From: a phage
DNA length: 64,000 nucleotides
Sequence record: OZ346151.1
Strand: one strand, 5' to 3'
Shown one piece after another: positions 1 through 64,000 of the stretch. The notes beneath the pieces were generated by a model. It had not been told where the DNA came from. It saw nothing but the letters and a program-made list of their open reading frames with translations, and ran no database searches. The translations under genes were made by a program, and so were the position numbers. The number at the start of each line of letters is the position of its first letter. Positions within the stretch are counted from its first letter, which is position 1.

Positions 1-1397
1 TGAGTGCTTTAGAGTTCAAAGCCCCACCTAAGCGAGCATTTACCTCTACAGGAGATGTCAGTAAGATGGGGATAAAATGGTGTGAAGAGATGGGCTGCAA
101 AGACCACGATAAGATGGCTGATTTCTTGAGAGGTTATATTAAGGGCACCTCCACACCACAACCTTTACCTAAAGAGCTGATGGATCAGGCAATAAGCGAT
201 CTGCAACAGAAGCGAATGCCTGACTGCAAGATACCTATGAAAATCAGCAATCAGGACGACATTAAGCGATACCTGATCAGTGCTGGTTGGCTTCCGACAA
301 TGTGGAGAACTAAGGATGTAACTAAGGACAGCAAGAAGAAAGCTCTACCTGATGCAGATGTTGATGCACGAGTATATGCATACATGGACGAGCTTTTAGA
401 GTCAGAGTATTGTGACCTAATTATCAACTTCTGGAACAAAACTGATGCTAAGTTTCAGACAACAGTGCACAAGTTCCGAAGCTTTCCTAACTCCGAAAGG
501 ATTAAAAAGGAAGTGTTCGGGAAAATACGCAGAAAAGCCAGGGCACTTATTACTTCTCCGCAACTGAAAGATACGTTTGGACACCTATGTCCGAATCTTG
601 AAAAATTGAACGGAGAGATGGCTAAAGATATCGTCTTGTGGTTATCATTGCGAAACCGCAGATCGGTCCTTGATCCAATCAAGGAGGATAAGGTTGATAC
701 TGGTCTTCTTAATCACCCACGTTTGAAGATTGACCATAAGCTTCCTGCTAAAAGCTCTGGATTAACAAACACTTCCCGACAGAAACACAGTATTTGTGCA
801 AACATGCCTAAACCATCTCCTAAAGTGGTTATGGGTAAAGAGATGCGTAGCTTGTGGGGTGTTCCTCCTGGATACTTTGAGATCGGTATTGACGGGTCCA
901 ACTTAGAGCAGCTTATCGGGGCTTGGGGTGCCTTTGAGTTCGACAACGGCTTGTACTATGATGTTGTAAGTAACGGGGACGCACACCAAAACAATGCTGA
1001 GGCATATACAAAAGTAGCAGGCAGAGAGGTGTCTCGTAACGACGGTAAACCTATCACGTATGGGGTTATGTACGGGGCACAAAAAGATAAAGTTGCAGAT
1101 ATGCTGGATATCTCCCCAGAGTTGGGGCAAAGGGTGATCGATGCACTTTGGGATGCCAACCCAGGTCTTAAGGGGCGCAAAGAGGATCTGGAGAAATTCT
1201 GGGAAGCAACAGGTAAGAAGTTTATCTACTCTTTTGATGGTCATGCTATCTGGACCCGATCTAAACACTCTTTACTTAATGCATACCAACAAAATGGCGG
1301 CGCATCGTTGTGTGACTTAGTTGGGATACTCATGCACCATCAAATGGTGAAGCGTGGGTGGTACGATGAAGGTGTTCGTCGTATTATCTATTACCAT
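1..1397 (+). CDS. DNA polymerase, family A (Pol I/T7-like), exon 1; 5' end lies outside window
   Basis: Frame 3 is open from window start. Motif A-like GIDGSNLEQL and motif B KPITYGVMYGAQ present. ORF track 66..1403 ends ...IIYYHK-stop exactly where motif C HDE is expected. Confidence 0.85.
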
Positions 1398-2239
1398 AAA
1401 TAACATTGTGGCTTCGTGCAGTGATGCACGTCGAAAACCTCTTTAATTGACGGGAAGGCTAAGTTGACTTTTACACCTAAACATGGTAAAAGCTCAATAT
1501 GCTAATCCGCAGCGAAGACTAAAGGGGTGTAGTTAAAATGGCTAGATCAGTTGAGTATCACGGATATACCGTGTTTGATGATGGAACAATACCTTTATCG
1601 AAACGTGATCATACAACAATGTTTTGTTTTGATAATGGTCGAGGTTACCTTTGCGTAACCATGTTCATCGAGGGGAAGCAGTGCACAAAAGGTGTCCACC
1701 ACTTGGTTGCTGAATGCTTTGTATCAAACCCTGATCCTGAAAGGCTCACATGGGTGAACCATAAGGACGGAAACAAATACAACAATGCATACTGGAACCT
1801 TGAATGGACCACCCCTGGTGGAAATATCAAACACGCTTATGATAATGACCTCAGAGTAAGGCCAGTCGGTGAGTATAATGCCAACGCTGTACTGACCGAG
1901 GATGAGGTAACGGAGATTTGCGAACTGTTACAAAGTGGTTTACGACAATGCGAGATTAGGGATCTTGGGTATCCTTATGAGACGGTCAGAGCCATAAAGC
2001 AAAGAAGACAGTGGAAACATATCTCTAAAAACTACACCTGGTAGTAACGTTCAGAGACTATCGAAAGCATAGCGCCAACATAAATTGGTGCGAAGAAGCG
2101 AGTAGAGTAGACCAGCAAGTGCGGTCGAAATGGGAGGTGCCTTGGTAACAAGGTAGTGAGATAGTCCGATCCATACAGGAAACTGTATGGCTGTGCACGT
2201 AATGGTGCGGGGTAGCTTAACGACCTACCTGAACTATTG
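1398..2239 (+). mobile_element. Group I self-splicing intron inserted in DNA polymerase motif C
   Basis: Conserved core elements in canonical order: P AATTGACGGGAAGG (1445-1458), Q AATCCGCAGC (1504-1513), R GTTCAGAGACTA (2049-2060), S GAGATAGTCC (2158-2167). Exon 1 ends with U (1397), intron ends with G (2239). Joining 1397 to 2240 restores ...YYH-DEYQL... in frame. Confidence 0.8.
1538..2044 (+). CDS. HNH homing endonuclease (intron-encoded, between Q and R elements)
   Basis: 168 aa; HNH motifs VHHLVAECFV ... VNHKDGNKYNN ... NLEW; ATG at 1538 inside intron. Confidence 0.85.
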   Translation: MARSVEYHGYTVFDDGTIPLSKRDHTTMFCFDNGRGYLCVTMFIEGKQCTKGVHHLVAECFVSNPDPERLTWVNHKDGNKYNNAYWNLEWTTPGGNIKHAYDNDLRVRPVGEYNANAVLTEDEVTEICELLQSGLRQCEIRDLGYPYETVRAIKQRRQWKHISKNYTW

Positions 2240-2593
2240 GATGAGTACCAACTTCAAGTCCCTGACACACCGAAGTATAAGACTGTGTACACCTTCGACA
2301 CAATCGAAGAACTGGAAGCATTTAAGGCAGAGCAGGAGGCCAAACTTCATGTGTTCGACGGTCATAAGTACAAAAAGGCACGCAAGGATGAGGACGGAAA
2401 CGAAGTGGTTGACAGAGACGGAAACACGGTGTACGATCCTATCCTGAACGATGACGGAAAGCTTGAACTTATCTGGAGCCCTGTGGGTGAAATGGTGGTG
2501 CATTGCTTCTGGCAAGCTTCTAAAATGATGGGCGTCCCGTTCCAGATCACGGGTGAATACCTGTGTGGTCGTAATTGGGGTGATTGTCACTAA
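2240..2593 (+). CDS. DNA polymerase family A, exon 2 (C-terminal 117 aa)
   Basis: Begins GAT GAG (DE) completing motif C; ends ...GVPFQITGEYLCGRNWGDCH, resembling Pol I (VPLLVEVGSGENWDQAH) and T7 pol (GPNWAICH) C-termini. ORF-track 2237..2593 begins 3 nt upstream at a TTG. Confidence 0.8.
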   Translation, partial: DEYQLQVPDTPKYKTVYTFDTIEELEAFKAEQEAKLHVFDGHKYKKARKDEDGNEVVDRDGNTVYDPILNDDGKLELIWSPVGEMVVHCFWQASKMMGVPFQITGEYLCGRNWGDCH

Positions 2594-2642
2594 TGTAAAC
2601 TATCAACACATGGAAGTGTTGTTGAGCAAAGAGGAGACTTTT

Positions 2643-2927
2643 ATGGTAGTAGAACCAACAAAAACATTTACATCCATGACTATCCCTGTTATTATGCAGG
2701 TGGAGTGTGTTCAGGTATCTCAAGTGTGGCCTGGCACCAAAATCCCGACAGGGCCTGATTTCTTTCAGGTTGGCAAAGTGTACAATGTCTGGAAGGCACC
2801 AGATTGTTACCCTTTCATCAAAGATGACCGTGGGATGCTGTGGTATCTTGGAAATGATTTGACACTGCACCTTGGGAATGCTATTATTGCAGTATTCAGA
2901 CTTAACAAGAAGGAGACTGATCAATGA
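2643..2927 (+). CDS. hypothetical protein
   Basis: ORF track 2553..2927; start refined to ATG 2643 preceded by GAGGAG. Confidence 0.45.
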   Translation: MVVEPTKTFTSMTIPVIMQVECVQVSQVWPGTKIPTGPDFFQVGKVYNVWKAPDCYPFIKDDRGMLWYLGNDLTLHLGNAIIAVFRLNKKETDQ

Positions 2928-3151
2928 CGACTTTGGTTAAAGCTACCTTTGTAGAAGAAAAGATGACAGACCTGTCATTCTTTAAAGAAGGAAAGACCTA
3001 CGAGGTTTATTACGATAAAGCTCGTGCAAATAAAATGATTAAAGACGAGGAAGGGGTTGCCTGGTTTATCTCCCATCTGGCAAACGGTGAGTATCATATC
3101 TACGGAACCACCCTGCTTGCCAAGTTTGTAGCTGTTGAAGAGGACCTATGA
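2924..3151 (+). CDS. hypothetical protein
   Basis: 75 aa ORF, start overlaps upstream stop (ATGA). Confidence 0.45.
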   Translation: MTTLVKATFVEEKMTDLSFFKEGKTYEVYYDKARANKMIKDEEGVAWFISHLANGEYHIYGTTLLAKFVAVEEDL

Positions 3152-3342
3152 AAGTAAAGTATCTGGCTGAGGGTATGAGTAGGTATTTCACCCTTGGTGA
3201 AGAATATTGGCCATTTACAAGCAACGGCGATGTCTACGTGAAAGATAATTTCGGCACGCCATGGTTTTTGCACCCTAACGGGTTAGGGTATTCTATTTAT
3301 CGCAGTGCAATGAGCGACACAACCCTTGCAGAGTTTGTATAG
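3148..3342 (+). CDS. hypothetical protein
   Basis: 64 aa ORF, translationally coupled. Confidence 0.4.
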   Translation: MKVKYLAEGMSRYFTLGEEYWPFTSNGDVYVKDNFGTPWFLHPNGLGYSIYRSAMSDTTLAEFV

Positions 3343-3352
3343 AGGAGGTAGA

Positions 3353-3724
3353 ATGTTAGTAAAAGGTACTCACACAGTCAAACAACGTATCGAAGTTGAG
3401 ATCGATGACTGCGAGCTGAAGCATATTTTACGGTCATGTTCCAACGTTTTGCTCCTTAGTATTCTCCAGGAGCGAGCGGAGAACGAGTTCTTAAATGCAC
3501 TGGCAGGCCGCCCTGGTGATTTCTGTGTGCGTAAGCGTGGTGACAACAAGTCATGGCTGTGGGAGATAGACGCAGAATGGGATTACCATAAAAATGAGGG
3601 TATAGATGAACCTATTCGTGAATTGACGGACAACGAGGTTCAGATGTACAATGAAGTTTGTCAGTGGGCAAAAAGTCAACAAACTTATCTTGATCCTTGG
3701 TGGATGATCGAAAATAGTCGTTGA
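3353..3724 (+). CDS. hypothetical protein
   Basis: ORF track 3326..3724; ATG 3353 preceded by AGGAGG. Confidence 0.45.
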   Translation: MLVKGTHTVKQRIEVEIDDCELKHILRSCSNVLLLSILQERAENEFLNALAGRPGDFCVRKRGDNKSWLWEIDAEWDYHKNEGIDEPIRELTDNEVQMYNEVCQWAKSQQTYLDPWWMIENSR

Positions 3725-3749
3725 CAGGAAGTAAGATTAGATATAAGAT
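3721..3749 (+). promoter_or_regulatory. sigma70-type promoter (TTGACA-N17-TAAGAT)
   Basis: TTGACA 3721-3726, -10 3744-3749, upstream of ORF 3801. Confidence 0.6.
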
Positions 3750-3800
3750 GCTTCACACAAACAGAGCGTTGATTGTTTAACACTTAAGGAGACCGCTAAG

Positions 3801-4055
3801 ATGAAAATTACTCTGAAGCCAGAATGCGTTGAAAATGACCGAGCTTTTAAAGATTGCACAATCGGTGCAATTTATGAAGCAGAGTTTTGTGAGAACCCTT
3901 TGGTAAAAGCCCTTCTGGAAGAAGGAGCTCCTCTATCACAGGAAGAGCTTGATGAGTTGGAAAACTCAGCACAGTGCCTTACCTTTAAAGATGATGAAGG
4001 AGACTCTGTCTGGTGCACTGTTAATGAAGTAGTTTTTGTAAAACCTGAACATTAA
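3801..4055 (+). CDS. hypothetical protein (paralog of 4119..4391)
   Basis: 84 aa; shares KPECVENDRAFKDCT and FKDDEGDSVWCT blocks with next gene. Confidence 0.5.
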   Translation: MKITLKPECVENDRAFKDCTIGAIYEAEFCENPLVKALLEEGAPLSQEELDELENSAQCLTFKDDEGDSVWCTVNEVVFVKPEH

Positions 4056-4058
4056 TGC

Positions 4059-4087
4059 TTGACAACAGTCATAGGGCCTACTATAAT
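4059..4087 (+). promoter_or_regulatory. perfect consensus sigma70 promoter (TTGACA-N17-TATAAT) with -10 in hairpin loop
   Basis: TTGACA 4059-4064, TATAAT 4082-4087; ATAGGGCC / GGCCCTAT inverted repeat flanks the -10. Confidence 0.7.
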
Positions 4088-4118
4088 GGCCCTATCAAAA
4101 CGAAAGGGGACCACAGCA

Positions 4119-4391
4119 ATGACCAAACAATATCAACGAATTAAAGCCAAGGTTAAGCCAGACTATCTGGAGAAGGACTCTGCTTTTCGGGACTGCACAG
4201 CTGACAAAGTTTACACAGGGGCCGTCCTGTTGAACGATGAACTTGAAGTAGATATTCTGGGTAAAGAGGCCACTATTAAGGACGACCAAGGCGATTATGT
4301 TTGCTGCACCACACGTGAGCTAGAAATCTTAGAATACTTCGGTGAAATCTTCACCTCTCTTGATGATTACTTAGATGATGAGGAAGCGTGA
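4119..4391 (+). CDS. hypothetical protein (paralog of 3801..4055)
   Basis: ORF track 4059..4391; start refined to ATG 4119 downstream of the promoter. Confidence 0.5.
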   Translation: MTKQYQRIKAKVKPDYLEKDSAFRDCTADKVYTGAVLLNDELEVDILGKEATIKDDQGDYVCCTTRELEILEYFGEIFTSLDDYLDDEEA

Positions 4392-4780
4392 TGAAAAATA
4401 TTTGGGATATCGATATCTTTGAAGCCTCTAAGCTTGATGGTGCTGATGGAGTGATTATGGTGTCTGATGGCAAAGCAACACTAACTTCCGGAGATATCAT
4501 CTATGCCTTGGACGAGCTGGCGCTTCTGAAATCTACCGGTAACACTTTAGAGGAGCGTCTTCAAGGCTTCGCCTTCAAAGAAGGCACAAATACCGCCATG
4601 ATGTGCACCACACGGACAGTTCAAGTTGGTAACGGTGTCTATATGATCATTGCTGTGTGTCCTAAATTCAGCAACGTCAACAAAGATGATGCTGACGCTG
4701 TCAACGATGTGGTTGTTCTCTTCGTGGGTGACGCTATGGCAGATCTGATGAATGCAGGAGAAGCAGCAAATGAAGACTGA
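4388..4780 (+). CDS. hypothetical protein
   Basis: 130 aa ORF, ATGA overlap with upstream gene. Confidence 0.45.
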   Translation: MMKNIWDIDIFEASKLDGADGVIMVSDGKATLTSGDIIYALDELALLKSTGNTLEERLQGFAFKEGTNTAMMCTTRTVQVGNGVYMIIAVCPKFSNVNKDDADAVNDVVVLFVGDAMADLMNAGEAANED

Positions 4781-5072
4781 AAACATCACCCCCGCAGGGT
4801 TCTTAAAAGTATACCGTGAACTGCTATATACTACAGAGGACAGTGTTCTAGAGTATCCAGAATATCTTTTGCTGTATAAGTATCTGCAGGAGGCTGGTGA
4901 AAATCTGCCAGTTAGTGCAGAAGGTGGTCCGAACTGGATATACAGCGCATGGAGAAAGGTTGACATTCTCCCAGATCCGGGTAAAGATATGGTAGTTTGG
5001 CAGCTTATCAACAACATCGGGATTCCAATCTTTGATGAAGCTGTTAAAATCTATTTTGAACTTGACGATTAA
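4770..5072 (+). CDS. hypothetical protein
   Basis: ORF track 4752..5072; ATG 4770 preceded by AGGAG. Confidence 0.45.
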   Translation: MKTENITPAGFLKVYRELLYTTEDSVLEYPEYLLLYKYLQEAGENLPVSAEGGPNWIYSAWRKVDILPDPGKDMVVWQLINNIGIPIFDEAVKIYFELDD

Positions 5073-5089
5073 TATCAGGAGACCTTAAG

Positions 5090-5335
5090 ATGGCTGAAGT
5101 AGTTGCTCGCGCAGGACAGAAAGTACGTTGTGTGGAAGTAGGTTTTGGTGGCAAAGGGTGTCAAAACTTGACTCAAGGTAAGGAATACGCTGTTATTTCT
5201 GGTGGTGGCGACGAGAGTATTGTGTTCGAGGGCCACATCCTGGATGCTGAAAACTTTGAAATCTTTGACGACGATGGAGATCCGATCACCTGCCTGCTGG
5301 ACGGGAATTGGGGAACTTTCGAAGTGATTGGCTAA
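5090..5335 (+). CDS. hypothetical protein
   Basis: 81 aa, RBS CAGGAG upstream. Confidence 0.45.
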   Translation: MAEVVARAGQKVRCVEVGFGGKGCQNLTQGKEYAVISGGGDESIVFEGHILDAENFEIFDDDGDPITCLLDGNWGTFEVIG

Positions 5336-5418
5336 CAAATACCTATTGTAATTTACAGAAGGGGATGCTAAAATAGTGTCTCCTTCTATGTTGTTCAAAT
5401 AAAATCGGAGATTCCATA

Positions 5419-5784
5419 ATGGAACAAATGAACGATCAAGCGTCGGTTGCGATGAACGAGCAAGAACAACCTCAAGAATTTTTCTTAGGGTTAAGTAAAG
5501 ATCAAGTGTCTCTTCTGCTAGTGCTTTCTTCTTTCATGGGAAGACTTCAGGAGCTCACACAACAGCCAGAGGCTGAACAATTATTCCAAGCTTTGCGTGA
5601 AGAAGAAAAATATCGTCGTTTGGACTATGCCTTAGGTTGGGTAGCTCAACAACGAGATATGCTGATGGCCCTCTCTGGGACCACAAGTTTTGCAATGGGG
5701 CTGTTGGCTCAAGTTCAGGACAAATTAATTCAAGCAGGGTTTGCACACACGGCAAACACTAACGAAGAACAAGGAGACAAATAA
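5419..5784 (+). CDS. hypothetical protein
   Basis: 121 aa, RBS GGAG upstream. Confidence 0.45.
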   Translation: MEQMNDQASVAMNEQEQPQEFFLGLSKDQVSLLLVLSSFMGRLQELTQQPEAEQLFQALREEEKYRRLDYALGWVAQQRDMLMALSGTTSFAMGLLAQVQDKLIQAGFAHTANTNEEQGDK

Positions 5785-7010
5785 TGAGCGTTATTCAACA
5801 ATTCGCTAACCCGATGAATCCGCGTGAAACTGTTTTACTGGCTCACGGCATGATTAAACGTGTCAGCATCAAGCCTATCAAAGGTGCTGATCCTACAACA
5901 GGTATTAAAACCACTGTGTGGCAAGGTAAGAAAATTGAATCCAGCCACACCATCTCTTTACTGATTTCTGAACTGGATTCCTCTGATAACCTGCTTCAAG
6001 GTGGTGAAGAAGTTTGGATCAGCATGGGTGATAAGCTGCTTAAACCTGGTCATCAAGACTCTGTCTCTGTTAAAATTGATGACAAGTGGGAAACCGTAAC
6101 GCCGGGATGGATCGTAAATATTCCTTTGAAGGCAAACGAGCATAACGGTAAGACCTATTACAAAGGCTCACTGGCTAAGATGGTCAAGCTGGGTGCAGGA
6201 GAGGCTCCAGCAGCGACTCAGCAGCAAAAACAGCAACAAGGTGCACAATCACAAGGCCAGAAGCAGAAACCTCAGCAGAATGCCAATCAGGACGTTTTAC
6301 GCATCTATGGTGATGTGACTCAGATTGTTGGCAACGTGGTTACTGTTAATGACCACAAGATTGGCGAAGGTGCTATGGTTGTAACTGATGAGCAGCTTAA
6401 AGACCTGGTGGTAGGTGGTCGTGTTGCAGCCATTGTTGACAAAGACACCGGAAACATTATCAGTGGTTTCAAGGCCTATCCTCCTAAGGCAGAGAACGGC
6501 ACTCAAGGCTCTGGTGGCAAGCGTAAATCCTCTTACGACCCTATCGGTGTGGAAACGGGGCATAGCATCAATGCGTTGCAGATCATCCTGGATCGCGGGT
6601 TTAAGGTAGACGACCCACTGGGCGTGGCTAAAACACTGCACGTAGTCACCATTGAGCTTAAGAAAGAGTATGCTCAAGCCACCAACCGAGCTGAAGATGA
6701 AGTAGGTGCCAGTGTCGGTAATGCGGTGTTGAACGCTTGTCGCCGTATTGACAAGAAAACGAAAGTTGATGATTTTGCAGTGGCAATTACTGCAGAAGCA
6801 AAAGATGTCTTGACTAATCTAGCTGAGCCGTTGTACGATTGGATCAAGAACGGTGCTGAGTCCACTGACCATCAAGAACCTCAGGCTGCCAAACAGGAAG
6901 CAGCTCCACAGCAAAACACTGTAGACGCTCCTCCTGTAAATGATGCGGAAGATGACCCAATGGATCAGAATCCAGCACAGTACGTCTTTGATGATGACAT
7001 CCCATTTTAA
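5784..7010 (+). CDS. SSB-like protein with conserved acidic C-terminal tail (DDDIPF)
   Basis: 408 aa; Q-rich linker; terminates ...YVFDDDIPF, matching the bacterial SSB C-terminal tip. Confidence 0.55.
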   Translation: MSVIQQFANPMNPRETVLLAHGMIKRVSIKPIKGADPTTGIKTTVWQGKKIESSHTISLLISELDSSDNLLQGGEEVWISMGDKLLKPGHQDSVSVKIDDKWETVTPGWIVNIPLKANEHNGKTYYKGSLAKMVKLGAGEAPAATQQQKQQQGAQSQGQKQKPQQNANQDVLRIYGDVTQIVGNVVTVNDHKIGEGAMVVTDEQLKDLVVGGRVAAIVDKDTGNIISGFKAYPPKAENGTQGSGGKRKSSYDPIGVETGHSINALQIILDRGFKVDDPLGVAKTLHVVTIELKKEYAQATNRAEDEVGASVGNAVLNACRRIDKKTKVDDFAVAITAEAKDVLTNLAEPLYDWIKNGAESTDHQEPQAAKQEAAPQQNTVDAPPVNDAEDDPMDQNPAQYVFDDDIPF

Positions 7011-7072
7011 CATTTAGTTAACATAGCCCTGCCAGAAAGGGTGGGGTATTTTTGTATAAGGAGATCTAAAAA

Positions 7073-7489
7073 ATGACATTAGAAGATATCATTGTTAAAC
7101 CTGAGAACTATGACCAATACAACCTGTCAACTCAATCTGTAGACCTTGGATGCGCCACGGTCAGTGCGTGGCTGGTTAACGGAAAAGAGCTGGATAAATG
7201 CTTAGAAGCTCACATGTCTATTAACAAGTTTCTGGATGAAAATACTCACTGGCTTGAGGGTGCAGGAGTATATGCTTCATGGTTGGAAAGTATGGGATTC
7301 GACTACCAATCTGAAGAAGGGTGGTGGAGCTATTTAGCTATCTGCCCAGAGACGCTGCAATGCTTCATGAAATATTCTGAAGATTTGGAGTACCGGGCGG
7401 TGGTTGATAGTGCTATTGCCCGTTATAGCCGTAAACCTTTTTCCCACGACATTAAAACTGTGGAAGAGTTTGTTGAAGTTTTCTGTTGA
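7073..7489 (+). CDS. hypothetical protein
   Basis: 138 aa, RBS AAGGAG upstream. Confidence 0.45.
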   Translation: MTLEDIIVKPENYDQYNLSTQSVDLGCATVSAWLVNGKELDKCLEAHMSINKFLDENTHWLEGAGVYASWLESMGFDYQSEEGWWSYLAICPETLQCFMKYSEDLEYRAVVDSAIARYSRKPFSHDIKTVEEFVEVFC

Positions 7490-7585
7490 CACAGGTGGAA
7501 AGGTGTGCAATTATAACTTCATAGAACGGGAGGACGTGATGAACGAAGAAAACTGGGATGTATAACTAACAGGAGGCCACTGCCC

Positions 7586-7783
7586 ATGATTTATCGAATC
7601 CGTGTAAGAGAAGATGCACCAGGCTGTTACTTTGACTGGCGTGGGTGGTGGTTTCTCCACCCAATGGATGGACTCACAGATAGAATGCTGGATGCTGCCC
7701 TTTATACAGATACCGACATAGAATATAATCTCTATCTGAAGGACGGTATAGATAACGGCCTGTTTGAAGCAATTCCTGTGTAA
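7586..7783 (+). CDS. hypothetical protein
   Basis: 65 aa, RBS AGGAGG upstream. Confidence 0.4.
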   Translation: MIYRIRVREDAPGCYFDWRGWWFLHPMDGLTDRMLDAALYTDTDIEYNLYLKDGIDNGLFEAIPV

Positions 7784-7851
7784 GAGACTGTAATAGCTAT
7801 GTTTTATGATCTTCCTGTAGCACCACCACCTGTTGAACCCGGAGAACTAAG

Positions 7852-8277
7852 ATGATCTATGAAATGCCAAAACTGATTCGTGACGATGCCCAAAACGCCC
7901 ACACCTTTATCATGGGCAAGCGCATGGATATTATTTGTCATAAAGATTTCTGGGAAGGTAGTTACTTCACAGAATATTTTGGTAAACTGGATAATGGTCT
8001 GCTGATCCAGTTCTACACCGATGCGGAAAACAATATCTGCTGGGAGTTCGAAACTGAAGATATCCATAAACTTTTCACCTTCCTAGGTATTAAGGTTGAG
8101 GCCAAGTTTGAAGAAGGCGAGTGCGACGATTGTGGATTCTACGAGGTAACAGATTTCTATCTCCCAAGTGGTGAGAACCTTTACTATGAAAGCCACTTCG
8201 GCAACTCAAATATGCCACAAGGTTGGGATGAGTTTTTTGAAATTGCGGAAGAGGAGCTGACATACCGTGATTATTGA
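7852..8277 (+). CDS. hypothetical protein
   Basis: 141 aa ORF. Confidence 0.45.
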   Translation: MIYEMPKLIRDDAQNAHTFIMGKRMDIICHKDFWEGSYFTEYFGKLDNGLLIQFYTDAENNICWEFETEDIHKLFTFLGIKVEAKFEEGECDDCGFYEVTDFYLPSGENLYYESHFGNSNMPQGWDEFFEIAEEELTYRDY

Positions 8278-8725
8278 TACTGTAGCGGGAGATTTAATCT
8301 CCCTTTTTAAGAGCGGTGCTGGTCACCTGATCCACGGTTGTAACTGCTTTCATACAATGGGTGCAGGCATAGCGAAAGATATTGCCCGTGAGTTCCCTCA
8401 AGCACTGGCAGCCGACAAAGAGACTGCCTATGGTAATCTGGACAAGCTGGGTATGTTTTCTTGTTGGGAGCATTTTGCCAAGAACAGGGTCGTATATGGA
8501 ATCAACCTGTATACCCAGTTCTACCCAGGGCCCAATGCTGAATACTTCTCAATAATGAAAGGTTTTGAGCGAGTCAACGAGGTATTCAAAGGTGTGTCAT
8601 TGCCGTTCTACATTCCTAAAATTGGATGCGGTATTGGCGGTCTAAAGTGGGAACATGTAGAAGATGTAATTAATCTTGCAACCACAGATATTGATGTGGT
8701 TGTAGTAGAGTACAAAAAGTGTTGA
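8267..8725 (+). CDS. Macrodomain protein (TARG1/DarG-like ADP-ribose hydrolase family)
   Basis: 152 aa; motif HLIHGCNCFHTMGAGIAKDIAREFP typical of TARG1-like macrodomains; GTG start with GAGGAG upstream. Confidence 0.55.
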   Translation: MIIDTVAGDLISLFKSGAGHLIHGCNCFHTMGAGIAKDIAREFPQALAADKETAYGNLDKLGMFSCWEHFAKNRVVYGINLYTQFYPGPNAEYFSIMKGFERVNEVFKGVSLPFYIPKIGCGIGGLKWEHVEDVINLATTDIDVVVVEYKKC

Positions 8726-8750
8726 CGACCATCTTCTGAGGTGATATAGT
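8722..8750 (+). promoter_or_regulatory. sigma70-type promoter (TTGACG-N17-TATAGT)
   Basis: Sequence match at 8722-8727 and 8745-8750. Confidence 0.45.
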
Positions 8751-8976
8751 TTCCACAACAACTAAGAGAGGAGAGCACTGTGGAGACTAAAATCTTAATT
8801 CTTGCTGTGGTAGATACAACCGAAGGAGCTATATTCGAATCTGCAGGGAGGTATTTCTACCTACCATACGGAAAAAGAACTTCCGAGCCAAGTAAAGATT
8901 CAATCCTCAAGGTGTTCCCGTGTGCTTTCTGGCTGGAGATTTTGGTATAAGATTGCAGAGGATTTGGGAGAGAATT

Positions 8977-9171
8977 ATGAGAAACAAGAAAGAGCTTTAC
9001 TCTGGTGAGTGGATCAACGATCAACAGGTGGGAGAGGTAACCTGCTTCCGATGTTTTACCAGGTACAATCTTAAAACTGCACCAAAAAGTGTTCCAAAGA
9101 CTGACGGTTATTACATAAAAGAACCTCATTGCCCAAAATGTAAATGCCGATTATACTGGAGTAACCTGTAA
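8977..9171 (+). CDS. small zinc-ribbon protein
   Basis: ORF track 8920..9171; ATG 8977; CFRC ... CPKCKC motif. Confidence 0.45.
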   Translation: MRNKKELYSGEWINDQQVGEVTCFRCFTRYNLKTAPKSVPKTDGYYIKEPHCPKCKCRLYWSNL

Positions 9172-9175
9172 AAGA

Positions 9176-9203
9176 TTGACATCTGAAAACTGCAGTGTAT
9201 AAT
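9176..9203 (+). promoter_or_regulatory. consensus sigma70 promoter (TTGACA-N16-TATAAT)
   Basis: TTGACA 9176-9181, TATAAT 9198-9203. Confidence 0.65.
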
Positions 9204-9234
9204 ATATGCATAAACTAACAGAGAGTGATGTATT

Positions 9235-9426
9235 ATGGTAATTTTTAACCGGGATGGTATCATAGTTAGACAGCACCCGTTCCTTGAATACTATCAAATT
9301 GAGCAATGGTGCTACGGGGATTGCAGTCACTCCTATGGGCAAAGTTGGGGATATCGTACAGTTTTTGAATCCACAGACCTTGACAAAGTAAAACAGAAAG
9401 TTTTAGAACTTCTTAACAACAAGTGA
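9235..9426 (+). CDS. hypothetical protein
   Basis: 63 aa ORF downstream of promoter. Confidence 0.4.
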   Translation: MVIFNRDGIIVRQHPFLEYYQIEQWCYGDCSHSYGQSWGYRTVFESTDLDKVKQKVLELLNNK

Positions 9427-9436
9427 GTATCGTGCC

Positions 9437-9769
9437 ATGGTAACATTGGAAAGACGTAAAGCTATTGCCGCCACACTGGCAGACATCTTTTGGGATTGTA
9501 ATTTAAAATCTACCCGAAATTGTGGTGCATCTGTAGATGTATTATTCCCACGGCCTACTATTGTTGCAATGGGCAACCTGCTCGATGTGGTATATGGAGC
9601 ATGGGACAAGGAAGGTGGATTCTATATCTGGCAACCTGACTACGGGACTTGGAAAGAGGTTAGTGGTTCTTCGGACTTCACTCCTGCAGTGGCTAAAATG
9701 GATGGCTGGAAAATCTATGTCGGTAACGACATGGAACTGAAAGGCGAAATTGTTTACTGGTTACCTTAA
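9437..9769 (+). CDS. hypothetical protein
   Basis: 110 aa ORF. Confidence 0.45.
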   Translation: MVTLERRKAIAATLADIFWDCNLKSTRNCGASVDVLFPRPTIVAMGNLLDVVYGAWDKEGGFYIWQPDYGTWKEVSGSSDFTPAVAKMDGWKIYVGNDMELKGEIVYWLP

Positions 9770-9790
9770 GAAAGTCCAGGAGATAAAGTT

Positions 9791-10036
9791 ATGAACAAAG
9801 GGTGGACATTTGTAGACGGCGTTAAAAACATGCCTCTAGGAAAGTATATTGTAGCCATGGCAGATGAGAATGGCAAGGTTGATTTCGGAGTTTGCGAGGT
9901 TGTTCTTGCAGGATCTGGTGACTATGCTCACAAAACTGGGATAATTAACGGTCATTTCTACTTTGATTACAACCCTGTTGTGGCGTATATGGCTATGCCA
10001 GAGTTCGAGCTCCCAAAGGAAGGTGCAGATGTTTAA
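9791..10036 (+). CDS. hypothetical protein
   Basis: 81 aa, RBS AGGAG upstream. Confidence 0.45.
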   Translation: MNKGWTFVDGVKNMPLGKYIVAMADENGKVDFGVCEVVLAGSGDYAHKTGIINGHFYFDYNPVVAYMAMPEFELPKEGADV

Positions 10037-10226
10037 GCTTAAATCTGCATGGAACATCGCTGTGGGGGACGAGATCCGTATCCCAGGTGGAAAGACCATT
10101 ATGAAAATATCTCGTATCGAGTACGAAGGTGATCGTGTATTTCATATCTTTGCAGAAGATGGTCGAGAGATTTATATACAGGTAGGATCTCACATCTATA
10201 TTCGTAAGAAAGGGGAGGACAAATGA
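10029..10226 (+). CDS. hypothetical protein
   Basis: ORF track 9963..10226; ATG 10029 preceded by AAGGAAGG. Confidence 0.4.
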   Translation: MFKLKSAWNIAVGDEIRIPGGKTIMKISRIEYEGDRVFHIFAEDGREIYIQVGSHIYIRKKGEDK

Positions 10227-10552
10227 CAGAGATCATCATTTCAACTGCAGGGTATGTATTCCTGACAATCATTGCACTGGCTATTTTGGTGACAGTGTAT
10301 GGGTTTGTTATCCTTCCTATCCTTGAGACATTTAGTTTGTGTCGGTGTTGGAGAAAAGCTTACGGTCCACAACCATGGAAGGACTGGCCCCACCTGGTGC
10401 GCTTAGCGTTCTCTTATGCTTACGATCACTCCAGTAGTGCATGCATAACCGGATACCACGCCCACAACTGGAGCTGGGAAGGGTTGAGGAAATGGAATGT
10501 TACAAAGACCATACCTCTGCGCATGTACAAACCTAAAAACAAAGACAACTGA
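10223..10552 (+). CDS. hypothetical membrane protein
   Basis: 109 aa, N-terminal hydrophobic helix. Confidence 0.45.
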   Translation: MTEIIISTAGYVFLTIIALAILVTVYGFVILPILETFSLCRCWRKAYGPQPWKDWPHLVRLAFSYAYDHSSSACITGYHAHNWSWEGLRKWNVTKTIPLRMYKPKNKDN

Positions 10553-10589
10553 TACTTGAAAATTCCTGGCATATCAAGTATAAGGGGGA

Positions 10590-11050
10590 TTTCTAAAATG
10601 GATTTCCTCCTTTTGATATTTCACCGGGCTGGATATTTTAAAATTCTTAGAAAATCAGAAAATGGATCGAAAACTAAAATGGATTTTTCAGAGTAGGCGC
10701 GACAAGCTGAATAACTCATCCTATCGTTTGCACCATATTCCAGGCCACCATTATAGATTTCCCACACATGCTAACCTCTCCCTACTAGAACTTCCTCCAC
10801 TTACCCTTGACCTTCTATGGTAACAATCTAACCGCTATCTTGAAGTTGCGGTGCAGCTTTCCAGGTACTCGATCTACTTTTCATTTCAGGGCTTGGATTT
10901 TCTGAAAATTTTTCTCGATAAATTTCTCAGTACTCGATCTGTTTTTCGTTTTCTGAATCGGATTTTCTGGAAATCGTTCCGGCTCTCAACCTGAAATTTT
11001 TGGGGACGAAATCGATTTTTCGTTTTCAGAAATGGATTTTTAAAATTTCT
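10590..11050. repeat. AT-rich region with degenerate direct/inverted repeats built on GGATTTT / AAATGGATTT / GTACTCGATCT
   Basis: GTACTCGATCT at about 10866 and 10931; GGATTTTCTG at about 10893 and 10960; AAATGGATTT at about 10597, 10681, 11031. No credible ORF. Confidence 0.5.
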
Positions 11051-11157
11051 ATATGGGAATATTTTAGTGGATACTGTTTTATAGGAAATTGTTACGGAGG
11101 GTAATTAGCATGCTAATTAAATTTATTAAATGCGAGGAGTTCTCATTTAGAATTTTG

Positions 11158-11370
11158 AATGATAATCATTCTCGTTTGCAGAATAACGGGCAGGCCCGGT
11201 GATTGTCTCCCGGCCCCTGTTGCCCCGGCTTGTTATTATAGTATCACACAGGACAAAGAAAGCAAGGACTTTTTGCATAAATTTTTAAATGATAATGATA
11301 ACCGTTCTCATTTTATGCAGCGCCCATCCCCGGTGGTTGTCTCCCCCGTCACCGGTGCCTGCCGTCCTTT
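11158..11370 (+). repeat. Two imperfect direct repeats (about 75 bp) with core CCGGTG(A/G)TTGTCTCCC, GC-rich
   Basis: Copy A about 11158-11240, copy B about 11283-11370; followed by repeated ACCTGGCGGGG motifs. Confidence 0.5.
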
Positions 11371-11736
11371 CGATATGTATATTGTGCCACCTGGCGGGGC
11401 CGCTGTCAACACTTTTCAAAAAATTTTTCTAACCTGGTGCGCTAACCGTTGCAACCTGGCGGGGCCAGCCTGGCAGGACCTAACTGACCAGGTAGGGGAG
11501 AATGAAGGCTTGTAAACCTGGTGGGCCTATGCTACAGGATAGGTAACAATTGAAGAGGAGGTACAAAAATGATATGATCCCCCTGGAAAATGTAGCTATT
11601 AATGACTCTGAGGCTATCGCCCTGGTTGAAAAGGCTATGGCGGGAGCGTTGGAACATAAAGAAGAGTACGAAAATGGTGGTTAACCTGGCGGGGGCGGCA
11701 GGTGGATTCTATCATAAAAATAATTTAAAATAGTAG

Positions 11737-11764
11737 TTGACAACAAGGTTAATCATGGTATTAT
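11737..11764 (+). promoter_or_regulatory. sigma70 promoter (TTGACA-N16-TATTAT)
   Basis: TTGACA 11737-11742, -10 11759-11764. Confidence 0.6.
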
Positions 11765-11814
11765 TACCCTACAAGGTGAACAACACCGCACTAACCAGTA
11801 AAGAGGATAAATTT

Positions 11815-12012
11815 ATGAACGCATACGGGATCAAAGTACGTCGCAACACTCGCCAGGTGGTCACCAATCAAGTGATTTGCCGGGTGGATGTAACCATCAA
11901 CAACGGGCAAGGCCTTTATAAATTTCGTCGCGGTCATAGCTATACCCTGCAACAGCTTAATCGTTGCGCCCTGACAAAAGGTCAGATCAACCACTGGTTT
12001 AATAAAAAATAA
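11815..12012 (+). CDS. hypothetical protein
   Basis: ORF track 11737..12012 starts at TTG inside the promoter; ATG 11815 preceded by AGAGGA. Confidence 0.45.
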   Translation: MNAYGIKVRRNTRQVVTNQVICRVDVTINNGQGLYKFRRGHSYTLQQLNRCALTKGQINHWFNKK

Positions 12013-12015
12013 GTA

Positions 12016-12044
12016 TTGACATACAGTCAGACACCAAATACACT
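12016..12044 (+). promoter_or_regulatory. sigma70 promoter (TTGACA-N17-TACACT)
   Basis: TTGACA 12016-12021, -10 12039-12044. Confidence 0.55.
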
Positions 12045-12076
12045 AAAAGCACAAAAGACACTAAGAGGATAAAATC

Positions 12077-12262
12077 ATGAAAACCACTACCTTTAATTTT
12101 GATAATGCAGACTTTTCTTTTTCTGATGTCAAGAACTGCCGCCGTGATCGTGGATTTTACAAGGCTTATAATCTGGTGGGCCTGGACGATGACAATAATT
12201 TGCACGAAGTAGCTGAGATCCAGCTTGACAGATTGGACGGGAAAGTACTAAAAACTTATTGA
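12077..12262 (+). CDS. hypothetical protein
   Basis: 61 aa, RBS AGAGGA upstream. Confidence 0.45.
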   Translation: MKTTTFNFDNADFSFSDVKNCRRDRGFYKAYNLVGLDDDNNLHEVAEIQLDRLDGKVLKTY

Positions 12263-12263
12263 G

Positions 12264-12309
12264 TTTATTTTTAGATGGCCTTGACACCAGGGCCATCAAT
12301 AAAGTAAAC
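12264..12309 (+). repeat. Repeated promoter/stem-loop element, copy 1
   Basis: TTATTTTTAGATGGCC-TTGACACCAG-GGCCATCAATAAAGTAAAC; stem GATGGCC/GGCCATC (12274-12297) encloses the -35 hexamer TTGACA. Confidence 0.6.
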
Positions 12310-12342
12310 TAACCACAGTTGAGCGGAAAAGGAGGCTTAAAG

Positions 12343-12462
12343 ATGAGCACTACACGCCAGCACACAAAGGTAACCATCATCGTTTGCATCATTGGGTACA
12401 TCCTGGCGCAAATGTTGATGGGTAGCGCCAACGGTGTCGCAAAATTTTTCTTAAACTTTTAA
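12343..12462 (+). CDS. small hydrophobic peptide (39 aa), below ORF-track threshold
   Basis: ATG 12343 preceded by AAAGGAGG; MSTTRQHTKVTIIVCIIGYILAQMLMGSANGVAKFFLNF; stop abuts next promoter. Confidence 0.4.
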   Translation: MSTTRQHTKVTIIVCIIGYILAQMLMGSANGVAKFFLNF

Positions 12463-12490
12463 TTGACAAGCTAACTTAAATCGATATAAT
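12463..12490 (+). promoter_or_regulatory. consensus sigma70 promoter (TTGACA-N16-TATAAT)
   Basis: TTGACA 12463-12468, TATAAT 12485-12490; leader hairpin GGGAA-AAC-TTCCC at 12503-12515. Confidence 0.7.
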
Positions 12491-12541
12491 AAGCACATAA
12501 ACGGGAAAACTTCCCAGAACACACAAAAGGAGAAAAACACC

Positions 12542-12883
12542 ATGACTACTATGACCGCCTCAGAAAAAGCTATGCAGATCGCTGAACTGAAAAAACAGAT
12601 CGCAGACCTTGAGAATAAGATCGATAACTTTGAAATCGACGAGGACAAGTACGACGAAAACTATGATGAATGGTTAGACGAGATCTACGGCGAAATTATG
12701 ATCGGAAACATTTCTTTTCTTCCGTCGCGTATCCTCAAGGAGCTAGATCCTATCGCTTACCGCTGCGGATTTAGCGACTACATCGACAGCCTGGATATTG
12801 AGGACGATGAAGAATACCAGGAATTACAGACAGAGTTAGAAGAAGCAAAAGAAGAGCTTGCGGAGCTGGAAGAAAACGAGTAA
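12542..12883 (+). CDS. hypothetical acidic coiled-coil protein
   Basis: 113 aa, D/E-rich; RBS AAGGAG. Confidence 0.5.
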   Translation: MTTMTASEKAMQIAELKKQIADLENKIDNFEIDEDKYDENYDEWLDEIYGEIMIGNISFLPSRILKELDPIAYRCGFSDYIDSLDIEDDEEYQELQTELEEAKEELAELEENE

Positions 12884-12884
12884 G

Positions 12885-12930
12885 CTTATTTTTAGATGGC
12901 CTTGACACCAGGGCCATCAATAAAGTAAAC
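12885..12930 (+). repeat. Repeated promoter/stem-loop element, copy 2
   Basis: Near-identical to copy 1; stem GATGGCC/GGCCATC 12895-12918. Confidence 0.6.
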
Positions 12931-12972
12931 TTTATACTGTTAACACTGAACTAATGCATAGGAGTTAAAACC

Positions 12973-13218
12973 ATGGCAGCACTAATCACCAAATATTATG
13001 CCCCTACCAACACCAAAAGCGCCCGTATCATGGTAAAAGGCTTCGGACGTAAAAAGGTGTACACCTGGGATTATGCCTTAGACACGGAAGACAACTACAC
13101 CAACGCAATGACCGATTTTATTAATGAACTAAATAAGCAGATCTTGACAAGTTATAAAGTGACCGATATTGCTTATATAGGTGAAGGCGGGATCTGTTTT
13201 GTAGGCATTGTGAAATAG
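12973..13218 (+). CDS. hypothetical protein
   Basis: 81 aa, RBS TAGGAG. Confidence 0.45.
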   Translation: MAALITKYYAPTNTKSARIMVKGFGRKKVYTWDYALDTEDNYTNAMTDFINELNKQILTSYKVTDIAYIGEGGICFVGIVK

Positions 13219-13292
13219 TTATTTTTTCGGTGGTCCTGGTTGCAGGGCCATCTATAAAGATAATTTATTAACACCATGAAAGGAGAAAGTAC

Positions 13293-13646
13293 ATGATCAG
13301 CGGGGCAAGTTTTATTATTGGCGCTATTGCTACGGCTTTAATTGTAAATAAGATCCAGGATAAAAAGGAAAGAGGAAGTACCGCCCTTGCAGAATATCCA
13401 TTTTGGGCATTCAACGATAACGAAGATTATATTATAAAGTATAAAAATAAAGAAGGTGACCAAGTAACACCGCGACCGATCCCGGCTTACAAAATGCAGG
13501 AAACACTATACCGCCTGGAGGCGGGTGGCGCAAAAATTGTAGACTTTTGGGGATACGACCACACAGATCAGGAAGTTATAAAGCGCCGTATCCGGGCTAT
13601 TCAGGCCAATATTGAAGTTAGCAAGGGGGGAATATATGAAAATTAA
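13293..13646 (+). CDS. hypothetical membrane-anchored protein
   Basis: 117 aa, N-terminal TM; RBS AAAGGAG. Confidence 0.45.
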   Translation: MISGASFIIGAIATALIVNKIQDKKERGSTALAEYPFWAFNDNEDYIIKYKNKEGDQVTPRPIPAYKMQETLYRLEAGGAKIVDFWGYDHTDQEVIKRRIRAIQANIEVSKGGIYEN

Positions 13647-13833
13647 TTTCGAGAAAATTGTAAAGCGCCCTCATGATTCCGAAGAGCTGCCAGAACGCCG
13701 CCAGCGTAACAATAAACTGAATAAGCCAAAAAGGTTTGGGAAGATCTGGCGTAATCATTATGATCGTAAATTGCCCGGCCTACTTTTGGAACGTGAACGA
13801 CAGGCAGAACGATACCGCCATAAAGACAAATAA
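13636..13833 (+). CDS. hypothetical basic protein
   Basis: ORF track 13612..13833; ATG 13636 after AAGGGGGG. Confidence 0.4.
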   Translation: MKINFEKIVKRPHDSEELPERRQRNNKLNKPKRFGKIWRNHYDRKLPGLLLERERQAERYRHKDK

Positions 13834-13841
13834 CAACCAAC

Positions 13842-13868
13842 GCCCCGCCATTGTGCGGGGCTTTTTAT
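13842..13868 (+). terminator. rho-independent terminator
   Basis: CGCCCCGC-CATTGT-GCGGGGC followed by TTTTT. Confidence 0.7.
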
Positions 13869-13990
13869 TTCTATCCTACGAATAGCGCCCCTGGTTGGCC
13901 CTGTAAGCGCCAAAAAGGCCCCCACCTATGCAATCGCCCCTTTAACCTGAAAACATCGCCCAGGGCCGTTTCATGGCGTTAAAAATATCA

Positions 13991-14018
13991 TTGACATCGT
14001 CAACAGGTTAGCTATACT
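13991..14018 (+). promoter_or_regulatory. sigma70 promoter (TTGACA-N16-TATACT)
   Basis: TTGACA 13991-13996, TATACT 14013-14018. Confidence 0.65.
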
Positions 14019-14050
14019 AACCACATCAAAGAGAGAAAGGAGTAAACGCC

Positions 14051-14311
14051 ATGCGTAAATTAAAAAATTTTGATAAAGTTGATGTTATCCTGAATAATTT
14101 TTACTACTGCAACAACAAGGCTATTTGGTGGCGTGATAGTTCCACCGATAAAGTCAGGGCGCGCTTTCTTCAGGGGCACTGGCAAGGCCGCCCAGTGATT
14201 AAAATCATGGGGCAATCGGTAGCGTTTAAAAATTGCCGCCGTGTTGATGACGTTGAGGAGATTTTAAACATTTTGCGCCACAATAATTTAAAAAATAGTG
14301 TTGACAAGTAA
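14051..14311 (+). CDS. hypothetical protein
   Basis: 86 aa, RBS AAAGGAG. Confidence 0.45.
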   Translation: MRKLKNFDKVDVILNNFYYCNNKAIWWRDSSTDKVRARFLQGHWQGRPVIKIMGQSVAFKNCRRVDDVEEILNILRHNNLKNSVDK

Positions 14312-14328
14312 GCCTCAATAAGTATACT
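14301..14328 (+). promoter_or_regulatory. sigma70 promoter (TTGACA-N16-TATACT)
   Basis: TTGACA 14301-14306, TATACT 14323-14328; leader hairpin GGCGGGAA-AAC-TTCCCGCC 14339-14357. Confidence 0.65.
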
Positions 14329-14385
14329 TAAACACACAGGCGGGAAAACTTCCCGCCACTAACAAAGAAAATAGGAGAAAATATC

Positions 14386-15009
14386 ATGACCACCGTTAAC
14401 ATTACCGCAGGTTACAATTTATCTTTCGACGTGCTGACCGACGAACAAAAAGAAAAAGCCGTTGAAATGGTCCGCGAAAGAGAAGAACACAGCGGGGATA
14501 ACTTTTTTGCAGAAAGTGTAATTGAATACTATAAAGAATATGTTTTTCCAGAGTATGGCCTTGAAGATACCGAAGTACATTGGTCAGGCTTTTGGTGCCA
14601 GGGTGACGGCGCGTCAATCAGTGCTGAAAACGTGGATTTAGAAAAATTTTTACGTAAAGTAAAGGCCCTGACCAAGTTCCGATCAATTCGTCACTTGTTC
14701 GGCACAATGCACGATGGCGAGTTATCAGCCAGTGTTGAACGCGACAAGTACAGCCATTACAGCCATGAAAACACTGTAAGCGGGTACATTGATACCACTT
14801 GGCTAGATCTGACCGCCAAACAAGAAAACAAAGTGGAAGACCTGGAAGAACTGATCACCGAGACGGTACGGGAGCTATCCCGCAAGGTTTACGTAGACCT
14901 GGAGGAGGCCTATCTAGAACAGTTCACCGCAGAAAACCTGATCGGCCTTATCGAGGCCAATGATTGGCGGTTTGATGTCGATGAATATGGTGAGATGACT
15001 TTTTCATAA
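14386..15009 (+). CDS. hypothetical acidic protein
   Basis: 207 aa, strongly D/E-rich; RBS TAGGAG. Confidence 0.5.
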   Translation: MTTVNITAGYNLSFDVLTDEQKEKAVEMVREREEHSGDNFFAESVIEYYKEYVFPEYGLEDTEVHWSGFWCQGDGASISAENVDLEKFLRKVKALTKFRSIRHLFGTMHDGELSASVERDKYSHYSHENTVSGYIDTTWLDLTAKQENKVEDLEELITETVRELSRKVYVDLEEAYLEQFTAENLIGLIEANDWRFDVDEYGEMTFS

Positions 15010-15017
15010 ATAAAGTG

Positions 15018-15045
15018 TTGCAATAACCTAAAAACCTGCTATATT
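15018..15045 (+). promoter_or_regulatory. sigma70 promoter (TTGCAA-N16-TATATT)
   Basis: Leader hairpin GGGGCAA-GACG-TTTGCCCC 15056-15074 then CA-rich tract and RBS. Confidence 0.5.
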
Positions 15046-15099
15046 AAAACTCAAGGGGGCAAGACGTTTGCCCCAACACAAAACAAAGAGGATAACATC

Positions 15100-15480
15100 A
15101 TGAAAAACACTACCAAGGCTATTGACACCGTTATGTTTAACCTGGTTACATTCCGTGAAGATATGAAAGATCTTCCTCGTGAAACAGTGTGCGACCATAT
15201 CGAAAACTATCGCAAACTAATCAAAGAGTTGCCTTTAAAACGTGATCAATATGCGGCTAACGCCATGCTTAATGCCATGATCAAAAAGATGATCCAGTGT
15301 GATTTAACCCTGGCCTATGATTATGCAGGCGGTCGTTTTGCAGTATACAATCAGCCCGTGCCCGGTATGAGCACCACCGAAGAATTGCACGCGCTCAATC
15401 TAAAACAAGACGTGTGGGATAGTATGCCTCGCGTGGTGGTATGGGTAGAAAGCGGAAAGATTTACGGCGATAATTTTTAA
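15100..15480 (+). CDS. hypothetical protein
   Basis: 126 aa, RBS AGAGGA. Confidence 0.5.
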   Translation: MKNTTKAIDTVMFNLVTFREDMKDLPRETVCDHIENYRKLIKELPLKRDQYAANAMLNAMIKKMIQCDLTLAYDYAGGRFAVYNQPVPGMSTTEELHALNLKQDVWDSMPRVVVWVESGKIYGDNF

Positions 15481-15490
15481 TCAGGTAGCA

Positions 15491-15515
15491 GGCGGCATAT
15501 TTGCCGCCTTATTGT
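15491..15515 (+). terminator. putative rho-independent terminator
   Basis: GGCGGCA-TATT-TGCCGCC followed by TTATTGTT. Confidence 0.5.
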
Positions 15516-15544
15516 TAATCAGAACTGTAAAAGAGGTACATAGA

Positions 15545-15916
15545 ATGGAATTTATTATTTTGGCTGTATTGGTTGCCTTGTTTAACGCCTGGATCGCTGG
15601 CAAGATGGGAAGATCCGCCTTTTTATGGTTTATTATATCTATTTTCCTGGGGGTGGTTGCAACTATTGTATTGGTTATCCTTGCAATTGTTGACAAGGGG
15701 AATAATAGAAAGGGTAAAGTATTTTCAGACCTGTACGACGCTCAAACGTTTGTCAACGCCTATTATAGTGATCTTCCAGTCTCCCTACGTTGCAGCCTTG
15801 CACAACAGGTTTTCGATGAAGCTAAAACCAGAGATCACGCCCATGAGATTTGTTTAACTGAGGCGGATCGCCTATTTGAGAGGAATAGAAAATATGTGGA
15901 CCAGCCGTTTAAATAA
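15545..15916 (+). CDS. hypothetical membrane protein (two TM helices)
   Basis: ORF track 15512..15916; ATG 15545 after AAGAGG. Confidence 0.45.
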   Translation: MEFIILAVLVALFNAWIAGKMGRSAFLWFIISIFLGVVATIVLVILAIVDKGNNRKGKVFSDLYDAQTFVNAYYSDLPVSLRCSLAQQVFDEAKTRDHAHEICLTEADRLFERNRKYVDQPFK

Positions 15917-16026
15917 TGCCACGTTAATTAACCCCTTTAGTAAAGATTTGAAGCCAGCCGCCTGGCGGGATGGATTCAATAACGAACGCTTTATTTTCAG
16001 GCCTGATCTTGAGGAATTTTATAACA

Positions 16027-16254
16027 ATGGATCGAACAACAGCGGAGATAATTTTTCTTGTGGTGTGTGTCGTGATAGGACTCCTGGGGGCCATTGTAGA
16101 TCGCGTCACTACTACCAGAAGGAAAGGGGAGACGATGACAACCAAGGATAAGCCCCGCACCGATAAGGTGCGCCGTGTTATGGTATGGCTTGAGATCATC
16201 GCCCTTGAAATATTGTTAGGCGTAGGGATGTATTTTATCTCTGTAAGTAACTGA
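16027..16254 (+). CDS. hypothetical membrane protein
   Basis: ORF track 15970..16254; hydrophobic segments; start uncertain. Confidence 0.4.
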   Translation: MDRTTAEIIFLVVCVVIGLLGAIVDRVTTTRRKGETMTTKDKPRTDKVRRVMVWLEIIALEILLGVGMYFISVSN

Positions 16255-16258
16255 TAAC

Positions 16259-16290
16259 GGCCCCCGATCCCTGGGGGGCCTAACTTTTTT
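16259..16290 (+). terminator. rho-independent terminator
   Basis: GGCCCCC-GATCCCTG-GGGGGCC followed by TAACTTTTTT. Confidence 0.7.
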
Positions 16291-16313
16291 CAAAAAATTT
16301 TTCTTCCGGGGTG

Positions 16314-16341
16314 TTGCAATCCGGTCCTGAATATGGATAAT
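16314..16341 (+). promoter_or_regulatory. sigma70 promoter (TTGCAA-N16-GATAAT)
   Basis: Leader hairpin GGGGA-AACA-TCCCC 16352-16365, then CCAACACAAAAACC and RBS. Confidence 0.5.
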
Positions 16342-16397
16342 AACAATCAACGGGGAAACATCCCCACCAACACAAAAACCAGAAAGGAGAAACAAAA

Positions 16398-16598
16398 ATG
16401 AGCAACAATATCCGCGTTATTAACTTCAAAAAAGAAGAAAAAATTGCCGTGCTGATTGACGGTCAAGAAATCTTCAAGGGCGACTATGAAGATCATCAAA
16501 CGGCGATTAGTATCACTCGCGTGATTGGTTACCATAATTTTTACCCCCAAGGCGCTGAGGCGGCGGTTAAACGAATCAAAGAGATTGTAGGCCTGTAA
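16398..16598 (+). CDS. hypothetical protein
   Basis: 66 aa, RBS AAAGGAG. Confidence 0.45.
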   Translation: MSNNIRVINFKKEEKIAVLIDGQEIFKGDYEDHQTAISITRVIGYHNFYPQGAEAAVKRIKEIVGL

Positions 16599-16600
16599 AA

Positions 16601-16646
16601 TTTATTTTTAGATGGCCTTGACTCTAGGGCCATCAATAAAGTAAAT
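16601..16646 (+). repeat. Repeated promoter/stem-loop element, copy 3
   Basis: Stem GATGGCC/GGCCATC 16611-16634 conserved; loop differs from copies 1 and 2 (TTGACTCTAG). Confidence 0.6.
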
Positions 16647-16685
16647 TTAAACCCTGTTAAAATACCACGCAGTTAACAAGGAGTA

Positions 16686-16991
16686 ATGATCATGTTTATC
16701 CAGGCTAATAATCTTTATTTCTTTGATGGTCAGATCGTAGATGGTGTGGAAGTGGAGATCACTGGGTGCCCTGGTGGTCAGGCTATGACTTTTCGGAATA
16801 ATGCCTTTGATGATTCTCATATCGTTATGAGAATGGAAGTTACAAAGCTGGACGACAAGAAAACGCTCATTGACTATTCCGTGAAAGATCATCCAGACTA
16901 CCACATGATCTATGGTGATTTGTGCATTGTTGACCGTGACAAGGTGGGCGGCATTGTGATCGCTATTGTGAACGATGTTTTCTCTGTATAG
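16686..16991 (+). CDS. hypothetical protein
   Basis: 101 aa, RBS AAGGAG. Confidence 0.5.
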   Translation: MIMFIQANNLYFFDGQIVDGVEVEITGCPGGQAMTFRNNAFDDSHIVMRMEVTKLDDKKTLIDYSVKDHPDYHMIYGDLCIVDRDKVGGIVIAIVNDVFSV

Positions 16992-17049
16992 TTCCGGCAA
17001 ATGATGCAAAATAAGGCCCCTAGCAGGGCCTACAGCGATATAATCACAT

Positions 17050-17085
17050 AAAGGCCATGCAACCGCATGGCCTTTATTATTTTGG
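17050..17085 (+). terminator. rho-independent terminator
   Basis: AAAGGCCATGC-AACC-GCATGGCCTTT followed by ATTATTTT. Confidence 0.7.
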
Positions 17086-17130
17086 CGTTACAGCGGCCCC
17101 AAGGCGCTTAAAAATTTTTTAAAGAAGTAC

Positions 17131-17158
17131 TTGCATCAAGCCCTACAATATGGATAAT
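17131..17158 (+). promoter_or_regulatory. sigma70 promoter (TTGCAT-N16-GATAAT)
   Basis: TTGCAT 17131-17136, GATAAT 17153-17158. Confidence 0.5.
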
Positions 17159-17216
17159 AGGACGTGTCAGGGGGGGGAGGCCCCAATCATTAACCGGATA
17201 GATAGGAGTTAAAACC

Positions 17217-17501
17217 ATGGCTATTGTTACCGCTGGCGATGTAGTAGAAATGGAAGCAAAATACTTAAAAGCGGGTATGCATATCCTACGCAACGATCTT
17301 GAACTGGTCCTGACAATGGTTGACTATAACCCAGGGCAAGATTATCCAAGTGTTGACTACTTTTTTGAGTATGTTGATGAAGAGTTGAAAGAGGATGAGG
17401 CCTATTGCGGTGAGTTCTGCAACTTCTTTTGTCCTGATGAGGTTGTAAAGGTTATCTATCAACCTGGCGTAGCTTTCCCGCTGCACGCTATCAATAAATA
17501 A
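17217..17501 (+). CDS. hypothetical protein
   Basis: 94 aa, RBS TAGGAG. Confidence 0.5.
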   Translation: MAIVTAGDVVEMEAKYLKAGMHILRNDLELVLTMVDYNPGQDYPSVDYFFEYVDEELKEDEAYCGEFCNFFCPDEVVKVIYQPGVAFPLHAINK

Positions 17502-17505
17502 ACCT

Positions 17506-17530
17506 GGCGGGGGCCTTTTCGGCCCCCGCC
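17506..17530 (+). terminator. strong GC hairpin (terminator-like; no U-tract)
   Basis: GGCGGGGGCC-TTTTC-GGCCCCCGCC, perfect 10-bp stem right after stop codon. Confidence 0.45.
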
Positions 17531-17564
17531 TGAAATTATGAAAAATAAAAAGAGGCAAACTATC

Positions 17565-17798
17565 ATGATGGAACAAATTAAACGCGCTGAGGCTATTAAT
17601 GGCAATGTAATCTATTTTGTCAGCAAAAACGAAAAAGGCGTACCCTATGCGGCGGTAATAGTACAGCCTGACGGCGATTATTGGTGCACTGTGTACGGCG
17701 CTTATTCTTTTGGGCGTCCAGTGCATGATAAAATTTTGAAAGTAGCGAACCCTACCGGGAAAAATATTACAGCAGAAAAATTTTTTGAAAAAAGTTGA
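17565..17798 (+). CDS. hypothetical protein
   Basis: ORF track 17538..17798; ATG 17565 after AAGAGG. Confidence 0.45.
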   Translation: MMEQIKRAEAINGNVIYFVSKNEKGVPYAAVIVQPDGDYWCTVYGAYSFGRPVHDKILKVANPTGKNITAEKFFEKS

Positions 17799-17822
17799 CA
17801 TGACCATATAAAACTGTAGTAT
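17795..17822 (+). promoter_or_regulatory. sigma70 promoter (TTGACA-N16-TAGTAT)
   Basis: TTGACA 17795-17800; leader hairpin GGGGC-AACAA-GCCCC 17834-17848. Confidence 0.5.
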
Positions 17823-17874
17823 ATAAATCAAAGGGGGCAACAAGCCCCACCAACCACAAAGAGGATAAAAAATC

Positions 17875-18054
17875 ATGGCTATTATTGCAAAGACCGAGAT
17901 CGTAGGCTTAGATTCTATTCTCCTCGCATATGAGGAAGCTATAGAAATGTATGTGGTTTCCTATGGTGAGTATATCCGTGAATATGAATCTATTGATCTA
18001 GCTTTTGAATGTTATATTCGCCAGGTTAATAAAGCGTACGATGATTATCGTTAA
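17875..18054 (+). CDS. small protein (59 aa), below ORF-track threshold
   Basis: ATG 17875 preceded by AGAGGA; MAIIAKTEIVGLDSILLAYEEAIEMYVVSYGEYIREYESIDLAFECYIRQVNKAYDDYR. Confidence 0.45.
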   Translation: MAIIAKTEIVGLDSILLAYEEAIEMYVVSYGEYIREYESIDLAFECYIRQVNKAYDDYR

Positions 18055-18145
18055 AATAGTTTGACAACAAACAACCATCTAACAAAGCATAATACATAAG
18101 GTGGTAGAATGATCCGCCACCCGGAACAAAGAAGAGGTAAACACC

Positions 18146-18391
18146 ATGAAAAGCAATAAAGGTTATAACGGTTACAAAAACAAAACTCATTGGAATGTAA
18201 GCCTTTGGATTAATAACGATGAGTCATTGTACCGGTTGGCCCAAGGATTTATTAACGCTAATGCTAATCGTAATGATGCGGCGCGGGATATGATGCTTTT
18301 TCTGGAGCTAACCGGACAAGATAAGACCCCGGACGGCTTCAAGTACAGCACTACGGCGATCCGTGCCGCGATGGTTGGAATGAAACACTAA
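18146..18391 (+). CDS. hypothetical protein
   Basis: 81 aa, RBS AAGAGG; last gene of rightward array. Confidence 0.5.
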   Translation: MKSNKGYNGYKNKTHWNVSLWINNDESLYRLAQGFINANANRNDAARDMMLFLELTGQDKTPDGFKYSTTAIRAAMVGMKH

Positions 18392-19524
18392 AAGCACATA
18401 GCCGCCAGATCTCAGAATTTACGTACGCTCACCAGTCTATAGCCTGCTAAGTATTTATTCCAACCATAGAATAACGGAATAGTCAATACCTGCATAAAAT
18501 AATTATTCGTGTAAACTGCATAACATAAATCGGCTAGGATGTCAACATTTTTCGTAAACAGCTCGAAATTATAACGGTGAGTTATAATAAACAGAGAAAT
18601 CTTTAGTCGTCTAATGTTTACTGTACATTACTATACTGACTGGAATCATTAGATGACTAAGAGAAAGATAAGAAATCATTAACAATGCAATTGTTTTATT
18701 CGTAACAATAAGGCAACTATGCAAACGGATGGCATGGCGCGACGGAGTCGCGACATAATATAAAAGCAGTAACCATCACCCCCGTGATAGTTTGTCTGCA
18801 AACTATTAATCAGATCATAGTTGCCTTGTATTTAGTTAATCATGACATAACAAGCAAGGCAACTATAGATCTGCTAATAGTTGCCCTGCTTTTATATTAT
18901 GTCATAGATTATTAGCCTGTTAATTGTTAGTCAGTCAAATCAACAACGTTATCATTTCAGTCTTTATTGTTGTTGATCGTTATTGTTATCATGCAAACGA
19001 ATGGCATGGCTTATCATTTTTGAGTAAACAATCTATACGTGAACAGTGAGGCATGCAATAGTAAGGGCGGGAATAATGAGAGTGTAAACTGTCAAGGGTA
19101 ATGTCAATTATATCAATCGTGTCAGTTATGTCACCATTATGTCAGCAGAGTTTTTCTCCTCTTTGTCAAGTGCTGCATGCCCACACAAATAGTAAGAAAT
19201 ATAATTGTTATGTGCGTAAACAGTAACTCATGTTATCAATCCCTGTATGTATCGCCAGTGGTGCGCATAATGGGTATTATGTTAAATTGCCCGTAATGAT
19301 AATGGTTCTCACAATGATAGGTATTCTCATTCCCCCACACAAAATAGATTGCAAATGTTGTGCCACTATGTGAACGGCCTCACCTATTAATTTGCCTCAC
19401 TGCCTCGATATTTGAGAATTATCATAAGAATGAGAAGTATTCCCATTTCGTCCGCCTGGCAGCACTCCAGTCGCTACGGCTCAGAACAGGGCAGAATTGT
19501 GTCCATTCAGATATTTCTGTCTGG

Positions 19525-20732
19525 CTCTTCAGGTCTGTGTGGGAAAAGTCCACCTCTCTGGCGGGGCATGGGGTCATGACGGGAAAATTGCAGGTCAATT
19601 AAAAAATTTACGTGGTGTATGAAGCGCTCTTCAGGTAAGGCATGTATTATGGGATGAAACCCTCTTCAGGCAATGATATTTGTGGGTGTGATATTTGCTG
19701 GAAAGCCAGATATGACGGGACTCCCGGCGGGGCAGGGGTAGTACAGACAGGGGAAATATGGAGGATGTGGTTAGGTGAATTGATCAGACAGGTAGAGTAT
19801 GGAATATGTTACAGGTATGTTAAATAGGGCGGCTGAATATCTGTAGGATTTGTGTGTAAAATCAAAGACTTAAGTGGTGTTGTGGTATTTTCTATAAATA
19901 ATTCAAGTTTAATAGGTAATATTTGTCTCTATTCGCTTTGTGTGGTAAACAGATTCAGATGAGATTGGTTTACAAGCGTATACATAATATACAAATTAAA
20001 GATACAAGAAACCCCCCTCCCCCTTCGGCTACCATTCACCTTTTCCTCTGACTGGTACTTAAACACTTATTCAGACTCTTCAGGTTATCACCCATATATC
20101 ATATGGCAGTGACTGGTGTCCTCCGGCCCCTCTTTCGTCACCCGTCCGCTTCGCCATGCTAATGCCATAGCCAATGGTTCGGTTGTTCACCCTGTTCACT
20201 CAGGTGTATCTCCATACCCCTTCAAAACGAAGAGAACAGAAAACCCGAATTACTCGGTAAAAGAAAAGAGAAGAACTTAATTTTATCAGGATAGGCAAGA
20301 ATGTCAAGGCATGACTGCTCACTAAACAAGCAAACAGTCATGTGTGGGAGGTAAGTGATTGTGGTGGTAGGAAATTTAGTTGAAAGATGTGTTATAGGTG
20401 CTTCCAGCACTTTAGCCGGGCAGCTAATTGTGTGTCAGTCCAGCGGTTCATCCTCTACTTCACTGAAATCAATGTTCATGGTCTCTTCCCAACCATCGAT
20501 CTCAGCACAAGAGTGGAGTTCTTTAGGGTTTACTCCTAAAGCCTCAGCAACAGAGTCTATATTTAACACCTCTGGCAGGTATGATTCATCAAATTCAAGG
20601 TAAATCAGGCCACGAGTGTTGTCAGCTCCACCAAATATTTCTATCTTCATAAAATCTCCTCTGGAAATGAGAGTGTGAACAGGGTTTTATACGTCCCAAT
20701 GCACAGGAATTATGCACGTTTTCCTCTTCAGG
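19525..20732 (+). repeat. Five dispersed copies of the 9-mer CTCTTCAGG in a noncoding region
   Basis: Copies at 19525-19533, 19627-19635, 19662-19670, 20076-20084, 20724-20732, all same strand. Confidence 0.5.
20435..20650 (-). CDS. hypothetical protein
   Basis: 71 aa; last ORF of leftward array. Confidence 0.4.
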   Translation of the reverse strand: MKIEIFGGADNTRGLIYLEFDESYLPEVLNIDSVAEALGVNPKELHSCAEIDGWEETMNIDFSEVEDEPLD

Positions 20733-20771
20733 CCATGCTTTAGCATGAGGAACCTGTGTGGGCTCGGTGCT

Positions 20772-20984
20772 TCATAGTCTACCACCTCTGAACTCTTCGT
20801 GCTCAGGCATAATAGAGAACCAGATATCTACGATGTCCTCCCACGTCAGGTCATCAGCCTCAGGATCTGTCTGGGACGAAGATGAAGAGTCCTCAGAATC
20901 TAAGTTTTCCTCTTTAACTGGCTCATCCAAGGGACATATGGTCACTCCTTCGGATGTCTCTTCAGATGCATGTGTGTTGATCAT
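20772..20984 (-). CDS. hypothetical acidic protein
   Basis: 70 aa ORF. Confidence 0.35.
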   Translation of the reverse strand: MINTHASEETSEGVTICPLDEPVKEENLDSEDSSSSSQTDPEADDLTWEDIVDIWFSIMPEHEEFRGGRL

Positions 20985-21344
20985 GTTCCACCCGTGAGTA
21001 TTCCGGCAACAGCTGCTATGGACGTAATGATCATCAGGATCACCACTAAAACTTCGGACAATGTTCTCATTGTGTACTCCATATTCTACAAACTATGTGT
21101 GGATACTATCACTGGATCGGTAATGTGTCAACAGAAACGCCGCGAGGGTTTGGTTAAAATCCGAGCGTATGGTGATTTGGGTCAAAACGGACGTGCGTTC
21201 TCGCTACGCTCGAAAGAGAGATTTGTTTGTAGGAAGCTCTTAAACGCTCTGTAATGAGATTATCTGTCCAAGGTATGCAATCGTGCACCAGATAAAGAAA
21301 AGGACGCCACAGAGCGTCCTAGGTGTCTTAAATTTGATATTTTG

Positions 21345-21656
21345 CTATACCCATGAGGGCTTATCAAGGTTGGAGTAGCTGAAAGGTGTCAAAAGGTGAC
21401 TGTCAAAATCTCTCAAACTATCTAAATCTTTTTCCTCGTCCTGACACCATCTGTGCCTACATTTATTGTTGTAGTGCATAGAATGCATAGCGTTCTGCAA
21501 CTTAACAGGTACAAGTGATTCAGGAGTAGATAGTATTGTTGGGTATGCCAGAATCACCTCAAACAGTGGAAACACATCGAAACTAAAGTCTACCTCTGCA
21601 GAGGTTGATGGCATATAGGAGTATTTAGCCGCCTTTGTAGACATAATCCACCTCAC
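21345..21656 (-). CDS. hypothetical protein
   Basis: 103 aa ORF. Confidence 0.4.
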   Translation of the reverse strand: MRWIMSTKAAKYSYMPSTSAEVDFSFDVFPLFEVILAYPTILSTPESLVPVKLQNAMHSMHYNNKCRHRWCQDEEKDLDSLRDFDSHLLTPFSYSNLDKPSWV

Positions 21657-21979
21657 ACAGGTTTGATAATACCTTTACCGAATAATTCTTCGTATCTAAT
21701 CTTATCCGGATCCCACTCTTGGATAATTTCGAAGACAATATCCAACCCAGGGATAATCACTTCTCCAGTGTCAAGTTTGGCAAGAACAAAACCAGAAGGC
21801 TGAATGGTTTCCCAGTTGCGCCGATTGGAATAGAAGACCTCGAAAATATCGCCGACCTTTATCTGTTGATCAAGATGTTCAAGATTCTCTTTCATATAGA
21901 CGCAGCGGATTTTTCGTGCAGGCCATAGACCACCTGCATCACGTTCATTTAGCTCTTTTACAGTAATCGGTATACCCAT
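21653..21979 (-). CDS. hypothetical protein
   Basis: 108 aa, coupled to downstream ORF. Confidence 0.45.
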   Translation of the reverse strand: MGIPITVKELNERDAGGLWPARKIRCVYMKENLEHLDQQIKVGDIFEVFYSNRRNWETIQPSGFVLAKLDTGEVIIPGLDIVFEIIQEWDPDKIRYEELFGKGIIKPV

Positions 21980-22034
21980 CTCAAATCTCCTTCATAGATA
22001 GTAAAAAGAGGGGCCCAAGCCCCCCTCTTTGTCA

Positions 22035-22340
22035 TCATTCTACAGAGCGTTTGAACAGAATGTCTGCCTCAGACATGTGCTCAACCTCTTCTTCGATTTT
22101 AGCGCGACGTTTTTCAGCCTCATAGCGAATATCGAACTCGGTAGCCACCAGAGATTTGATGAATTTAGGAGAATACAGGTGATCCTGCTTCTCAACGAGA
22201 ATGATATCCTTAATGGCATCTTTCAGATCTTTAATCTGAAGTTGGAGTTCTACCAGTTCTTCGATTGTTTTGCGAAGGCGATCACGCTCTGCAGTGTCAG
22301 AAGGAAGAGAGGTGAACAGTTCAACTTTAGATTTAGCCAT
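22035..22340 (-). CDS. hypothetical coiled-coil protein
   Basis: 101 aa ORF. Confidence 0.45.
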   Translation of the reverse strand: MAKSKVELFTSLPSDTAERDRLRKTIEELVELQLQIKDLKDAIKDIILVEKQDHLYSPKFIKSLVATEFDIRYEAEKRRAKIEEEVEHMSEADILFKRSVE

Positions 22341-22368
22341 AGTAAGAGTCTCCTTATGTTGTTTTAAA

Positions 22369-22686
22369 TTAACGTTCTACAAAAATACCGTTCAGTTCAA
22401 TAACCAGGAATTTCTGGTCTTCACTATCGTCTCGTGCCAGCACCTCACAGACGTATCGGTCATCCCCATCATCATCGCAGTCAAATACAAGACTGAGGAC
22501 TTTATCATGGTAAACCTTCGCCACTACCGCCTCGTAAGTATTGCCGATTGTGAATCCAAGATAATCTCCGATGCATTTGACAACAACATGGTCTCCAGCA
22601 TTTAAGTCAATCTTCGTCATTACTGCGCTCCTTGGGTAATAATACTGTATGTAAAACTTTAACCAGAGATGTGAATAACGCCCCAA
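22369..22686 (-). CDS. hypothetical protein
   Basis: 105 aa ORF. Confidence 0.45.
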   Translation of the reverse strand: MGRYSHLWLKFYIQYYYPRSAVMTKIDLNAGDHVVVKCIGDYLGFTIGNTYEAVVAKVYHDKVLSLVFDCDDDGDDRYVCEVLARDDSEDQKFLVIELNGIFVER

Positions 22687-22775
22687 AACACACCGATAGC
22701 GCTAAAACAGACAAGGCCATCATTAAAGCTTCAGTAAAATCAGTCATTCCTCACCTCTTGTTAGCCACTATACTA

Positions 22776-23039
22776 TCATTTATCCTTTTCGTCAAGAACT
22801 TTTTTAAATCTTTCAGGGATATCTCCCGTTCTTAGATAGTTCATGACCTCGCAAGGTTCCCACTTGAATTTCTTACAGAGCAGGGCGGCTGAGATTGTTT
22901 CATTGCGAAAAGAAAGGATATTAATATCCCACTCTGAGAACCCCAACTTCCGAAGGGTAGCTACAGAAATCCTCACCGCAACCCAGCAGCAAAAACATGC
23001 AACAAACGCCACTGCTACAACCCACATCAGGATGTTCAT
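22776..23039 (-). CDS. hypothetical membrane protein
   Basis: 87 aa, N-terminal TM. Confidence 0.45.
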   Translation of the reverse strand: MNILMWVVAVAFVACFCCWVAVRISVATLRKLGFSEWDINILSFRNETISAALLCKKFKWEPCEVMNYLRTGDIPERFKKVLDEKDK

Positions 23040-23128
23040 ATAAGCACCTTACTGAAATACAAGACACAGTGTTAAGGTTACTGACCAGCAAATAATTAGC
23101 AGGACCATTGCAACCTTGGCAAGATTTA

Positions 23129-23416
23129 TCATAGTGCCTCTAAGATTTCATATCCTTCAGGTCGAAATACAAGCCACTCCGTGGCTCCGTTTGGTCGATA
23201 CGCTTTATACAGAACAACCTGATCTCGGCACATGCACATGGCTACATAGTTTTCATCCACACCTGCAGCCTGCATTGCATCTTCTTCTCCGGCAACTGCT
23301 TTGCTTACAACTTCCTTGGTAGGTAGGTGTGCGATCAGCTCGTCACCATCATTAATTCCAAAATGACTGAGTTCTCCATTGGTATCTTTAATCTTAATCT
23401 TAACCAGATCTTTCAT
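23129..23416 (-). CDS. hypothetical small protein
   Basis: 95 aa, begins MKDLVKIKIK. Confidence 0.45.
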   Translation of the reverse strand: MKDLVKIKIKDTNGELSHFGINDGDELIAHLPTKEVVSKAVAGEEDAMQAAGVDENYVAMCMCRDQVVLYKAYRPNGATEWLVFRPEGYEILEAL

Positions 23417-23745
23417 TAGTCTTTCTCCAGGTTCAAAGGTCCTAAGATTTCATATGCCAGATTAGAAGTTACCAGAGGGTCTTCTGCATCTTTAGTATTG
23501 TACCACCCGTGAATAACCAGAGTCCCACTTTGTTTCATATCCAACTGGAACTGTTCTGCAGTTTCCTCATCCAGCTCCAAGATTTCCATAAGGTATTTGA
23601 TGTTAGGAAGGTATGCAGCTGTTACAGTTCCCTCCACCAAACCTTCGGGCCAACCTACATCCGGATGACAAGTAGGAACCAGGTTGGTCAACTTAATGGT
23701 GTACGCTTTTTCTGCACGAGCCTTCAGTAACGGGTCAATCTTCAT
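23416..23745 (-). CDS. hypothetical protein
   Basis: 109 aa, coupled. Confidence 0.45.
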   Translation of the reverse strand: MKIDPLLKARAEKAYTIKLTNLVPTCHPDVGWPEGLVEGTVTAAYLPNIKYLMEILELDEETAEQFQLDMKQSGTLVIHGWYNTKDAEDPLVTSNLAYEILGPLNLEKD

Positions 23746-24095
23746 TATTCGTCCTCCTCTTCGGTGCCTGCTTCCAGTAATAAGTTAAGAATATCTTCTG
23801 CACAAGGCTCATAGAACTCTTGGCCTTCATTATCGATGATTTTGTAGTCATCTCCACGAATAATCAGGGGATCACTCTCAAAATTATCGAGACCTTTAAC
23901 AACGACAACACGATCGATTGCCATCATTGTAAGAACTTTATCGACATCTTCCTCTGCTACACCATACTGCAGCAGAATGTCTTTGGTAGGAGGAACAGCA
24001 TCCACCACAACGCCGTTACCAAAACCTTCTGGAAGTTTAGCTAAAATATCTTCCGGAACCACATTCACATCAAAACCGGTAATTTCTACTTTCAT
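23745..24095 (-). CDS. hypothetical small protein (MK-V/I-EITG start family)
   Basis: 116 aa, begins MKVEITGFDVN. Confidence 0.45.
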   Translation of the reverse strand: MKVEITGFDVNVVPEDILAKLPEGFGNGVVVDAVPPTKDILLQYGVAEEDVDKVLTMMAIDRVVVVKGLDNFESDPLIIRGDDYKIIDNEGQEFYEPCAEDILNLLLEAGTEEEDE

Positions 24096-24356
24096 TTACA
24101 GCACCTCTTCGTCAACTACTTCATAAAAATGGCCTGGGATTGCAATAGCGTTCTCACCTTCACCTGCAAACACAGTTCCGTCAAGAATCAACATCATAAG
24201 AATTTCTGTAATATCCTCTTCCGGAACGTTGCCAAAACCTTTAATCAGCTCGTAGGTTGGAATATTTACATCTAAGATGTCACCATCTTTAGAACGGAAA
24301 TCAACACCGTCCTGAATCTCTGCCGTTTCAAGGTTTTTCAATTTAATCTTCATCAA
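24096..24356 (-). CDS. hypothetical small protein
   Basis: 86 aa, begins MMKIKLKNLE. Confidence 0.45.
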   Translation of the reverse strand: MMKIKLKNLETAEIQDGVDFRSKDGDILDVNIPTYELIKGFGNVPEEDITEILMMLILDGTVFAGEGENAIAIPGHFYEVVDEEVL

Positions 24357-24432
24357 TCGGTCTCCTGTCTTGTTAAGATGAAGGTATTATTTCACACAGG
24401 GTTGGCGTTGTCAACACCTGTGTGCAAGAAAA

Positions 24433-24828
24433 TTACTGAAACAGTGCGGATAAATTACCTTCTGGTGGGAACTTATCTGCCAAAAACGGTGTTAGCACAG
24501 TAGCCTTCTGAAGATCTGGGGTCCACTCGTTGTTCAGAACATCCCAGTAGTACGCAATGTTGCTGTGTGGGTGCCGCATTACGAACTTTTTCCCTTCGTA
24601 GTCGTCTGAAACCTCTACAGAAGAAATAACAACAGAATCTTCAAGGGTTTCTTCATAGAAAGATCCCCCTTCAAATTTCCAACGAGATGCAAGAGCCCCT
24701 GCCTTGAACGCTGCAGATAACGGACTGTCGGCAAGAACATACATTTCTTGCACTCTGTCGCTGCGATCTTTGCTTCTTACGTTGTATACAGTATCTGAGC
24801 TATACTCAACACGGTATAGGCTTACCAT
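24433..24828 (-). CDS. hypothetical protein (paralog of 26640..27038)
   Basis: Shared block HP-S---YW----WTP with 26640..27038. Confidence 0.5.
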   Translation of the reverse strand: MVSLYRVEYSSDTVYNVRSKDRSDRVQEMYVLADSPLSAAFKAGALASRWKFEGGSFYEETLEDSVVISSVEVSDDYEGKKFVMRHPHSNIAYYWDVLNNEWTPDLQKATVLTPFLADKFPPEGNLSALFQ

Positions 24829-25160
24829 TACCGCACCTCCTCAATAACTTCCACATCTGAACCTACCACAAATGCAAAAGGACAGGTTTCATGAAAGACA
24901 TCTGGATCGCCGCCAAGCTTGCTAACAATCTCTCCACCACTAATAAACACAAGCTCACCGATATTCATCAGATTGCTGAAATAGTACCCATAATGATTAA
25001 AGAATGCAGCAGGGTCAGGTAGACTGGTAGCCTCAAGCACTACATCGGTTGAGGTTACTTTCTTATCATAACCTCTCGCCTTTTGAGATGCAAGATCTGC
25101 AGAATCCTCAGGAGACCGGAGATGCACAGGAATTGTTTCACCAATAAAGCGTACTTTCAT
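24828..25160 (-). CDS. small protein, MKVK-family paralog
   Basis: ORF track 24828..25187 starts at TTG; ATG at 25160 gives MKVRFIGE...; C-terminus VVGSDVEVIEEVR resembles 27040..27294. Confidence 0.5.
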   Translation of the reverse strand: MKVRFIGETIPVHLRSPEDSADLASQKARGYDKKVTSTDVVLEATSLPDPAAFFNHYGYYFSNLMNIGELVFISGGEIVSKLGGDPDVFHETCPFAFVVGSDVEVIEEVR

Positions 25161-25164
25161 ATTA

Positions 25165-25428
25165 TCACCCAACAACCATAGCTTCAAAAGGAGTCATGAA
25201 CGAATAAACGGCATCATCATCTGCTTCAGGGAATGCTCCCAAAGACTTCATATCTGAACCCTTGACAAATACAAGGTTTTGATCAAAGGCTTCTTGGGGG
25301 TCAATCCGATACATATTTCGTAGAATATCGCTTACCTCCTCATCAAGAGGTGAGTATGCTGTGCACGTTTTTCCGATCAAGCTTTGAGAATCAGGGTATC
25401 CACCTGAAGTTTTAAAATAAACAATCAT
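25165..25428 (-). CDS. hypothetical small protein (paralog family)
   Basis: 87 aa; block LVFVKGSDMKSLGA resembles the family. Confidence 0.45.
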   Translation of the reverse strand: MIVYFKTSGGYPDSQSLIGKTCTAYSPLDEEVSDILRNMYRIDPQEAFDQNLVFVKGSDMKSLGAFPEADDDAVYSFMTPFEAMVVG

Positions 25429-25519
25429 ATAGTATCACCTCTGGTAAGAGATTGGGATTCCTTTCCCACAAATAATTACAAATCTTCCTTATCGAGGAAG
25501 TATGCTAATCCAAGCAGGA

Positions 25520-25789
25520 TTATTCCTCTACAATCTCATACACATCAGGAGTTACAATCAACTCTTCTCCGTTACCCGGTGCAACAAACACCACCAAACC
25601 TTCAGGTGTGTGCTTTTTAGCCATCTCGATAACATCTTCTCGCAGAGCTGGCTCCATCAGATCAAAACCTTCACCCAGGGCATCACGAACCACCTTCATA
25701 TAGTCAACTGGTTGTGCTTCAACAATCATGCCTTCAACCAGTCCACAGTTTTTGTCTGCCAGCTCAGTTTTGAATAATTTAATTTTCAT
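25520..25789 (-). CDS. hypothetical small protein
   Basis: 89 aa; ends ELIVTPDVYEIVEE. Confidence 0.45.
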   Translation of the reverse strand: MKIKLFKTELADKNCGLVEGMIVEAQPVDYMKVVRDALGEGFDLMEPALREDVIEMAKKHTPEGLVVFVAPGNGEELIVTPDVYEIVEE

Positions 25790-25926
25790 TTAGAGGTCTC
25801 CTCAATTATTTGATATTAATAGCCGTAACCTAACACATTAACTACAACTGCGATTGCAAACATAATTTCAAAGCATGCAATCTCTACATTTGGGACTAAT
25901 TTCTTAATCACACCCATTGTAGCACC

Positions 25927-26247
25927 TCATTCTCCAAAGTCAATCTTTACTTTGCCTTTCCCCTTACCTTTCTTTCCACCGCATTTAGCCAGCTGACGTG
26001 CTGCAACATCTACCATACGGTCAGTTGCCTCGTAAGCATCACTGCCTTTAGCCTTGGCAATAACTTCTTTTCCAGAATTGTCAAAAATGAACGCCATAAC
26101 TTCCTGGTGATCATTTTCAACTTTTACACTTACACGTGCATAGTTAACAGAGGGATGTAAACGCTCCAGCTTGGACATTTTGCGGGAAATAAAAGATACC
26201 ATACCTTCTGTGATTTCTACATTGTTGCCAGTGATTTCAATTTGCAT
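25927..26247 (-). CDS. hpf: Ribosome hibernation promoting factor / RaiA (YfiA-HPF family) homologue
   Basis: 106 aa; N-terminus MQIEITGNNVEITEGM closely matches E. coli HPF MQLNITGNNVEITEAL (recalled from memory); RBS AAGGAA. Confidence 0.7.
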   Translation of the reverse strand: MQIEITGNNVEITEGMVSFISRKMSKLERLHPSVNYARVSVKVENDHQEVMAFIFDNSGKEVIAKAKGSDAYEATDRMVDVAARQLAKCGGKKGKGKGKVKIDFGE

Positions 26248-26331
26248 AACGTGTTCCTTTTAAGGAAGAGGGAATAACTATCTCTCTTTGAAAACAATGA
26301 TACTAAATCTGAAGCGTTGTGTCAACAGTTT

Positions 26332-26622
26332 TTACAGCTTGTTGTCGATAGTTTTTAAAATATCCACAGCAAGATCTGCCATTTTTCGAACATACTCTGC
26401 AAACTCAACAGGATCCTTGATCAAAGAATTCACAGGGTCGTACCCTAGAGCGTTTAAAATGGCTGCAGCATCTACAACCTTCTCATCATTTGCGAAGATC
26501 TCTCCGTCAAACTTGTAGGTCCATTTTGAGTCAACCTTAGCAGAGCAGGGTTTGTCCATGCTTGTTACACCATCGTCTTTAAACTCTCCTGCGTTATCAA
26601 TATTTAGAATTAAATCCATCAT
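26332..26622 (-). CDS. hypothetical protein
   Basis: 96 aa ORF. Confidence 0.45.
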   Translation of the reverse strand: MMDLILNIDNAGEFKDDGVTSMDKPCSAKVDSKWTYKFDGEIFANDEKVVDAAAILNALGYDPVNSLIKDPVEFAEYVRKMADLAVDILKTIDNKL

Positions 26623-26639
26623 GGTGACACCTCACTGTT

Positions 26640-27038
26640 TCAGTTTAGCTTTTCTTCAACAACCCCATAACTTGGGGCAGAGTCAAGAGCTTTCTGGTTT
26701 AAAAGTGGCGTAGCAGAATCTGCAAACGGTGTCCAAGTTTTTGTTCTGGAATTCCAGTAATGCTTCACTCTGGAATCTGGATGCACTATAACAAAAACTT
26801 TTTCACTTGTCAACACATTAATTTCTTCTACACCCTTGCTGATAATTTCTCCGTCATAGCCCCCAGTCTGGTATCCTTCGTACCAGGTTCTTGCATAGGC
26901 ATAGCCAGCCTGCCAGCATGCAGCCTCCTCCGAGGTGGAGACTACGTAGAAGTCTTTCTCAAATTCCGGAATACGCCCTTGCTTTACGCTCCAAGCTCCG
27001 CGAATTTTCATTGTTACTTTGAAAAGCTTGTTCTTCAT
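26640..27038 (-). CDS. hypothetical protein (paralog of 24433..24828)
   Basis: 132 aa; shared HPDSRVKHYWNSRTKTWTP block. Confidence 0.5.
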   Translation of the reverse strand: MKNKLFKVTMKIRGAWSVKQGRIPEFEKDFYVVSTSEEAACWQAGYAYARTWYEGYQTGGYDGEIISKGVEEINVLTSEKVFVIVHPDSRVKHYWNSRTKTWTPFADSATPLLNQKALDSAPSYGVVEEKLN

Positions 27039-27039
27039 A

Positions 27040-27294
27040 CTACCGCTCTACAATCTCTACGTCTGTTCCTACACCGAAGGCATAGTAATGTTCTTCCCCA
27101 AAGTAATACTTGGGGACACCCGCTTTGATCAGATCTAACCCGCGAATAAATACCACACCGTGTGATACAGTGGAATGCTTCTGACGCACAGGATCGTTGT
27201 CAGGCAACCATTCAAAGTACACCGCAGGTACAACCTTTCCCTTCAGGAAGGATTGTCCCAAGTAGACGTTAGAATCAAGAATTTTAACCTTCAT
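27040..27294 (-). CDS. small protein, MKVK family
   Basis: MKVKILDSNVYLGQ...GKVVPA...GTDVEIVER. Confidence 0.5.
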   Translation of the reverse strand: MKVKILDSNVYLGQSFLKGKVVPAVYFEWLPDNDPVRQKHSTVSHGVVFIRGLDLIKAGVPKYYFGEEHYYAFGVGTDVEIVER

Positions 27295-27511
27295 TCTCGT
27301 CCTCCACTATCTCTGCATCCTCACCAAGGGCAAAGTTGTAGGTCCACTGGCTGTCAAAGCAGTCCTGAGATGCACCAGCGGCAATAAGATCTGCACCTTT
27401 TATTTTTAAAAGGTCAGGATAATCTTCGTTAGGGATAGCGGTAAACACTTTCCCCACTAAGGGCTCCTGACCAATATAGAAGCTTGAATCTAAAACTTTA
27501 ACTTTCATCAA
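27284..27511 (-). CDS. small protein, MKVK family
   Basis: MMKVKVLDSSFYIGQ...GKVFTA...GEDAEIVEDE. Confidence 0.5.
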   Translation of the reverse strand: MMKVKVLDSSFYIGQEPLVGKVFTAIPNEDYPDLLKIKGADLIAAGASQDCFDSQWTYNFALGEDAEIVEDENEG

Positions 27512-27795
27512 CGGTCTCCCTCAGGCGGTTGTGGGACGTAAACACTGTTACGAATATCGTCAGCAGTGTAGTAATAAGTGGTTCCAACCCTATCTCGGGC
27601 TGCAATGTACTCTGCTATACCAACAAGTGCCATTGATTTGGTGGCGTATCTTCCCCACTCGTTAGCTCCCCAGTAGAATTTAGACCAGTAGGGAATAAGA
27701 CCGAACAAATATACCTTTTGACGAACTTCCCAGTAAGTGCCTTTTCCGACAAGTTTAAACTCTACTTCACTACTGTTAATCTTTTTCATTATCAA
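27508..27795 (-). CDS. hypothetical protein
   Basis: 95 aa ORF. Confidence 0.45.
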   Translation of the reverse strand: MIMKKINSSEVEFKLVGKGTYWEVRQKVYLFGLIPYWSKFYWGANEWGRYATKSMALVGIAEYIAARDRVGTTYYYTADDIRNSVYVPQPPEGDR

Positions 27796-28088
27796 TCTCC
27801 CTCTACCGTGGTCGGATTGTCAGTAAGAAATTGAGCATTGGCTGGAGGCACGCCTGACATTTTCCACACAACCATAAGTTTATAACCAGGCACTCTATTA
27901 AGTGCAGATCGAGTAGAGTTTGTGCACGTATACTTTCGCTTTCCAAACCCGTTCTCCATCATAATCCAGTACCCAGTATCTTTGTCACCAGGTATCGGTA
28001 GACCACCTTCATCAACCCACTGAATTGACCACGGCACGATGGCTACAGCTTTATATTTAAACTTTTTAAACCACTCAAAAAGTTTCAT
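27792..28088 (-). CDS. hypothetical protein
   Basis: 98 aa ORF. Confidence 0.45.
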   Translation of the reverse strand: MKLFEWFKKFKYKAVAIVPWSIQWVDEGGLPIPGDKDTGYWIMMENGFGKRKYTCTNSTRSALNRVPGYKLMVVWKMSGVPPANAQFLTDNPTTVEGD

Positions 28089-28091
28089 AAT

Positions 28092-28181
28092 TCAGCCCCG
28101 CATAGACATAATCACTATAAATAGGCAAACAATGAATCCGAATGCCACGCCACCCATAAACGTTAATATTGATGCAATCAT
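28092..28181 (-). CDS. small hydrophobic peptide (29 aa), below ORF-track threshold
   Basis: ATG at 28181-28179; MIASILTFMGGVAFGFIVCLFIVIMSMRG; GAGG upstream. Confidence 0.3.
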   Translation of the reverse strand: MIASILTFMGGVAFGFIVCLFIVIMSMRG

Positions 28182-28388
28182 AGTCAATCAGCCTCGCCTG
28201 GCAACTCTTCTACCTTAACATGCCGAAAAGTGTTACCGTAATGGTTGATCCATGACATCAGCTCACTTTCTTGCTCTTCCTCTGGGATGAACTCTCGAAT
28301 ACTGACAAGTTTTAAGAAAACCTAATCACAATCTGCACCCATTCTACCAGACAGACAATAGTGCTTCATAAAAACCCTCCCGCCCGGT

Positions 28389-28583
28389 TTAGAATATTGC
28401 TTCTTCCATTGCGCCTGAGAGCAACAAAGAGGTGATCTGGCTAACATTCATCTCAGACTCTACTTCCTCCCCTTTGAAAGGTTCGCGGCAGAATAGGACT
28501 GTTTCAGGACTTTTACTTCGAACAATATAATACAAATCATTCAATGTGTTGTAGTAATAAGTGTTAAAACGTAAGTTTTTCAT
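28389..28583 (-). CDS. hypothetical protein
   Basis: 64 aa ORF. Confidence 0.4.
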   Translation of the reverse strand: MKNLRFNTYYYNTLNDLYYIVRSKSPETVLFCREPFKGEEVESEMNVSQITSLLLSGAMEEAIF

Positions 28584-28867
28584 TTTCTAGTCCTCTTCTT
28601 AGATTTTTGGGGAGAAACGCTTTCTGCAATACGAGACAGACGTTCTTCTGAAGCCTTACCTACTCCAGGTTTTTTGAGTGGATTATCTTTATGACCACAA
28701 TCCAACTGGATATTGGATACCTCTCCAACTTTGTAAGTCAATTCTAGCAAAAGGTTGTCGTCCTTGTCAAATGTTTTTACGATAAATTTTTTATCGTTCT
28801 CCTGAACTTCATATCTGGTACCTGCAGTATACAGCATGGTGCCATCAGCATAGGATATCCAGATCAT
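28580..28867 (-). CDS. hypothetical basic protein
   Basis: 95 aa ORF. Confidence 0.45.
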   Translation of the reverse strand: MIWISYADGTMLYTAGTRYEVQENDKKFIVKTFDKDDNLLLELTYKVGEVSNIQLDCGHKDNPLKKPGVGKASEERLSRIAESVSPQKSKKRTRK

Positions 28868-29211
28868 TGAGCCTCCTTTTGCTGCAACAGCATTAACTCT
28901 TTGTTAGAGATCTTTACTGCTGTTTTTATTGTTCCATCTTCACGAAACCACGACCAGAACTCTACAGTGTCACCACTATCAAGTAAAGCATGCCCATGGT
29001 AAAAATCTTTGTCCTTAGACAGTTTCTCATCTATATCTGCATCAACACATTCGTGATCCAGAGCATTTTGCCTGAACGCATCGGTTATGCCAATGCACGC
29101 CTTGCTCTCAAGACTGGTATATCCGATATCTTTTAATTCAGTTTCCCAAGTCCAGTACCCTATAAAAGCTAAAACAGCTACCCACAGTAATAACGTTTTA
29201 ATCTTTGGCAT
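28864..29211 (-). CDS. hypothetical signal-anchored protein
   Basis: 115 aa; N-terminal hydrophobic segment. Confidence 0.45.
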   Translation of the reverse strand: MPKIKTLLLWVAVLAFIGYWTWETELKDIGYTSLESKACIGITDAFRQNALDHECVDADIDEKLSKDKDFYHGHALLDSGDTVEFWSWFREDGTIKTAVKISNKELMLLQQKEAQ

Positions 29212-29273
29212 TCTCTCTACCTCTTTCTTAGTTTATTTCACTATGGCACATCCTTTGTGCCATATCTCAACTA

Positions 29274-29744
29274 CTACTTAAATAGTAGTTCAAAATAGTG
29301 CAAAATTAACAGAAGTTGAACTACACCTAGTGCAACGGCGAGTATGTTAATCTTAGAATCGAAAAACTTCTTAACTTTTACTCTAAAAGGTTCCTTAATG
29401 TCCTTTACGATCCTATCTATAGATGACCTCATATCTCTGATTACCATCCTGAACATTAAAGACGGATGCTCCCCCATCTCCGTAACGGAATCGAAAACAT
29501 ACTCTCTTCGGTCATAAGGGCCGCCAGCTCTGCGTATTAACCTCTCCACAGAGACCTCGAACGTCACACCTGTAACGTAATCATCTATAACAAGTCGTGA
29601 CGGGTCTTTACCTTTACTATCAAGAGGTATCAAAGTTATCTTTCCAGATTTTGTTAAAATTTCCCCTTTTTCAAGCAAGGTGTACCAATGCTCTCTGCCA
29701 AGACTGTTGAGGCACGTTTTTACATATTTAACAAACATCGTCAC
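29274..29744 (-). CDS. hypothetical protein with C-terminal TM segment
   Basis: 156 aa ORF. Confidence 0.45.
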   Translation of the reverse strand: MTMFVKYVKTCLNSLGREHWYTLLEKGEILTKSGKITLIPLDSKGKDPSRLVIDDYVTGVTFEVSVERLIRRAGGPYDRREYVFDSVTEMGEHPSLMFRMVIRDMRSSIDRIVKDIKEPFRVKVKKFFDSKINILAVALGVVQLLLILHYFELLFK

Positions 29745-29926
29745 CCCTCATCGCACGTCTGATATAACCACTCTATAAAATCTTGATACCATTCGCCCTC
29801 TGAGCGCTCCGTAGGCCAATAATCTTCACCCTCTCGTGCATTAAAATCTGAGTATTCAACTTTCCACTCCTTTACCAGCTCGTGGAGAAGGTTTTCAGCC
29901 TGCTCTAAAGATTTATTTTTTACCAT
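29741..29926 (-). CDS. hypothetical protein
   Basis: ORF track 29741..29944 starts at TTG; ATG 29926 preceded by AAAAAGGAG. Confidence 0.4.
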   Translation of the reverse strand: MVKNKSLEQAENLLHELVKEWKVEYSDFNAREGEDYWPTERSEGEWYQDFIEWLYQTCDEG

Positions 29927-30145
29927 TGCTGTCTCCTTTTTCAAGATAGTTATACATCAGAACTGCACCACCTAAGATGGCTACCAGTAACAATATCCCA
30001 GATAGCATCTCAATAAACATGGCTTGAAACACTGGAAGGTCTCCCTAAATTAACGCACCATTTTAAATACATGCTCTTTTCCCATAAAGGTGCCTGGCTA
30101 AGATCTGCGTAGAACGCAATCTCTTTAAGAACAGTATAGATAGTT

Positions 30146-30373
30146 TTAGGTGCGGTCTCCATCCCTACTCTCCTTCCTGATATTCTTGTAGTAATCAACT
30201 AGGCACATTATTACGATGAAGATAACAACAGGCCAAAAAGGTGCAGCAGTGATGATGGTGATAAAATCATCAAACTTCACCCTTCGTCTGGACACGATGC
30301 ATACACCTGTCAAGAATACCGCTGTTATAACGGACATTACCAGGTAACCTATTAGCACAACATTTATACTCAT
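30146..30373 (-). CDS. small membrane protein (two TM helices)
   Basis: 75 aa, two hydrophobic helices. Confidence 0.45.
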   Translation of the reverse strand: MSINVVLIGYLVMSVITAVFLTGVCIVSRRRVKFDDFITIITAAPFWPVVIFIVIMCLVDYYKNIRKESRDGDRT

Positions 30374-30403
30374 TGGTCCTCCCTTTGTAGGTTAAATTGT
30401 ATA

Positions 30404-30937
30404 CTACAAATGGTCGCTGAGGGTGTCAAGAAAATTATCCCGTTCTTTCTCAGAGTTTTCATGTGTGTAGCTGAAAAACATATCGAGAATAACCTTATTG
30501 ATATATTCCAGCTCCTCTGTGTTCAGATGCTTAGCAGGATCTACAATGACATCCCAAATATCATACAGACCGCACTCATGATACCCATAACGCCACTCAA
30601 TTGTCAAGCTGAGCGGCAAATCTTTACCTTCACAAACAACCTTCCATCTACATATGTTGGTATCTGGTCGTACCTGTGCACGGTACACCTGCACAAAATC
30701 CAATTTGAATTTGAGGTACTCGTCATACAATTTAAGCACAAAGCTCTCGATTTGTGGAGACACTTTTGCAGCAAACTGTGCGTATTCGTACTTGCACTGG
30801 ATGATCTTTCTGCGTTTTGCAGTTAAATTTTTTGCCGCCAGTTGTTCTTCAGTGTATCTCCACCTACGATCAACAAACGCAACAGGGTCTTTGTCCCCAT
30901 AGAGGTCTTCCCAGTTAATCAGAAGCATACCTGTCAC
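30404..30937 (-). CDS. hypothetical protein
   Basis: 177 aa ORF. Confidence 0.5.
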   Translation of the reverse strand: MTGMLLINWEDLYGDKDPVAFVDRRWRYTEEQLAAKNLTAKRRKIIQCKYEYAQFAAKVSPQIESFVLKLYDEYLKFKLDFVQVYRAQVRPDTNICRWKVVCEGKDLPLSLTIEWRYGYHECGLYDIWDVIVDPAKHLNTEELEYINKVILDMFFSYTHENSEKERDNFLDTLSDHL

Positions 30938-31167
30938 TCCTCCACAACTTCAAGGCCTTTACCGCCTCGCTCTGGCAGATTACTTAAAGATAGGTAATAC
31001 ATATAATCAGGAGAGATCCTGCCAGACTCTGCACCTGCAGCTAGTAAATCCTTCCCTTTAACCAGGACAACATTCTCGTTTGCAGATAGCCGTTTTGCTT
31101 CCACAATTTTACCAACACAGTCAACCAAGGAAGGGTACCCTAAATCTGTAAGAAATTTAACTTTCAT
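30934..31167 (-). CDS. small protein, MKVK family
   Basis: MKVKFLTDLGY...GKIVEA...LVKGKDLLAAGA...LEVVEE. Confidence 0.5.
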   Translation of the reverse strand: MKVKFLTDLGYPSLVDCVGKIVEAKRLSANENVVLVKGKDLLAAGAESGRISPDYMYYLSLSNLPERGGKGLEVVEE

Positions 31168-31204
31168 GCTACCTCCTACCTACCGTCCCTGGTAAGATAA
31201 ATTA

Positions 31205-31603
31205 TTACTGAACAGAGCGCGGTGCTGGGAAGGATAACTCTTCTAAAGAGAAGATTTCATTTCCTACCACCCAAGTTGCTGGGTCATCTGGATCAACAGG
31301 TTGGATAATCATTACCTCATCCGCCTCGCACACACGTTTCCCACCCATAGTAGCGTCAGCCACTAACATACGCGGCTCTTCAGAAATGCACAGGTAGCCA
31401 CCTCGGCCCACTGTTCCTTCCACGGGATCCTGCCCTTTGACCACAATGAATACCTTCTCTCCTGTGGCGATATTACTTTTCACACTAACAGTTTGACCAA
31501 CTTTAGATGTACCGATCTTGGTGGCTTCAAACATTAAATCCCGAATTACTGTTGCATAGTTGCCGGACACTTTCTTACCTTCTTTAGTAATCTCAATCTT
31601 CAT
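31205..31603 (-). CDS. hypothetical protein
   Basis: 132 aa; begins MKIEITKEGK. Confidence 0.45.
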   Translation of the reverse strand: MKIEITKEGKKVSGNYATVIRDLMFEATKIGTSKVGQTVSVKSNIATGEKVFIVVKGQDPVEGTVGRGGYLCISEEPRMLVADATMGGKRVCEADEVMIIQPVDPDDPATWVVGNEIFSLEELSFPAPRSVQ

Positions 31604-31872
31604 AACCTAGGCTCCTTAAATGAATCTATGTAATCAATTAAATCCCAAGCATCGCGATGGGCTGTCAGAGGGTATACTTCTCCGAGAGGGATCATAGCAA
31701 TAAGTCTATCAAAAACCCAGTCTGGACGCAACATTTTATGGTGATATTCCCACTCACCTTCCACAGATTTTTTCTGAGTGATCAGGATCTCTGTGTAGTG
31801 TTTCGCCTGTCTTGAGTAGATTGAAAATGACTTGTACATAAAGACCCCCTCTTGTTGAAAACAACAATACAC
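31600..31872 (-). CDS. hypothetical protein
   Basis: 90 aa ORF. Confidence 0.4.
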   Translation of the reverse strand: MYCCFQQEGVFMYKSFSIYSRQAKHYTEILITQKKSVEGEWEYHHKMLRPDWVFDRLIAMIPLGEVYPLTAHRDAWDLIDYIDSFKEPRL

Positions 31873-31874
31873 AA

Positions 31875-32189
31875 CTACCAGGTTACTGTCAAGTAGGCAA
31901 CCGTATTATTTTTCTCTGGGGAGATGCCAACAACATCTACCTGCAGACCTCCTGCCCTTAAATCTCCAACAATGTGCGGGAAGTAATCTGAGAGATGCGA
32001 GGGTAGATTTATCGAAAATCCGCACCCCAGAAAGCCTGCTAACGCTTTATTTTGTATCTCCCCTACAATCGCATCATAAATGGAGTTAAGCTCGTCAGGG
32101 AGCGTTACAGGACGTTTTAGCGCTAACTGGTGTAATTTGTCCTTAGCACTCATTTTCATTTCAGGTCTACCTCTGGTGGTGCCAACCAC
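31875..32189 (-). CDS. hypothetical protein
   Basis: 104 aa ORF. Confidence 0.45.
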   Translation of the reverse strand: MVGTTRGRPEMKMSAKDKLHQLALKRPVTLPDELNSIYDAIVGEIQNKALAGFLGCGFSINLPSHLSDYFPHIVGDLRAGGLQVDVVGISPEKNNTVAYLTVTW

Positions 32190-32689
32190 ATAAATGGCGG
32201 CAAGCCTAAACGGTTTTTCTTATCCCACACAAAATATGCATATGCTTGCCCGTCAGTTCTGCCATTTGATTGAAAAGATGGACGCTTAGATATTGTGATC
32301 ACAGTGGTAGGTGCATTATCAAGCCACCATTCAAATCTGGCTTTGCTTTCCAGAAAATTAAGACGCAAAAGCATAATAACTACGTCAGCATCTTTCAACG
32401 CCTTGTCTACAAACTCACGAGCCAAACTGTATGGTGGGTTGGTGATAATACAGTCAACATGGTTGTATTCTGTATTCAGATAGTCAACACCTTCTTGGAT
32501 TTCTCCCCATGCAGATCCTAACGGCATACGGGAGTAGAACACACCTGAGGCACTATTCCTGCAAGGCTCTAAGTAGGTCCAGTCTTCTGGGAACGGAATA
32601 AGGTCATACAGCCCTTCTGCACACCACTCCGGTGTCACATACTCATCGTAGGCGTTACGTTGTTCATCAGGTTTTCGAGCACAAGTCAT
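32156..32689 (-). CDS. DNA N6-adenine methyltransferase (small phage Dam-type)
   Basis: 177 aa; catalytic motif DCIITNPPYS. Confidence 0.7.
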   Translation of the reverse strand: MTCARKPDEQRNAYDEYVTPEWCAEGLYDLIPFPEDWTYLEPCRNSASGVFYSRMPLGSAWGEIQEGVDYLNTEYNHVDCIITNPPYSLAREFVDKALKDADVVIMLLRLNFLESKARFEWWLDNAPTTVITISKRPSFQSNGRTDGQAYAYFVWDKKNRLGLPPFMWLAPPEVDLK

Positions 32690-32740
32690 GCAAATCTCCA
32701 GATCATAAAAGCCCTCCGAAGAGGGCTTTAGAATTAATGT

Positions 32741-33790
32741 TTAAGCTTCTTCGACAATTCCTGCACCCAGGATTTTTTCATTGAGCTCTTTTGCTGTTTT
32801 AATAATATTGTCCACCAGACGCTTGCGAGTCTTATCTTTTACCTTAACCTCTTCACCGCCGTTCAGGGTTGTCTTCAATTGGGACAGAATGTCTTGAAGT
32901 TCAACGACAGAGAATCGCTGCAGATCTTCTGAGGTAATCTCGCCTAAGGCAATCTTAACGGTCTCACCACTTTCCATCTGCAGGTTCAGGAACACAGTGT
33001 GAACATCACCTTTCGAACCACCCGCTTTTGCAGATTCAACAGCATGAACTAGCTCATCTAAAGAGGTGCACTGGTGAATCTCCGGAAGACCTGCTTCACC
33101 TAGCACACCTTCTTCATCACCTTTTGCCAAAAGCTTTTTAGGTTTTTGTCCGTTCTGGATGCGTTGTATGTTGCCTTCATCCAGAATGATAGCTCCAGTT
33201 CGAGCTGCCAGCTCCTCTCCGTCCAACCACACTTCGCCACCCGCTGTGATGGATGCGATCTCATCTTCTGTCAGCACCCAACCGTAGTATTTTTCGATCA
33301 GGCGTTCGAAACGTTTTTTCCAGTAGCTGACCTGAGTATTCATGTTCACACCATTGCCATAAGTGCCGCCTTGATAGTAGTGGAACATAAACTCTGTGTC
33401 CGGAGCCACAGTGCGTTCTTTGCAACCCAGCCATAGGATTGTTCCAGCAGAGCAGCACATCCCTTCAGCATGTGCAACAACGCTTGCCTGAGACTCGCGG
33501 AATGCCTGTAGATAAGCCATTGCAATGTGCACGCAACCCCCAGGGCTATTGATGATCACACGAATGCTTTCTTCCGGCTGAGCCATACGGATCGTCTGCA
33601 GACGAGACATATGATCCTGCAGGTCCTCCAAATCGTCGATATAAAGAACGTGGTCAACAACAGGTGTTGGGTAGCTGTATGTTTCCATAATACCACCCGG
33701 CATACCAAACATTTTATTACTCATAGGTTCGAAACCGTTCTGTTTTTCTTTCATGCCGTGTACCATGGTTCTGCGAGGTGTTAAATTCAT
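32741..33790 (-). CDS. ClpP-family (S14) serine peptidase-like protein
   Basis: 349 aa; VIINSPGGCVHIAMAYLQAF ... GMCCSAGTILWLG ... FMFHYYQGG resembles ClpP core. Confidence 0.65.
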   Translation of the reverse strand: MNLTPRRTMVHGMKEKQNGFEPMSNKMFGMPGGIMETYSYPTPVVDHVLYIDDLEDLQDHMSRLQTIRMAQPEESIRVIINSPGGCVHIAMAYLQAFRESQASVVAHAEGMCCSAGTILWLGCKERTVAPDTEFMFHYYQGGTYGNGVNMNTQVSYWKKRFERLIEKYYGWVLTEDEIASITAGGEVWLDGEELAARTGAIILDEGNIQRIQNGQKPKKLLAKGDEEGVLGEAGLPEIHQCTSLDELVHAVESAKAGGSKGDVHTVFLNLQMESGETVKIALGEITSEDLQRFSVVELQDILSQLKTTLNGGEEVKVKDKTRKRLVDNIIKTAKELNEKILGAGIVEEA

Positions 33791-33850
33791 GAGAAATCCT
33801 TAATATTGGAAGTTGAAAGCTATTTATTTAAACCTGATTCACATTTACCT

Positions 33851-34162
33851 TTATTTAGCAATCACTATGGAATACTTACGATTGTCAGAAGCATCACAAC
33901 TCAATGATTGCCAGTCTACCACATACCACGTATCATTGTCAACAATTACTTTATCGCCTGTTCTGTAGCAAGTGCTGCTTTCAATAATTCGAGACTCGAT
34001 AAAGAATCTGTGTCGGCGCTCACGTAGCAACGCTAAGTTAATTATATTACCACCGCTGTCCTTGGTCCACACATTCTTGGATCCCTTATTTGCCAAAATT
34101 GTCTCGCCGTTATAGACAAACAGGCAGTATATTTTATTCAGTTTCTCTTGTATTGTAGCCAT
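33851..34162 (-). CDS. hypothetical protein
   Basis: 103 aa ORF. Confidence 0.45.
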   Translation of the reverse strand: MATIQEKLNKIYCLFVYNGETILANKGSKNVWTKDSGGNIINLALLRERRHRFFIESRIIESSTCYRTGDKVIVDNDTWYVVDWQSLSCDASDNRKYSIVIAK

Positions 34163-34263
34163 ACTGTCCTTCTCTCTGTTTTGTCCGATAATAATATCTA
34201 AAGCTTACCTATTTGTCAACAACTGTTTTAGATATTTAAGGGTGGAATAACCACCCTTCTGTA

Positions 34264-35052
34264 TTACTCGGAAACAGGGGTCCAAATATGATTTGCACGA
34301 TCCTCAATAAGATTGAGTGCGATCTGACGACCCAACCCAGAACGAACGACATCGTCTGGACTATCAAAGCTGATCATTCCAACCTCAGGATCTGGATGAC
34401 GAGTAAAGAAATCCGTCACCCATGCAAGGCCAGATTTACCAGGGATGTCACGTTGGCTATTATCACCCATAATTACAAGGGTGGCTTGATCAGAGATCCT
34501 TGTGATAATTGACAACATTTCTTCAGGGTTAGTTTGCTGTGCCTCGTCAATCAGGACAAAGCATCGCTCATCGAAACTACGACCACGAATGCTTTCAACT
34601 TCACAAATCTCGATACGGCTGTTCTGACCGTCTCCCAGCATTGCGGCAAAAGCACCTTTGCCAACACGACGACAAATCGTGTCCATCATGCTTCGAAGAT
34701 AGGGCCACAGTTTCTGCATTGCATTTCCAGGTTTAAATCCTGAAGTCTTTCCTGTCTGAACGTAAGGACGTGCAACAATAATCTTATCAATCTCGTTCTT
34801 ACGCAGAAGATCACCTGCATATGCAGATGCCATGAATGTCTTACCGGATCCAAACACACCGTTTACAATAATAATCTTACGTGACCCTAGATAATCAAGA
34901 TACTTTTGCTGCTTCTTATTCATTGGTCTGAGAGCTGGAGCGGTGTGCTCTCTTTCGTCAGCAAATTTCTCAGCAGCCTTACGCAGGCGATCAGATTTGC
35001 GAGCCTCTCTAGCTTCATCACGCATGCGTTTTGTTTCTTTAGCTCGACCCAT
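34264..35052 (-). CDS. phoH: PhoH-like ATPase
   Basis: 262 aa; Walker A GVFGSGKTF, Walker B VLIDEAQ. Confidence 0.85.
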   Translation of the reverse strand: MGRAKETKRMRDEAREARKSDRLRKAAEKFADEREHTAPALRPMNKKQQKYLDYLGSRKIIIVNGVFGSGKTFMASAYAGDLLRKNEIDKIIVARPYVQTGKTSGFKPGNAMQKLWPYLRSMMDTICRRVGKGAFAAMLGDGQNSRIEICEVESIRGRSFDERCFVLIDEAQQTNPEEMLSIITRISDQATLVIMGDNSQRDIPGKSGLAWVTDFFTRHPDPEVGMISFDSPDDVVRSGLGRQIALNLIEDRANHIWTPVSE

Positions 35053-35090
35053 GTTGGGACTCCTTTCAGATTGAGATGTGCCAAGTACTT

Positions 35091-35441
35091 TTACTGCAAC
35101 AGTTTTTCAATAGCCGCTTCCATGCTGCTTGCAACAGCCTGAACTCGGATATTCATCTCTTCTTGGTGGATCAGCTCCTTAAGCTCTTTAATGGTAAATT
35201 CTTTAGAGAAACCTTCCACCATAATCTTGTGCAAGGCTTCTTGCGTGTCTACTTGCAAGAACTTTTCCAGTTTGTTGGCAGAGGCTTCTAAATCAGCCCG
35301 AATACGAGGGTCATCTGTGCGATTCAGCATTAGGCGTAAGCCATCAAGATTAGTAGAAATAGCATCTGCATGTTGAGTAACTAACCGTGGCAAAATGAGA
35401 TCTACAAACTTATTAGCCAAATCGATACGTTCTTGTGTCAC
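35091..35441 (-). CDS. hypothetical protein
   Basis: 116 aa; GTG start overlapping upstream stop. Confidence 0.45.
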   Translation of the reverse strand: MTQERIDLANKFVDLILPRLVTQHADAISTNLDGLRLMLNRTDDPRIRADLEASANKLEKFLQVDTQEALHKIMVEGFSKEFTIKELKELIHQEEMNIRVQAVASSMEAAIEKLLQ

Positions 35442-35551
35442 TGTTGCACCCCCTCTTCATCTTCATGATGTTTCTTTTCACGCTTGTGTTTTTTCTTAAG
35501 CTCAAGCGCAATCTCTTTCTTGTACGCCTTCTTCAAGGCTTTTTTAGCCAT
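35438..35551 (-). CDS. small lysine-rich basic peptide (37 aa), below ORF-track threshold
   Basis: ATG at 35551-35549 preceded by GAGGAGG; MAKKALKKAYKKEIALELKKKHKREKKHHEDEEGVQQ; stop overlaps next start (GTGA). Confidence 0.45.
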   Translation of the reverse strand: MAKKALKKAYKKEIALELKKKHKREKKHHEDEEGVQQ

Positions 35552-35613
35552 TTGGCACCTCCTCTGCTTTCATTACGGCAATTATAACCAACTCAACAAA
35601 GCTTTGTCAACAA

Positions 35614-36087
35614 CTAGTCTACCTGAACCCAACCGCCTGATACTTTTTTAAACATTCTTTGGTTATCACTGCCTCGGAACGGTTTCTTGGTTGGTAAATC
35701 TTTTACATACTTACCGTCAATGATGATATCAGCCAGTTTAATAACATCACTAGAGATATGGTCAAATGTGAACCCAGTATATACAAGAATAGTTTTCTTG
35801 TCACCAAATTTTTCCTTAATTTTCTCCATCAGGCTAATAATATCTGGCTCATTATAGTATGCTAAGGGTTCTCCACCCAGTAGAGAGATACCGCACACAG
35901 ACGGGTTATCTAAATCTGACAAGATTTTTTGCAAGTCTTCTTCAGTGAACTTCCTCCCCTTATCTTTTGACCAAAATGCCTGATTAAAGCAACCAGGGCA
36001 AGCGTGTGGGCACCCAGATACCCACAAGGCAGTTCTAATACCTGGTCCTTCGGTGTAAGATATTTCTGTGTATCCAGCAATGTTCAT
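35614..36087 (-). CDS. nrdG: Anaerobic ribonucleotide reductase activating protein (radical SAM)
   Basis: 157 aa; CPHACPGC cluster. Confidence 0.85.
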   Translation of the reverse strand: MNIAGYTEISYTEGPGIRTALWVSGCPHACPGCFNQAFWSKDKGRKFTEEDLQKILSDLDNPSVCGISLLGGEPLAYYNEPDIISLMEKIKEKFGDKKTILVYTGFTFDHISSDVIKLADIIIDGKYVKDLPTKKPFRGSDNQRMFKKVSGGWVQVD

Positions 36088-36200
36088 AGATACTCCGCAT
36101 CACATTTAGGGCAATGCCAAATAAAATCGTCTAGTGCCTTGCACCAACGAAGATTACAACTACAGCCGCACTTGCAAATTTTATAAATACCTGATGACAT
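36084..36200 (-). CDS. small cysteine-rich peptide (38 aa), below ORF-track threshold
   Basis: ATG at 36200-36198; MSSGIYKICKCGCSCNLRWCKALDDFIWHCPKCDAEYL; stop overlaps nrdG start (ATGA). Confidence 0.35.
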   Translation of the reverse strand: MSSGIYKICKCGCSCNLRWCKALDDFIWHCPKCDAEYL

Positions 36201-36263
36201 ACTGCACCTCCTAGCTCACTGTGTGTCAATAATATGCCACATCCTTGTGGCTTTTGTCAAGAA

Positions 36264-37472
36264 TCAGCAACCACAACTTCCGTAGTGCTTAACTCGCTCG
36301 ATAACTTCCGCTTGCTTACCTTTATTGTAAGGACGGGAGTTAGGACTGGAAAGGTATCCAGACACACGTCGAATTACACTGATCGTTCCCTCTTCATGGT
36401 TTCCACACTCTGGGCATACAAAGCCTTTAGCTGTTGCACTGAACTCACCAGAGAAACCACACTTGAGACATTTATCCACAGGTTGGTTAATACCAAAATA
36501 CATAATGTGTTTATACCCGAAGTCAACAAGAGCCTCTAAAGCATCCAGGTTGTTTTTCAGGTTAGGTGTTTCTACGTATCCGATGTTGCCACCAGAGGAT
36601 ATCATAGCAAAACCTTCTTCATACTCCCACTTATCAAAAGGAGAGCTATTGATCCATACTGGCTGATGGAAACTGTTGGTGAGATATTCATGCTCGTGCT
36701 TCAACACTTCAGGATATTCACGATCCAGACAGGTTGCAGCTTTATAGCATAGACTCTCAGAAGGGGTGCCGTACAAACTAAACGCTAGTCTACTTTTCTT
36801 CTTGTATCGCTCACAAGCATCTCTCATGTGCTGAAGTATTCCAAGAGCTAAAGCCTTGTCACCCTCTCTGCCCAAAATCTGACAGGTTTCATACACACCA
36901 ATATACCCAATACTGATGGAAGCGTACCCGTCATAGAAGAGTTTATCAATACTCTCTTCAGGATCCAGGCGAGCAAGAGCGCCTTCACACCACATGATAG
37001 GGTTCTGCCCTGCCTTAGTGCCTTTCAGACGGTTAACCCTTACAAGGTGAGCTTCATATGCCAAATCCAGATACTCGTCAAGAACGGAAAAGAAATCAAC
37101 ACCTTCCGTCTTAGCTTTTGCCGCAATCATTGGCAGGTTAAGACTAACAACACCCAAGTTGAATCTGCCGAGGTATTTCTCCTCACCTGTTTCCAAGTCA
37201 TTGTATTTGCTAAGAAAACTCCGGCAACCCATGCTCGTTACTTTACCATCTGTCGAGCCTGTCACTTTACGATTTAGTGGAACAGAAACAAAGTCAGGAT
37301 AAATCCGCTCTGCAGAGCATTCCAGAGCTAATCGTTTCAAATCATAGTTAGGATCTCCAGGGTTCATGTTGACACCCTCTTCTAGGAAGAACAACACTTT
37401 AGGGAACACAGGTGTGATACGTTCTTCACCAAGACCCATTTTGTGGACTTTCAAGTAGTTTTTGGTAATCAT
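36264..37472 (-). CDS. nrdD: Anaerobic (class III) ribonucleotide reductase, C-terminal portion
   Basis: Glycyl-radical motif RVSGYL near C-terminus; zinc-ribbon Cys pairs CLKCGFSGE ... CPECGN. Confidence 0.85.
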   Translation of the reverse strand: MITKNYLKVHKMGLGEERITPVFPKVLFFLEEGVNMNPGDPNYDLKRLALECSAERIYPDFVSVPLNRKVTGSTDGKVTSMGCRSFLSKYNDLETGEEKYLGRFNLGVVSLNLPMIAAKAKTEGVDFFSVLDEYLDLAYEAHLVRVNRLKGTKAGQNPIMWCEGALARLDPEESIDKLFYDGYASISIGYIGVYETCQILGREGDKALALGILQHMRDACERYKKKSRLAFSLYGTPSESLCYKAATCLDREYPEVLKHEHEYLTNSFHQPVWINSSPFDKWEYEEGFAMISSGGNIGYVETPNLKNNLDALEALVDFGYKHIMYFGINQPVDKCLKCGFSGEFSATAKGFVCPECGNHEEGTISVIRRVSGYLSSPNSRPYNKGKQAEVIERVKHYGSCGC

Positions 37473-38320
37473 TCTACCAAAGACTGAGGTGTCCAGACCT
37501 AAACTTAATGTGATGAATGGAGTCTGCTGTCTCCTCCCTGTGTTTCCACAGGGCCAGACTATCTCTTACTCTACTTCAATAAGATAATAACCCTTTATTG
37601 TGAGATGCTTACCTTCGGCATTTCCTTCGATAGCCCTATGAACGTTACCTACGTTCAAATTTAAGGCTTTTGCACAGGCATAGAGTGAAGGATATTCACC
37701 CACCAAGGTTTTACCTTTGTATGCCTGCACTTTCCTATAGCACTTACCTGGACAAAGTCCTGTTCGGAAAGCATGTCTCTTATTATCTTCCGGCAAAACC
37801 CACTCTAGGTTAGACGGATGATCATTCAATGTATTGCCATCTTTATGATTCACTTCCCAGTTTTCAGGGTCTTCTGGGACATCCGGCAAACAATACAAGG
37901 CAACAATCCTTGAGGTTTGGATTCGAATCTTTTTACCTTTGTGGTTGAAAGAGTACATATAACGGCGTTTAACATGCTTGTTACCTTTTCCATAACCTCC
38001 CCACAATATTGGGTGTAGCATTCCACGTTTTCCGTATACGTTTCCAACCTCATCAATCACATAGTTTGATTCTTCACCATTAAGAATGATCTTTTTCATA
38101 GAGCCTCTCCATTTCGAAGTTAGTATTTCAACTAACCCCTACACTACTTGGTTCAGAAATGTTTGTCAAGCATTTCTGCCTTTCGTTAGTCGTTACAACC
38201 GTTCCAACTCCTGTAAGAACTAGTCACGGGATTGGCATAGCTTTCGCCTTAGCGTTCCCCGTTAGCCGGATTTACCGACCCCTCTTATGAGGTTAGGAGA
38301 GTTTTACAACGGCCAGTTTG
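37473..38320 (-). mobile_element. Putative group I intron (with HNH ORF) splitting nrdD; exact splice sites undetermined
   Basis: On the minus strand: P-like AACGGGGAACGC, Q-like AATCCCGTGA, R-like GTAACGACTAA (about 38184-38196), S-like AAGAGATAGTCTGG (37553-37566) just after the HNH stop. About 220 nt GC-rich non-coding before the HNH ORF. Confidence 0.55.
37566..38099 (-). CDS. HNH homing endonuclease (within nrdD insertion)
   Basis: 177 aa; VNHKDGNTLNDHPSNLEW motif. Confidence 0.85.
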   Translation of the reverse strand: MKKIILNGEESNYVIDEVGNVYGKRGMLHPILWGGYGKGNKHVKRRYMYSFNHKGKKIRIQTSRIVALYCLPDVPEDPENWEVNHKDGNTLNDHPSNLEWVLPEDNKRHAFRTGLCPGKCYRKVQAYKGKTLVGEYPSLYACAKALNLNVGNVHRAIEGNAEGKHLTIKGYYLIEVE

Positions 38321-39184
38321 TTAACCGTTGACAGAAGTTAACGTGTTGATTTGATAGAGCAAAGTCTGCATGCTGTCAAATACGTCTTTATCTGTCATTT
38401 GCATTGCAACAGTTTCAGCATCCGGCAACCAATGTTCCTGGCAAAATTTAAGGTTCTTCTCATAGGTTGCTTCAGCATACTGTGCCAGATAATGATCAAT
38501 ATGGCTCATAGTCTGACCACCATATTGAGCACTAGCTACCGCACTAGAGATTTGGCTAAGGATTGTTGTTGCAACCCCTATTGACTTCGGCTTACTGACA
38601 TGGGCGTTACCAATGTTGAATCCGTTTTCCAACATATCTGGATAATTTACCAAACAACAGTTTGTTAACGGACTGATCAAGTAGTCAAGATCATGCACAT
38701 GGATGAATCCTTTATTGTGCTCTTCGGAGACACGGTCTGGCAGGATCTGTGTTGATGCAAGGTGTTTGCTAAGAATACCTGCAAGCAGGTCGCGATGAGT
38801 GTGTACATGATTAGTAGGCTTATTTGCGTTTTCTTTTGTAAATTCATCACAAGTTCGATCCAAGAAGCCACTAATATCTGCAAGCAGTTTTCCACCTGCC
38901 TCTCTGTTATTATCTCTTGTCTGTCTATACTGGATGTATTCTCTGGCTGCACATTTTAAACCCATATCCATAAGAGCATCTTCAACAAGGATATGGATAT
39001 TTTTTACAGAGATCGTGCACTGGTCGGTTGGTAGATTGTTAGCAACAACTTCATTAACCGCGCAGGCGATCCGGTAAGCTTCTTCTTCAGTATGTCCAGA
39101 CTCAAGTAAGGCGGACTCTGCCGCCTTGATCACCTTAATTCCGTTATAGAACTCTTCTCTACCGTCCCGTTTTACAACTTTCAC
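38321..39184 (-). CDS. nrdD: Anaerobic (class III) ribonucleotide reductase, N-terminal portion
   Basis: ATP-cone-like start MKVVKRDGREEFYNGIKV; GFIHVHDLDY motif. Confidence 0.85.
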   Translation of the reverse strand: MKVVKRDGREEFYNGIKVIKAAESALLESGHTEEEAYRIACAVNEVVANNLPTDQCTISVKNIHILVEDALMDMGLKCAAREYIQYRQTRDNNREAGGKLLADISGFLDRTCDEFTKENANKPTNHVHTHRDLLAGILSKHLASTQILPDRVSEEHNKGFIHVHDLDYLISPLTNCCLVNYPDMLENGFNIGNAHVSKPKSIGVATTILSQISSAVASAQYGGQTMSHIDHYLAQYAEATYEKNLKFCQEHWLPDAETVAMQMTDKDVFDSMQTLLYQINTLTSVNG

Positions 39185-39459
39185 TTTTTCTCTCCAAAAC
39201 CATTCTTAACAAAAGAGATGAAATCGTCGGCACCGCCTATATGGACACTGTCAAGATCGCTTTCTAAGAAGATCTGCGGCAACGTTCTGGGGACAATTGG
39301 ACTGCACTTCTCAATAAGCTCTTCTTTTGTGTAGCCCTCGCCAAGTGTCTTATATACAAAAGGCAGACCTTTGCTGATTGCAAATTCTTTTGCTCTGACA
39401 CAATGTGGGCAGTTATCATTACCGTAAATGATGATGAAAAAAGATTTTTCGCAGCTCAT
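39181..39459 (-). CDS. Glutaredoxin/NrdH-like redoxin
   Basis: 92 aa; CPHC active site after beta-strand IIIYG; adjacent to RNR genes. Confidence 0.75.
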   Translation of the reverse strand: MSCEKSFFIIIYGNDNCPHCVRAKEFAISKGLPFVYKTLGEGYTKEELIEKCSPIVPRTLPQIFLESDLDSVHIGGADDFISFVKNGFGEKK

Positions 39460-39462
39460 ATA

Positions 39463-40551
39463 TTAAAACTCCCAAATTTCTTCTTCAGCGTCGTTAACAG
39501 TTGTGTTGACGCGGTAGTCAGTGTTCGACATTTCTTGGTTCGCCGTCTGTTGTAATGAAGGTTTCATCCACACCTGCATAAACGGTAGCGGGTCCTTTGT
39601 TGGCGGCACAAAGTCTTTGTCGATGTCGTAGTAATCATAAATCGGTGAGCAGTTATAGTCAACCCACTCTTTAAGCAACGGTGAGTTAAGACCTATAATC
39701 GCTCTTCCTTCGCTGAAAATATAGTCACTCCAACCGTACTCTTTGGTTCGTACTTCATCAAGAATCTCTTTTAACTCCCCCTTTATCTCAAGGAAGCTTT
39801 TCTCCCATGCGGGATCATTAAGCAAGATATCAATGATGGCAAAATCACCTTTCGAATGTAGCATTTCGTCAAGCATGATTTTTTGAACAAGCTGCGCCAC
39901 CTGAACAAAGATACCCTGTTCAGCTACTGCGAAAGTGCATGCAAAACTTGCAATAAACTCAATACTTTCCAGAGCTAAAAGTGCAAAAAGCGCTCTAAGA
40001 ATGCATTTCCGCACAACATCTTCTTCAACACTAGAAGGATCCAGTCGGTATTTTGCACCAATAACCTCAAGCTCTTGCATGTATTTGACAATAACGCCAG
40101 ATCTGCTCAGAACGTTTTGGTTTTCCTGAATCTCTTCTATAATCTCACGGGCATTGGGGAGGCATTGTCTAACAATCTCTGAGTAAGTTAGTGCGTGAAG
40201 AACTTCAATCTCTGACTGTTTCATCAATAGAGTGAAAAGCTCACTATTAGTGATGAATGGTGAAAAGAGGCAGATGATCGATCTTGCCGCAACGCTATCA
40301 GCCTCCCATTGCCACATCAAGGTCTGCACCATCACGTCATAAGTTGACTTTGAGCATGTTACAAAATCTGAAATAGATTGCGACAAATCCACTTCATCCT
40401 CTGCCCAATCTTGCTCTTTTTGTTTTTTGTATAGTTCAAACAGTTGTGGATATTTTTTGTTGATAGAGTCGTACATACCCATTTGCTGTCCCAGAAACAG
40501 CGGATAGTCACCAGTTTTATGAGCGGTGTTCTCAGCATTAAATACAGCCAT
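39463..40551 (-). CDS. nrdB: Ribonucleotide reductase class Ia beta subunit
   Basis: ORF track 39463..40611; start refined to ATG 40551 (MAVFNAEN...) with AGGTAG upstream; ferritin-like protein next to nrdA. Confidence 0.8.
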   Translation of the reverse strand: MAVFNAENTAHKTGDYPLFLGQQMGMYDSINKKYPQLFELYKKQKEQDWAEDEVDLSQSISDFVTCSKSTYDVMVQTLMWQWEADSVAARSIICLFSPFITNSELFTLLMKQSEIEVLHALTYSEIVRQCLPNAREIIEEIQENQNVLSRSGVIVKYMQELEVIGAKYRLDPSSVEEDVVRKCILRALFALLALESIEFIASFACTFAVAEQGIFVQVAQLVQKIMLDEMLHSKGDFAIIDILLNDPAWEKSFLEIKGELKEILDEVRTKEYGWSDYIFSEGRAIIGLNSPLLKEWVDYNCSPIYDYYDIDKDFVPPTKDPLPFMQVWMKPSLQQTANQEMSNTDYRVNTTVNDAEEEIWEF

Positions 40552-40589
40552 TATTCTACCTCTAAAATGGGGCCGAAGCCCCTTTAAAA

Positions 40590-42905
40590 TTATAGTGCAC
40601 AGCTTTCGCAATACGGATCTTCAACTGAACTATCTGCAATCAAAGGATAGTTCTTTCTGGTTTCATCTTCAGCCTGTTTCTTGGCATGGAGTTCCTCTGC
40701 CAAGGAGTCACCAGCACCAACCCTAGAGTTTAAATAATACCATGTCTTCATCCCGAATTTAGTGGCACGGATAAGGTACCCTAGCTGCTCCTTCATTGAA
40801 ATTTTACCATCTTTCAACTTGGTGTAGTCTATGTATAAATCCGCGCTGATTGCCTGACCTGTGAATTTTTGAATCACAGCATACATATCGATCATGTCGT
40901 TAGTATCAACGTCCCAAGCCGAAGTGTAATACTCTTTCAACTCATCGTATTCAGGAACGATAAACAGCACCTGCCCTTGTGGCGACTTTTTAAAGATAAT
41001 GTGCTCACGGACAGGATAAACCCCGTTAGTGGTGTTTGTTGCCAGCGAAGAGCTTTCATTAGGCATATATGCTTCAAGAACGCTATTACGTAGCCCACCA
41101 TTTTCAATGATTTCTTTACGTAACCCTTCCCAATCCTGTTTAAGAGAAGGATCTTTCACCACACTATCGACCTCTTTGTTATAAGTGTCGATTGGTAACC
41201 AACCTTCTGGATATTTTGTTTTATACATCCACTCGCAGACACCACGCTCTTTTGCCAACCGTAAACTTGCCTTATGCAAGCTGTAGCTGTGAAGTTCTGC
41301 AAGATCGTGAACAAGCTGTTTACTTTCAGGAGATCCGTAAGTAACCTTGTGGCTGGCAATAAAATGTGCAACATTGGTAAGGCCAACCCCGATGGATCTG
41401 CGTTTTTTAACAGTACTCTCCATGTTTTCATACGGATATGCCATGATTTCCATAACATTGTCAATCATAAGCACCGTGTAGTATGCAACATCCTCATACT
41501 CCTCTGGGGTAACCCTTCCAGCTACAAGAGATGACAGGAAGCACAATGCAACCTCACCATCATCAACATCGTACTTGAAGATATTACGCATATCTGAATA
41601 GCCTTTTGTCGGGAGGGCTATTTCTGCACACAGGTTGCTTGAATAGATCACATCTTTAAAAGGTGTATGTCTATTCATCTCATCTGTCCAGTATACGTAC
41701 AGCCTTCCCACCTCAGTACGCTGCGTGATCAGCTCAACAGCAAGATCTCTAGCCCGGATCCATGTCTTAGGAATACTGTCATCTTTAGCAATACGCTCAA
41801 CCTCTGCATCGAACTCCTCCATAGACATGGTGAAGATACCCTCATACAGTTGAGGAGCGTGCTTATAAGAAACAAGCATCCAATCTAAATTCTTAGCCAC
41901 ACGGTTGATAAACGACCTATTAATACCGATGGAGTAGTCCATGGTGTTGATTCTTTTTGAAGCAACAGTCATAGGGTTTCTCAAACGGATTAGCTCATCA
42001 ATCTGCGGGTCCAGTGCAAGGAATGATACTGTTGCAGAACCGCCACGTGATTGTTGTCTGTTCTCCTTAACACCAGCATCAATACCTCGATAATATGGAA
42101 TCTTACCCATGTGTTTAATAGTGTTACCGCGAACACCATCACCTGCAGATCTTGATGATAAATAGTAGCCGATACCTGCTTGGTTAACCGTCATTGTGTA
42201 CGCAACTTCACGTGCCACACCAATAGATTTTGCTGTATCGTCAGCTTTTATTACACAACAAGATGCATACCCTGTCTTACCTGTGCGCAGCCCGTTTAAG
42301 TACGGTGTCGGGGCATTGATCTTTAAGTCGGACAGATAAGTGTATAATTTTACAACATCGTTGATACGACGTTCTTTCGGCATATTCTTCATGACAGCCA
42401 TTGCTATCCCCATAAACATCATCTGGGGAGATTCAAACAAGGTGTCTTTAAGAGTATCCTTGATCCCGTATTTGTCGCGAAACTGTTTAAGGACTGCATA
42501 GCCATAGCCGAGATCTTTACTGTGGTCAATAACAGCGTCTAAAGTGTTTAGCTCGGTAAAGCTATATCCCATATCCTCCCAATACCCTTTCTCAACCATG
42601 TCGTTGTAAAATGATGGTAAGGAAGGGATCTTTGTAAACCCTCCAAAAGCCTCTTTATAAATCTGACCAATAAGAACACGACCAGCCATACGGGAATGTG
42701 CTTCGTCTTTACGGCTAACACAGGAGTCTATGATAGCTTGGTTAACTTCTTTGGTTGTACATCCATCATACAGTCGTTTGTATGCATCCAGTGCAATATG
42801 TGACCAATTGCCGTTACCGTCGTCACCGAAAATAGCTGCCTTATTTAAACGTTCTGGATCGAATGCCACTTCACATCCGTTGCTTTTAATTACCTTGGTG
42901 ATCAA
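40590..42905 (-). CDS. nrdA: Ribonucleotide reductase class Ia alpha subunit
   Basis: 771 aa; N-terminal ATP-cone; SNLCAEIALPT active-site motif; C-terminal CESCAL. Confidence 0.9.
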   Translation of the reverse strand: MITKVIKSNGCEVAFDPERLNKAAIFGDDGNGNWSHIALDAYKRLYDGCTTKEVNQAIIDSCVSRKDEAHSRMAGRVLIGQIYKEAFGGFTKIPSLPSFYNDMVEKGYWEDMGYSFTELNTLDAVIDHSKDLGYGYAVLKQFRDKYGIKDTLKDTLFESPQMMFMGIAMAVMKNMPKERRINDVVKLYTYLSDLKINAPTPYLNGLRTGKTGYASCCVIKADDTAKSIGVAREVAYTMTVNQAGIGYYLSSRSAGDGVRGNTIKHMGKIPYYRGIDAGVKENRQQSRGGSATVSFLALDPQIDELIRLRNPMTVASKRINTMDYSIGINRSFINRVAKNLDWMLVSYKHAPQLYEGIFTMSMEEFDAEVERIAKDDSIPKTWIRARDLAVELITQRTEVGRLYVYWTDEMNRHTPFKDVIYSSNLCAEIALPTKGYSDMRNIFKYDVDDGEVALCFLSSLVAGRVTPEEYEDVAYYTVLMIDNVMEIMAYPYENMESTVKKRRSIGVGLTNVAHFIASHKVTYGSPESKQLVHDLAELHSYSLHKASLRLAKERGVCEWMYKTKYPEGWLPIDTYNKEVDSVVKDPSLKQDWEGLRKEIIENGGLRNSVLEAYMPNESSSLATNTTNGVYPVREHIIFKKSPQGQVLFIVPEYDELKEYYTSAWDVDTNDMIDMYAVIQKFTGQAISADLYIDYTKLKDGKISMKEQLGYLIRATKFGMKTWYYLNSRVGAGDSLAEELHAKKQAEDETRKNYPLIADSSVEDPYCESCAL

Positions 42906-43210
42906 TTTGCTTCCTCCACTTCATCAACGTATTTATCAAGGCAGGTATCAGTATCTTGCTGGATAAAGGTATCCTCTTCTACAGAGATATTTATAATTTT
43001 GCCTGTATACTCGTCATAATAAACATCATCATACATTTTAATATCGTTTGTCAGGCCGTTGAACCAAAGCCAACCAACATACTCTGACCGACTTGCAAAA
43101 CCAAGATCCTTCCACTTGGAGTTATGACTCATCTTCACCACCTTAGCTTTCAATACCGAATAATTTTTCCAGGCGATGCAGATCTTCAAAATTGAAAGGT
43201 TCATCAACAA
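42902..43210 (-). CDS. hypothetical protein
   Basis: 102 aa ORF. Confidence 0.45.
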   Translation of the reverse strand: MLMNLSILKICIAWKNYSVLKAKVVKMSHNSKWKDLGFASRSEYVGWLWFNGLTNDIKMYDDVYYDEYTGKIINISVEEDTFIQQDTDTCLDKYVDEVEEAN

Positions 43211-43643
43211 TATGAATATCTTCAGCCTTTTCAGATTGTTTTGTATACTTTCTTACATTAACACGATCCTCTACAGGAATATCATACGGAAGATCTTGAA
43301 CAAGCATTGCCTCACCAGGTGCTTTATCCACATCTAAAATATCTACACCGTTATACATTTGCGGGTATCTAAAGTCTGCACGCATGACACCAGCAAATAC
43401 ATCTGCCTTTCGATAATGTGTTGGCTTATTTTTGCATCGAACGTTTTTTCCACGAAGAACATCAATACTTTTTAAATCAAACCCTACGGCAAAGAGTGCA
43501 GCTCGGAGACCGTTTCGTGTGCGAACGTTAAACCCGGGAACGGTAGATAGGAAATCCAAAGTAACTGAAATAAATGTCTTTTTAGGAATCATAACATTAC
43601 TCATATCTGTCTCCATTTCTGGCTCACCAACAAAGTGAGCCAT
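43143..43643 (-). CDS. hypothetical protein
   Basis: 166 aa ORF. Confidence 0.45.
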   Translation of the reverse strand: MAHFVGEPEMETDMSNVMIPKKTFISVTLDFLSTVPGFNVRTRNGLRAALFAVGFDLKSIDVLRGKNVRCKNKPTHYRKADVFAGVMRADFRYPQMYNGVDILDVDKAPGEAMLVQDLPYDIPVEDRVNVRKYTKQSEKAEDIHIVDEPFNFEDLHRLEKLFGIES

Positions 43644-43702
43644 TATTATAGATTATCTAATACTATTAGTCAACACAAAAGTTACCTATCGCTGTGATAG
43701 GA

Positions 43703-44686
43703 TTAACCTTTCACGAAGTGGTTATTAAGCAGTTGTCTGTGCTGAACCCACCCACAAAAGTTGGCAGACCAGAATTTACCATCACGGTCTTGATGGGTTA
43801 CACCTTCCTGCCAAGTACTGATGTCTTGTGTGATTTCACATGAAGACAGGTAGTAGTTTAAACGTTCCATTGCGTTATCGTGATCCATAGGTGTTGCCTG
43901 GTGCTCGTAAGGGCTTGCATGAATACGATCCCCACCAATCAATTTTTTAGCCACACTGTCTGCCTTTTCAAACGTGCTGTCAATATTTCGATAAGATACT
44001 TGTGCACAGCAACTAGCACTGATAGACAGAGCTTCTTTAGTATCGAGAATGCAGAGCTTTCCTTCTGTGTCACGTACAGCGTAGTTAAACTCCCCGTCCA
44101 AATAAACGTGCTCTACATATGGAGTGTGCCATTGACCCGGTTTAAGGATTTCAGGAGTGCTATTCACAAGAGCCTCCCACATACAATTAGCTAACATCTG
44201 AATCGTAGGATCCGCATCGTGCCAGCAACGGAGGTGGAAAAAATTATTCCACTCGGTGCTTGTTACAACTGTTTTCATGCGCTGAAAAGGCTCCACTAAG
44301 CGGTTACATACTTGCTTATGGTAACCAGCAAGGGCAAACTTCTCTGCATGCCAAGCGGCGTTTTTTGCAGCTTCTTTCCAAAACTCTTCCGGAGTTAGCT
44401 CCATATCAGTGTACTCTACACGGATCTTTTGATCGTGTTCCCCACCATCTTCCATTCCTCGCTTATTTACACCGAAGCGAACTGGCATTGCCGGATTCTC
44501 CACAATCTGTTGCAGCATCTTTCCGACAGGCACTGCACGGGAAGACATGGCGTTTCGGCTGAACACTCGGTGCGTCATAAGCTCTGAGTGAATAATTCGA
44601 GGATACTCTAGCTCAAAAGTGGTGATGCGCTTACCTTTCTCGGAAATGCTGTCAGCAATGATCTTTGCAGTGCACAGTTTTAGCAT
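43703..44686 (-). CDS. thyX: Flavin-dependent thymidylate synthase (ThyX-like)
   Basis: 327 aa; ThyX signature region MTHRVFSRNAMSSRAVP (RHR-x7-S pattern with T replacing first R). Confidence 0.65.
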   Translation of the reverse strand: MLKLCTAKIIADSISEKGKRITTFELEYPRIIHSELMTHRVFSRNAMSSRAVPVGKMLQQIVENPAMPVRFGVNKRGMEDGGEHDQKIRVEYTDMELTPEEFWKEAAKNAAWHAEKFALAGYHKQVCNRLVEPFQRMKTVVTSTEWNNFFHLRCWHDADPTIQMLANCMWEALVNSTPEILKPGQWHTPYVEHVYLDGEFNYAVRDTEGKLCILDTKEALSISASCCAQVSYRNIDSTFEKADSVAKKLIGGDRIHASPYEHQATPMDHDNAMERLNYYLSSCEITQDISTWQEGVTHQDRDGKFWSANFCGWVQHRQLLNNHFVKG

Positions 44687-44886
44687 TATTTAGCTCTCCT
44701 TGTTTTAATTTTGGAAATTTCGTCTGGGTTTATGTTGGCCTTAAATGCAAGGTATCTGTTGAACATATCGGAGCACATGTCTTGGGTGATCCTGGAGGCA
44801 TACACCAGCTTACCTCCCAGATCATACACCTCTAGCCAGTCACCGTATCTGACTACAGGATCGCCACCTTTAGAACATCTGCCCAT
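44686..44886 (-). CDS. hypothetical protein
   Basis: 66 aa ORF. Confidence 0.4.
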   Translation of the reverse strand: MGRCSKGGDPVVRYGDWLEVYDLGGKLVYASRITQDMCSDMFNRYLAFKANINPDEISKIKTRRAK

Positions 44887-44887
44887 T

Positions 44888-45481
44888 TCAAATACCTTCT
44901 AAAAACTTTCCTATTTTATACCAGCTATTAGCGGTATAGTCAACACTGACCTTTAACTCCTCAAATTGCTCATAAGGCGTATCTTTTAGGATTTTAATAA
45001 CTTCAGGGCGTGAAGCGAATTGGTTCAGGTATTCATGCCTGTCGTCAATTATAACATCTACAGCCACATTTCCCTTGAAATGCGTGGCGTAGAAGCCGTG
45101 ACCCTGGGTGTGATCGTCCAGATCCATAAAATCACTAGTCCAACGCTTTAAGAACCTTGATTTAGATGCAAGGTGACCTTTCTTGCATACCGAGATAAAT
45201 GCAAGCTTGTGACCACGAGCCACCAAATCTTTCATAACCTCAATAGCCCCCTCTTCAGGCTTAAGAAAGTCGTAGAGGAACGGGTCACTCCAGAAATCAA
45301 AAGGCCCTATGATGTTTTCTTTGGGGCGATCAGGCCAATACTTTGACAGATCGTAATACATTAACCCATTAGAAGGTTTAGTGACTGTCTTACTGGCTGG
45401 ACCATATAAACGCTCCAACCACTCCCACCATGCTGTTCCTGAATCTACCAGTGTCAAATCTACATCAATACCGATTAACAT
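44888..45481 (-). CDS. HAD-superfamily phosphatase (probable 5'-deoxyribonucleotidase)
   Basis: HAD motif I GIDVDLTLVDS and motif IV VDVIIDDR. Confidence 0.65.
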   Translation of the reverse strand: MLIGIDVDLTLVDSGTAWWEWLERLYGPASKTVTKPSNGLMYYDLSKYWPDRPKENIIGPFDFWSDPFLYDFLKPEEGAIEVMKDLVARGHKLAFISVCKKGHLASKSRFLKRWTSDFMDLDDHTQGHGFYATHFKGNVAVDVIIDDRHEYLNQFASRPEVIKILKDTPYEQFEELKVSVDYTANSWYKIGKFLEGI

Positions 45482-46092
45482 TCTTCTTGGGCCTCTTTAG
45501 CATCAATATACTTGCACACAATCTCCGATGCACATTCCCAAGGTGCACCTTCAGGGTTTACAACATCGAACTCAATTCCTTTTATTCCGTTCTTTTCCAG
45601 ACTTAGATAGGTTCTGGAATCATTTCCCCAGTCATATCCGACACGGTGAATACGGAACAACAACAGATCTCCACCTGTGCTGTACGCGTACTCGCTAAGG
45701 CATGCCAGCTCCTCTTTGAATCCACCATCGGAGTAAACAACAACCCCTTTACCTTTAGGGAAATCTTTCTTCAAAGATGCGACTGCGGCTTTACCGAAAG
45801 CATCTTCACCAAAGATAGGTTTAATCAGATTTTCACTACAATGGATCATCCATTCTCGCGGAGAAACATGCTTGCCGTCTATCATTAAGAAAGGGCAAGG
45901 CTCTTCTTTGTAGTGGCGGTCATAAAGTGCATTCCAGAGTTGAGGAGTTACACCAGCTGCCTTAATTGCCACACTGAAGAGCATCTCCTTAACCTCACGG
46001 TGGTGTGAGTTAGGAATAGCTTCCAACAAGAGATCTGCAATGTGATCCTTACCACTGCTGGGTGGGGCGTTAAGAACAATAATATCCATCAA
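45475..46092 (-). CDS. P-loop nucleotide kinase-like protein (possible dNMP kinase)
   Basis: N-terminal LNAPPSSGKDHIADLL resembles T4 gp1-type kinase P-loop. Confidence 0.5.
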   Translation of the reverse strand: MMDIIVLNAPPSSGKDHIADLLLEAIPNSHHREVKEMLFSVAIKAAGVTPQLWNALYDRHYKEEPCPFLMIDGKHVSPREWMIHCSENLIKPIFGEDAFGKAAVASLKKDFPKGKGVVVYSDGGFKEELACLSEYAYSTGGDLLLFRIHRVGYDWGNDSRTYLSLEKNGIKGIEFDVVNPEGAPWECASEIVCKYIDAKEAQEEC

Positions 46093-46292
46093 AAACCTCC
46101 GTGGTATTCTTCAACTGCATCAATAATACTTTTACACTTATCTACCAGCTCGTTAGCCACTACAGCATCGTCTTCCCAAACAGCTTCCTCGATCTGATCA
46201 AGCAATGATCGCATCTTACCCATCATTTCTGGGATAAAGTCTTCTGAAAAGCTGTCTGGAATTGTTAACTTTAGTGTCATTGCGTTCTCCAA
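46089..46292 (-). CDS. hypothetical acidic protein
   Basis: 67 aa ORF. Confidence 0.4.
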   Translation of the reverse strand: MENAMTLKLTIPDSFSEDFIPEMMGKMRSLLDQIEEAVWEDDAVVANELVDKCKSIIDAVEEYHGGF

Positions 46293-46307
46293 TCATACTA
46301 TGCGTTA

Positions 46308-46766
46308 TTAGAAGTTTGTTTTTACACGTCCCTTTTCATCAACCTCGTTGTTGGCTAGAAGCGTTACAAAGTCTGTGAAACGGACATGAAGAACTCTTTT
46401 CTTATCAAGGTATCCTAAAGCCACCCCTGAGAAATTTAGCATCAAAGGGGCTAAAGAAGCTCTGGCACTGAAATGCTGTTGTTCTACCCTTCCAACACCC
46501 TTAGTGTAGGATGGGTTAAGATTGTAAGTTCTGAATCCCAGTTTTGTTGGAGCTTTAGAATTAAAAACAACTTTATAGCGTTTCTTACTCAACTTATGCT
46601 CCAGGATAAGCATTCCCTTATCACCCTTGATAAGTTGAAAATCTGTAAAGTGCTCTTTTAATACGAAAGGTAGTGCCAGTCCCATCGCCTGCCCCCTTTG
46701 TACCGCTGTCTCACCAAAAGCTTTTGCATCAGTAAGTTCTTTGGTCAAGTCTATGCTTTTGATCAT
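46308..46766 (-). CDS. hypothetical protein
   Basis: 152 aa ORF. Confidence 0.45.
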   Translation of the reverse strand: MIKSIDLTKELTDAKAFGETAVQRGQAMGLALPFVLKEHFTDFQLIKGDKGMLILEHKLSKKRYKVVFNSKAPTKLGFRTYNLNPSYTKGVGRVEQQHFSARASLAPLMLNFSGVALGYLDKKRVLHVRFTDFVTLLANNEVDEKGRVKTNF

Positions 46767-47577
46767 ACCTAGTCTCCAAAATGTATTGTAGTTCTTTCTT
46801 ACCTATACTCTTCATTCCGGCAGTCTTACCTGCTTCTTCTTGAAAAGAAGAATAGCATTCAGCAAACACTCTGTCAACACCGTCAACTAAAGATTTTATG
46901 AAATATGTTGATTCTTCAGATTTTGGGTCATCCTCCCCCAATACTTTTCCAGCATTATACCCAACACGTCTTACACAGAAGTCGTAGTCATCTGGAGTGC
47001 TAAAAGAAAATAACTTATTCTCCCCAATCTCTACAGGATCCCTGTTGCACGCCTTTTTCTCCCAAATTTGGAAAACACACGGCACGTCATAAGGTTTGCC
47101 ATTAAGTAGAAACGAGTTCTTAGGGCACCTTTCACTGTAGACAAGGTGCATCGACATGTCCAGTTTGTTTGCAAAAAATATTTTTTCAAATGTCCGTGGC
47201 AAGATGAAGGCTATAGCCCCTCCAAGCTCTAGCAATGATGCACAATGGTTAAAGAATTTGCAAGCTAAAGATGAATTCTTGCCAAATGGTGGGTTACCTA
47301 TGAAGACATCTGCCTTGGGATGCACCTCCAAGAAGTTTGCCTGAATGCACGGTGTTGGTCCTTCAAATTCAGGATCTGGTACTAGATCGTAAGACAGTAT
47401 CTCTGAAAATAGTTTTGAAAAAGAACCCCTTCCAGCAGAAGGCTCAACGTATGCACAATTTCCATACTTATCTTTTACTTTACCAACAAGATATTCTGCA
47501 TACTCAGGGTTTGTGTAATATTTGTCGTTGGACTCTTTCTTGCTCAAAGTGCCTCCAAAAGGAAAAGGGAGGCGCAA
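46729..47577 (-). CDS. DNA N6-adenine methyltransferase (gamma-class, M.TaqI-like motif order)
   Basis: Motif I YVEPSAGRGSF precedes motif IV FIGNPPFG. Confidence 0.7.
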   Translation of the reverse strand: MRLPFPFGGTLSKKESNDKYYTNPEYAEYLVGKVKDKYGNCAYVEPSAGRGSFSKLFSEILSYDLVPDPEFEGPTPCIQANFLEVHPKADVFIGNPPFGKNSSLACKFFNHCASLLELGGAIAFILPRTFEKIFFANKLDMSMHLVYSERCPKNSFLLNGKPYDVPCVFQIWEKKACNRDPVEIGENKLFSFSTPDDYDFCVRRVGYNAGKVLGEDDPKSEESTYFIKSLVDGVDRVFAECYSSFQEEAGKTAGMKSIGKKELQYILETRYDQKHRLDQRTY

Positions 47578-47593
47578 GCCTCCCTATACTTGA

Positions 47594-48583
47594 TTAGATT
47601 ATCTGAATCAGGGTGTTTTTCATTTCTTCTCTGGTACGGATGTTGTTACGGTCACGAACAACAGATCCACAACCTTCGCAGCGATATGTTTTAAATGCAC
47701 TCAGTTGAGTATACGCCAAAGCTTCTTCCTCGTGAAGGTGTTCTCCACCGCAGCGTGGGCAACGAACTTTTGGCTCCTCATCCTGGTAGTACAATGACAT
47801 ATTGGGGTGCTGCTTAGCAAACGGGCGTGCCAGCAAATACAGGCCTTCCAGAGATAGGATATCACCAACATTGTACTCCCGCATCTGTTTAAACGCCTCA
47901 AGATCACCATGAACACACTTGATCCACATTTCAAATGTGTGGTCAATCAGTTTCTGTCGGGCAAGTTGGAAGTATTTGCATGCATACTCCAAAGTGTTTG
48001 CATTCAAACGGAATGCCTTCTTGATCATTTTAAGGGTGTCAACCTCTTTGTATGGGCTTGTTGGAGGCAACCCGTGAAATGCAAATCGTTGGTTTGCCCA
48101 CCCACAGTCAAAACCTGAATTGTGGGCTACTGCGACATCACATTTATCCAGATAATACCACAAGTCCTGAATCAATTCGAGGTCATTGTGAATATCCTCA
48201 TCCCACATTTTGTAATCGGGAAGAGCGCAGTCAACCACACTAGGACTGTCTAACCACTTACCTGCGAAAGTTAGCATATAGGGCATAATTTCAATACCGC
48301 AGGTTTGAATGTTGGTCTTATAGTGCCCAAAGAACCAGCCGTTTGTTGGTGATGTTTCTGTATCATACACCCAAACTTTAGCTCCTTTGTGTTCTTCAAG
48401 GAAGCGCTCAGTTGCTTCTCCTACAATCTCTGACATATTCTCTTGTGCACGTTTAAGCTGTAGTCGGATCCAACTCTCACGTGACTCACGGCCTAAAAAT
48501 TCACGAGCAATTTGTCTATTAGTGTATCCCTGCTGCTTTAGTGTTAAAATTTGCTCAAGAGTTAACTTTGTCATCATCGTCAA
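47594..48583 (-). CDS. DnaQ-like (DEDD) 3'-5' exonuclease with C-terminal zinc ribbon
   Basis: Exo I VWVYDTETS, Exo II AHNSGFDCGW, Exo III REYNVGDIL; CPRCGG ... CEGCGS. Confidence 0.6.
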   Translation of the reverse strand: MTMMTKLTLEQILTLKQQGYTNRQIAREFLGRESRESWIRLQLKRAQENMSEIVGEATERFLEEHKGAKVWVYDTETSPTNGWFFGHYKTNIQTCGIEIMPYMLTFAGKWLDSPSVVDCALPDYKMWDEDIHNDLELIQDLWYYLDKCDVAVAHNSGFDCGWANQRFAFHGLPPTSPYKEVDTLKMIKKAFRLNANTLEYACKYFQLARQKLIDHTFEMWIKCVHGDLEAFKQMREYNVGDILSLEGLYLLARPFAKQHPNMSLYYQDEEPKVRCPRCGGEHLHEEEALAYTQLSAFKTYRCEGCGSVVRDRNNIRTREEMKNTLIQII

Positions 48584-48589
48584 AATTCC

Positions 48590-48811
48590 TTAGTAAAACT
48601 GAAGAATGTCTTTTAAAGCGAAGTCACGATATTCGCCCTTGTCTACATCAAAGGCATGCATCAACCACTGCTCTTCTTTATGATACTCTGTAGAGCCAAA
48701 CCATAAATTAGGCTCAGTAACGCAGCGATCTGCAACAACACCTTTCCAGTTACGGTATTTCATCCTGATCAGGACTGAGTCGCAAGGATTGAATACCTTT
48801 TTCATCCCCAT
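48590..48811 (-). CDS. hypothetical protein
   Basis: 73 aa ORF. Confidence 0.4.
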   Translation of the reverse strand: MGMKKVFNPCDSVLIRMKYRNWKGVVADRCVTEPNLWFGSTEYHKEEQWLMHAFDVDKGEYRDFALKDILQFY

Positions 48812-49355
48812 AGAAATCTCTCTCCTCAGTTTTCTTTATAAACTCCTGCATGTAGGACTCAATAGCCTCATGCTTGGTGCACTCTGGATTAATGACAAGA
48901 TTGAGATCTGATTCTGCTCGTGCAATAATCGTAGCTTTAGAGCATCTCCTCAAGAACTTTGTCATATCATCTCTGTAGTTTTTGTGGAGCGGGAAGTCGC
49001 TGTAGTCTTTCTCCAGATAGTCAGCCATCCGGCGCAACGCCTCTGATAAACTGCAATCTGTATACTCGTTACAGTATTTCATCCAGTATTTAAGCACATA
49101 CCCCTCAAAGGTATTAGTGCACTGAGACAAAACACCCCTGCAACGACCAGTCAGATGATCATGATCTAAACAAGGCTTACGAAGTGGCTCGCACAAGATC
49201 GGATCAAGACCATCCTGCTCCTCTGACAATTCTTTTCGAAAGTTGGCTATGTCCTTAGAATCTTTTAGCCACCCGCTATGAACGGGGGCTTTGACAGCTT
49301 TCTTTCTTATTTTACGCTTTGCGATAACCCCTCCAGATGCGCCCTGCCTATCCAA
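48750..49355 (-). CDS. Endonuclease VII-like (T4 gp49 family) junction-resolving nuclease
   Basis: Motif CLDHDHLTGRCRGVLSQCTNTFEG. Confidence 0.7.
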   Translation of the reverse strand: MDRQGASGGVIAKRKIRKKAVKAPVHSGWLKDSKDIANFRKELSEEQDGLDPILCEPLRKPCLDHDHLTGRCRGVLSQCTNTFEGYVLKYWMKYCNEYTDCSLSEALRRMADYLEKDYSDFPLHKNYRDDMTKFLRRCSKATIIARAESDLNLVINPECTKHEAIESYMQEFIKKTEERDFYGDEKGIQSLRLSPDQDEIP

Positions 49356-49936
49356 TAAGCATCTGCGAGATCGGCCTTACCTTGTACCAAATTGATCCCA
49401 TCTAGGAACCCAGGTTCAGATACTTCGCAGGCCTTAACCATCAACTTTTTATCCATCGTAACAGGTTTCTTCACAGTATGCTCTTTACCTGTCTTTTTGT
49501 CAAGCTTTTTCTTCTCCTCAAAAGCAAGTTCCTCAGGAAGATGACTACGAGCAAACTTTTTGGCAGTTGTTGGTGTCACAGTGTGGACCTTAAACAGGCC
49601 GTCATTTTCACAATCAGCTAAAGCATCCCAAAGCATAACTTCAAGACCGTAAAACAACCCAGCCAGTTCGCGTGTGGCATCCCCGCGTGATCCAAAGGAA
49701 AGCCCTTCCATAACCACGGTGTCAACGCCGTGCGTGTGGATGTAATATCTGACCTGTTTGCAGATCCAGTCAATACGCTCAGCAGCTGTTGCAAAAGAAA
49801 CCGTCCCTGGTTTCTTCTCTTTTGCAGATGAGCTTTGAGTTCGTAACACAACCTTATGAACAGGCTTTCCATCGTCCCATACAACGCAAGCTGTGTGTGT
49901 CAACGACTGGTCTATGGATAATAGACGCTCTCTCAT
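49307..49936 (-). CDS. RuvC-like Holliday junction resolvase
   Basis: N-terminal LSIDQSLTHTACVV, central VVMEGLSF, C-terminal DLADAYWIGRAHL. Confidence 0.6.
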   Translation of the reverse strand: MRERLLSIDQSLTHTACVVWDDGKPVHKVVLRTQSSSAKEKKPGTVSFATAAERIDWICKQVRYYIHTHGVDTVVMEGLSFGSRGDATRELAGLFYGLEVMLWDALADCENDGLFKVHTVTPTTAKKFARSHLPEELAFEEKKKLDKKTGKEHTVKKPVTMDKKLMVKACEVSEPGFLDGINLVQGKADLADAYWIGRAHLEGLSQSVK

Positions 49937-50265
49937 GCTTCCTCGTCCTCCTCTCCTTCATCAGGAGCATAAGCCTTATCTTTGAACAAGACGAGAGAGC
50001 AAAGCTTAACATCTGTTTCCACACTGGTGAACATGCATAACCGCTCGCCCTCAATCAGCTCACAATCCTCTTTTAAAACAGCAGACCATACACGGTCATC
50101 TGCGTAATCATCCGTGTACAGGATGTATGAAATGGTGTCATCTTCATACAACCGCCACATACCTGTGGCAACAACGAATGTATTTTTTGTTTTAAGTGTC
50201 CCTGTTGTGTGATCATCCTCAAAAACAGCTTCCATAATTGCGTTATCTACAGCATTTTTAGTCAT
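49933..50265 (-). CDS. hypothetical protein
   Basis: 110 aa ORF. Confidence 0.45.
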   Translation of the reverse strand: MTKNAVDNAIMEAVFEDDHTTGTLKTKNTFVVATGMWRLYEDDTISYILYTDDYADDRVWSAVLKEDCELIEGERLCMFTSVETDVKLCSLVLFKDKAYAPDEGEEDEEA

Positions 50266-51404
50266 CAGATTGCTCCAACATTTCTAAGAACGTTAACAAG
50301 TTTTGTCTGGTCATTAAATGTCCGCTTCATATACAAACAGTCAAAAATTATACTCATCCATTGACCTACGGAAATTCTACGATCAATACCATTGAAGTCA
50401 GTATACTTAACAACACCTTTCGGGAACCACTTCTTGTACTGATCAATAATAGCCACCCACATCTCCTTTGGAGTGCTGCACTGAGACAGTAGGTAGAATG
50501 CTGAGGCATCCCCGAACTTACCCTTACCGATAAGTCCTTGATACGGCTTGATGTTGTCAGCAGAGTCACCACACAGCATTTGGTATCCGAAGAACAGCAT
50601 CCCGTAACCGCCAACCTCTCCATTGGGCTTCATGAAGATGTTCCCCATACCGTTATCGATCAGCATAGGGGTTTCCCTTACAAAATCTCCCTTATCGTTT
50701 CGCATGGGATCGAACACAAGCCCCGGTAGTGTTCTTTGGTCCTTATCAATAGAGATAATAAACTTGTTGAACTTACCTGTTTTTTGGTAGTGGTTCCAAC
50801 CTTCAAATTGCTGGATAGCTAACCAGTCGTCAGCCTCGATACCGTTGATCACTTGAGCATTATACTGCTTTTGGAGATACTGTCTTGCATCTCCAAGCAG
50901 CAGTGGTCGAAGAGTATTGTTACGGTTGGCTTTATATCTTTCCGGCATGGGAAGATCTAGTCTGAAATTACCTGTGCCTCCAAGTACCCCCACGCACCGA
51001 TCTTCCGGAATACCGAGATAATTAAGGACTGCATTAGCTTTACACTTAATTGTGTGCAAGCAGTTCTCTACAGGATCAGGGGTTTGGATATCCAAGACAT
51101 CGAAATCTTCTCGTGTCCACGGAATAAACTCCTTGCCAGCCTTTTTACATGCAGCTTCACGGTTGGTATTCTCAGCTTTTAACCAACCACCAACGGTGTT
51201 CTTCTGCCGCCCCCAGAACTCTGTTCGTGTTTTAAACATCTTCTTACGTCCGGAGGCTTTGTGTGTTACCTCAATTGTCCTTTTTTCACAACTTGCTGCA
51301 GCTTGATATGCAACCTGATCGAAGTCATAATAAACTATAGCGTCAGGTTCAAGAAGATCAGCCAGACAATCTATGGACTCAATAAGTGGATATTCTCTAC
51401 TCAA
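50265..51404 (-). CDS. 5'-3' exonuclease / flap endonuclease (FEN family)
   Basis: GIEADDWLA and LCGDSADNI motifs. Confidence 0.75.
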   Translation of the reverse strand: MSREYPLIESIDCLADLLEPDAIVYYDFDQVAYQAAASCEKRTIEVTHKASGRKKMFKTRTEFWGRQKNTVGGWLKAENTNREAACKKAGKEFIPWTREDFDVLDIQTPDPVENCLHTIKCKANAVLNYLGIPEDRCVGVLGGTGNFRLDLPMPERYKANRNNTLRPLLLGDARQYLQKQYNAQVINGIEADDWLAIQQFEGWNHYQKTGKFNKFIISIDKDQRTLPGLVFDPMRNDKGDFVRETPMLIDNGMGNIFMKPNGEVGGYGMLFFGYQMLCGDSADNIKPYQGLIGKGKFGDASAFYLLSQCSTPKEMWVAIIDQYKKWFPKGVVKYTDFNGIDRRISVGQWMSIIFDCLYMKRTFNDQTKLVNVLRNVGAI

Positions 51405-51705
51405 AGACCCTCCTGTTAGTTATTCTGCAAGATGGTTGGATGCTGTAATGGAATGCATCATCACTCTCTGCAATAAGTGACTCAACATCCCAATACTTTT
51501 CAAAAAGGAACGGATTAGACCCCCAGTGGTGGGTTATTTTCATCAAGGAGTCTGGTATCATATAACCACAGATCTTAATTACATCGCCAGGTTGAATTGT
51601 GTTTTCATGAAGGTTGCTTGCCTTCTTCAGAATCATACCTTTATGATTCTCGTTTGCATACAACTGGACAATATCTTTATCTTCAACAATAAAAATTTTA
51701 AGCAT
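51397..51705 (-). CDS. hypothetical protein
   Basis: 102 aa ORF. Confidence 0.45.
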   Translation of the reverse strand: MLKIFIVEDKDIVQLYANENHKGMILKKASNLHENTIQPGDVIKICGYMIPDSLMKITHHWGSNPFLFEKYWDVESLIAESDDAFHYSIQPSCRITNRRVFE

Positions 51706-51764
51706 ATCTAGTTCTCCTAGTTTATAGATATCTGACCGATAATATCAGATTAATAACACTTTTG

Positions 51765-52058
51765 TCAAGACTTTTTAGTCTTTCTTGGAGAGCTTTTTGT
51801 TGATCTTTTCCTTTTGTGGTAGATTCCAAGTGCAGCGTTTTCTTGGGCGCACGTTTTAACAGTTCTCAGAGAAGAACTTTCAGCTTTAGGCAGGTTTAAC
51901 TCCCACCAACCGAGCCAGTAAAGTTCTGATTCCGACAGCTGCTCAGATTCAGCCTTCCGATACAATGATTGCATACCTCTAATGATGTCGTCCAGAGGTG
52001 TATCGAATACAAAAGCTGTCTTATCGAATTTCTCTTTTACAGGTCTCTTAGCCATCAA
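51765..52058 (-). CDS. hypothetical protein
   Basis: 97 aa, basic C-terminus. Confidence 0.4.
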   Translation of the reverse strand: MMAKRPVKEKFDKTAFVFDTPLDDIIRGMQSLYRKAESEQLSESELYWLGWWELNLPKAESSSLRTVKTCAQENAALGIYHKRKRSTKSSPRKTKKS

Positions 52059-52494
52059 GGTAACCCTCTATCCACGAAAAGTCAGTCTTCCATTCTGGAA
52101 CTTTACTAAGCTCACGCCACTCTGCAAAGCAGTCTCGGTAATACGCCTCTGCCATACTCTTGGTGATCTTATTCACCTTAGCCAACTGATTAACTGCCTG
52201 AGCATACTTTCCACGGATATTTGCTAACCCAGGATGCACCGATGTGTGACAATCCGGGCACAGTGCTATCAGTCCGACAAGCCGGATCACTCCCTCTTCG
52301 AAAGTGTAAAGTTCATGACACTCCACTGGGTGTTTGCTGCCTTTACCGCCGCACACCTCACAAGTGTAGTTGGCTTCTCTATAGCACTTCTTACGTATCT
52401 TATCCCACTCACTCTTCTTCACAGCGTTTCGGAGGTTATTATACCAAGCTGTTTCTGGGATCAGTTGCACAATAAGCCTGCGTTCAGACTTCAT
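52048..52494 (-). CDS. HNH-family nuclease-like protein
   Basis: ORF track 52048..52563; start refined to ATG 52494; CEVCGG ... HPVECHELY ... CPDCH. Confidence 0.5.
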   Translation of the reverse strand: MKSERRLIVQLIPETAWYNNLRNAVKKSEWDKIRKKCYREANYTCEVCGGKGSKHPVECHELYTFEEGVIRLVGLIALCPDCHTSVHPGLANIRGKYAQAVNQLAKVNKITKSMAEAYYRDCFAEWRELSKVPEWKTDFSWIEGYLDG

Positions 52495-52522
52495 TAAACG
52501 TCCGTCTTCCACGTGTTCTCCC

Positions 52523-52729
52523 TCATTCAAAGAAATGGGTGCGAGGGCAGGAACCTGCCTCACCTTGTTTCACAAGCTCGTAGAGCTCACCTTGACTTGT
52601 CTCATAAAGGCAAATACGTTTACCATTGTCCCGATATACATCGACAAGATACGCTGTTTCACCTGCAAACACGACACCACAGGCCAGACATGCTACCATG
52701 AACAAAATTGCCAATAGAAAATCTTTCAT
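52523..52729 (-). CDS. small secreted/periplasmic cysteine-containing protein
   Basis: 68 aa; N-terminal signal-like FLLAILFMVACLACGVVFA; strong RBS AGGAGG; immediately downstream of endolysin. Confidence 0.5.
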   Translation of the reverse strand: MKDFLLAILFMVACLACGVVFAGETAYLVDVYRDNGKRICLYETSQGELYELVKQGEAGSCPRTHFFE

Positions 52730-52792
52730 GGTTAAGCCCTCCTAAACATTTTATGAGGTAACAATACCACGTCCGTGTGGTTATGTCAATGA

Positions 52793-53263
52793 TCAATCAA
52801 GGACAACACCGCCTGCCTTTTTAAACACCTCGATCAACTTCTCGATCTTCTGTTCATGCTGACCATATCCAGCACCAGGTAACGAAGCCCAGCGGGAACG
52901 GCATTTATGGATAGCCTCGTGGATACGCCCTTCGTCAATGTCGGCGAGAGCCTTGCACTCACGGATCAGTTGCAACGCAATCTTGTCCTGACTGGCGGGG
53001 CCAAAATCTGGCAATCCTAACTGTTCCATGTAGTGTTTAGCAAACTTCTCCAAAACCTGGTAACGACCAGCAGCGGAGGAGGTAAGTTTAGCATTTAGCT
53101 TAACGTACACACCTGGATGCTTGCTGTAATCGCTAAACAGCTTGCCACCAACTATGACATCGTATCCCCGATCCTTAGTGGGTTGCCTACCATTATCTGT
53201 GCCTTCCGAATATGCGATCATGTCCAAGAAAGCTTTTCGTTGAACATTTTTATCAAGTTTCAT
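52793..53263 (-). CDS. Endolysin, lambda R-like lytic transglycosylase
   Basis: 156 aa; QRKAFLDMIAYSEGTDNGRQPTKDRGYDVIVGG ... WASLPGAGYGQHEQK closely matches lambda R as recalled; RBS GGAGAG. Confidence 0.9.
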   Translation of the reverse strand: MKLDKNVQRKAFLDMIAYSEGTDNGRQPTKDRGYDVIVGGKLFSDYSKHPGVYVKLNAKLTSSAAGRYQVLEKFAKHYMEQLGLPDFGPASQDKIALQLIRECKALADIDEGRIHEAIHKCRSRWASLPGAGYGQHEQKIEKLIEVFKKAGGVVLD

Positions 53264-53386
53264 TTTTCATACTCTCCAGTTTACTCATAACTAACACGAT
53301 CAACAACACTACACAGTGTGGTTATGTAGGTGCCGATTGAAAACCATCATTCAATTGGCTACCGTTACCTACTGAACCTTCCTACA

Positions 53387-54670
53387 TCATTCAAGCACCT
53401 CCCAAGTGTCTGGGTTAACATTTCGGACGCAGATACCGACAGGGAATTGGTAATTGTTGTCTTCTGTCCTTGCTTGGTATTTGAAGGTGACAAACTTGCC
53501 GATCATTTCCTGCATCCTGTCATAGCTACGCTCCTCGTGCGTGCCTTTCATCTTCATTTTAACAACAACACCTTCCTTGTCAACACAGATAAGAACACCT
53601 TCATCATTCTTATCTTTCTCAACGTCAATAACTTTCACCTCTGCGTCGTTGAACTTTTTCCATTTCAATGCTTCAGATGTTCGCTGACCATACTCATATT
53701 TACCGCAGAAATTACGCATGATAGTACCTTCATATCCTTCGGACATGAATATACCAACAGATTCTTCGCAATGATCAACTGTGTACGCAAGCTCTGCGTC
53801 AACAACCTTGATATGATCAAGCATCAGAGTGGTAACGGTATCCTCTGCATCCATAAGATCCTTGCAGCGTCCAGACTCTGTTTCTGGATCCCACCACACC
53901 TTGTCGCTAGGAATATCAAAAATGTGATACTCCAGATCGTAGCTACAGTATCCACCGTAACGCAAATCATCACGAACAGGCTCAACATCGACAGGAATAT
54001 CTACCTTGTTGAAGTTTTTGTATGTTGATAAGCCTGCCTTAATTGCTGCATGACGGCGTTTTTTATCTGCCTCATAGTCTTTATCGATCTCGGCCTGAAT
54101 CTCTTCCTGTGTGCGCCACCGTTTAGCAAGAGACACTATTTTCTGCAAAGGAAGACCATGAATGTATAGTTCCCCATCAAGTTGTTTAATCCCAGTGGTA
54201 GAATGGAAAGAACGAAGTTGCTCTAAAAGCTTTCCTTGAATAGGGTAGGACTTATTACCACGGGAAATAAATTTAGGCTCACCATTTTGGAAAACAACAA
54301 GCAGACGAAGGCCATCTAACTTACGCAAGATCCAGCAAGGTAATTTAAGTGCCTTGCCACGCTTCAGGTAGTCATGCACCAGCATAGGTAAAAGATCAAC
54401 ACCCTGCTCGCAATCTTCCATGTTTTCAACATACCCCAGACGGACTTGTTTTTCCCACTTGCTGATAGCCTCAAGCTCGGCCTGTTGCTCAGCTGTAGTC
54501 TCGTTGGCACGACCTACGTTTTTAGGTGTACATACCGTCTCTTTGTACTGCAATTTACCGTCAAGCTTGCCAAACTCTACGATAACCTTTTCGCCATCAG
54601 TGAATACTTTCCACTGTTGGTAGCTGCCATCTTTGTTCAGTGCGTACAGTGTTGTTTTGATTTGATGCAT
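53387..54670 (-). CDS. DNA ligase (nucleotidyltransferase superfamily; ATP-dependent type likely)
   Basis: Motif I KLDGLR, motif III DGELYIHG, motif IV EGTIMR, motif V ALKWKK; RBS AAGGAAGAGG. Confidence 0.65.
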   Translation of the reverse strand: MHQIKTTLYALNKDGSYQQWKVFTDGEKVIVEFGKLDGKLQYKETVCTPKNVGRANETTAEQQAELEAISKWEKQVRLGYVENMEDCEQGVDLLPMLVHDYLKRGKALKLPCWILRKLDGLRLLVVFQNGEPKFISRGNKSYPIQGKLLEQLRSFHSTTGIKQLDGELYIHGLPLQKIVSLAKRWRTQEEIQAEIDKDYEADKKRRHAAIKAGLSTYKNFNKVDIPVDVEPVRDDLRYGGYCSYDLEYHIFDIPSDKVWWDPETESGRCKDLMDAEDTVTTLMLDHIKVVDAELAYTVDHCEESVGIFMSEGYEGTIMRNFCGKYEYGQRTSEALKWKKFNDAEVKVIDVEKDKNDEGVLICVDKEGVVVKMKMKGTHEERSYDRMQEMIGKFVTFKYQARTEDNNYQFPVGICVRNVNPDTWEVLE

Positions 54671-54939
54671 TACTCGGCCTCTTCCTTAAAAATTTTAAAC
54701 ATCTCTTCTTTACTCATTACCAACCAGTCTCCCATAAAGTCAACTAACCAATCTCCCTGGTACAAAACCAAGTTGCCAAACGGCTCAACAAGCTCACACA
54801 TGCGACGAATATCTCTGGTCCGAACAGGTGACGATGTAAACACACCTGTATCAATCCACCGTTGCAGATCAGATACTGATGAAGAGCTTCCATCAAACTG
54901 GTGTGCTTCTACAGGTTTAGCAAGATTAAATAACGGCAT
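54670..54939 (-). CDS. hypothetical protein
   Basis: 89 aa ORF. Confidence 0.4.
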   Translation of the reverse strand: MPLFNLAKPVEAHQFDGSSSSVSDLQRWIDTGVFTSSPVRTRDIRRMCELVEPFGNLVLYQGDWLVDFMGDWLVMSKEEMFKIFKEEAE

Positions 54940-55234
54940 TGCAGTCCTCCTTCTGTAGTAGGTCTTTTATAGGATAAACAAGTAAGTGTGGATCGGAATA
55001 ACGTATAGTCCTATTCTGCCACACTATGAACTTTATTACAACCAAATTTACAATATCTTTATCACCATGTAGCCCAACACACACATTTGTCCATATTTTG
55101 TGGTTGAAGATCTTGCTATCGATGTAGATTTTAGTGTCAAACTTATCTTCCATTCTACCTATAAGTTTGATCAGCTCCTTCATCTGGTCGCCAAACACAG
55201 CATCTTTTTCAAGATCTCTGGAATGCTTGTACAT
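54926..55234 (-). CDS. hypothetical protein
   Basis: 102 aa ORF. Confidence 0.4.
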   Translation of the reverse strand: MYKHSRDLEKDAVFGDQMKELIKLIGRMEDKFDTKIYIDSKIFNHKIWTNVCVGLHGDKDIVNLVVIKFIVWQNRTIRYSDPHLLVYPIKDLLQKEDCNAVI

Positions 55235-55296
55235 AACTAACTACCTCACTGCATACTTTCCATAATAAGTAAAGCCGGGTAATCCCGGCTATGTTG

Positions 55297-62809: not shown

Positions 62810-62820
62810 AATAGTAAATA

Positions 62821-62897
62821 CTCCGCGTAGCTCAGCTTGGTAGAGCGCCTGATTTGGGATCAGGAGGTCGAGTGTTCGAATCACTCCGTGGAGACCA
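62821..62897 (+). tRNA. tRNA-Pro (anticodon TGG), CCA encoded
   Basis: Acceptor CTCCGCG/CGTGGAG (C1:G72 as in Pro tRNAs), anticodon loop TTTGGGA, T-loop TTCGAAT. Confidence 0.85.
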
Positions 62898-62943
62898 CTT
62901 TCAGTTATACTTTAAACATATATAAACAAAAGGAACCTTTAAA

Positions 62944-63213
62944 ATGTATACACTTAAAATTGTAGAGCGTGTAAATCCAACTCATACCGTAGATTTTCGT
63001 GACGATTTCAATCCTCTGGCTGTAAATCTTCGAGAGTCATATCATGAACTCAGCTGCGATGCAGTGGTGGTCTTTTTTGAAGACAACTCTGAAGGGGCGG
63101 TAGCTTGTGTTGTTGATAGTGAGCAGAAGTTTTATATTTACAGAGATGTAGATGCATACTTGATGAATGAAAACGCAGTTACTGTTAGAATCATCCACCG
63201 AGTGCCTCGATAA
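62944..63213 (+). CDS. hypothetical protein
   Basis: 89 aa; RBS AAAGGAA. Confidence 0.5.
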   Translation: MYTLKIVERVNPTHTVDFRDDFNPLAVNLRESYHELSCDAVVVFFEDNSEGAVACVVDSEQKFYIYRDVDAYLMNENAVTVRIIHRVPR

Positions 63214-63268
63214 GTATTAGTCTCCTTTTAGTTAGTTTCGATCTATTTAGGTTACTCAATTTTAACCC

Positions 63269-63300
63269 GCCCCGTTAGCTGTATAGCTGCGGGGTTTTTT
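63269..63300 (+). terminator. rho-independent terminator
   Basis: CCCCG-TTAGCTGTATAGCTGC-GGGG followed by TTTTTT. Confidence 0.65.
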
Positions 63301-63318
63301 CGTTTCTGGAGCCTTAAA

Positions 63319-63717
63319 ATGATTTCAGGTTTAACATGGCTGAGTAGGTATAGAGGGATCATAAAAGGTTTAGTTTTTGCAGCGGCTATAGGTACAGCTT
63401 ATCTTGGGGCCGTGTATTGGTTTAACTCTAAGCTTAATGAAGCCTACCAAGAAGGTGTGTTAGCAACAGAGTTGAAGTGGGAACGGATCCTTGATCAGCA
63501 ACAAAAGCAGGCCGACAAAATTAAAATGGGCCACGCAGAGGAGGTTAAAAACCTTGAAAAATCCCTTTCTGATCTACAGGATAAATTAAATATAGCTGAG
63601 AGGGCAGGTAGAGAAAAGCAGATTATCTACCTCCAATCACCTGAAGGTAAGAAGTCAACACTTCCTGATCAGCTTATAGATATTTATAATGAGAGTATCA
63701 ATCAGGAGGATCGATGA
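63319..63717 (+). CDS. i-spanin (Rz-like) candidate
   Basis: 132 aa; N-terminal TM IIKGLVFAAAIGTAYLGAVYWF then coiled-coil-like periplasmic region; stop overlaps next start (ATGA). Confidence 0.6.
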   Translation: MISGLTWLSRYRGIIKGLVFAAAIGTAYLGAVYWFNSKLNEAYQEGVLATELKWERILDQQQKQADKIKMGHAEEVKNLEKSLSDLQDKLNIAERAGREKQIIYLQSPEGKKSTLPDQLIDIYNESINQEDR

Positions 63718-64000
63718 GAGTTGCCGCACTGTTTATTGCGTGCTTGTTATTATGTGGGTGTGCAACAAGCGTTGAGAGAGAATACAAGATTGACCCTCCG
63801 GATGTAGGAAGGTTGATTGTTAAACCCCCAGAAGGTGCCATGAAACCACCTGCTAAGGCTATGCCTTTGAAGAAAGGTGCGCCAGATGCAGTGAATTCTG
63901 GCATTATGAGGGATAATAATCTGTCTTGTAGCAATGATAGAGCTAAATTGATCATTTTGCAAGACTATATTAGAACACTGTTTCCAAAGGAGAGAGGTTA
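63714..64000 (+). CDS. o-spanin (Rz1-like lipoprotein) candidate, 3' end outside window
   Basis: ATG 63714 after AGGAGGA; MRVAALFIACLLLCGCATS lipoprotein-type signal, proline-rich; not in ORF track because no stop within window. Confidence 0.55.
   Translation, partial: MRVAALFIACLLLCGCATSVEREYKIDPPDVGRLIVKPPEGAMKPPAKAMPLKKGAPDAVNSGIMRDNNLSCSNDRAKLIILQDYIRTLFPKERG

Follow-up and report, generated by a model that had tools for sequence, protein, structure and literature searches.

Results

A DNA polymerase gene interrupted within motif C

The window analyzed here, the whole 64,000-nt stretch of phage record OZ346151.1, opens inside a DNA polymerase gene, the 5′ part of which extends beyond the left window end. 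When positions 1–3000 were compared with known genomes, more than 100 rV5-like coliphages (Vequintavirus) matched at 93–98% identity, with the BASEL phages HeinrichReichert, WalterGehring and AlexBoehm as top matches. The main features of the locus, with the evidence for each, are as follows.

1..1397, plus strand: exon 1, family A DNA polymerase (ORF list, Pfam DNA_pol_A, T7 alignment)
1398..2239, plus strand: group I intron, subgroup IA2, 842 nt (exact insertion, RF00028, covariation)
1538..2044, plus strand: predicted HNH homing endonuclease gene, I-HmuI-like, 168 aa plus stop (PHROG 59, PDB 1U3E)
2240..2593, plus strand: exon 2, DNA polymerase (contiguous with exon 1 in intron-less phages)

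Exon 1 is colinear with the uninterrupted polymerase CDS of phage nomo (2778 nt), and its frame ends ...IIYYHK-stop: the CAT codon of the motif C histidine (1395–1397) is followed by AAA (1398–1400) and TAA (1401–1403). The first-pass annotation of this DNA, made from the letters alone, had placed the stop two codons after IIYYH, which is loosely right, there being one sense codon and then the TAA. It had also read the frame as resuming with DEYQL 842 bp downstream and ending in GRNWGDCH, and this we confirmed: exon 2 opens with GAT GAG TAC CAA (DEYQ) at 2240, where GAT GAG are the Asp and Glu codons of motif C, and closes with GRNWGDCH and a stop at 2593.

When the two exons were joined, their product aligned with T7 DNA polymerase (E = 1.6e-13). 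The exon 1 stretch GIDGSNLE falls on motif A D475 of T7 (D276 of the listed ORF, codon 891–893), and the H-D-E formed at the junction falls on T7 H653-D654-E655, i.e., motif C; the motif A and motif C carboxylates are therefore parted by the intron. Pfam DNA_pol_A scored 33.9 bits against a cut-off of 34.3, in a window that holds only part of the polymerase gene. Judged by these alignments, the gene is a T7-like family A polymerase, which agrees with its earlier description as polA-type and bears out the proposal that joining the exons restores a catalytic HDE.

The position of the insertion was fixed by near-identical Vequintavirus alleles that lack it (nomo, Pr121LW, Murica, TP4, TP14 and ECP32). 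These read ...TATTACCAT/GAYGAR... without a break (the slash marks the site). In nomo the sequence is TATTACCAT/GACGAATATCAG; between CAT and GAT, the window holds precisely 842 further nucleotides. Compared with the intron-less alleles, the boundary cannot slide either way, and the splice boundaries are 1397/1398 and 2239/2240. The intron starts with AAATAA, which includes the in-frame stop at 1401–1403. As had been noted from the sequence, the exon ends in U (T1397) and the intron in G (terminal base G2239), both now fixed by the intron-less alleles. Consistently, the joined-exon protein is encoded by one unbroken 1683-nt stretch, at 99.8–100% identity, in dozens of Vequintaviruses.

A predicted group I ribozyme of subgroup IA2

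At its gathering thresholds, Rfam returned only tRNAs from the whole window and no intron match, because the endonuclease ORF splits the intron core. In the covariance-model search suggested by the first-pass annotation, run at permissive E-value thresholds, RF00028 aligned end to end over 1388–2189 with 39.1 bits (E = 2.7e-8 for the region and 1.8e-6 for the whole window). The ORF, an insertion of 510 nt in the P6 loop, keeps this score under the curated RF00028 gathering score of 50. rV5, LL12 and MaxTheCat have a 276-nt ORF-less allele at this site, which scores 64.7 bits and so exceeds the gathering score.

The four conserved core elements that had been picked out from the sequence alone were all recovered, both in place and in sequence: P, AATTGACGGGAAGG (1445–1458); Q, AATCCGCAGC (1504–1513); R, GTTCAGAGACTA (2049–2060); and S, GAGATAGTCC (2158–2167). 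They fit the following set of helices.

1394..1411, plus strand: P1, exon/intron CCAU/AA (1394–1399) with internal guide UUGUGG (1406–1411); Rfam alignment
1415..1430, plus strand: P2 hairpin CGUGCA/UGCACG; 6/6 pairs changed on both sides, 100% of cells paired
1438..1514, plus strand: 5′ core; Rfam alignment, covariation
1438–1443, plus strand: P3, 5′ strand; compensatory changes in 3/5 pairs
1448–1454 with 1506–1511, plus strand: P4, formed by the P and Q elements; compensatory changes
1458–1502, plus strand: P5/P5a/P5b extension; compensatory changes in P5
1512–1514 (5′ strand) and 2048–2050 (3′ strand), plus strand: P6
1518..1534, plus strand: P6a, 5′ strand (ACUA...GGGUGUAGUU), partner 2030–2045; duplex of about −17 kcal/mol
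2048..2167, plus strand: 3′ core; Rfam alignment, covariation
2054–2060 (R element) with 2162–2167 (S element), plus strand: P7; changes on both sides
2072–2091, plus strand: P7.1, an IA2 helix; covariation
2110–2126, plus strand: P7.2, preceded by an invariant GUA linker; changes on both sides
2132–2137, plus strand: P3, 3′ strand; P3/P7 pseudoknot 100% paired
2138–2155, plus strand: P8; changes on both sides
2171..2239, plus strand: 3′ peripheral hairpins and tail to terminal G2239; covariation
2171–2190, plus strand: P9; 4/8 pairs changed on both sides, 100% paired
2194–2209, plus strand: P9.1; peripheral hairpin
2211–2229, plus strand: P9.2; 3/5 pairs changed on both sides, 100% paired

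P1, in which U1397 and G1408 form the wobble pair at the 5′ splice site, keeps all six of its pairs unchanged in the 11 variants. By sequence reading, CAUU (1404–1407) is complementary to GAUG (2240–2243) and may form a P10 helix; GAUG stands at the start of exon 2 in 11/11 intron-bearing alleles.

Covariation was scored in 11 distinct variants inserted at the identical site in phages of four genera. Five come from Vequintavirus (the window, FV3, Mangalyan, JEP1 and MaxTheCat); the others are from Avunavirus Av-05 and its relative TH18, the Seunavirus phages PVP-SE1 and GEC_vB_MG, Certrevirus CR9, and A5-4, which has no assigned genus. ORFs were cut out, the cores were aligned, and the canonical P1–P9.2 structure with its P3/P7 pseudoknot was written out. 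Standard pairs occupy 97.8% of the 817 cells, compared with 33–41% in controls with the 3′ partners slid by 1–3 columns, and both sides have changed in 38 of 80 pairs, compared with 3–8 in the slid controls. Not one of 500 shuffles reached the observed pairing or covariation score. Compensatory changes were seen in P2 (6/6 pairs), P3, P7, P7.2, P8, P9 and P9.2. The structure was partly drawn by eye from the same sequences, which biases the count somewhat in its favor, but the margin over the slid controls is far too large for this to matter. P5b and the distal P6a stem were inspected sequence by sequence and left out of the formal pair count, since the lineages are out of register there. Taken at the level of sequence comparison, 1398–2239 folds as a group I ribozyme, and the original group I claim is upheld by three results: the RF00028 match, covariation, and exact presence or absence relative to intron-less alleles.

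Subgroup IA2 is marked by two additional helices, P7.1 and P7.2, which lie between P7 and P3′ and are joined by G-U-A (PMC3428280). Both helices are present here, with covariation, and the GTA directly 5′ of P7.2 is invariant in 11/11 variants. We therefore assign the intron to IA2.

The HNH endonuclease gene

An HNH ORF between Q and R, predicted by the first-pass annotation, was located at 1538–2044, in the P6a loop, with its own frame, start and stop. It matches PHROG 59 ("HNH endonuclease") with E = 6.5e-38. The nearest solved structure is that of I-HmuI (1U3E, E = 4.4e-6), with HNH residues conserved: the motif ...VNHKDGNKYNNAYWNLEW of the ORF aligns with VDHKDGNKDNNLSTNLRW of I-HmuI. The Pfam HNH_3 match is weak (17.7 bits against a cut-off of 24.8), and a single-sequence AlphaFold model of the protein was unusable (mean pLDDT 35). 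PHROG 59 is the commonest family in the polymerase introns of Bacillus phages (PMC11878797).

Against the FV3 and Mangalyan copies, the ORF gave dN/dS values of 0.05–0.07. The FV3 comparison comprises 21.5 synonymous and 4.5 non-synonymous differences (dN/dS 0.047), and Av-05 has an intact copy with 71% amino acid identity. This ratio and the intact Av-05 copy together indicate that the ORF is a maintained gene. Purifying selection of this kind argues only for a functional protein.

The start of the ORF appears to be embedded in the ribozyme. A Shine-Dalgarno-like GGGG run lies in the 5′ strand of P6a, 10–14 nt 5′ of the ATG at 1538, and the last codons of the ORF (2030–2044) make up the 3′ strand, so that they pair with the ORF's own ribosome-binding region. 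Stems that enclose the start codon and show compensatory changes are also found in Av-05, A5-4, GEC_vB_MG and CR9. By tying up the Shine-Dalgarno-like run in this way, P6a probably keeps translation of the endonuclease low. A scan of 1200–2700 for sigma-70-like promoters found four promoter-like sites, compared with 3.2 expected, all of them outside the stretch that runs from the 5′ splice site to the start of the ORF; a terminator scan of 1200–2700 found none.

Relatives and earlier records

The record of HNH-bearing group I introns in family A polymerase genes of phages goes back to SPO1. The td and nrdB introns of T4 also belong to IA2: they have P7.1/P7.2, and P6 loops out an endonuclease ORF. 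They sit in other host genes and encode GIY-YIG enzymes (I-TevI), an HNH enzyme being known only from RB3 nrdB (I-TevIII).

The intron of the window is itself present in public records. AlexBoehm (BASEL, MZ501048) has it at the same site, 100% identical over 842 nt, and its polymerase CDS was deposited as a join of two segments on either side of a "putative homing endonuclease"; the BASEL authors set the intron boundaries by comparative genomics (PMC8594841). FV3 (JQ031132) carries a copy of 95.7% identity at the same insertion site, and the ORF-less form occupies that site in rV5 (NC_011041), LL12 and MaxTheCat. The polymerase CDS of MaxTheCat was also deposited as a join. In the rV5 RefSeq record, gp223 and gp220 stand as separate genes, with small ORFs called within the intron; the introns treated in the rV5 genome paper are those of the terminase alone, and the polymerase intron is not mentioned.

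Outside the genus, the second polymerase intron of the Pectobacterium phage CB7 (Certrevirus), which bears the HNH gene CB7_50, shares the site, the guide and the 3′ hairpins. Its junctions read ...TATTACCAT/AAGTAACATTGTGGC ... AAACTTTTG/GATGAATACCAG. It differs in phage genus and host, in length (687 nt) and in its shorter HNH ORF, and CB7 has, farther upstream in the polymerase gene, an additional intron with no counterpart in the window. RT-PCR and Sanger sequencing demonstrated that the CB7_50 intron is spliced (PMC7344957). The intron described here is thus not novel, being already annotated in public records and having an experimentally verified orthologue in CB7.

Two further groups of introns invite comparison. 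No T7-like phage was among the blastn matches to the intron, in the 60 listed of 118 records. Site 881 of E. coli Pol I is the His of H881-D882-E883. The introns of the T7-like coliphages ΦI and W31 (Bonocora and Shub 2004), which are podoviruses and not rV5-like myoviruses, come with an HNH endonuclease, I-TslI, and are reported to be IA2 introns at Pol I site 881 of a family A polymerase gene, with the HNH ORF in P6a (PMC3428280). By this secondary description, they would share the motif C site of the window's intron. Introns of the I-HmuI type are also IA2 elements of phage family A polymerase genes and encode nicking HNH endonucleases; they lie at Pol I position 674, in the fingers, and not in motif C (PMC3428280). 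The similarity of the window ORF to I-HmuI-type proteins is confined to residues 12–100.

Distribution and exon 2 haplotypes

By a rough count of approximately 119 Vequintavirus records, the HNH form is present in about 30, ORF-less forms (276 or 328 nt) in about 30, and the intron is absent from about 55. Presence and absence are thus polymorphic at one exact site, among Vequintavirus records with at least 90% polymerase identity. The Seunavirus PVP-SE1 has a LAGLIDADG ORF in this ribozyme, located 3′ of R within the P7.1 region, with P6a forming a short hairpin. Since a LAGLIDADG gene is found there and an HNH gene in P6a here, endonuclease genes have entered the intron more than once. An intein-like insertion also occurs in exon 1 of the polymerase gene in some relatives, though not in the window.

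Exon 2 begins with GATGA in all intron-bearing alleles. Four of the six sampled intron-less alleles have GACGAATATCAG at this position (GAC GAA TAT CAG), with four silent changes in 12 nt; the other two, Pr121LW and Murica, have GATGAGTACCAA, like the intron-bearing alleles (GAT GAG TAC CAA). The idea that the silent differences are fixed between intron-plus and intron-less alleles was rejected on the strength of these two phages. The differences may come from co-conversion, from P10 constraints or from target-site resistance.

Discussion

Proposed splicing and homing

We are close to certain that 1398–2239 is a mobile IA2 intron with an HNH gene, inserted between the His and Asp codons of motif C in the essential polymerase gene. 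In the pre-mRNA, the intron would fold into the P1–P9.2 ribozyme, and an external guanosine would attack the phosphodiester 3′ of U1397, held in P1 by its wobble pair with G1408. The guide CAUU (1404–1407) could then pair with GAUG (2240–2243) as P10, and the free 3′ OH of U1397 would attack after G2239, so that CAU is joined to GAU and ...IIYYH-DEYQL... is restored. If splicing fails, translation would end at the TAA of 1401–1403 and yield a product that has the motif A aspartate and would be inactive, because the Asp-Glu of motif C is missing. By analogy with I-HmuI, I-BasI and I-PfoP3I, the HNH enzyme would, in mixed infections, nick polymerase alleles that lack the intron, close to its insertion site, and recombinational repair after nicking would copy the intron in (homing). 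For the phage of OZ346151.1 we infer self-splicing, nicking activity, target site and homing alike.

Other readings of the locus

The interruption could in principle be a decayed, non-splicing element, with the polymerase made as two polypeptides that assemble after translation. Separate polypeptides have reportedly been found for the Aeh1 NrdA split by mobE, and the same is said to have been suggested for one CB7 gene. Many GenBank records do list two separate polymerase CDSs here, and an intron-like layout is no guarantee of splicing, since the HNH-bearing insertion CB7_245 is not spliced out and stays in the RNA (PMC7344957). However, the orthologous CB7 intron at the very site considered here does splice, and a dead element would not be expected to have its ribozyme core kept by compensatory changes across four genera, or to leave 276-nt ORF-less copies intact. 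Two independent polypeptides would moreover have to be split inside the H-D-E triad, and exon 2 has neither an ATG or GTG start nor a Shine-Dalgarno sequence, its sole candidate start being a TTG at 2237, after CCTGAACTA. We regard this explanation as very improbable. An intein, or a homing endonuclease gene standing on its own between two others, is refuted by the sequence, and we assign it virtually no chance: in-frame stops begin at 1401, the HNH ORF uses another frame, a group I core is formed by the non-coding flanks, and each exon supplies half of a single domain. Mangalyan and JEP1, which lend the intein some plausibility, have their intein-like in-frame insertion elsewhere in the polymerase gene.

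A spliced intron also leaves room for the possibility that the main selected role of the HNH protein is to harm intron-less relatives in mixed infections by damaging their polymerase gene, in the manner of interference competition or marker exclusion. Such effects have reportedly been shown for the intron endonuclease of ΦPA3 and for I-HmuI and I-HmuII in SPO1 and SP82. The strong purifying selection on the ORF (dN/dS about 0.05) is in line with such a role, as is the finding that roughly half of the sequenced Vequintaviruses are intron-less or carry ORF-less copies, and intron-less alleles form two silent-site haplotypes right at the insertion site. A precedent has been published (PMC11620839). 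The haplotype pattern could also result from co-conversion or plain polymorphism, however, and interference and homing are not mutually exclusive; as the main selected role, we consider it a minority prospect. We put forward with similar reserve the speculation that the cluster of four silent exon 2 changes marks an endonuclease-resistant target allele and that intron-mediated interference competition over the polymerase gene is under way among rV5-like phages. If this were true, the HNH and LAGLIDADG invasions, together with the ORF-less and intron-less states, would form a natural series through the whole gain-loss cycle of a homing element.

Annotation of rV5-like polymerase genes

Identification of the mobile IA2 intron in this record adds little as biology; its worth lies in annotation repair and in the comparative series. 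Many GenBank and RefSeq records of rV5-like phages, the rV5 reference included, give the polymerase as at least two separate CDSs, with spurious ORFs in the intron, and the boundaries 1397/1398 and 2239/2240 permit a correct polymerase CDS join. The intron-less, ORF-less (276/328 nt), HNH and Seunavirus LAGLIDADG forms provide a study series for the turnover of homing elements.

Two other observations were made in the window. A tRNA cluster lies at 62.1–62.9 kb, and a second intron of the same kind is found in nrdD, on the minus strand, at 38323–37527.

A second intron, in nrdD

The anaerobic ribonucleotide reductase gene nrdD is split by a second mobile group I intron in the window.

38323-37527, minus strand: nrdD group I intron (797 nt), flanked by exons 39184-38324 and 37526-36264
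38099-37566, minus strand: HNH ORF of this intron (PHROG 59, E = 1.5e-26; Pfam HNH_3, 29.3 bits)

The junctions read ...GTCAACGGT|TAACAAACTGGCCGTTG...GGAGACAG|CAGACTCC..., compared with uninterrupted ...AACGGGCAGACT... in intron-less JohannBauhin. P1 is a perfect 7-bp helix (CAACGGU/GCCGUUG) with a U-G pair at the splice site, and the last base of the intron is G. The Rfam RF00028 match (27.8 bits) spans 37823-37536; the ribozyme core is overlapped by the 3' half of the HNH ORF. Most relatives lack the intron, and nrdD of HeinrichReichert carries an ORF-less version of it, annotated as a join.

Endonuclease genes and an intein-like insertion in polymerase genes of relatives

Comparison loci cut from related phages are designated by L-numbers and described in their own coordinates. 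At the same polymerase site, PVP-SE1 (L007, 1501-2419) has the same intron scaffold, but its ORF encodes a LAGLIDADG endonuclease and lies in the P7.1 region, whereas the ORF of the window polymerase intron encodes an HNH endonuclease and lies in P6a. This indicates that one ribozyme was invaded independently by different endonuclease genes. In several relatives, the polymerase gene has an extra interruption, HNH-bearing and located further upstream:

437-1152 of L008: additional interruption in Av-05
upstream of 471 in L012: additional interruption in GEC_vB_MG
1907-2619 of L019: additional interruption in CB7

Exon 1 of the window is continuous where these three phages are interrupted.

In Mangalyan (L003), polymerase residues 672-994 form an in-frame insertion of 323 aa, and JEP1 also has one. 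These insertions begin with CYSGD... and end with ...VCGN, followed by Cys at +1 replacing Gln; judged by such sequence hallmarks, they appear intein-like. The window polymerase is without the 323-aa insertion, the equivalent position being at about nt 988/989, after ...NGDAH.

Polymerase alleles and annotation

When window positions 2240-2251 were compared with the corresponding sequences of L001 and L014-L018, the intron-less polymerase alleles were found to split into two haplotypes by their silent sites where exon 2 begins. Intron-less nomo, TP4, TP14, and ECP32 have GACGAATATCAG; intron-less Pr121LW and Murica share GATGAGTACCAA with all intron-bearing alleles. Co-conversion, P10 constraint, or endonuclease resistance may have caused the split.

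In the rV5 RefSeq record (NC_011041; L006, 1501-2130), the polymerase exons are entered as separate genes, gp223 and gp220. Two small "hypothetical protein" ORFs, gp222 and gp221, either overlap the 276-nt ORF-less intron or fall within it; they are probably annotation artefacts.

tRNA genes

A tRNA gene cluster is typical for rV5-like phages, and the window contains one:

62085-62894, plus strand: tRNA gene cluster, six Rfam tRNA matches at gathering score

With E-value thresholds, two weaker tRNA-Sec-like matches appeared in the cluster as well, one at 62164-62246, overlapping a tRNA match, and the second at 62365-62451.

Follow-up and report, generated by a model that had tools for sequence, protein, structure and literature searches.

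A probable single-stranded DNA-binding protein with a host-type C-terminal tip encoded by Vequintavirus phages

Gene organization at the locus

We analysed a stretch of phage DNA of 64,000 nucleotides (sequence record OZ346151.1; hereafter, the window), in which a gene for a 408-aa SSB-like protein forms the second member of a two-gene unit that begins with a 121-aa ORF and lies between two terminator-like hairpins (Table 1). The two reading frames overlap at TAATG, where the TAA stop of the 121-aa ORF runs into the ATG of the SSB-like gene, an arrangement suggestive of translational coupling. The DNA over the 408-aa gene is 99.9% identical to Escherichia phage Murica and 90-99% identical to 116 Vequintavirus (rV5-like) records, and judged by its sequence the window is Vequintavirus DNA from an rV5-like phage of E. 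coli.

The 121-aa protein is predicted to be helical, and two roles were considered for it. One GenBank record names it 'putative SSB', but it gave no Pfam match. As a family-wide partner of the SSB-like protein it was rejected, three diverged family loci having shown no copy of it. A 152-aa ORF slightly downstream of the unit matches phrog_335; the Murica and JLBYU08 annotations call it a macro-domain protein, and it could be a candidate ADP-ribose-processing enzyme relevant to counter-defence.

Table 1. Features of the two-gene unit and its surroundings, in window positions
Feature	Position	Strand	Remarks
Promoter-like match	5346-5374		Overlaps the 5357..5387 hairpin; consensus match only
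Terminator-like hairpin upstream of the unit	5357..5387	+	14-bp stem; equivalent in Murica annotated as terminator
121-aa ORF, phrog_7310 (unknown function)	5419..5784	+	
Shine-Dalgarno sequence AAGGAG	5770..5775	+	8 nt before the ATG; RBS annotated at the Murica equivalent
CDS, 408-aa SSB-like protein, phrog_4477	5784..7010	+	Orthologue of Bas52_0087 / rV5 ORF214
N-terminal beta-barrel, predicted OB fold, residues 1-139	5784..6200	+	pLDDT 80-92; OB-fold structural matches
Disordered Gln-rich linker, residues 140-169	6201..6290	+	AlphaFold2 pLDDT <50
Predicted five-stranded small beta-barrel, residues 170-235	6291..6488	+	OB-like topology; strands 3 and 4 separated by a short helix
Predicted four-helix bundle, residues ~250-356	6531..6851	+	Helices 253-270, 278-300, 304-321, 328-355
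Disordered acidic tail, residues ~357-408	6852..7007	+	pLDDT <50 from residue 363; ends FDDDIPF
GC-rich hairpin followed by T run, closing the unit	7026..7057	+	Intrinsic-terminator-like
152-aa ORF, phrog_335 match	8267-8725	+	

The C-terminal tip of the SSB-like protein

Reading from its ATG, the 408-aa ORF ends in ...NPAQYVFDDDIPF with the TAA directly after the Phe codon, and the C-terminal peptide of the protein (PAQYVFDDDIPF) closes on FDDDIPF (nt 6987-7007), the same 7 residues with which E. coli SSB ends. An earlier note on this DNA had described a DDDIPF tip preceded by an acidic stretch, and this was borne out, with the last 52 residues carrying a net charge of -12. The motif DDDIPF occurs a single time in the six-frame translation of the window, where composition would lead one to expect ~5e-4 occurrences anywhere and ~2e-5 directly before a stop codon; we reject a chance origin of the tip. 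The note had also described a protein more than twice as long as E. coli SSB, in agreement with the lengths of 408 and 178 aa, and a Gln-rich linker between two folded regions. The Gln-rich stretch (QQQKQQQGAQSQGQKQKPQQ) occupies residues 146-165 (nt 6219-6278), and AlphaFold2 indeed places it within a disordered segment that separates two confident beta domains.

Predicted domains and relation to known ssDNA-binding proteins

The AlphaFold2 model, built on 26 homologues, divides the protein into two beta-barrels joined by the linker, a four-helix bundle and a disordered tail (Table 1), all of these folds being predictions. Structure prediction for OB folds had been proposed in the earlier note as a check, and it yielded a predicted OB fold in the N-terminal domain. 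This first domain has a net charge of +3 (pI 9.1) and conserves H55, aromatic positions 78 and 102, G108, G122 and K123, and the charge layout of the whole, with a basic domain 1 and an acidic tail, is by its sequence SSB-like. The linker varies in length among close relatives, which occur as 395-, 404- and 408-aa forms. Modelled alone, the helical domain reached a pLDDT of 92 and a pTM of 0.84, and structure search returned no specific structural relative for the bundle.

Pfam hmmscan gave no match for the 408-aa protein at E<=1, including none to PF00436 or DUF2815, and returned nothing at E<=0.01 when run on 122 family members, while the sole strong PHROG match was to phrog_4477 (function unknown; E=1.7e-172, residues 1-408). 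Against PDB sequences, phmmer found no match in the folded part of the protein, and the family profile reached only the tail of E. coli SSB (E 0.19). When E. coli SSB was compared by tblastn with the window and with 72 kb from a close relative, a search of limited sensitivity, the tail of the 408-aa protein was the only hit, and the 110 kb of JLBYU08 examined carry no annotation of another SSB. With no other candidate in either the annotation or the tblastn results, the SSB-like gene is the only visible SSB candidate of the phage.

Compared with canonical SSBs (PF00436; E. coli SSB, phrog_44), the protein shares the predicted OB fold, a disordered low-complexity linker rich in Gln/Pro, an acidic tip with the last 7 residues identical, and a free C-terminus. 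It differs in that its folded part has no detectable sequence homology to them and does not match the PF00436 profile, and in that canonical SSBs (178 aa in E. coli) have neither the second beta-barrel nor the four-helix bundle; oligomerisation is a task of the OB domains in canonical SSBs, whereas here the helical bundle is the candidate. Proteins of the T7 gp2.5 type (DUF2815 / 'DNA helix destabilizing protein') offer a second comparison, being likewise OB-fold proteins with an acidic tail that ends in Phe and likewise encoded alongside a gp4-like primase-helicase and a family-A polymerase, and Foldseek against BFVD gave weak structural matches to gp2.5/DUF2815 (E ~6e-3 to 4e-2).

Multi-OB binders (Stn1/RPA32, Rim1, the two-OB SSB of Thermus/Deinococcus, and RecO) are 7-17% identical to the protein; their winged-helix or zinc domain is missing here, and the helical domain described here has no counterpart in them. 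The order of an OB fold followed by a helical domain does recall RecO, and the protein might on that basis be taken for a RecO-like recombination mediator or annealing protein that acts in recombination-dependent replication of the phage and not as a general SSB. We consider this very improbable, because RecO matches the OB part only, and the helical and zinc-binding domain that follows the OB fold in RecO-type proteins was not found in the 408-aa protein.

Breadth and conservation of the family

With a profile run against 1.84 billion representative proteins, we gathered a family of 241 clusters at 50% identity, most of them proteins of 260-300 aa that comprise domain 1, the helical bundle and the tail. 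Most members lack the second barrel, which together with the Gln-rich linker is an insertion typical of the rV5, PVP-SE1 and phiTE lineages. Within the family, conservation is highest in the helical bundle (GxETGHxxN, VGAxVGNAVLNA and an invariant G312), and D252, just ahead of its first helix in the model, is kept in 80% of the family.

Conservation extends to the C-terminal end. Among the best 150 representatives (of clusters at <=50% identity), 109 end in [IVLA]PF, a further 17 have PF or PW within one residue of the end, 4 have IPF followed by an extension (15 aa), and 7 have another acidic-aromatic terminus; the remaining 13 end differently, most of these being short and apparently truncated. 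Many members end in PPMDFDDDIPF, which reproduces the final 11 residues of E. coli SSB.

Phage records place the family in the Vequintavirinae (rV5, PVP-SE1/Seunavirus, phiTE/CR8, Mydovirus), in phi92-like phages and in Phapecoctavirus. Annotation of the gene in Vequintavirus reads 'hypothetical protein' nearly always and 'putative SSB' occasionally. The family is also a mosaic at the level of domains, in that the members P0040-P0043 have a diverged domain 1 and a linker and second barrel near-identical to those of other groups, and variants of the helical domain are combined differently among members. This mosaicism, with the variation in linker length, suggests recombination between domains and slippage within the linker.

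Replication-module context

Vequintavirus genomes carry the gene ~3 kb downstream of those for a primase-helicase and a family-A DNA polymerase, and they further encode a ligase, RNase H, exonucleases, a second helicase and Nrd enzymes. A comparable arrangement recurs in three metagenomic contigs whose members are 33-36% identical to the 408-aa protein, all three having the order primase-helicase (Toprim/DnaB_C), DNA polymerase, a few small genes and the SSB-like gene. The polymerase matched PF00476 in two of these contigs and was unclassified in the third. Shortly downstream of the SSB-like gene, two of the three encode homologous proteins of ~340 aa that have no Pfam match and are suspected to be T7 gp6-like exonucleases.

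The primase-helicase of Vequintavirus (Murica 908-2986, just upstream of the window start) has an acidic tail of its own, ...GFEDDETPF (...SSDPVPGFEDDETPF), which resembles the SSB tip and recalls the T7 gp4 tail. Both gp4 and gp2.5 of T7 carry acidic, Phe-terminated tails that bind the polymerase.

This parallel raises the possibility that the tail of the SSB-like protein serves mainly the phage replisome, docking onto the family-A polymerase and/or the primase-helicase, and that its likeness to the host tip is convergent or incidental. Such a reading draws on a module that matches that of T7 in its gp4-like primase-helicase, its family-A polymerase and its OB-fold protein with an acidic, Phe-ended tail, and also on the helicase tails themselves, given that the Klebsiella phage KpS8 primase-helicase ends in ...GPDDDTPF plus a 15-aa extension like that described below for the SSB-like protein. 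The helicases in more distant family contexts, however, do not have acidic-PF tails, so that the idea of such tails as general to the family contexts was dropped, their occurrence being confined to Vequintavirinae; and the agreement of many members with the host tail over its last 11 residues exceeds what convergence on an acidic end with Phe would need. We regard a tail devoted chiefly to the replisome as somewhat unlikely, if a serious option, and as a refinement of the preferred reading, a phage-encoded SSB, more than an exclusive rival to it. A phage SSB tip that serves a phage partner has a precedent in the HK620 SSB and Sak4 (PMC5928155).

A cap and endonuclease cassette at the tip

In ~52 Vequintavirus records, including rV5, IPF is followed immediately by a 15-residue extension (...DDIPFAPVGLQYGKSRIHAL), hereafter the cap. 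The 15 extra codons of the rV5-type cassette encode APVGLQYGKSRIHAL, the consensus of the cap is APxGLQYxxxxIxAL, and tip plus extension were matched in 233 phage records. An ORF for an HNH/EndoVII-type endonuclease (phrog_1035) follows, with its ATG inside the cap codons. The cassette (stretch 2525-3167 of rV5, DQ832317) joins exactly after the Phe codon, and beyond it the intergenic sequence continues as in the window, where the empty site is found at 7008-7025; Murica and Bas52 have the empty site as well. From this layout, the cassette looks like a homing endonuclease that would target the DNA of the SSB tip. The endonuclease-bearing allele differs near the junction, where it reads DFCDDIPF and carries silent changes. 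In phage morffagbaw (stretch 2025-2484), a related endonuclease, phrog_2340, which shares the N-terminal Cys-rich domain, likewise follows a canonical ssb (phrog_44).

We had considered the cap a mere by-product of homing-endonuclease insertion, a view since withdrawn because three proteins carry it with no endonuclease gene downstream, namely the canonical SSB of mEp235 (stretch 1066-1572; APVTLPFPRHAIHAI), the canonical SSB of Vibrio phage V039C (stretch 577-1125; APVGLQYGRNLLHVI) and the KpS8 primase-helicase (stretch 1003-3066; …DDDTPFAPIGLQYAKHAIYVI). Its presence without the endonuclease suggests that the cap is a conserved peptide module, which would apparently cover the otherwise free SSB tip. 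Binding in canonical SSB-Ct pockets makes use of the unblocked carboxylate of the last Phe, and since phages with a capped tip are viable, an exposed tip would seem not to be essential for growth. The viability of the capped phages thus tempers any claim that recruitment of host partners is central.

The Bas52 orthologue and the DRT10 defence system

The protein encoded in the window is identical at 402 of 408 positions to Bas52_0087 (QXV84166.1) of Escherichia phage RudolfGeigy/Bas52 (MZ501102), with which it shares its length, its genomic position, FDDDIPF, D252 and Y351; none of the six substitutions falls at these two sites or in the last seven residues. Bas52_0087 was described in a preprint (bioRxiv 10.64898/2026.04.29.721553, 30 April 2026) that examined Bas52 mutants escaping the DRT10/UG17 reverse-transcriptase defence system, and both independent escapers carried one substitution each in Bas52_0087, D252V or Y351C. 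Supplied in trans, wild-type Bas52_0087 raised restriction and the mutants did so much less; its expression alone neither triggered DRT10 nor harmed cells, and overexpression of host SbcB (ExoI) lowered DRT10 restriction (bioRxiv 10.64898/2026.04.29.721553). From AlphaFold, the authors reported an 'SSB-like architecture' with two OB folds, the barrel at residues 170-235 being the second, and a disordered C-terminus with the FDDDIPF C-tip; they placed the escape sites at a 'putative oligomerization interface' and proposed competition with SbcB or its displacement (bioRxiv 10.64898/2026.04.29.721553).

The genetic link to a role as DRT10 trigger was thus shown for an orthologue that is 99% identical, and since 402 of 408 residues agree and D252, Y351 and the tip are unchanged, the SSB-like finding and its interpretation are already published. 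Our analysis adds the family-wide conservation of the tip, a three-domain map, synteny, the acidic-PF tail of the Vequintavirus helicase and the cassette of cap plus endonuclease, which, with the main observation in print for so close an orthologue, amounts to context and not discovery. Our model differs from the description in the preprint in one respect, in that D252 (nt 6537-6539) and Y351 (nt 6834-6836), the latter near the end of helix 4, fall in what we predict to be a separate, highly conserved four-helix bundle that forms the core of the wider family.

The protein might instead act chiefly through its tail, displaying many host-type tips that would sequester or redirect ExoI, RecQ, RecJ, PriA, UDG and other SSB-interacting host proteins and so protect phage DNA ends or ssDNA intermediates. 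An activity of this kind would fit a tip that agrees with E. coli SSB over the last 7 residues here and over the last 11 in relatives, the competition with or displacement of SbcB proposed by the DRT10 authors along with the response of restriction to SbcB dosage, and the phage's own RNase H, exonucleases and ligase, which may make recruitment of host enzymes matter less than blocking them. Several observations nevertheless make a pure decoy the less likely reading. That the gene keeps its place in the replication module, with no other SSB candidate visible, points to a core replication role; OB and helical domains conserved over 241 clusters would be needless in a scaffold for tail display; both escapers are missense mutants; and expression by itself is non-toxic. 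The capping of the tip by 15 residues in many natural variants also counts against it. We therefore hold decoy or hijacking activity as the main function to be unlikely, although it is compatible with a role as SSB. The earlier note had left the choice between a phage SSB and a protein with an SSB-tail mimic; that pair of readings is supported, and of the two we prefer a probable SSB over a pure decoy.

A more elaborate version, which we likewise judge improbable, is that the tip is a regulated decoy with which the protein competes with host SSB for ExoI and other SSB-Ct clients and so protects phage ssDNA, exposure of the tip being switched in nature by the optional cap cassette. The cap could then be a C-terminal module not described before, one that covers SSB tails or directs them to other targets, with a possible bearing on sensitivity to SSB-sensing defences such as DRT10.

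Interpretation and significance

We conclude that the 408-aa protein is probably the phage's own replicative SSB, belonging to a non-canonical family that combines a predicted OB fold, a four-helix bundle and a disordered acidic tail bearing a host-type tip. Starting from the observed sequence features, conservation and synteny of the gene, we infer ssDNA binding, oligomerisation and the identity of the tail partners as follows. The basic N-terminal OB domain, possibly with the second barrel, would bind ssDNA at phage replication forks, and the conserved helical bundle may mediate self-association or cooperative coating. The flexible acidic tail would meanwhile offer FDDDIPF to proteins with an SSB-Ct pocket, which may be host genome-maintenance proteins such as ExoI/SbcB. 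Host SSB-Ct clients are indicated as partners by how very closely the tip follows the host tail and by the SbcB genetics, and the phage family-A polymerase or primase-helicase might be further partners, as for the tail of T7 gp2.5. Coating of ssDNA together with competition for SSB partners could alter host ssDNA metabolism and in this way lead to the DRT10 response.

Phage SSBs are increasingly recognised as frequent triggers of bacterial immunity, and the proteins considered here would represent a large SSB-like family that lacks a Pfam model and whose members mostly bear the label 'hypothetical', in which a different folded core is joined to the partner-recruiting tail of the host. With correct annotation, the SSB so far missing from the replication modules of rV5-, PVP-SE1-, phiTE-, phi92- and Phapecoctavirus-like phages would be supplied, and the family may provide a clean system in which to ask whether the host SSB tip serves a phage for recruiting host enzymes or for competing for them.

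Follow-up and report, generated by a model that had tools for sequence, protein, structure and literature searches.

What would a large lytic phage gain from a small, free-standing macrodomain, and which ADP-ribose linkage would such a protein act on? The question arises in the stretch of DNA analyzed here, a 64,000-nucleotide window (record OZ346151.1) from the ~137-kb genome of a Vequintavirus, an rV5-like E. coli phage. A sequence-only reading of this window had assigned one open reading frame (ORF) to the TARG1/DarG macrodomains. Its ORF call proved exact (Table 1), and the peptide that it took as a signature, HGCNCFHTMGAGIAKDIAREFP, forms residues 23-44 of the product. The gene and the ORF before it overlap by 11 nt, and the Shine-Dalgarno sequence also falls inside the 3′ end of that ORF, an arrangement suggesting that the two are translationally coupled. 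Phages JLBYU08 and Murica carry the same annotated start and ribosome-binding site, and the N-terminus matches that of T4 Tk.4 position by position. In Vequintavirus the gene is already annotated, either as a macro-domain protein or as a ‘phosphatase’.

Table 1. Features at and around the macrodomain gene, and the sirtuin gene, in positions of the 64,000-nt window.
Feature	Position	Strand	Basis
Macrodomain gene, Tk.4/AdfM-type, 152 aa, GTG start, TGA stop	8267..8725	+	ORF, Pfam, PHROG, AF2, Foldseek
Shine-Dalgarno sequence AGGAG, 10 nt upstream of GTG	8252..8256	+	Sequence; RBS annotated there in Murica
Upstream ORF, 141 aa, PHROG 8157 of no assigned function	7852..8277	+	ORF list; PHROG
Sigma70-like promoter candidate, TTGACA-17-AATTAT with TG	7486-7514	+	Consensus match
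Sigma70-like promoter candidate, TTTATA-17-TATAAT	7701-7729	+	Consensus match
Terminator-like hairpin, upstream of the promoter candidates	7026-7047		Sequence
Hairpin within the gene (codons 7-13), 7-bp stem, GGGAGAT-TTA-ATCTCCC, then a T-run	8287..8303	+	Annotated ‘terminator’ in Murica
CobB-like sirtuin gene	56024..56785	-	Pfam SIR2, E=6.9e-28; NCBIfam NAD-dependent deacylase, E=1.3e-35

Both checks that the sequence-only reading had proposed for the fold, a search with Macro domain profiles and a structure prediction, came out in its favor. The Pfam Macro model (PF01661) scores the protein at 25.9 bits, above the gathering cut-off of 22 (E=1e-5), and the AF2 model (pLDDT 94.7, pTM 0.90) displays the three-layer α/β/α arrangement of macrodomains, which Foldseek matches with a probability of 1.00 to TARG1, Poa1p, DarG, BT1257 and SCO6735. 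We thus assign the protein with high confidence to the macrodomains and, within them, to the ALC1/TARG1-like structural class. Foldseek failed to choose a subfamily, as all five structures match alike (TM 0.70-0.76). Family membership is more specific: by its sequence, the protein is a full-length member of the phage family of T4 Tk.4, also called AdfM(T4). It matches the PHROG 335 profile at E=1.4e-59 and aligns with T4 Tk.4 at 39% identity (E=1e-43) over residues 1-150, that is, over the full length. Every residue that is invariant in the family (G24, N26, C27, M31, G34, A36, D50, N80, Y82, Q84, P117, G120 and G122) is present. Homologs occur in 2,742 of 50,697 phage records, with hundreds of records from phages of Pseudomonas, Acinetobacter, Aeromonas and Shigella, and a library of 1.84 billion proteins holds 1,293 clusters (50% identity) at E<=1e-30 and 8,631 at E<=1e-10. 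The relatives include standalone chromosomal copies without DarT nearby.

Upon alignment of the active site, in which we based residue equivalences on sequence, profile and structure-derived alignments, we noticed a substitution at the position that defines the chemistry of DarG and TARG1. The catalytic lysine of both (K80 in Taq DarG, K84 in TARG1) aligns with a glutamine, Q84, in the motif N80-x-Y82-T83-Q84, and D125 of TARG1 aligns with G124 in the diphosphate loop (G120-C-G122-I-G-G125); the Lys84/Asp125 dyad of TARG1/OARD1 is absent. Further key residues are D9 at the adenine-binding position, H23, N26, the loop 1 glycines G32/G34, and P117. Among 260 family sequences, Q84 is conserved in 256, N26 in 259, G120 in 256 and G122 in 257, T30 in 173, and D50 and K60 are invariant and specific to the Tk.4 family. 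N26, Q84, G120 and G122 align with N27, Q85, G126 and G128 of SCO6735, so that the protein combines glutamine at the lysine position, the loop 1 asparagine and the equivalents of the Gly126/Gly128 loop. By these alignments, its active site is of the SCO6735/BT1257 glutamine type and not that of the DarG or TARG1 subfamily. The extended mobile loop that carries Lys89 in SCO6735 is absent; the phage loop is 5-6 residues shorter, the length found in TARG1 and DarG.

Profile searches draw the same line. DarG is the sole curated prokaryotic or defence family that the protein matches (NCBIfam E=1.7e-12; PADLOC E=1.4e-13), and DarG models give it 47-49 bits versus 133-138 bits for the lysine-type AdfM of phage PhiKZ, gp104 (PADLOC: 49 versus 132.9). 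The curated DarG equivalog model (NCBIfam NF048014, cut-off 250 bits) is missed with 47.3 bits, and its match covers profile positions 4-144 of 338. The 152-residue protein is a macrodomain alone, lacking the C-terminal DarT-binding domain, and a domain search of the neighboring genes found no DarT. The claim that the signature marks the TARG1/DarG clade is therefore contradicted by the glutamine in place of lysine, the glycine in place of Asp125 and the low DarG scores. Because the Tk.4 family shares this replacement of lysine by glutamine, its chemistry should be modelled on SCO6735.

How closely the protein resembles better-studied macrodomains differs from case to case. T4 Tk.4 is likewise standalone, ~150 amino acids long and a member of PHROG 335; it shares the NLYTQ, HGCNCFHTMG and ADK motifs, including Q84, N26 and D50, and both genes are part of a stretch of small non-essential genes in a large lytic E. 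coli myophage. The two differ in lineage (Tevenvirinae versus Vequintavirinae), in neighbors (vs and tk.3 in T4, unrelated unassigned ORFs in the window) and at G125, which is a lysine in T4. SCO6735 and BT1257, which give the strongest profile matches of all solved structures (E=1.8e-15 and 6.7e-15), also have a lysine-less active site, are standalone and lack a DarT-binding domain, yet they share only ~22-24% identity with the phage protein, and the Tk.4 family differs from SCO6735 by the shorter loop without K89 and by its own invariant D50, K60, Y82 and C27. Moreover, SCO6735 is a DNA-damage-inducible cellular protein of Streptomyces coelicolor rather than a phage counter-defence factor (PMC9411070). 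DarG is of the same fold class (TM 0.75-0.76 to the Taq and Mtb proteins) and shares the conserved asparagine (N22 in DarG, N23 in PhiKZ, N26 here). By analogy, DarG, PhiKZ gp104 and the window protein would probably have thymine-ADPr single-stranded DNA as a common substrate and neutralization of DarT2 as a common logic. By contrast, DarG and PhiKZ gp104 use a catalytic lysine (Taq K80, PhiKZ K78) where the phage protein has Q84, and DarG has a DarT-binding domain and an adjacent darT gene, of which the window protein has neither. Together with the low DarG scores and the identity of 22% to PhiKZ gp104, this indicates that the two phage ‘AdfM’ are separate lineages under a shared name. Human TARG1/OARD1, the top Foldseek match (E=1.4e-9, TM 0.74), is similar in size (152 amino acids) and has the GD adenine-binding motif and the PxIGCG loop in common with the phage protein, whereas its K84/D125 dyad corresponds to Q84/G124 and a serine occupies the position of N26. 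TARG1, too, can cleave thymine-ADPr DNA (PMC9411070).

We put at roughly 60% the probability that the protein is a catalytically active ADP-ribosyl-glycohydrolase of the Tk.4/AdfM type that serves as a counter-defence against DarTG2. In such a mechanism, triggering of host DarTG2 would lead DarT2 to ADP-ribosylate thymines in single-stranded TNTC motifs of the replicating phage DNA. The macrodomain enzyme, whose gene immediately follows the replication module and is probably transcribed early by the host RNA polymerase, would cut the thymine-ADP-ribose bond, thereby freeing ADP-ribose and restoring replicable DNA. Because DarG’s second, DarT-binding domain is missing, this action would be purely enzymatic, that of an ‘orphan antitoxin’. 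Q84, held by N26, would position the distal ribose while G120 and G122 of the Gly-rich loop hold the diphosphate, a lysine-independent arrangement of the SCO6735 type.

A first line of evidence comes from T4. According to the 2025 HIDEN-SEQ preprint, which named Tk.4 AdfM (anti-DarT factor, macrodomain), a transposon screen performed on a host with DarTG2 yielded tk.4 as its single hit, and T4 with a clean knock-out of the gene was DarTG2-sensitive (10.1101/2025.11.20.689424). The gene is otherwise non-essential. This evidence is genetic and comes from one preprint, whose accessible text mentions no catalytic mutant of Tk.4. To that extent, the anti-DarT DNA eraser proposed by the sequence-only reading finds a counterpart in the T4 homolog; the phenotype is that of Tk.4, while the window protein is known from its sequence. 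From this homology, we infer that thymine-linked ADP-ribose is the likely substrate and that the Vequintavirus phage may show a corresponding phenotype. In line with this, SCO6735 strips DarT-made thymidine-ADPr off DNA, and its mutants Q85A, N27S and G128E are dead, nearly dead and impaired, respectively (PMC9411070). A different phage macrodomain, PhiKZ AdfM, removes DarT2 marks from DNA biochemically (PMC13309987), indicating that the strategy exists in phages. Two observations on relatives add to this picture. NADAR, the fold that removes DarT1’s guanine-ADPr (DarG1/AdfN), is fused to four of the ten longest relatives, which lends Rosetta-stone support to an anti-DarT role; one of these fusions adjoins a NUDIX gene. 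And in T5, which serves as a DarTG2-sensitive control phage, a six-frame search at maximum sensitivity found no macrodomain (positive controls at E=1.6e-58, 2.3e-49 and 7.4e-10), a natural correlation that favors the anti-DarTG2 role. In the window itself, tblastn with four NADAR segments detected no NADAR (anti-DarT1) or DUF4326 gene.

Two features caution against a literal transfer of either model. With an identity to T4 Tk.4 of just 39%, specificity could differ, and with D50 and K60 of its own and without the lysine-bearing mobile loop, whose K89 is important for activity on DNA and for processivity in SCO6735 (PMC9411070), mechanism and substrate may depart from those of SCO6735. We tentatively entertain, at somewhat less than even odds, a broader evolutionary scenario: Tk.4-type proteins would be an independent lysine-less lineage, marked by D50/K60, that converged with the DarG-derived PhiKZ gp104 on DarT2, such that phages recruited two mechanistically different erasers for one lesion, with a Tk.4 mechanism that may be distinct from that of DarG or substrates that may be wider. 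The literature that we searched, which did not extend to LeRoux 2022 (PMC9250638), contains no report on the DarTG2 sensitivity of Vequintavirinae.

The genomic context is in keeping with the proposed counter-defence role. Genes for primase, DNA polymerase and SSB precede the macrodomain gene on its strand, and the two promoter candidates may drive a small operon that includes it. In the region we counted 32 sigma70-type sites versus 15 +/- 3.8 expected, and the window contains four perfect consensus promoters where 0.03 are expected. This density makes early expression plausible; we found no usable transcriptome or early-promoter literature for rV5-like phages. Krischvirus and T4-like homologs preserve the hairpin inside the gene, with compensatory changes. 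We rejected the ‘terminator’ as a family-wide feature, the mean being 3.97 pairs versus 3.54 under a synonymous-codon null, and found no known RNA families around the gene. We also discarded the idea of a partner or two-component system: the upstream ORF and eight neighbors belong to PHROGs without assigned function, show no Pfam domain except for one zinc-binding domain, and across 80 viral loci no neighbor of the macrodomain gene is conserved. The upstream ORF adjoins the gene only in Vequintavirus-like contigs and is operon context alone, not a conserved partner.

If not a DarT2-specific eraser, the protein might be a more general one that strips mono-ADP-ribose off proteins of phage or host, or off RNA ends, that host ART toxins or phage-encoded ARTs have modified, with DarT2 reversal as one, perhaps minor, activity. 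ALC1-like macrodomains are promiscuous: SCO6735 also de-modifies auto-ADP-ribosylated PARP1 E988Q (PMC9411070), and the substrates of TARG1 include proteins as well as phosphate-linked ADPr of RNA and DNA. The sheer size of the family, with its 8,631 clusters, and its DarT-less chromosomal members likewise suggest a broader housekeeping or protective role. We nevertheless consider this unlikely, since the Lys/Asp dyad that TARG1 uses for Glu/Asp-ADPr is absent, SCO6735 was inactive on 5′-phosphate-linked and 2′-OH-linked ADPr of RNA and DNA in the assays described, no ART gene was identified beside the macrodomain gene, and the sole genetic phenotype known for the Tk.4 family is specific to DarTG2. 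The database names point elsewhere, to a Poa1p-like phosphatase that clears ADP-ribose-1″-phosphate (Appr-1″-p) from the 2′-phosphotransferase step of RNA repair or splicing: T4 Tk.4 is listed as ‘contains A1pp phosphatase motif’ and PHROG 335 as ‘phosphatase’, and the names also include ‘Poa1p-like family protein’. The ‘phosphatase’ labels originate from yeast Poa1p, which scores near the top in both sequence and fold searches (E=2e-5; 8e-12; TM 0.70) and has a very similar N-terminal motif, HxCNCxxxxGxGIA; two of its residues examined by mutagenesis, H23 and S30, have H23 and T30 as counterparts in the phage protein. Elsewhere, the window encodes an Rnl1-type RNA ligase and a cREC domain that processes cyclic phosphates. 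Many macrodomains display weak A1pp phosphatase activity in vitro that is not their role. Poa1p is also longer (~177 amino acids with insertions), and its F152 aligns with G124. T30 is variable, whereas Q84, whose counterpart SCO6735 requires for thymine-ADPr cleavage, hardly varies. Furthermore, 47 kb separate the gene from the RNA-repair cassette, which is on the opposite strand, no Tpt1/KptA-type 2′-phosphotransferase was found in the part of the ORFs scanned, and we found no evidence tying the Tk.4 phage family to Appr-1″-p metabolism. As a phosphatase would also leave the DarTG2 phenotype described for T4 unexplained, we judge this function improbable.

The remaining readings concern small molecules. 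The sequence-only reading had connected the macrodomain to a Sir2 gene, and the CobB-like sirtuin is indeed there (Table 1), which would allow the macrodomain to act downstream of it as an O-acetyl-ADP-ribose (OAADPr) deacetylase; TARG1/OARD1 is an OAADPr deacylase by its molecule names, and some metagenome pipelines name homologs ‘O-acetyl-ADP-ribose deacetylase’. The functional link is not supported. The sirtuin gene is located ~47 kb from the macrodomain gene, on the opposite strand and inside the RNA-ligase/cREC cassette, and the distributions of the two are largely independent: Sir2 occurs in 1,012 phage records, mainly T5-like phages and Vequintavirinae and their relatives, versus 2,742 for the macrodomain, and T5 has Sir2 but no macrodomain. 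Conversely, T4 has the macrodomain and, to our knowledge, no sirtuin. TARG1 D125 and the serine at the N26 position, which we take to be implicated in OAADPr deacylation, are replaced by Gly and Asn. We therefore rejected a Sir2-macrodomain coupling and find the deacetylase quite improbable. Hydrolysis of ADP-ribose-derived signals, which had also been proposed, fares worse still: we regard the cleavage or sequestration of immune signals of this kind (for example Thoeris gcADPR or His-ADPR), or of other NAD-derived messengers, as extremely improbable. One fused relative matches the ThsA macro domain model marginally (E=6e-6), and phages do target ADP-ribose-derived immune signals by other proteins, but we know of no macrodomain that cleaves gcADPR- or His-ADPR-type signals. 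The conserved catalytic residues instead match a glycohydrolase acting on thymine-ADPr, and the T4 screen, among the systems described, tied tk.4 to DarTG2 only.

The gene family was thus already annotated and has recently been explained through T4 Tk.4/AdfM. The main refinement is that this widespread family (>2,700 phage genomes, thousands of clusters) carries glutamine and not the lysine of DarG and TARG1. The split of ‘AdfM’ into two lineages matters for nomenclature, for annotation, where the label is now ‘phosphatase’, and for inhibitor and engineering work. If confirmed, the DarT2-reversing function of the window protein would extend macrodomain-based counter-defence against DarTG2 beyond T-even phages to the Vequintavirinae, which find use in E. 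coli phage therapy and biocontrol, and would help to predict which phages plate on pathogenic strains that carry DarTG2.

The macrodomain gene lies exactly where the sequence-only reading had put it, and the peptide quoted from it, HGCNCFHTMGAGIAKDIAREFP, corresponds to residues 23-44 of the product. Its start is annotated identically in two closely related genomes, and the N-terminus of the protein aligns with that of T4 Tk.4 residue for residue. The source phage belongs to the genus Vequintavirus and is an E. coli myophage of the rV5-like kind. Used as a query, the 3-kb region around the gene shares 99.7% identity with Escherichia phage JLBYU08 and hits 121 phage records, with coverage of 80% or more in 116 of these; on that basis we regard the gene as a core gene of the genus, and its existing labels are 'putative macro domain-containing protein', 'Macro domain protein', 'Poa1p-like family protein' and 'phosphatase'. 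Between 16 and 25 unannotated GenBank 'Campylobacter phage' records (host C. jejuni; e.g. MG065659, MG065653 and MG065677) are 97-100% identical to the window sequence, and 'Campylobacter phage C14' has a Sir2 protein 100% identical to the one encoded in the window. The hosts given in these records look doubtful, pointing to contamination or mislabelling.

Features of the window discussed in the text
Feature	Position	Strand	Details
Perfect sigma70 consensus promoter	4059..4087	+	
Terminator-like hairpin	7026-7047		after SSB gene
Promoter-like sites	7486 and 7701		beyond the 7026-7047 hairpin
Preceding ORF	7852..8277		stop overlaps macrodomain start by 11 nt
Ribosome-binding site AGGAG	10 nt upstream of macrodomain start	+	
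Macrodomain ORF	8267..8725	+	152 aa, GTG start
Perfect 7-bp hairpin GGGAGAT-TTA-ATCTCCC plus T-run	8287..8303	+	within macrodomain ORF, 20 nt past start codon
Perfect sigma70 consensus promoter	9176..9203	+	
Perfect sigma70 consensus promoter	12463..12490	+	
Perfect sigma70 consensus promoter	35581..35610	-	
nrdD, in two ORFs	36264..39184	-	NRDD profile positions 1-154 and 180-562
Group I intron match, full-length, sub-threshold	37536..37823		between nrdD halves; 27.8 bits (gathering score 50), E=8.7e-5
HNH endonuclease ORF	37566..38099		between nrdD halves
PHROG 671 'nucleotide pyrophosphohydrolase'-like protein	55297..56010	-	E=5.7e-22
CobB-like sirtuin (NCBIfam)	56024..56785	-	253 aa, Pfam SIR2 E=6.9e-28
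cREC 'cyclic-phosphate processing receiver' domain protein	56794..57144	-	E=9e-14
Rnl1-type RNA ligase	57141..58076	-	PF09511 E=1e-14

Primase, DNA polymerase and SSB genes precede the macrodomain gene on its own strand, and it heads a long series of small ORFs of unknown function. Sigma70-like sites occur at twice the density of shuffled sequence (32 vs 15 ± 3.8), nearly all on the + strand, and four perfect TTGACA-N16-18-TATAAT promoters occur in the window where 0.03 are expected by chance. These four, two of which (4059 and 9176) flank the macrodomain gene, probably mark strong early transcription units served by host RNA polymerase, and the arrangement makes early expression of the gene plausible; a search for published expression data found none. 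The hairpin inside the ORF is labelled 'terminator' in phage Murica, and its stem is maintained by paired changes in one Krischvirus and in the tk.4 genes of T4-like phages: an A-T to C-G replacement combines a synonymous Gly codon change with Ser>Ala, and at the compared locus L033 a G-C to A-T replacement consists of two synonymous changes. Across the family the hairpin is absent from most members (mean 3.97 pairs vs a null of 3.54), and it could be an mRNA structure particular to some lineages, or coincidental. Elsewhere in the window, the anaerobic ribonucleotide reductase gene nrdD, uninterrupted in JLBYU08, is split in two, probably by a mobile group I intron with its homing endonuclease, as at T4 nrdD.

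The product is a macrodomain, scoring 25.9 bits against Pfam Macro (threshold 22) and matching PHROG 335, the Tk.4 family, at E=1.4e-59. AlphaFold2, run on a 97-sequence alignment, gave a very confident model (pLDDT 94.7, pTM 0.90), whose top Foldseek matches in the PDB are all ALC1/TARG1-like macrodomains (probability 1.00, TM 0.70-0.76): TARG1, Poa1p, T. aquaticus DarG, M. tuberculosis DarG, BT1257, T. africanus DarTG and SCO6735. Lack of a macrodomain fold, which would have counted against the sequence-only reading, is thus excluded. Homologs occur in 2,742 of 50,697 phage records (tblastn), and an exhaustive profile search returned 1,293 clusters at 50% identity at E<=1e-30 and 8,631 at E<=1e-10, standalone proteins of ~150 aa forming the majority.

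Assignment to the TARG1/DarG clade, as originally proposed, holds for the fold class and fails for the active site. Alignment of the window protein, T4 Tk.4 and RB5 Tk.4 with solved enzymes places Q84 where TARG1 (K84) and M. tuberculosis DarG have their catalytic lysine, a mapping with which the HMMER profile alignment is consistent, and G124 at TARG1 D125. The family alignment is invariant at G24, N26, C27, M31, G34, A36, D50, N80, Y82, Q84, P117, G120 and G122; over 260 sequences, Q84 is conserved in 256, N26 in 259 and D50 in 258. The two solved enzymes that share this glutamine, BT1257 and SCO6735, are also the best and second-best profile matches among solved structures (E=1.8e-15 and 6.7e-15), followed by TARG1 (1.1e-13), M. 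tuberculosis DarG (2.5e-13) and Poa1p (8e-12). SCO6735, from Streptomyces coelicolor, has been proven biochemically to hydrolyse thymidine-ADP-ribose on DNA and has neither the Lys nor the Asp of TARG1 and DarG; its activity is lost in Q85A, almost lost in N27S and impaired in G128E (PMC9411070). Synthetic T-ADPr oligonucleotides were confirmed as its substrates in a later study. N26, Q84, G120 and G122 of the window protein are exact equivalents of SCO6735 residues, in a mapping that agrees with the published numbering once a constant offset of 20 for the tag is allowed for. By contrast, the SCO6735 'mobile loop' with K89, which is 5-6 residues longer, is absent from the phage family, and the family's invariant D50 and near-invariant K60 are found in none of the solved enzymes compared. 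By sequence, the Tk.4 family is thus Gln-type rather than DarG/TARG1-type.

Against the NCBIfam antitoxin_DarG model (cut-off 250 bits), the window protein scores 47.3 bits and T4 Tk.4 30.3 (PADLOC DarG, 49 and 36), and PhiKZ gp104, the second protein published as 'AdfM' (Cell Rep 2026; PMC13309987), scores 137.8 (PADLOC, 132.9). The latter matches Mtb DarG at E=9.4e-25, carries the FPTK motif and shares only 22% identity with the window protein, which here also serves as proxy for T4 Tk.4. On these scores, motif and identity, two distinct phage lineages bear the name AdfM, a Lys-type derived from DarG (PhiKZ gp104) and a Gln-type (T4 Tk.4), and the window gene sits in the latter. The name was coined independently for these non-orthologous macrodomains (preprint 2025; Cell Rep 2026), a clash from which annotation confusion is to come.

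The T-even counterpart, tk.4, adjoins vs, and its product is 39% identical to the window protein over the full length (E=1e-43). On genetic evidence reported in a November 2025 preprint (HIDEN-SEQ; 10.1101/2025.11.20.689424), passaging a T4 transposon library on a host that expresses DarTG2 singled out tk.4 as the one significant hit, and a clean knock-out rendered T4 DarTG2-sensitive; the authors renamed the gene adfM, 'anti-DarT factor macrodomain'. The gene is otherwise non-essential, tolerating insertions at 45/46 TA sites. Because loss of tk.4 sensitizes T4, the proposal that this phage gene reverses DarT-type DNA ADP-ribosylation agrees with the genetics of a family member. In T5, the DarTG2-sensitive control phage in two studies, a maximum-sensitivity six-frame search detected neither lineage of macrodomain (best E=0.76; positive controls 1.6e-58, 2.3e-49 and 7.4e-10). 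In the T4-like Escherichia phage UPWr_E1 (Krischvirus, Straboviridae), the macrodomain at 301..756 of the compared locus L011 is 69% identical to the Vequintavirus protein, compared with ~40% for other T-even Tk.4 proteins, which suggests horizontal exchange between Vequintavirinae and Krischvirus.

These data establish the gene, its fold, its family and the conservation of its active site; from them we infer substrate, expression timing and phenotype, with a probability of about 0.6 for the following reading. The enzyme would be made early from a small operon. Where DarT2 has placed ADP-ribose on thymines of TNTC motifs, in the single-stranded regions of phage DNA under replication, it would remove the modification and restore replication. 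Its chemistry would be lysine-independent and SCO6735-type, the distal ribose being positioned by Q84, itself locked by N26, and the diphosphate bound by the Gly-rich loop (G120, G122). It would act as an orphan antitoxin lacking a toxin-binding domain. The NADAR fusions described below and T5, which lacks the macrodomain, independently support a role on ADP-ribosylated DNA. Among alternatives, a broader eraser of protein or RNA ADP-ribose appears unlikely. A Poa1p-like phosphatase acting on Appr-1''-p, in keeping with the record label and the structural match to Poa1p, is distinctly improbable.

Slightly less probable still is an O-acetyl-ADP-ribose deacetylase partnered with Sir2. The Sir2 gene that was invoked for such a link exists, but functional coupling is unsupported: it is separated from the macrodomain gene by ~47 kb and encoded on the other strand, its distribution (1,012 phage records, mostly T5-like phages, Vequintavirinae and relatives) is unlike that of the macrodomain, and T5 carries only Sir2 of the two. 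The sirtuin belongs to a four-gene cassette (55297..58076, -) with the RNA ligase, cREC and pyrophosphohydrolase-like genes, which resembles a module for RNA repair or one linked to NAD. Hydrolysis of immune signals we consider very improbable.

Since a bacterial homolog on the Pelagimonas chromosome stands alone and has no DarT next to it, and no neighbour is conserved across 80 viral loci, we consider the enzyme an autonomous module. Among the ten longest family members, four carry NADAR-domain fusions and two DUF4326, and a NUDIX gene adjoins one NADAR fusion. Four metagenomic proteins (P0152, P0195, P0208 and P0227) and the compared locus L008 (2427..3437) combine a Tk.4-type (Gln) macrodomain and NADAR in single polypeptides, sometimes with DUF4326. 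DarG1 and AdfN, too, have the NADAR fold, which strips DarT1's guanine-linked ADP-ribose from DNA. With the gene annotated and the family's function recently published, the DarT hypothesis is probably correct but not new. What our analysis adds is modest: the Gln-type nature of the Tk.4 family, the separateness of the AdfM lineages, and Tk.4-type/NADAR fusions that appear previously undescribed and, judged from their domains, would unite erasers of thymine and guanine ADP-ribosylation in one protein.

Follow-up and report, generated by a model that had tools for sequence, protein, structure and literature searches.

Cyanophages carry sites for PhoB and NtcA, and stx1 is under the control of Fur. 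Fur control has also been described for sitABCD in temperate coliphages (PMC6969025). The locus analysed here belongs to an rV5-like Vequintavirus, a virulent E. coli phage, and shares with these co-opted nutrient regulators the presence of phage-borne, in this case predicted, operators for a nutrient-sensing host factor, through which phage transcription would follow host physiology. In contrast to the PhoB, NtcA, stx1 and sitABCD cases, in which identifiable auxiliary or toxin genes are regulated, the candidate Fur sites are located in a gene-free region beside iterons in a virulent enterobacterial myovirus. No report of Fur sites in virulent phages was found in the searchable literature, nor any study of transcripts, Fur binding, iron response, transcriptomes or small RNAs of the phages considered here.

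E. coli Fur operators, which are described as a 19-bp GATAATGATAATCATTATC or as a 7-1-7 TGATAATnATTATCA sequence, resemble the phage sites as near-consensus palindromes, in their 6-nt overlaps and multi-site arrays, and in the overlap with a sigma-70-like promoter, for which there is a candidate here at operator 1; the resemblance extends to complete identity with the mntH site. The phage sites differ from them in lying within a virulent genome, without an adjacent protein gene to regulate and mostly downstream of the best-supported promoter. To our knowledge, a regular 29-bp phasing of whole Fur boxes has not been described for host operators. PrrF1/PrrF2 of Pseudomonas and RyhB paralogues likewise consist of tandem units each starting with a Fur box which is followed by a short conserved non-coding sequence. 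The phage units, however, show no homology to them (Rfam), no terminator and no conserved structure, and their best-supported promoter is on the opposite strand. With T4 oriF/oriG, ColE1 RNA II/RNA I and the iteron origins of lambda and P1 the locus has in common iterons, an AT-rich segment into which a promoter fires, a leader rich in G and, as a possible source of antisense RNA, an opposed promoter. In contrast to these origins, it contains neither an initiator gene nor DnaA boxes nor a skew signal. We know of no described origin of which Fur boxes are part. Finally, the T5 injection stop signal (iss) is, like the present locus, a repeat-rich non-coding block of ~1.2 kb which exceeds the neighbouring ORFs in conservation, is situated several kb inward of a genome end and contains ordered arrays of host-protein sites. 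Here, however, the sites are predicted ones for Fur instead of DnaA, there is no sequence similarity, and the terminus is inferred from another genus.

The window, i.e. the whole stretch of DNA that was analysed, comprises 64 kb. Its relatives were taken individually from GenBank, and a search of IMG/VR for related loci gave two loci. An earlier, sequence-only reading had described a gene-free region of 1.2 kb within the window. This holds for positions 10553-11573, where no credible gene is present, while 11574-11684 turned out to be a small conserved ORF. The features of the region are as follows, with the strand given where a feature has one:

10549..10584: AU-rich inverted repeat (CTGATACTTGA / TCAAGTATAAG), 91% complementary, spanning the upstream gene's stop codon
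10590..10699: left AT-rich part with copies of the motif AAAATGGAT(T/C) at 10593-10605 and 10674-10686, a further copy being located at 11027-11039
10700..10859: variable C-rich spacer, the least conserved ungapped part, without codon periodicity
10855..11040: three iterons (10855-10914, 10920-10979 and 10994-11040)
11041..11154: AT-rich spacer, GC about 0.33
11102-11119: 18-bp perfect palindrome TAATTAGCATGCTAATTA within the AT-rich spacer
11139-11148: Fur half-site-like sequence GTTCTCATTT within the AT-rich spacer
11155..11179: predicted Fur operator 1, overlapping 19-mers at 11155 (15/19) and 11161 (14/19), 7-1-7 core TGATAATCATTCTCG at 11160-11174
11155..11184, + strand: candidate Fur-repressible rightward promoter TTGAAT-18-CAGAAT, read from sequence, predicted start near 11191
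11181..11231, - strand: conserved block B, copy 1, leader of the predicted leftward transcript; core GGAGACAATCACCGG (- strand), equal to CCGGTGATTGTCTCC at 11197-11211 (+ strand); GGAGACAATCACC core
11238..11265, - strand: predicted leftward promoter P(-)1, -35 TTGCTT (11265..11260), 16-nt spacer, TGa-TACTAT (11246..11238), predicted start near 11231
11290..11310: predicted Fur operator 2, 19-mer at 11291 (16/19), 7-1-7 cores 11290-11304 and 11296-11310, 6 nt apart
11318..11374, - strand: conserved block B, copy 2, core CGGTGGTTGTCTCC at 11331-11344 (+ strand)
11381..11409, - strand: predicted leftward promoter P(-)2, TTGACA-17-CACAAT with TG extension, predicted start near 11374
11389..11693, + strand: ACCTGGYG(G/C)G motif family, copies at 11389, 11432, 11454, 11516 and 11684
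11574..11684, + strand: small protein-coding ORF, 36 aa in the window, ribosome binding site GAGGAGG at 11555-11561

Judged from its sequence, the locus is a conserved cis-acting control locus and not a gene. The segment 11155-11414 is its most conserved part, with a mean pairwise identity of 97.0% compared to 91-94% for the flanking gene ends, and the only part of the region for which DNA-level matches exist in other genera. Two phage subfamilies share a common layout, in which three iterons of ~70 bp are combined with an AT-rich spacer, a maximum of five Fur boxes (often at 29-bp intervals), a conserved block of ~55 nt and a leftward sigma-70 promoter. The two imperfect direct repeats which had been noticed before are indeed present as units of ~118 nt (11145-11262 and 11281-11400) that are 61% identical with gaps, their alignment score being 7.6 sd above that of shuffles. 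As the alignment indicates, the whole unit of predicted promoter, block B and candidate Fur box is duplicated in Vequintavirus. The earlier suggestion of a protein-binding control region is well supported, since predicted host Fur operators and positionally conserved sigma-70 promoters are found in the duplicated units, the most conserved segment of the locus.

Each duplicated unit begins with a canonical Fur box. The top two matches to the 19-bp Fur consensus in the entire 64 kb are those at 11291 (16/19) and 11155 (15/19), and the window contains four sites matching in at least 15 of 19 positions compared to 0.5 in shuffles. Both pairs 11155/11161 and 11290/11296 show an offset of the kind described for overlapping Fur sites (3 or 6 bp; Chen 2007, PMC2189734). 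The E. coli mntH promoter has a Fur site, scored as a 19.9-bit cluster with its centre at -56 (Chen 2007, PMC2189734), with which the stretch 11160-11178 agrees in 19/19 positions. Between one and five 7-1-7 palindromes per relative, with scores of 11-14 of 14, are present in Seunavirus, Mydovirus, Certrevirus, Henunavirus, Phapecoctavirus, Justusliebigvirus and metagenomes. Several lineages have their boxes at 29-bp intervals, at -31, -60 and -89 relative to a conserved anchor, and 31 nt separate the GGTG anchor from the centre of the proximal box in most lineages which retain this box. In phage 4MG the proximal box is perfect (14/14) and agrees in 19/19 positions with a lambdoid prophage site which precedes the gene for the terminase small subunit by 231 bp. 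This prophage site would correspond to the nohA-type site, which is listed at -233 and has been gel-shifted with Fur (Chen 2007, PMC2189734). A conserved cluster of about four further candidate Fur boxes is observed at 19292-19450 within a second non-coding region. In principle, the palindromes could bind a phage protein instead of Fur. The syntenic lineage L041 keeps block B, the leftward promoter and the upstream repeats without any Fur box, and L050 possesses the distal Fur box only, which suggests that Fur is an accessory input and not the core of the element.

The leftward promoters are defined by a -35 element TTGnnn, a spacer of 16-18 nt and an A2/T6 -10 hexamer, which are found at a fixed position in 32 distinct sequences and, in most lineages, 35-38 nt from a conserved CACC. 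Their spacers are wholly different between lineages, and the mean promoter score amounts to 8.5 compared to 6.7 for shuffles. Block B, the leader RNA of which contains G clusters such as GGGGCAACAGGGGCCGGGAGAC, is conserved across the two subfamilies and metagenomic lineages. Neither a terminator nor any other end of the leftward transcript was definable. The Fur boxes lie ~55 nt downstream of the predicted leftward start, which is not the classical geometry of a repressor; only few E. coli Fur clusters are located between promoter and start codon, where weak repression is expected (Chen 2007, PMC2189734). Operator 1 overlaps the rightward TTGAAT-18-CAGAAT. The -35 element of this promoter is good only in Vequintavirinae and poor or absent in Stephanstirmvirinae, L041, L050 and copy 2 of the window.

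The inverted repeat at 10549-10584 marks the left boundary of the non-coding region and might act as a weak terminator in both directions; it folds with -8.9 kcal/mol and a z of -1.6 on the + strand and does not reach significance on the - strand. Among Vequintavirus, the adjoining part 10590-10699 shows a mean pairwise identity of 94%; in the spacer 10700-10859, identity amounts to 77%, with 91/162 columns variable and a GC skew of about -0.35. The iterons are recognisable as direct repeats of 47-57 nt (10855-10901, 10920-10966 and 10994-11040) which are 70-74% identical and spaced by 65 and 74 nt. Each of them contains a (G)TACTCGATCT-type box, TTTTCRTTTTC, a GGATTTTC box and an A/T-tract. 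Concerning the two motifs formerly reported for this AT-rich half, the 11-mer GTACTCGATCT does occur twice (10866 and 10931), but GGATTTT alone shows no enrichment (16 copies versus 14.3 expected) and is relevant solely as a component of the iterons. Three-copy arrays with a spacing of 52-76 nt are found at the same position in BIS47, Hena1, POP15 and SD2, and anhysbys has two long repeat copies 138 nt apart. The arrays precede the Fur boxes in most lineages examined, and their sequences are lineage-specific.

The second half of the region is, as had been stated, GC-rich (0.565 in 11300-11499 compared to about 0.43 around it). At least five copies of ACCTGG(C/T)GGGG had been counted there; five ACCTGGYGSG are in fact present in 11389-11693, but merely three of the five are exactly ACCTGGCGGGG, those at 11432 and 11516 being variants. 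Seven ACCTGGYGSG occur in the 64-kb window versus 0.28 expected. The family lies in an indel-prone zone (11415-11573; gaps in 80/173 alignment columns, 75% identity), and end points of deletions in relatives fall between its copies. Of the hairpins ascribed to these copies, the one at 11682 is marginal, at -12.8 kcal/mol (z -1.9), and relatives have lost or altered it, while the other local copies fold no better than shuffles. ACCTGGYGGGG was also considered as a class of promoter and rejected: the window copies have no -10 hexamer, they occur in both orientations relative to promoters, and their number varies between close relatives. The motif makes up the spacer of a leftward promoter, TTGCAT-CCTGGCGGGG...-TACTAT, in PVP-SE1 and GAP31. 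GGATTTT and ACCTGGYGGGG, which the sequence-only reading had stressed, proved to be less conserved and less informative than any other part of the region, and the Fur boxes and leftward promoters had been overlooked in it. A host origin of the GC-rich half was dismissed after a blastn search of 11100-11740 against 5,426 E. coli genomes gave zero matches and a pattern scan of 185,579 bacterial genomes gave one match, chance-like and in an unrelated Rheinheimera sequence.

As the best reading of the locus, we tentatively put forward an iron-gated, Fur-operated leftward transcription unit which is aimed at the iterons as a possible origin or enhancer. Host RNA polymerase would start at the two tandem leftward sigma-70 promoters, P(-)2 and P(-)1, and would transcribe the conserved G-rich leader of ~55 nt (block B) towards the AT-rich spacer and the three ~70-bp iterons, with a predicted Fur site directly following each leader (11290-11310 and 11155-11179). 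In iron-replete cells, Fe2+-Fur would occupy these operators and would block leftward transcription or repress the opposed rightward promoter at operator 1, or both. Upon iron scarcity, Fur would depart and transcription would enter the iteron region. The iterons would bind a protein which is probably phage-encoded, and may be an origin or an enhancer. If Fur gates transcription into the iterons, the input to the latter would depend on the iron status of the host. Via the candidate Fur sites, an early step of infection is thus probably tied to host iron status. Sequence and comparison show that Fur boxes are matched, that the promoters are conserved, that iteron arrays are present, that the region has no capacity to code for protein and that block B lacks a consensus RNA fold; Fur occupancy, the direction of the iron effect and the role of the iterons are what we infer.

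Several other explanations have to be weighed against an iron-gated transcription unit. It is possible, albeit doubtful, that the locus is a replication origin whose iterons bind a phage initiator, whose AT-rich spacer and AT-rich Fur boxes unwind, and whose leftward G-rich transcript activates or primes replication via an R-loop, as in T4 oriF/oriG and ColE1, with Fur as a modulator or incidental. This explanation overlaps the preferred one and differs from it mainly in naming the output. The arrangement expected of an iteron origin, i.e. at least three regular direct repeats by an AT-rich segment, is found both in the window (65/74 nt) and in relatives (52-76 nt). Besides the A/T tracts of the regularly spaced iterons and their position ahead of the Fur boxes, the adjoining AT-rich spacer, the conserved promoters firing into the iteron region, the G clusters of the leader RNA and a conservation of the non-coding DNA as good as, or better than, that of the flanking gene ends argue for an origin, and lineage-specific iteron sequences are expected if they co-evolve with a binding protein. 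On the other hand, the neighbouring genes, which belong to PHROGs of unknown function or to NADAR or HNH, include no initiator, and neither DnaA boxes (TTWTNCACA) nor IHF cores are present in 10000-12200. The cumulative GC skew has no inflection at 11 kb and reaches its maximum at ~20 kb, where gene orientation flips, which is a weak test as skew tracks transcription. GATC enrichment of the repeats is restricted to some genera; clustering of GATC (Dam) sites, being present in Seunavirus, Mydovirus and Certrevirus and not in the window, Hena1 or Stephanstirmvirinae, was rejected as an origin hallmark. Rather unlikely, in our view, are tandem Fur-repressed small RNAs of the PrrF1/PrrF2 or RyhB type, for which a rightward promoter would be situated at each Fur box, the conserved 5' part CCGGUGAUUGUCUCC would serve as seed for target mRNAs, and the leftward promoter would provide an antisense partner. 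In most lineages the -35 element and spacer of TTGAAT-18-CAGAAT do coincide, at a constant distance, with the proximal Fur box, which is classical repressor geometry, the units are duplicated in tandem, and primary-sequence conservation is strongest just downstream of the putative start. Other genera furthermore possess, ~200 nt downstream, a GU-rich hairpin on the + strand only which is followed by UUUCCUCUUCU (block D) and is a possible terminator; block D shows one compensatory G-C to A-U pair. Block D, whose consensus energies are weak (-12.8 and -14.1), is absent from the window, however, where no terminator-like site follows either unit. Neither strand of block B yields a consensus fold: for 30 sequences RNAalifold gave -1.7 (minus) and 0.0 (plus) kcal/mol, and a structured RNA in block B was discarded as single folds are inconsistent between homologues and no better than those of shuffles. 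A search of Rfam 15, RyhB included, with the window region and four related loci returned a best E of 1.3 and hence no family match. On these grounds the structured non-coding RNA genes proposed from the sequence alone find no support. Moreover, block B is conserved although the rightward -35 is poor outside Vequintavirinae and the promoter is missing in copy 2, L041 and L050, and sites complementary to the conserved core (at most 3 mismatches) are not enriched in the window (7 versus 4.25 expected).

We consider it improbable that the boxes act as a Fur decoy, two to three of them here and about four at 19292-19450 titrating host Fur as the genome multiplies and derepressing iron uptake and the iron-sparing response to the benefit of phage iron enzymes such as ribonucleotide reductase. 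The presence of as many as five high-scoring boxes at one locus and of a second conserved cluster in another non-coding region of the same genome would suit this function, and titration of Fur by boxes in multicopy is a known effect on which the Fur titration assay relies (cited in Chen 2007, PMC2189734). A decoy would, however, not require the boxes to keep a constant position relative to a conserved promoter and leader, and some lineages have one box or none. By analogy to the T5 injection stop signal, a repeat-rich non-coding block with arrays of host-protein sites at a fixed distance inside the genome end might be a cis-acting site of DNA entry or processing, which we regard as very improbable. 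The region is about 7-8 kb from the second non-coding region 18392-19640, the positional counterpart of the 514-bp direct terminal repeat (DTR) of Mydovirus KPP-1, and all genes between it and this putative terminus read towards the latter. T5 iss itself is an untranslated block of 1.2-1.7 kb, rich in repeats and palindromes, which is located ~9 kb from the end, is better conserved than its neighbouring ORFs and harbours ordered host DnaA boxes. Yet the T5 model is itself hypothetical, the locus has neither sequence similarity to T5 iss nor DnaA boxes, two-step injection has not been reported for these phages, and Vequintavirus genomes are called circularly permuted by PhageTerm. The genome terminus is presumably the region 18392-19640, as judged by position from KPP-1, a relative in another genus. 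The locus itself was rejected as terminus or DTR, since the KPP-1 DTR (116,316-116,829) lies ~8 kb from the homologue of the region (124,880-125,574). The GenBank record of EC152 begins at the first iteron, yet shows no terminal redundancy, and the start of two metagenomic contigs seems to lie some 240-300 bp to the left of block B. Scarcely credible, finally, are one or more unrecognised protein-coding genes, for instance ORF 11159..11515, or functionless filler. GenBank records do contain assorted hypothetical proteins across the region, but these annotations contradict each other, and stop codons are dense in all six frames (14-21 per frame in 10553-11573). The judgement that ORF 11159..11515 is implausible was borne out: its frame is broken by deletions of varying length, mostly not multiples of three, in five of the nine Vequintavirus relatives. 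Filler is excluded by the 97% conservation of 11155-11414 and the DNA-level conservation across subfamilies. Small peptides or leaderless ORFs on either strand of block B were set aside as well, as frames read by eye differ between lineages (1-nt indels, missing start codons). The ORF at 11574-11684, in contrast, matches phrog_21957 (E 9e-21), is conserved in relatives and has a homologue in L041; in relatives it starts four codons earlier, a 7-nt deletion breaking the frame of the first ATG in the window.

Extended beyond this one locus, the reading as an iron-gated, Fur-operated transcription unit would amount to an iron checkpoint in virulent phages of the rV5-like and phAPEC8-like groups. 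By occupying a phased array of operators, host Fur would gate conserved leftward promoters firing into an iteron-containing, AT-rich origin, so that genome replication, or else a switch of early transcription, would be licensed only at a particular iron status of the host, and the boxes, together with the terminal cluster at 19292-19450, would titrate Fur as the genome multiplies and thereby open the host iron regulon. We offer this extended scheme as a speculation which, taken as a whole, is unlikely to hold.

The rV5-like (Vequintavirinae) and phAPEC8-like (Stephanstirmvirinae) phages are virulent phages of broad host range which are widely isolated with therapy and biocontrol in view, the targets being E. 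coli, Klebsiella, Salmonella and Cronobacter. Their sites of action are gut, urine and blood, in which iron is strongly limiting and Fur is off. If the proposed iron gating is true, the early programme of these phages, and possibly their replication, would differ between iron-rich laboratory broth and iron-poor sites of infection, and the co-option of host nutrient regulators by lytic phages would extend from PhoB and NtcA in cyanophages to the enterobacterial iron regulon. The analysis gives a first handle on a non-coding locus which is conserved across two subfamilies and is currently filled with inconsistent hypothetical proteins.

The stretch from 10553 to 11573 carries 14-21 stop codons in each of its six frames. 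The sequence-only reading had called all of 10560-11740 gene-free, which holds for this stop-rich part, while one real small gene lies further to the right, at 11574-11684, with a GAGGAGG site, retention in relatives and a match to phrog_21957 (E 9e-21). The start of this gene (11565-11580) has lost 7 nt (AAAGGTA) in the window alone; nine of nine aligned relatives read ATGAAAGGTAAT... The ORF 11159..11515, which had been judged implausible, is not a gene. When the window was aligned with nine Vequintavirus relatives, 80 of the 173 alignment columns in 11415-11573 turned out to be gapped and most indels in this part are not multiples of three, so that the ORF cannot be coding. GenBank annotations disagree here, placing differing hypothetical proteins at the locus.

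By megablast, 122 phage records match 10400-11900, and the 112 which cover most of this query (80-99% identity) belong to Vequintavirus, i.e. rV5-like E. coli myoviruses, with EdH4 as the top match (98.7%). About 17 GenBank records (MG0656xx) that are designated "Campylobacter phage" and list C. jejuni as host share 83-95% identity with E. coli Vequintavirus or Phapecoctavirus across the regions compared; they probably bear wrong host labels or represent contaminant phages. Around the locus, small rightward genes form a long array in which every gene has a sigma-70 promoter of its own. Elsewhere in the window, a tRNA cluster of seven genes is present at 62085-62897; the call at 62554-62652 ("tRNA-???") is odd, being 99 nt long with a four-base anticodon.

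In outline, the earlier description of composition and repeats matches the sequence. The right half is GC-rich (0.565 vs about 0.43), and the imperfect direct repeats noticed there correspond to a tandem duplication (11145-11262 / 11281-11400; 61% identity with gaps) whose alignment score lies 7.6 sd above shuffles. The clustering of an ACCTGG-type motif is likewise borne out, ACCTGGYGSG occurring seven times in the window vs 0.28 expected, with five copies within 11389-11693. Of the hairpins ascribed to these copies, the one at 11682 folds marginally (-12.8 kcal/mol, z -1.9), and the other local copies do not stand out from shuffles in folding energy. At 17502 a sixth copy contributes one arm to a strong hairpin (-25.9 kcal/mol, z -4.7). 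This hairpin (17502-17531, ACCTGGCGGGGGCC-TTTTC-GGCCCCCGCC) has a 10-bp GC stem, directly follows a stop codon, lacks a T-run and has its 5' arm in common with the ACCTGGYGGGG motif family of the locus. The left half had been described as AT-rich with repeated GGATTTT motifs. By itself, GGATTTT shows no enrichment across the window (16 copies vs 14.3 expected), but three direct repeats of 47-57 nt are present (iterons; 10855-10901, 10920-10966 and 10994-11040; 70-74% identical, spacing 65 and 74 nt), and GTACTCGATCT occurs twice in this half. The identity profile reveals that the strongest constraint falls on the part which the sequence-only reading had stressed least.

Features of the locus; percentages are mean pairwise identities in the Vequintavirus alignment
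10700-10859: C-rich spacer, 77%
10860-11045: iterons, 93%
11046-11154: AT-rich spacer, 92%
11155-11414: segment with candidate Fur operators and predicted promoters, 97.0% (23/262 columns variable)
11155-11179 and 11290-11310: candidate Fur operators 1 and 2
11181-11231 and 11318-11374: block B, copies 1 and 2
11265..11238, minus strand: predicted promoter P(-)1, TTGCTT-16-TGaTACTAT
11409..11381, minus strand: predicted promoter P(-)2, TTGACA-17-CACAAT
11415-11573: GC-rich motif zone, 75%
Flanking gene ends: 91-94%

Using sensitive blastn, only about 11110-11266 of the locus matches other genera at the DNA level (71-88% identity; Seunavirus, Mydovirus, Certrevirus, Henunavirus, Phapecoctavirus and Justusliebigvirus, from two subfamilies), and these matches fall mostly in unannotated stretches. 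The AT-rich spacer between the iterons and operator 1 contains a perfect 18-bp palindrome, TAATTAGCATGCTAATTA (11102-11119), which is conserved in Vequintavirus and has a similar sequence in L041, a metagenomic lineage of the same locus. To the right of block B, the non-Vequintavirus genera carry a 10-bp direct repeat (TCTTTACAWW), two further leftward promoters, a small leftward DUF7170 gene and a conserved GC-rich block D of ~85 nt. Block D shows one G-C to A-U compensatory pair (8 and 6 sequences) and a GU-rich hairpin followed by a U-rich tract, which forms on the plus strand only. All four elements are absent from the window, where the duplicated unit is present instead. In Seunavirus/Mydovirus the homologous non-coding region ends at the small leftward gene (minus strand; L004 1794-1976, L006 1817-2008, L011 1826-2011), whose product in PVP-SE1 is a DUF7170 protein (Pfam E 6e-26); its promoter spacer contains a CC(T/C)GGCGGGG motif in both PVP-SE1 and GAP31. 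Raoultella phage Ro1 (19136-20572) has the homologous region in two pieces that together span about 1.4 kb; an HNH endonuclease gene is annotated beneath this match, which suggests a homing-endonuclease insertion.

Each duplicated unit opens with a Fur-type palindrome. Against the 19-bp Fur consensus GATAATGATAATCATTATC the top two sites in the 64 kb are 11291 (16/19) and 11155 (15/19), both having a companion hit 6 nt away, an offset described for Fur clusters (Chen et al. 2007, PMC2189734). A short blastn query of 5,426 E. coli genomes with 11160-11178 returned a 19/19 match in 3,923 records. The matching E. coli site lies between nupC and mntH, in agreement with the position of a Fur cluster of 19.9 bits, the centre of which lies 56 nt upstream of mntH (Chen et al. 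2007, PMC2189734). In relatives, Fur boxes are more numerous and often better, with one to five 7-1-7 palindromes scoring 11-14/14; with a conserved GGTG as anchor, their centres fall at -31, -60 and -89 in several genera, i.e. 29 bp apart. Phage 4MG has a perfect TGATAATCATTATCA as its proximal box, which is 19/19 identical to ATGATAATCATTATCATTT, a perfect Fur box in a lambdoid prophage of E. coli FORC_069 (L061, 1501-1519), 231 bp upstream of the terminase small-subunit gene. From its position we infer that this is the nohA-type Fur site at -233 which was gel-shifted with Fur (Chen et al. 2007, PMC2189734), and hence a precedent for Fur sites beside phage packaging genes. Three unrelated viral contigs from IMG/VR (L014, L015 and L017) contain a Fur box with TTTAGTGAAT after it, directed towards a gene of the opposite strand, and such boxes may be more widespread in uncultivated phages. 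The listed hosts of the phages studied here are mostly Enterobacterales, which share this Fur consensus. Judged by their sequence, the palindromes of the locus quite probably are operators for host Fur.

Each Fur box has a sigma-70 promoter on the minus strand directed at it, at a distance of about 75 nt. This promoter is found at the same position in 32 distinct sequences from all lineages, its -35 TTG hexamer and its A2/T6 -10 hexamer, the latter often bearing a TG extension, being separated by 16-18 nt. In most lineages it lies 35-38 nt from a conserved CACC, the spacers being unrelated between lineages, and its mean score amounts to 8.5 vs 6.7 for shuffles and 7.4 for the opposite strand. 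Fixed elements with diverged spacers are the pattern that a functional promoter would leave. Operator 1 overlaps a plus-strand TTGAAT-18-CAGAAT in classical Fur-repression geometry. The -35 of this candidate is good in Vequintavirinae only, and the rightward promoter is missing from copy 2 of the window and from the metagenomic lineages L041 and L050, although the downstream block is conserved in both. Hence, the conserved GAATRRCRSGCA cannot be relied on as a -10 element. Of the Fur boxes, none is present in L041 and just the second-row (-60) one in L050.

Block B comprises about 55 nt between leftward promoter and Fur box and has a strongly conserved core, GGAGACAA(T/A)CACCGG on the minus strand (plus-strand equivalents 11197-11211 and 11331-11344). 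RNAalifold yielded no consensus structure for 30 sequences on either strand (-1.7 and 0.0 kcal/mol), single folds differ among homologues, and wobble pairs in the small stem flanking the core, read by eye, favour opposite strands in different lineages. Small ORFs are not conserved on either strand, and the window holds no excess of sites complementary to the core. Lacking fold, ORF and target excess, block B is conserved at the primary-sequence level. It could be a protein-binding site, a single-stranded RNA seed or a transcription signal such as a promoter-proximal pause element, the latter being suggested by a -10-like GACAAT within the core.

Three-copy iteron arrays (~60-80-nt repeats, 52-76 nt spacing) stand upstream of the Fur boxes in BIS47, Hena1, POP15 and SD2, while in anhysbys just two long copies were detected, 138 nt apart. 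The repeat sequence is lineage-specific: CTCGATCG...CGTATTT or GGATTTT boxes with AAAAAATTTTT tracts in Vequintavirinae, TATTTAAAGTTTTT...AAAATGAAAG in Stephanstirmvirinae and shorter TAACTATWAATC repeats in L041. This is how binding arrays would be expected to co-evolve with a specific protein.

The unit which is duplicated in Vequintavirus and recurs across lineages thus reads, in minus-strand order, promoter, conserved leader, Fur box(es), AT-rich DNA, iterons. From this order we take the locus to be a unit whose leftward transcription is directed at the iterons and would be gated by host Fur; in Vequintavirinae, interference may also come from a rightward promoter that Fur could repress. 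Sequence and comparison show what the Fur boxes match, that the promoters are conserved, that the iterons form arrays, that the locus is non-coding and that block B has no consensus fold; that Fur occupies its boxes, in which direction iron acts and what the iterons do are parts of this picture that we infer. A possible reading of the same elements is a replication origin resembling T4 oriF/oriG or ColE1 in its iterons, AT-rich DNA and G-rich leader, all of which it would account for. No initiator-like gene adjoins the locus, DnaA and IHF sites are absent from it, no GC-skew inflection occurs at 11 kb, and GATC enrichment is limited to some genera. Tandem sRNA genes would fit the box-over-promoter geometry but fail on terminator, structure and cross-lineage promoter conservation. 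A Fur decoy and a T5 iss-like region are minor possibilities.

A genome terminus at the locus was rejected. The linear record of Enterobacter phage EC152 (L035) has its position 1 exactly at the first iteron of its version of the locus, yet shows no terminal redundancy; two metagenomic contigs seem to start 240-300 bp left of block B. The only published terminus among relatives, the 514-bp direct terminal repeat of Mydovirus KPP-1 (116,316-116,829), is about 8 kb away from the KPP-1 homologue of the locus (124,880-125,574). By position, this repeat corresponds to 18392-19640 of the window, which is therefore probably the terminus or packaging region. This second non-coding region of ~1.25 kb coincides with the cumulative GC-skew maximum; plus- and minus-strand genes converge on it, many GenBank records start inside it, and it holds four Fur-like boxes (19292-19335, 19412-19450) conserved among Vequintavirus. 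Provided that Vequintavirus has fixed ends in the first place, the locus itself is about 7-8 kb inside the terminus; three Vequintavirus were called circularly permuted by PhageTerm.

Lytic cyanophages use host PhoB and NtcA sites, and among temperate phages stx1 is under Fur control. Fur control of temperate-phage cargo is also known for, e.g., sitABCD (PMC6969025). In the literature searched we found neither a report of Fur operators in virulent enterobacterial phages nor a transcriptomic or functional study of the locus; the rV5 genome paper marks a "non-coding" box on its map, location not stated. The locus is of real interest, since two subfamilies of phages with therapeutic use have it conserved and testing it would be cheap.
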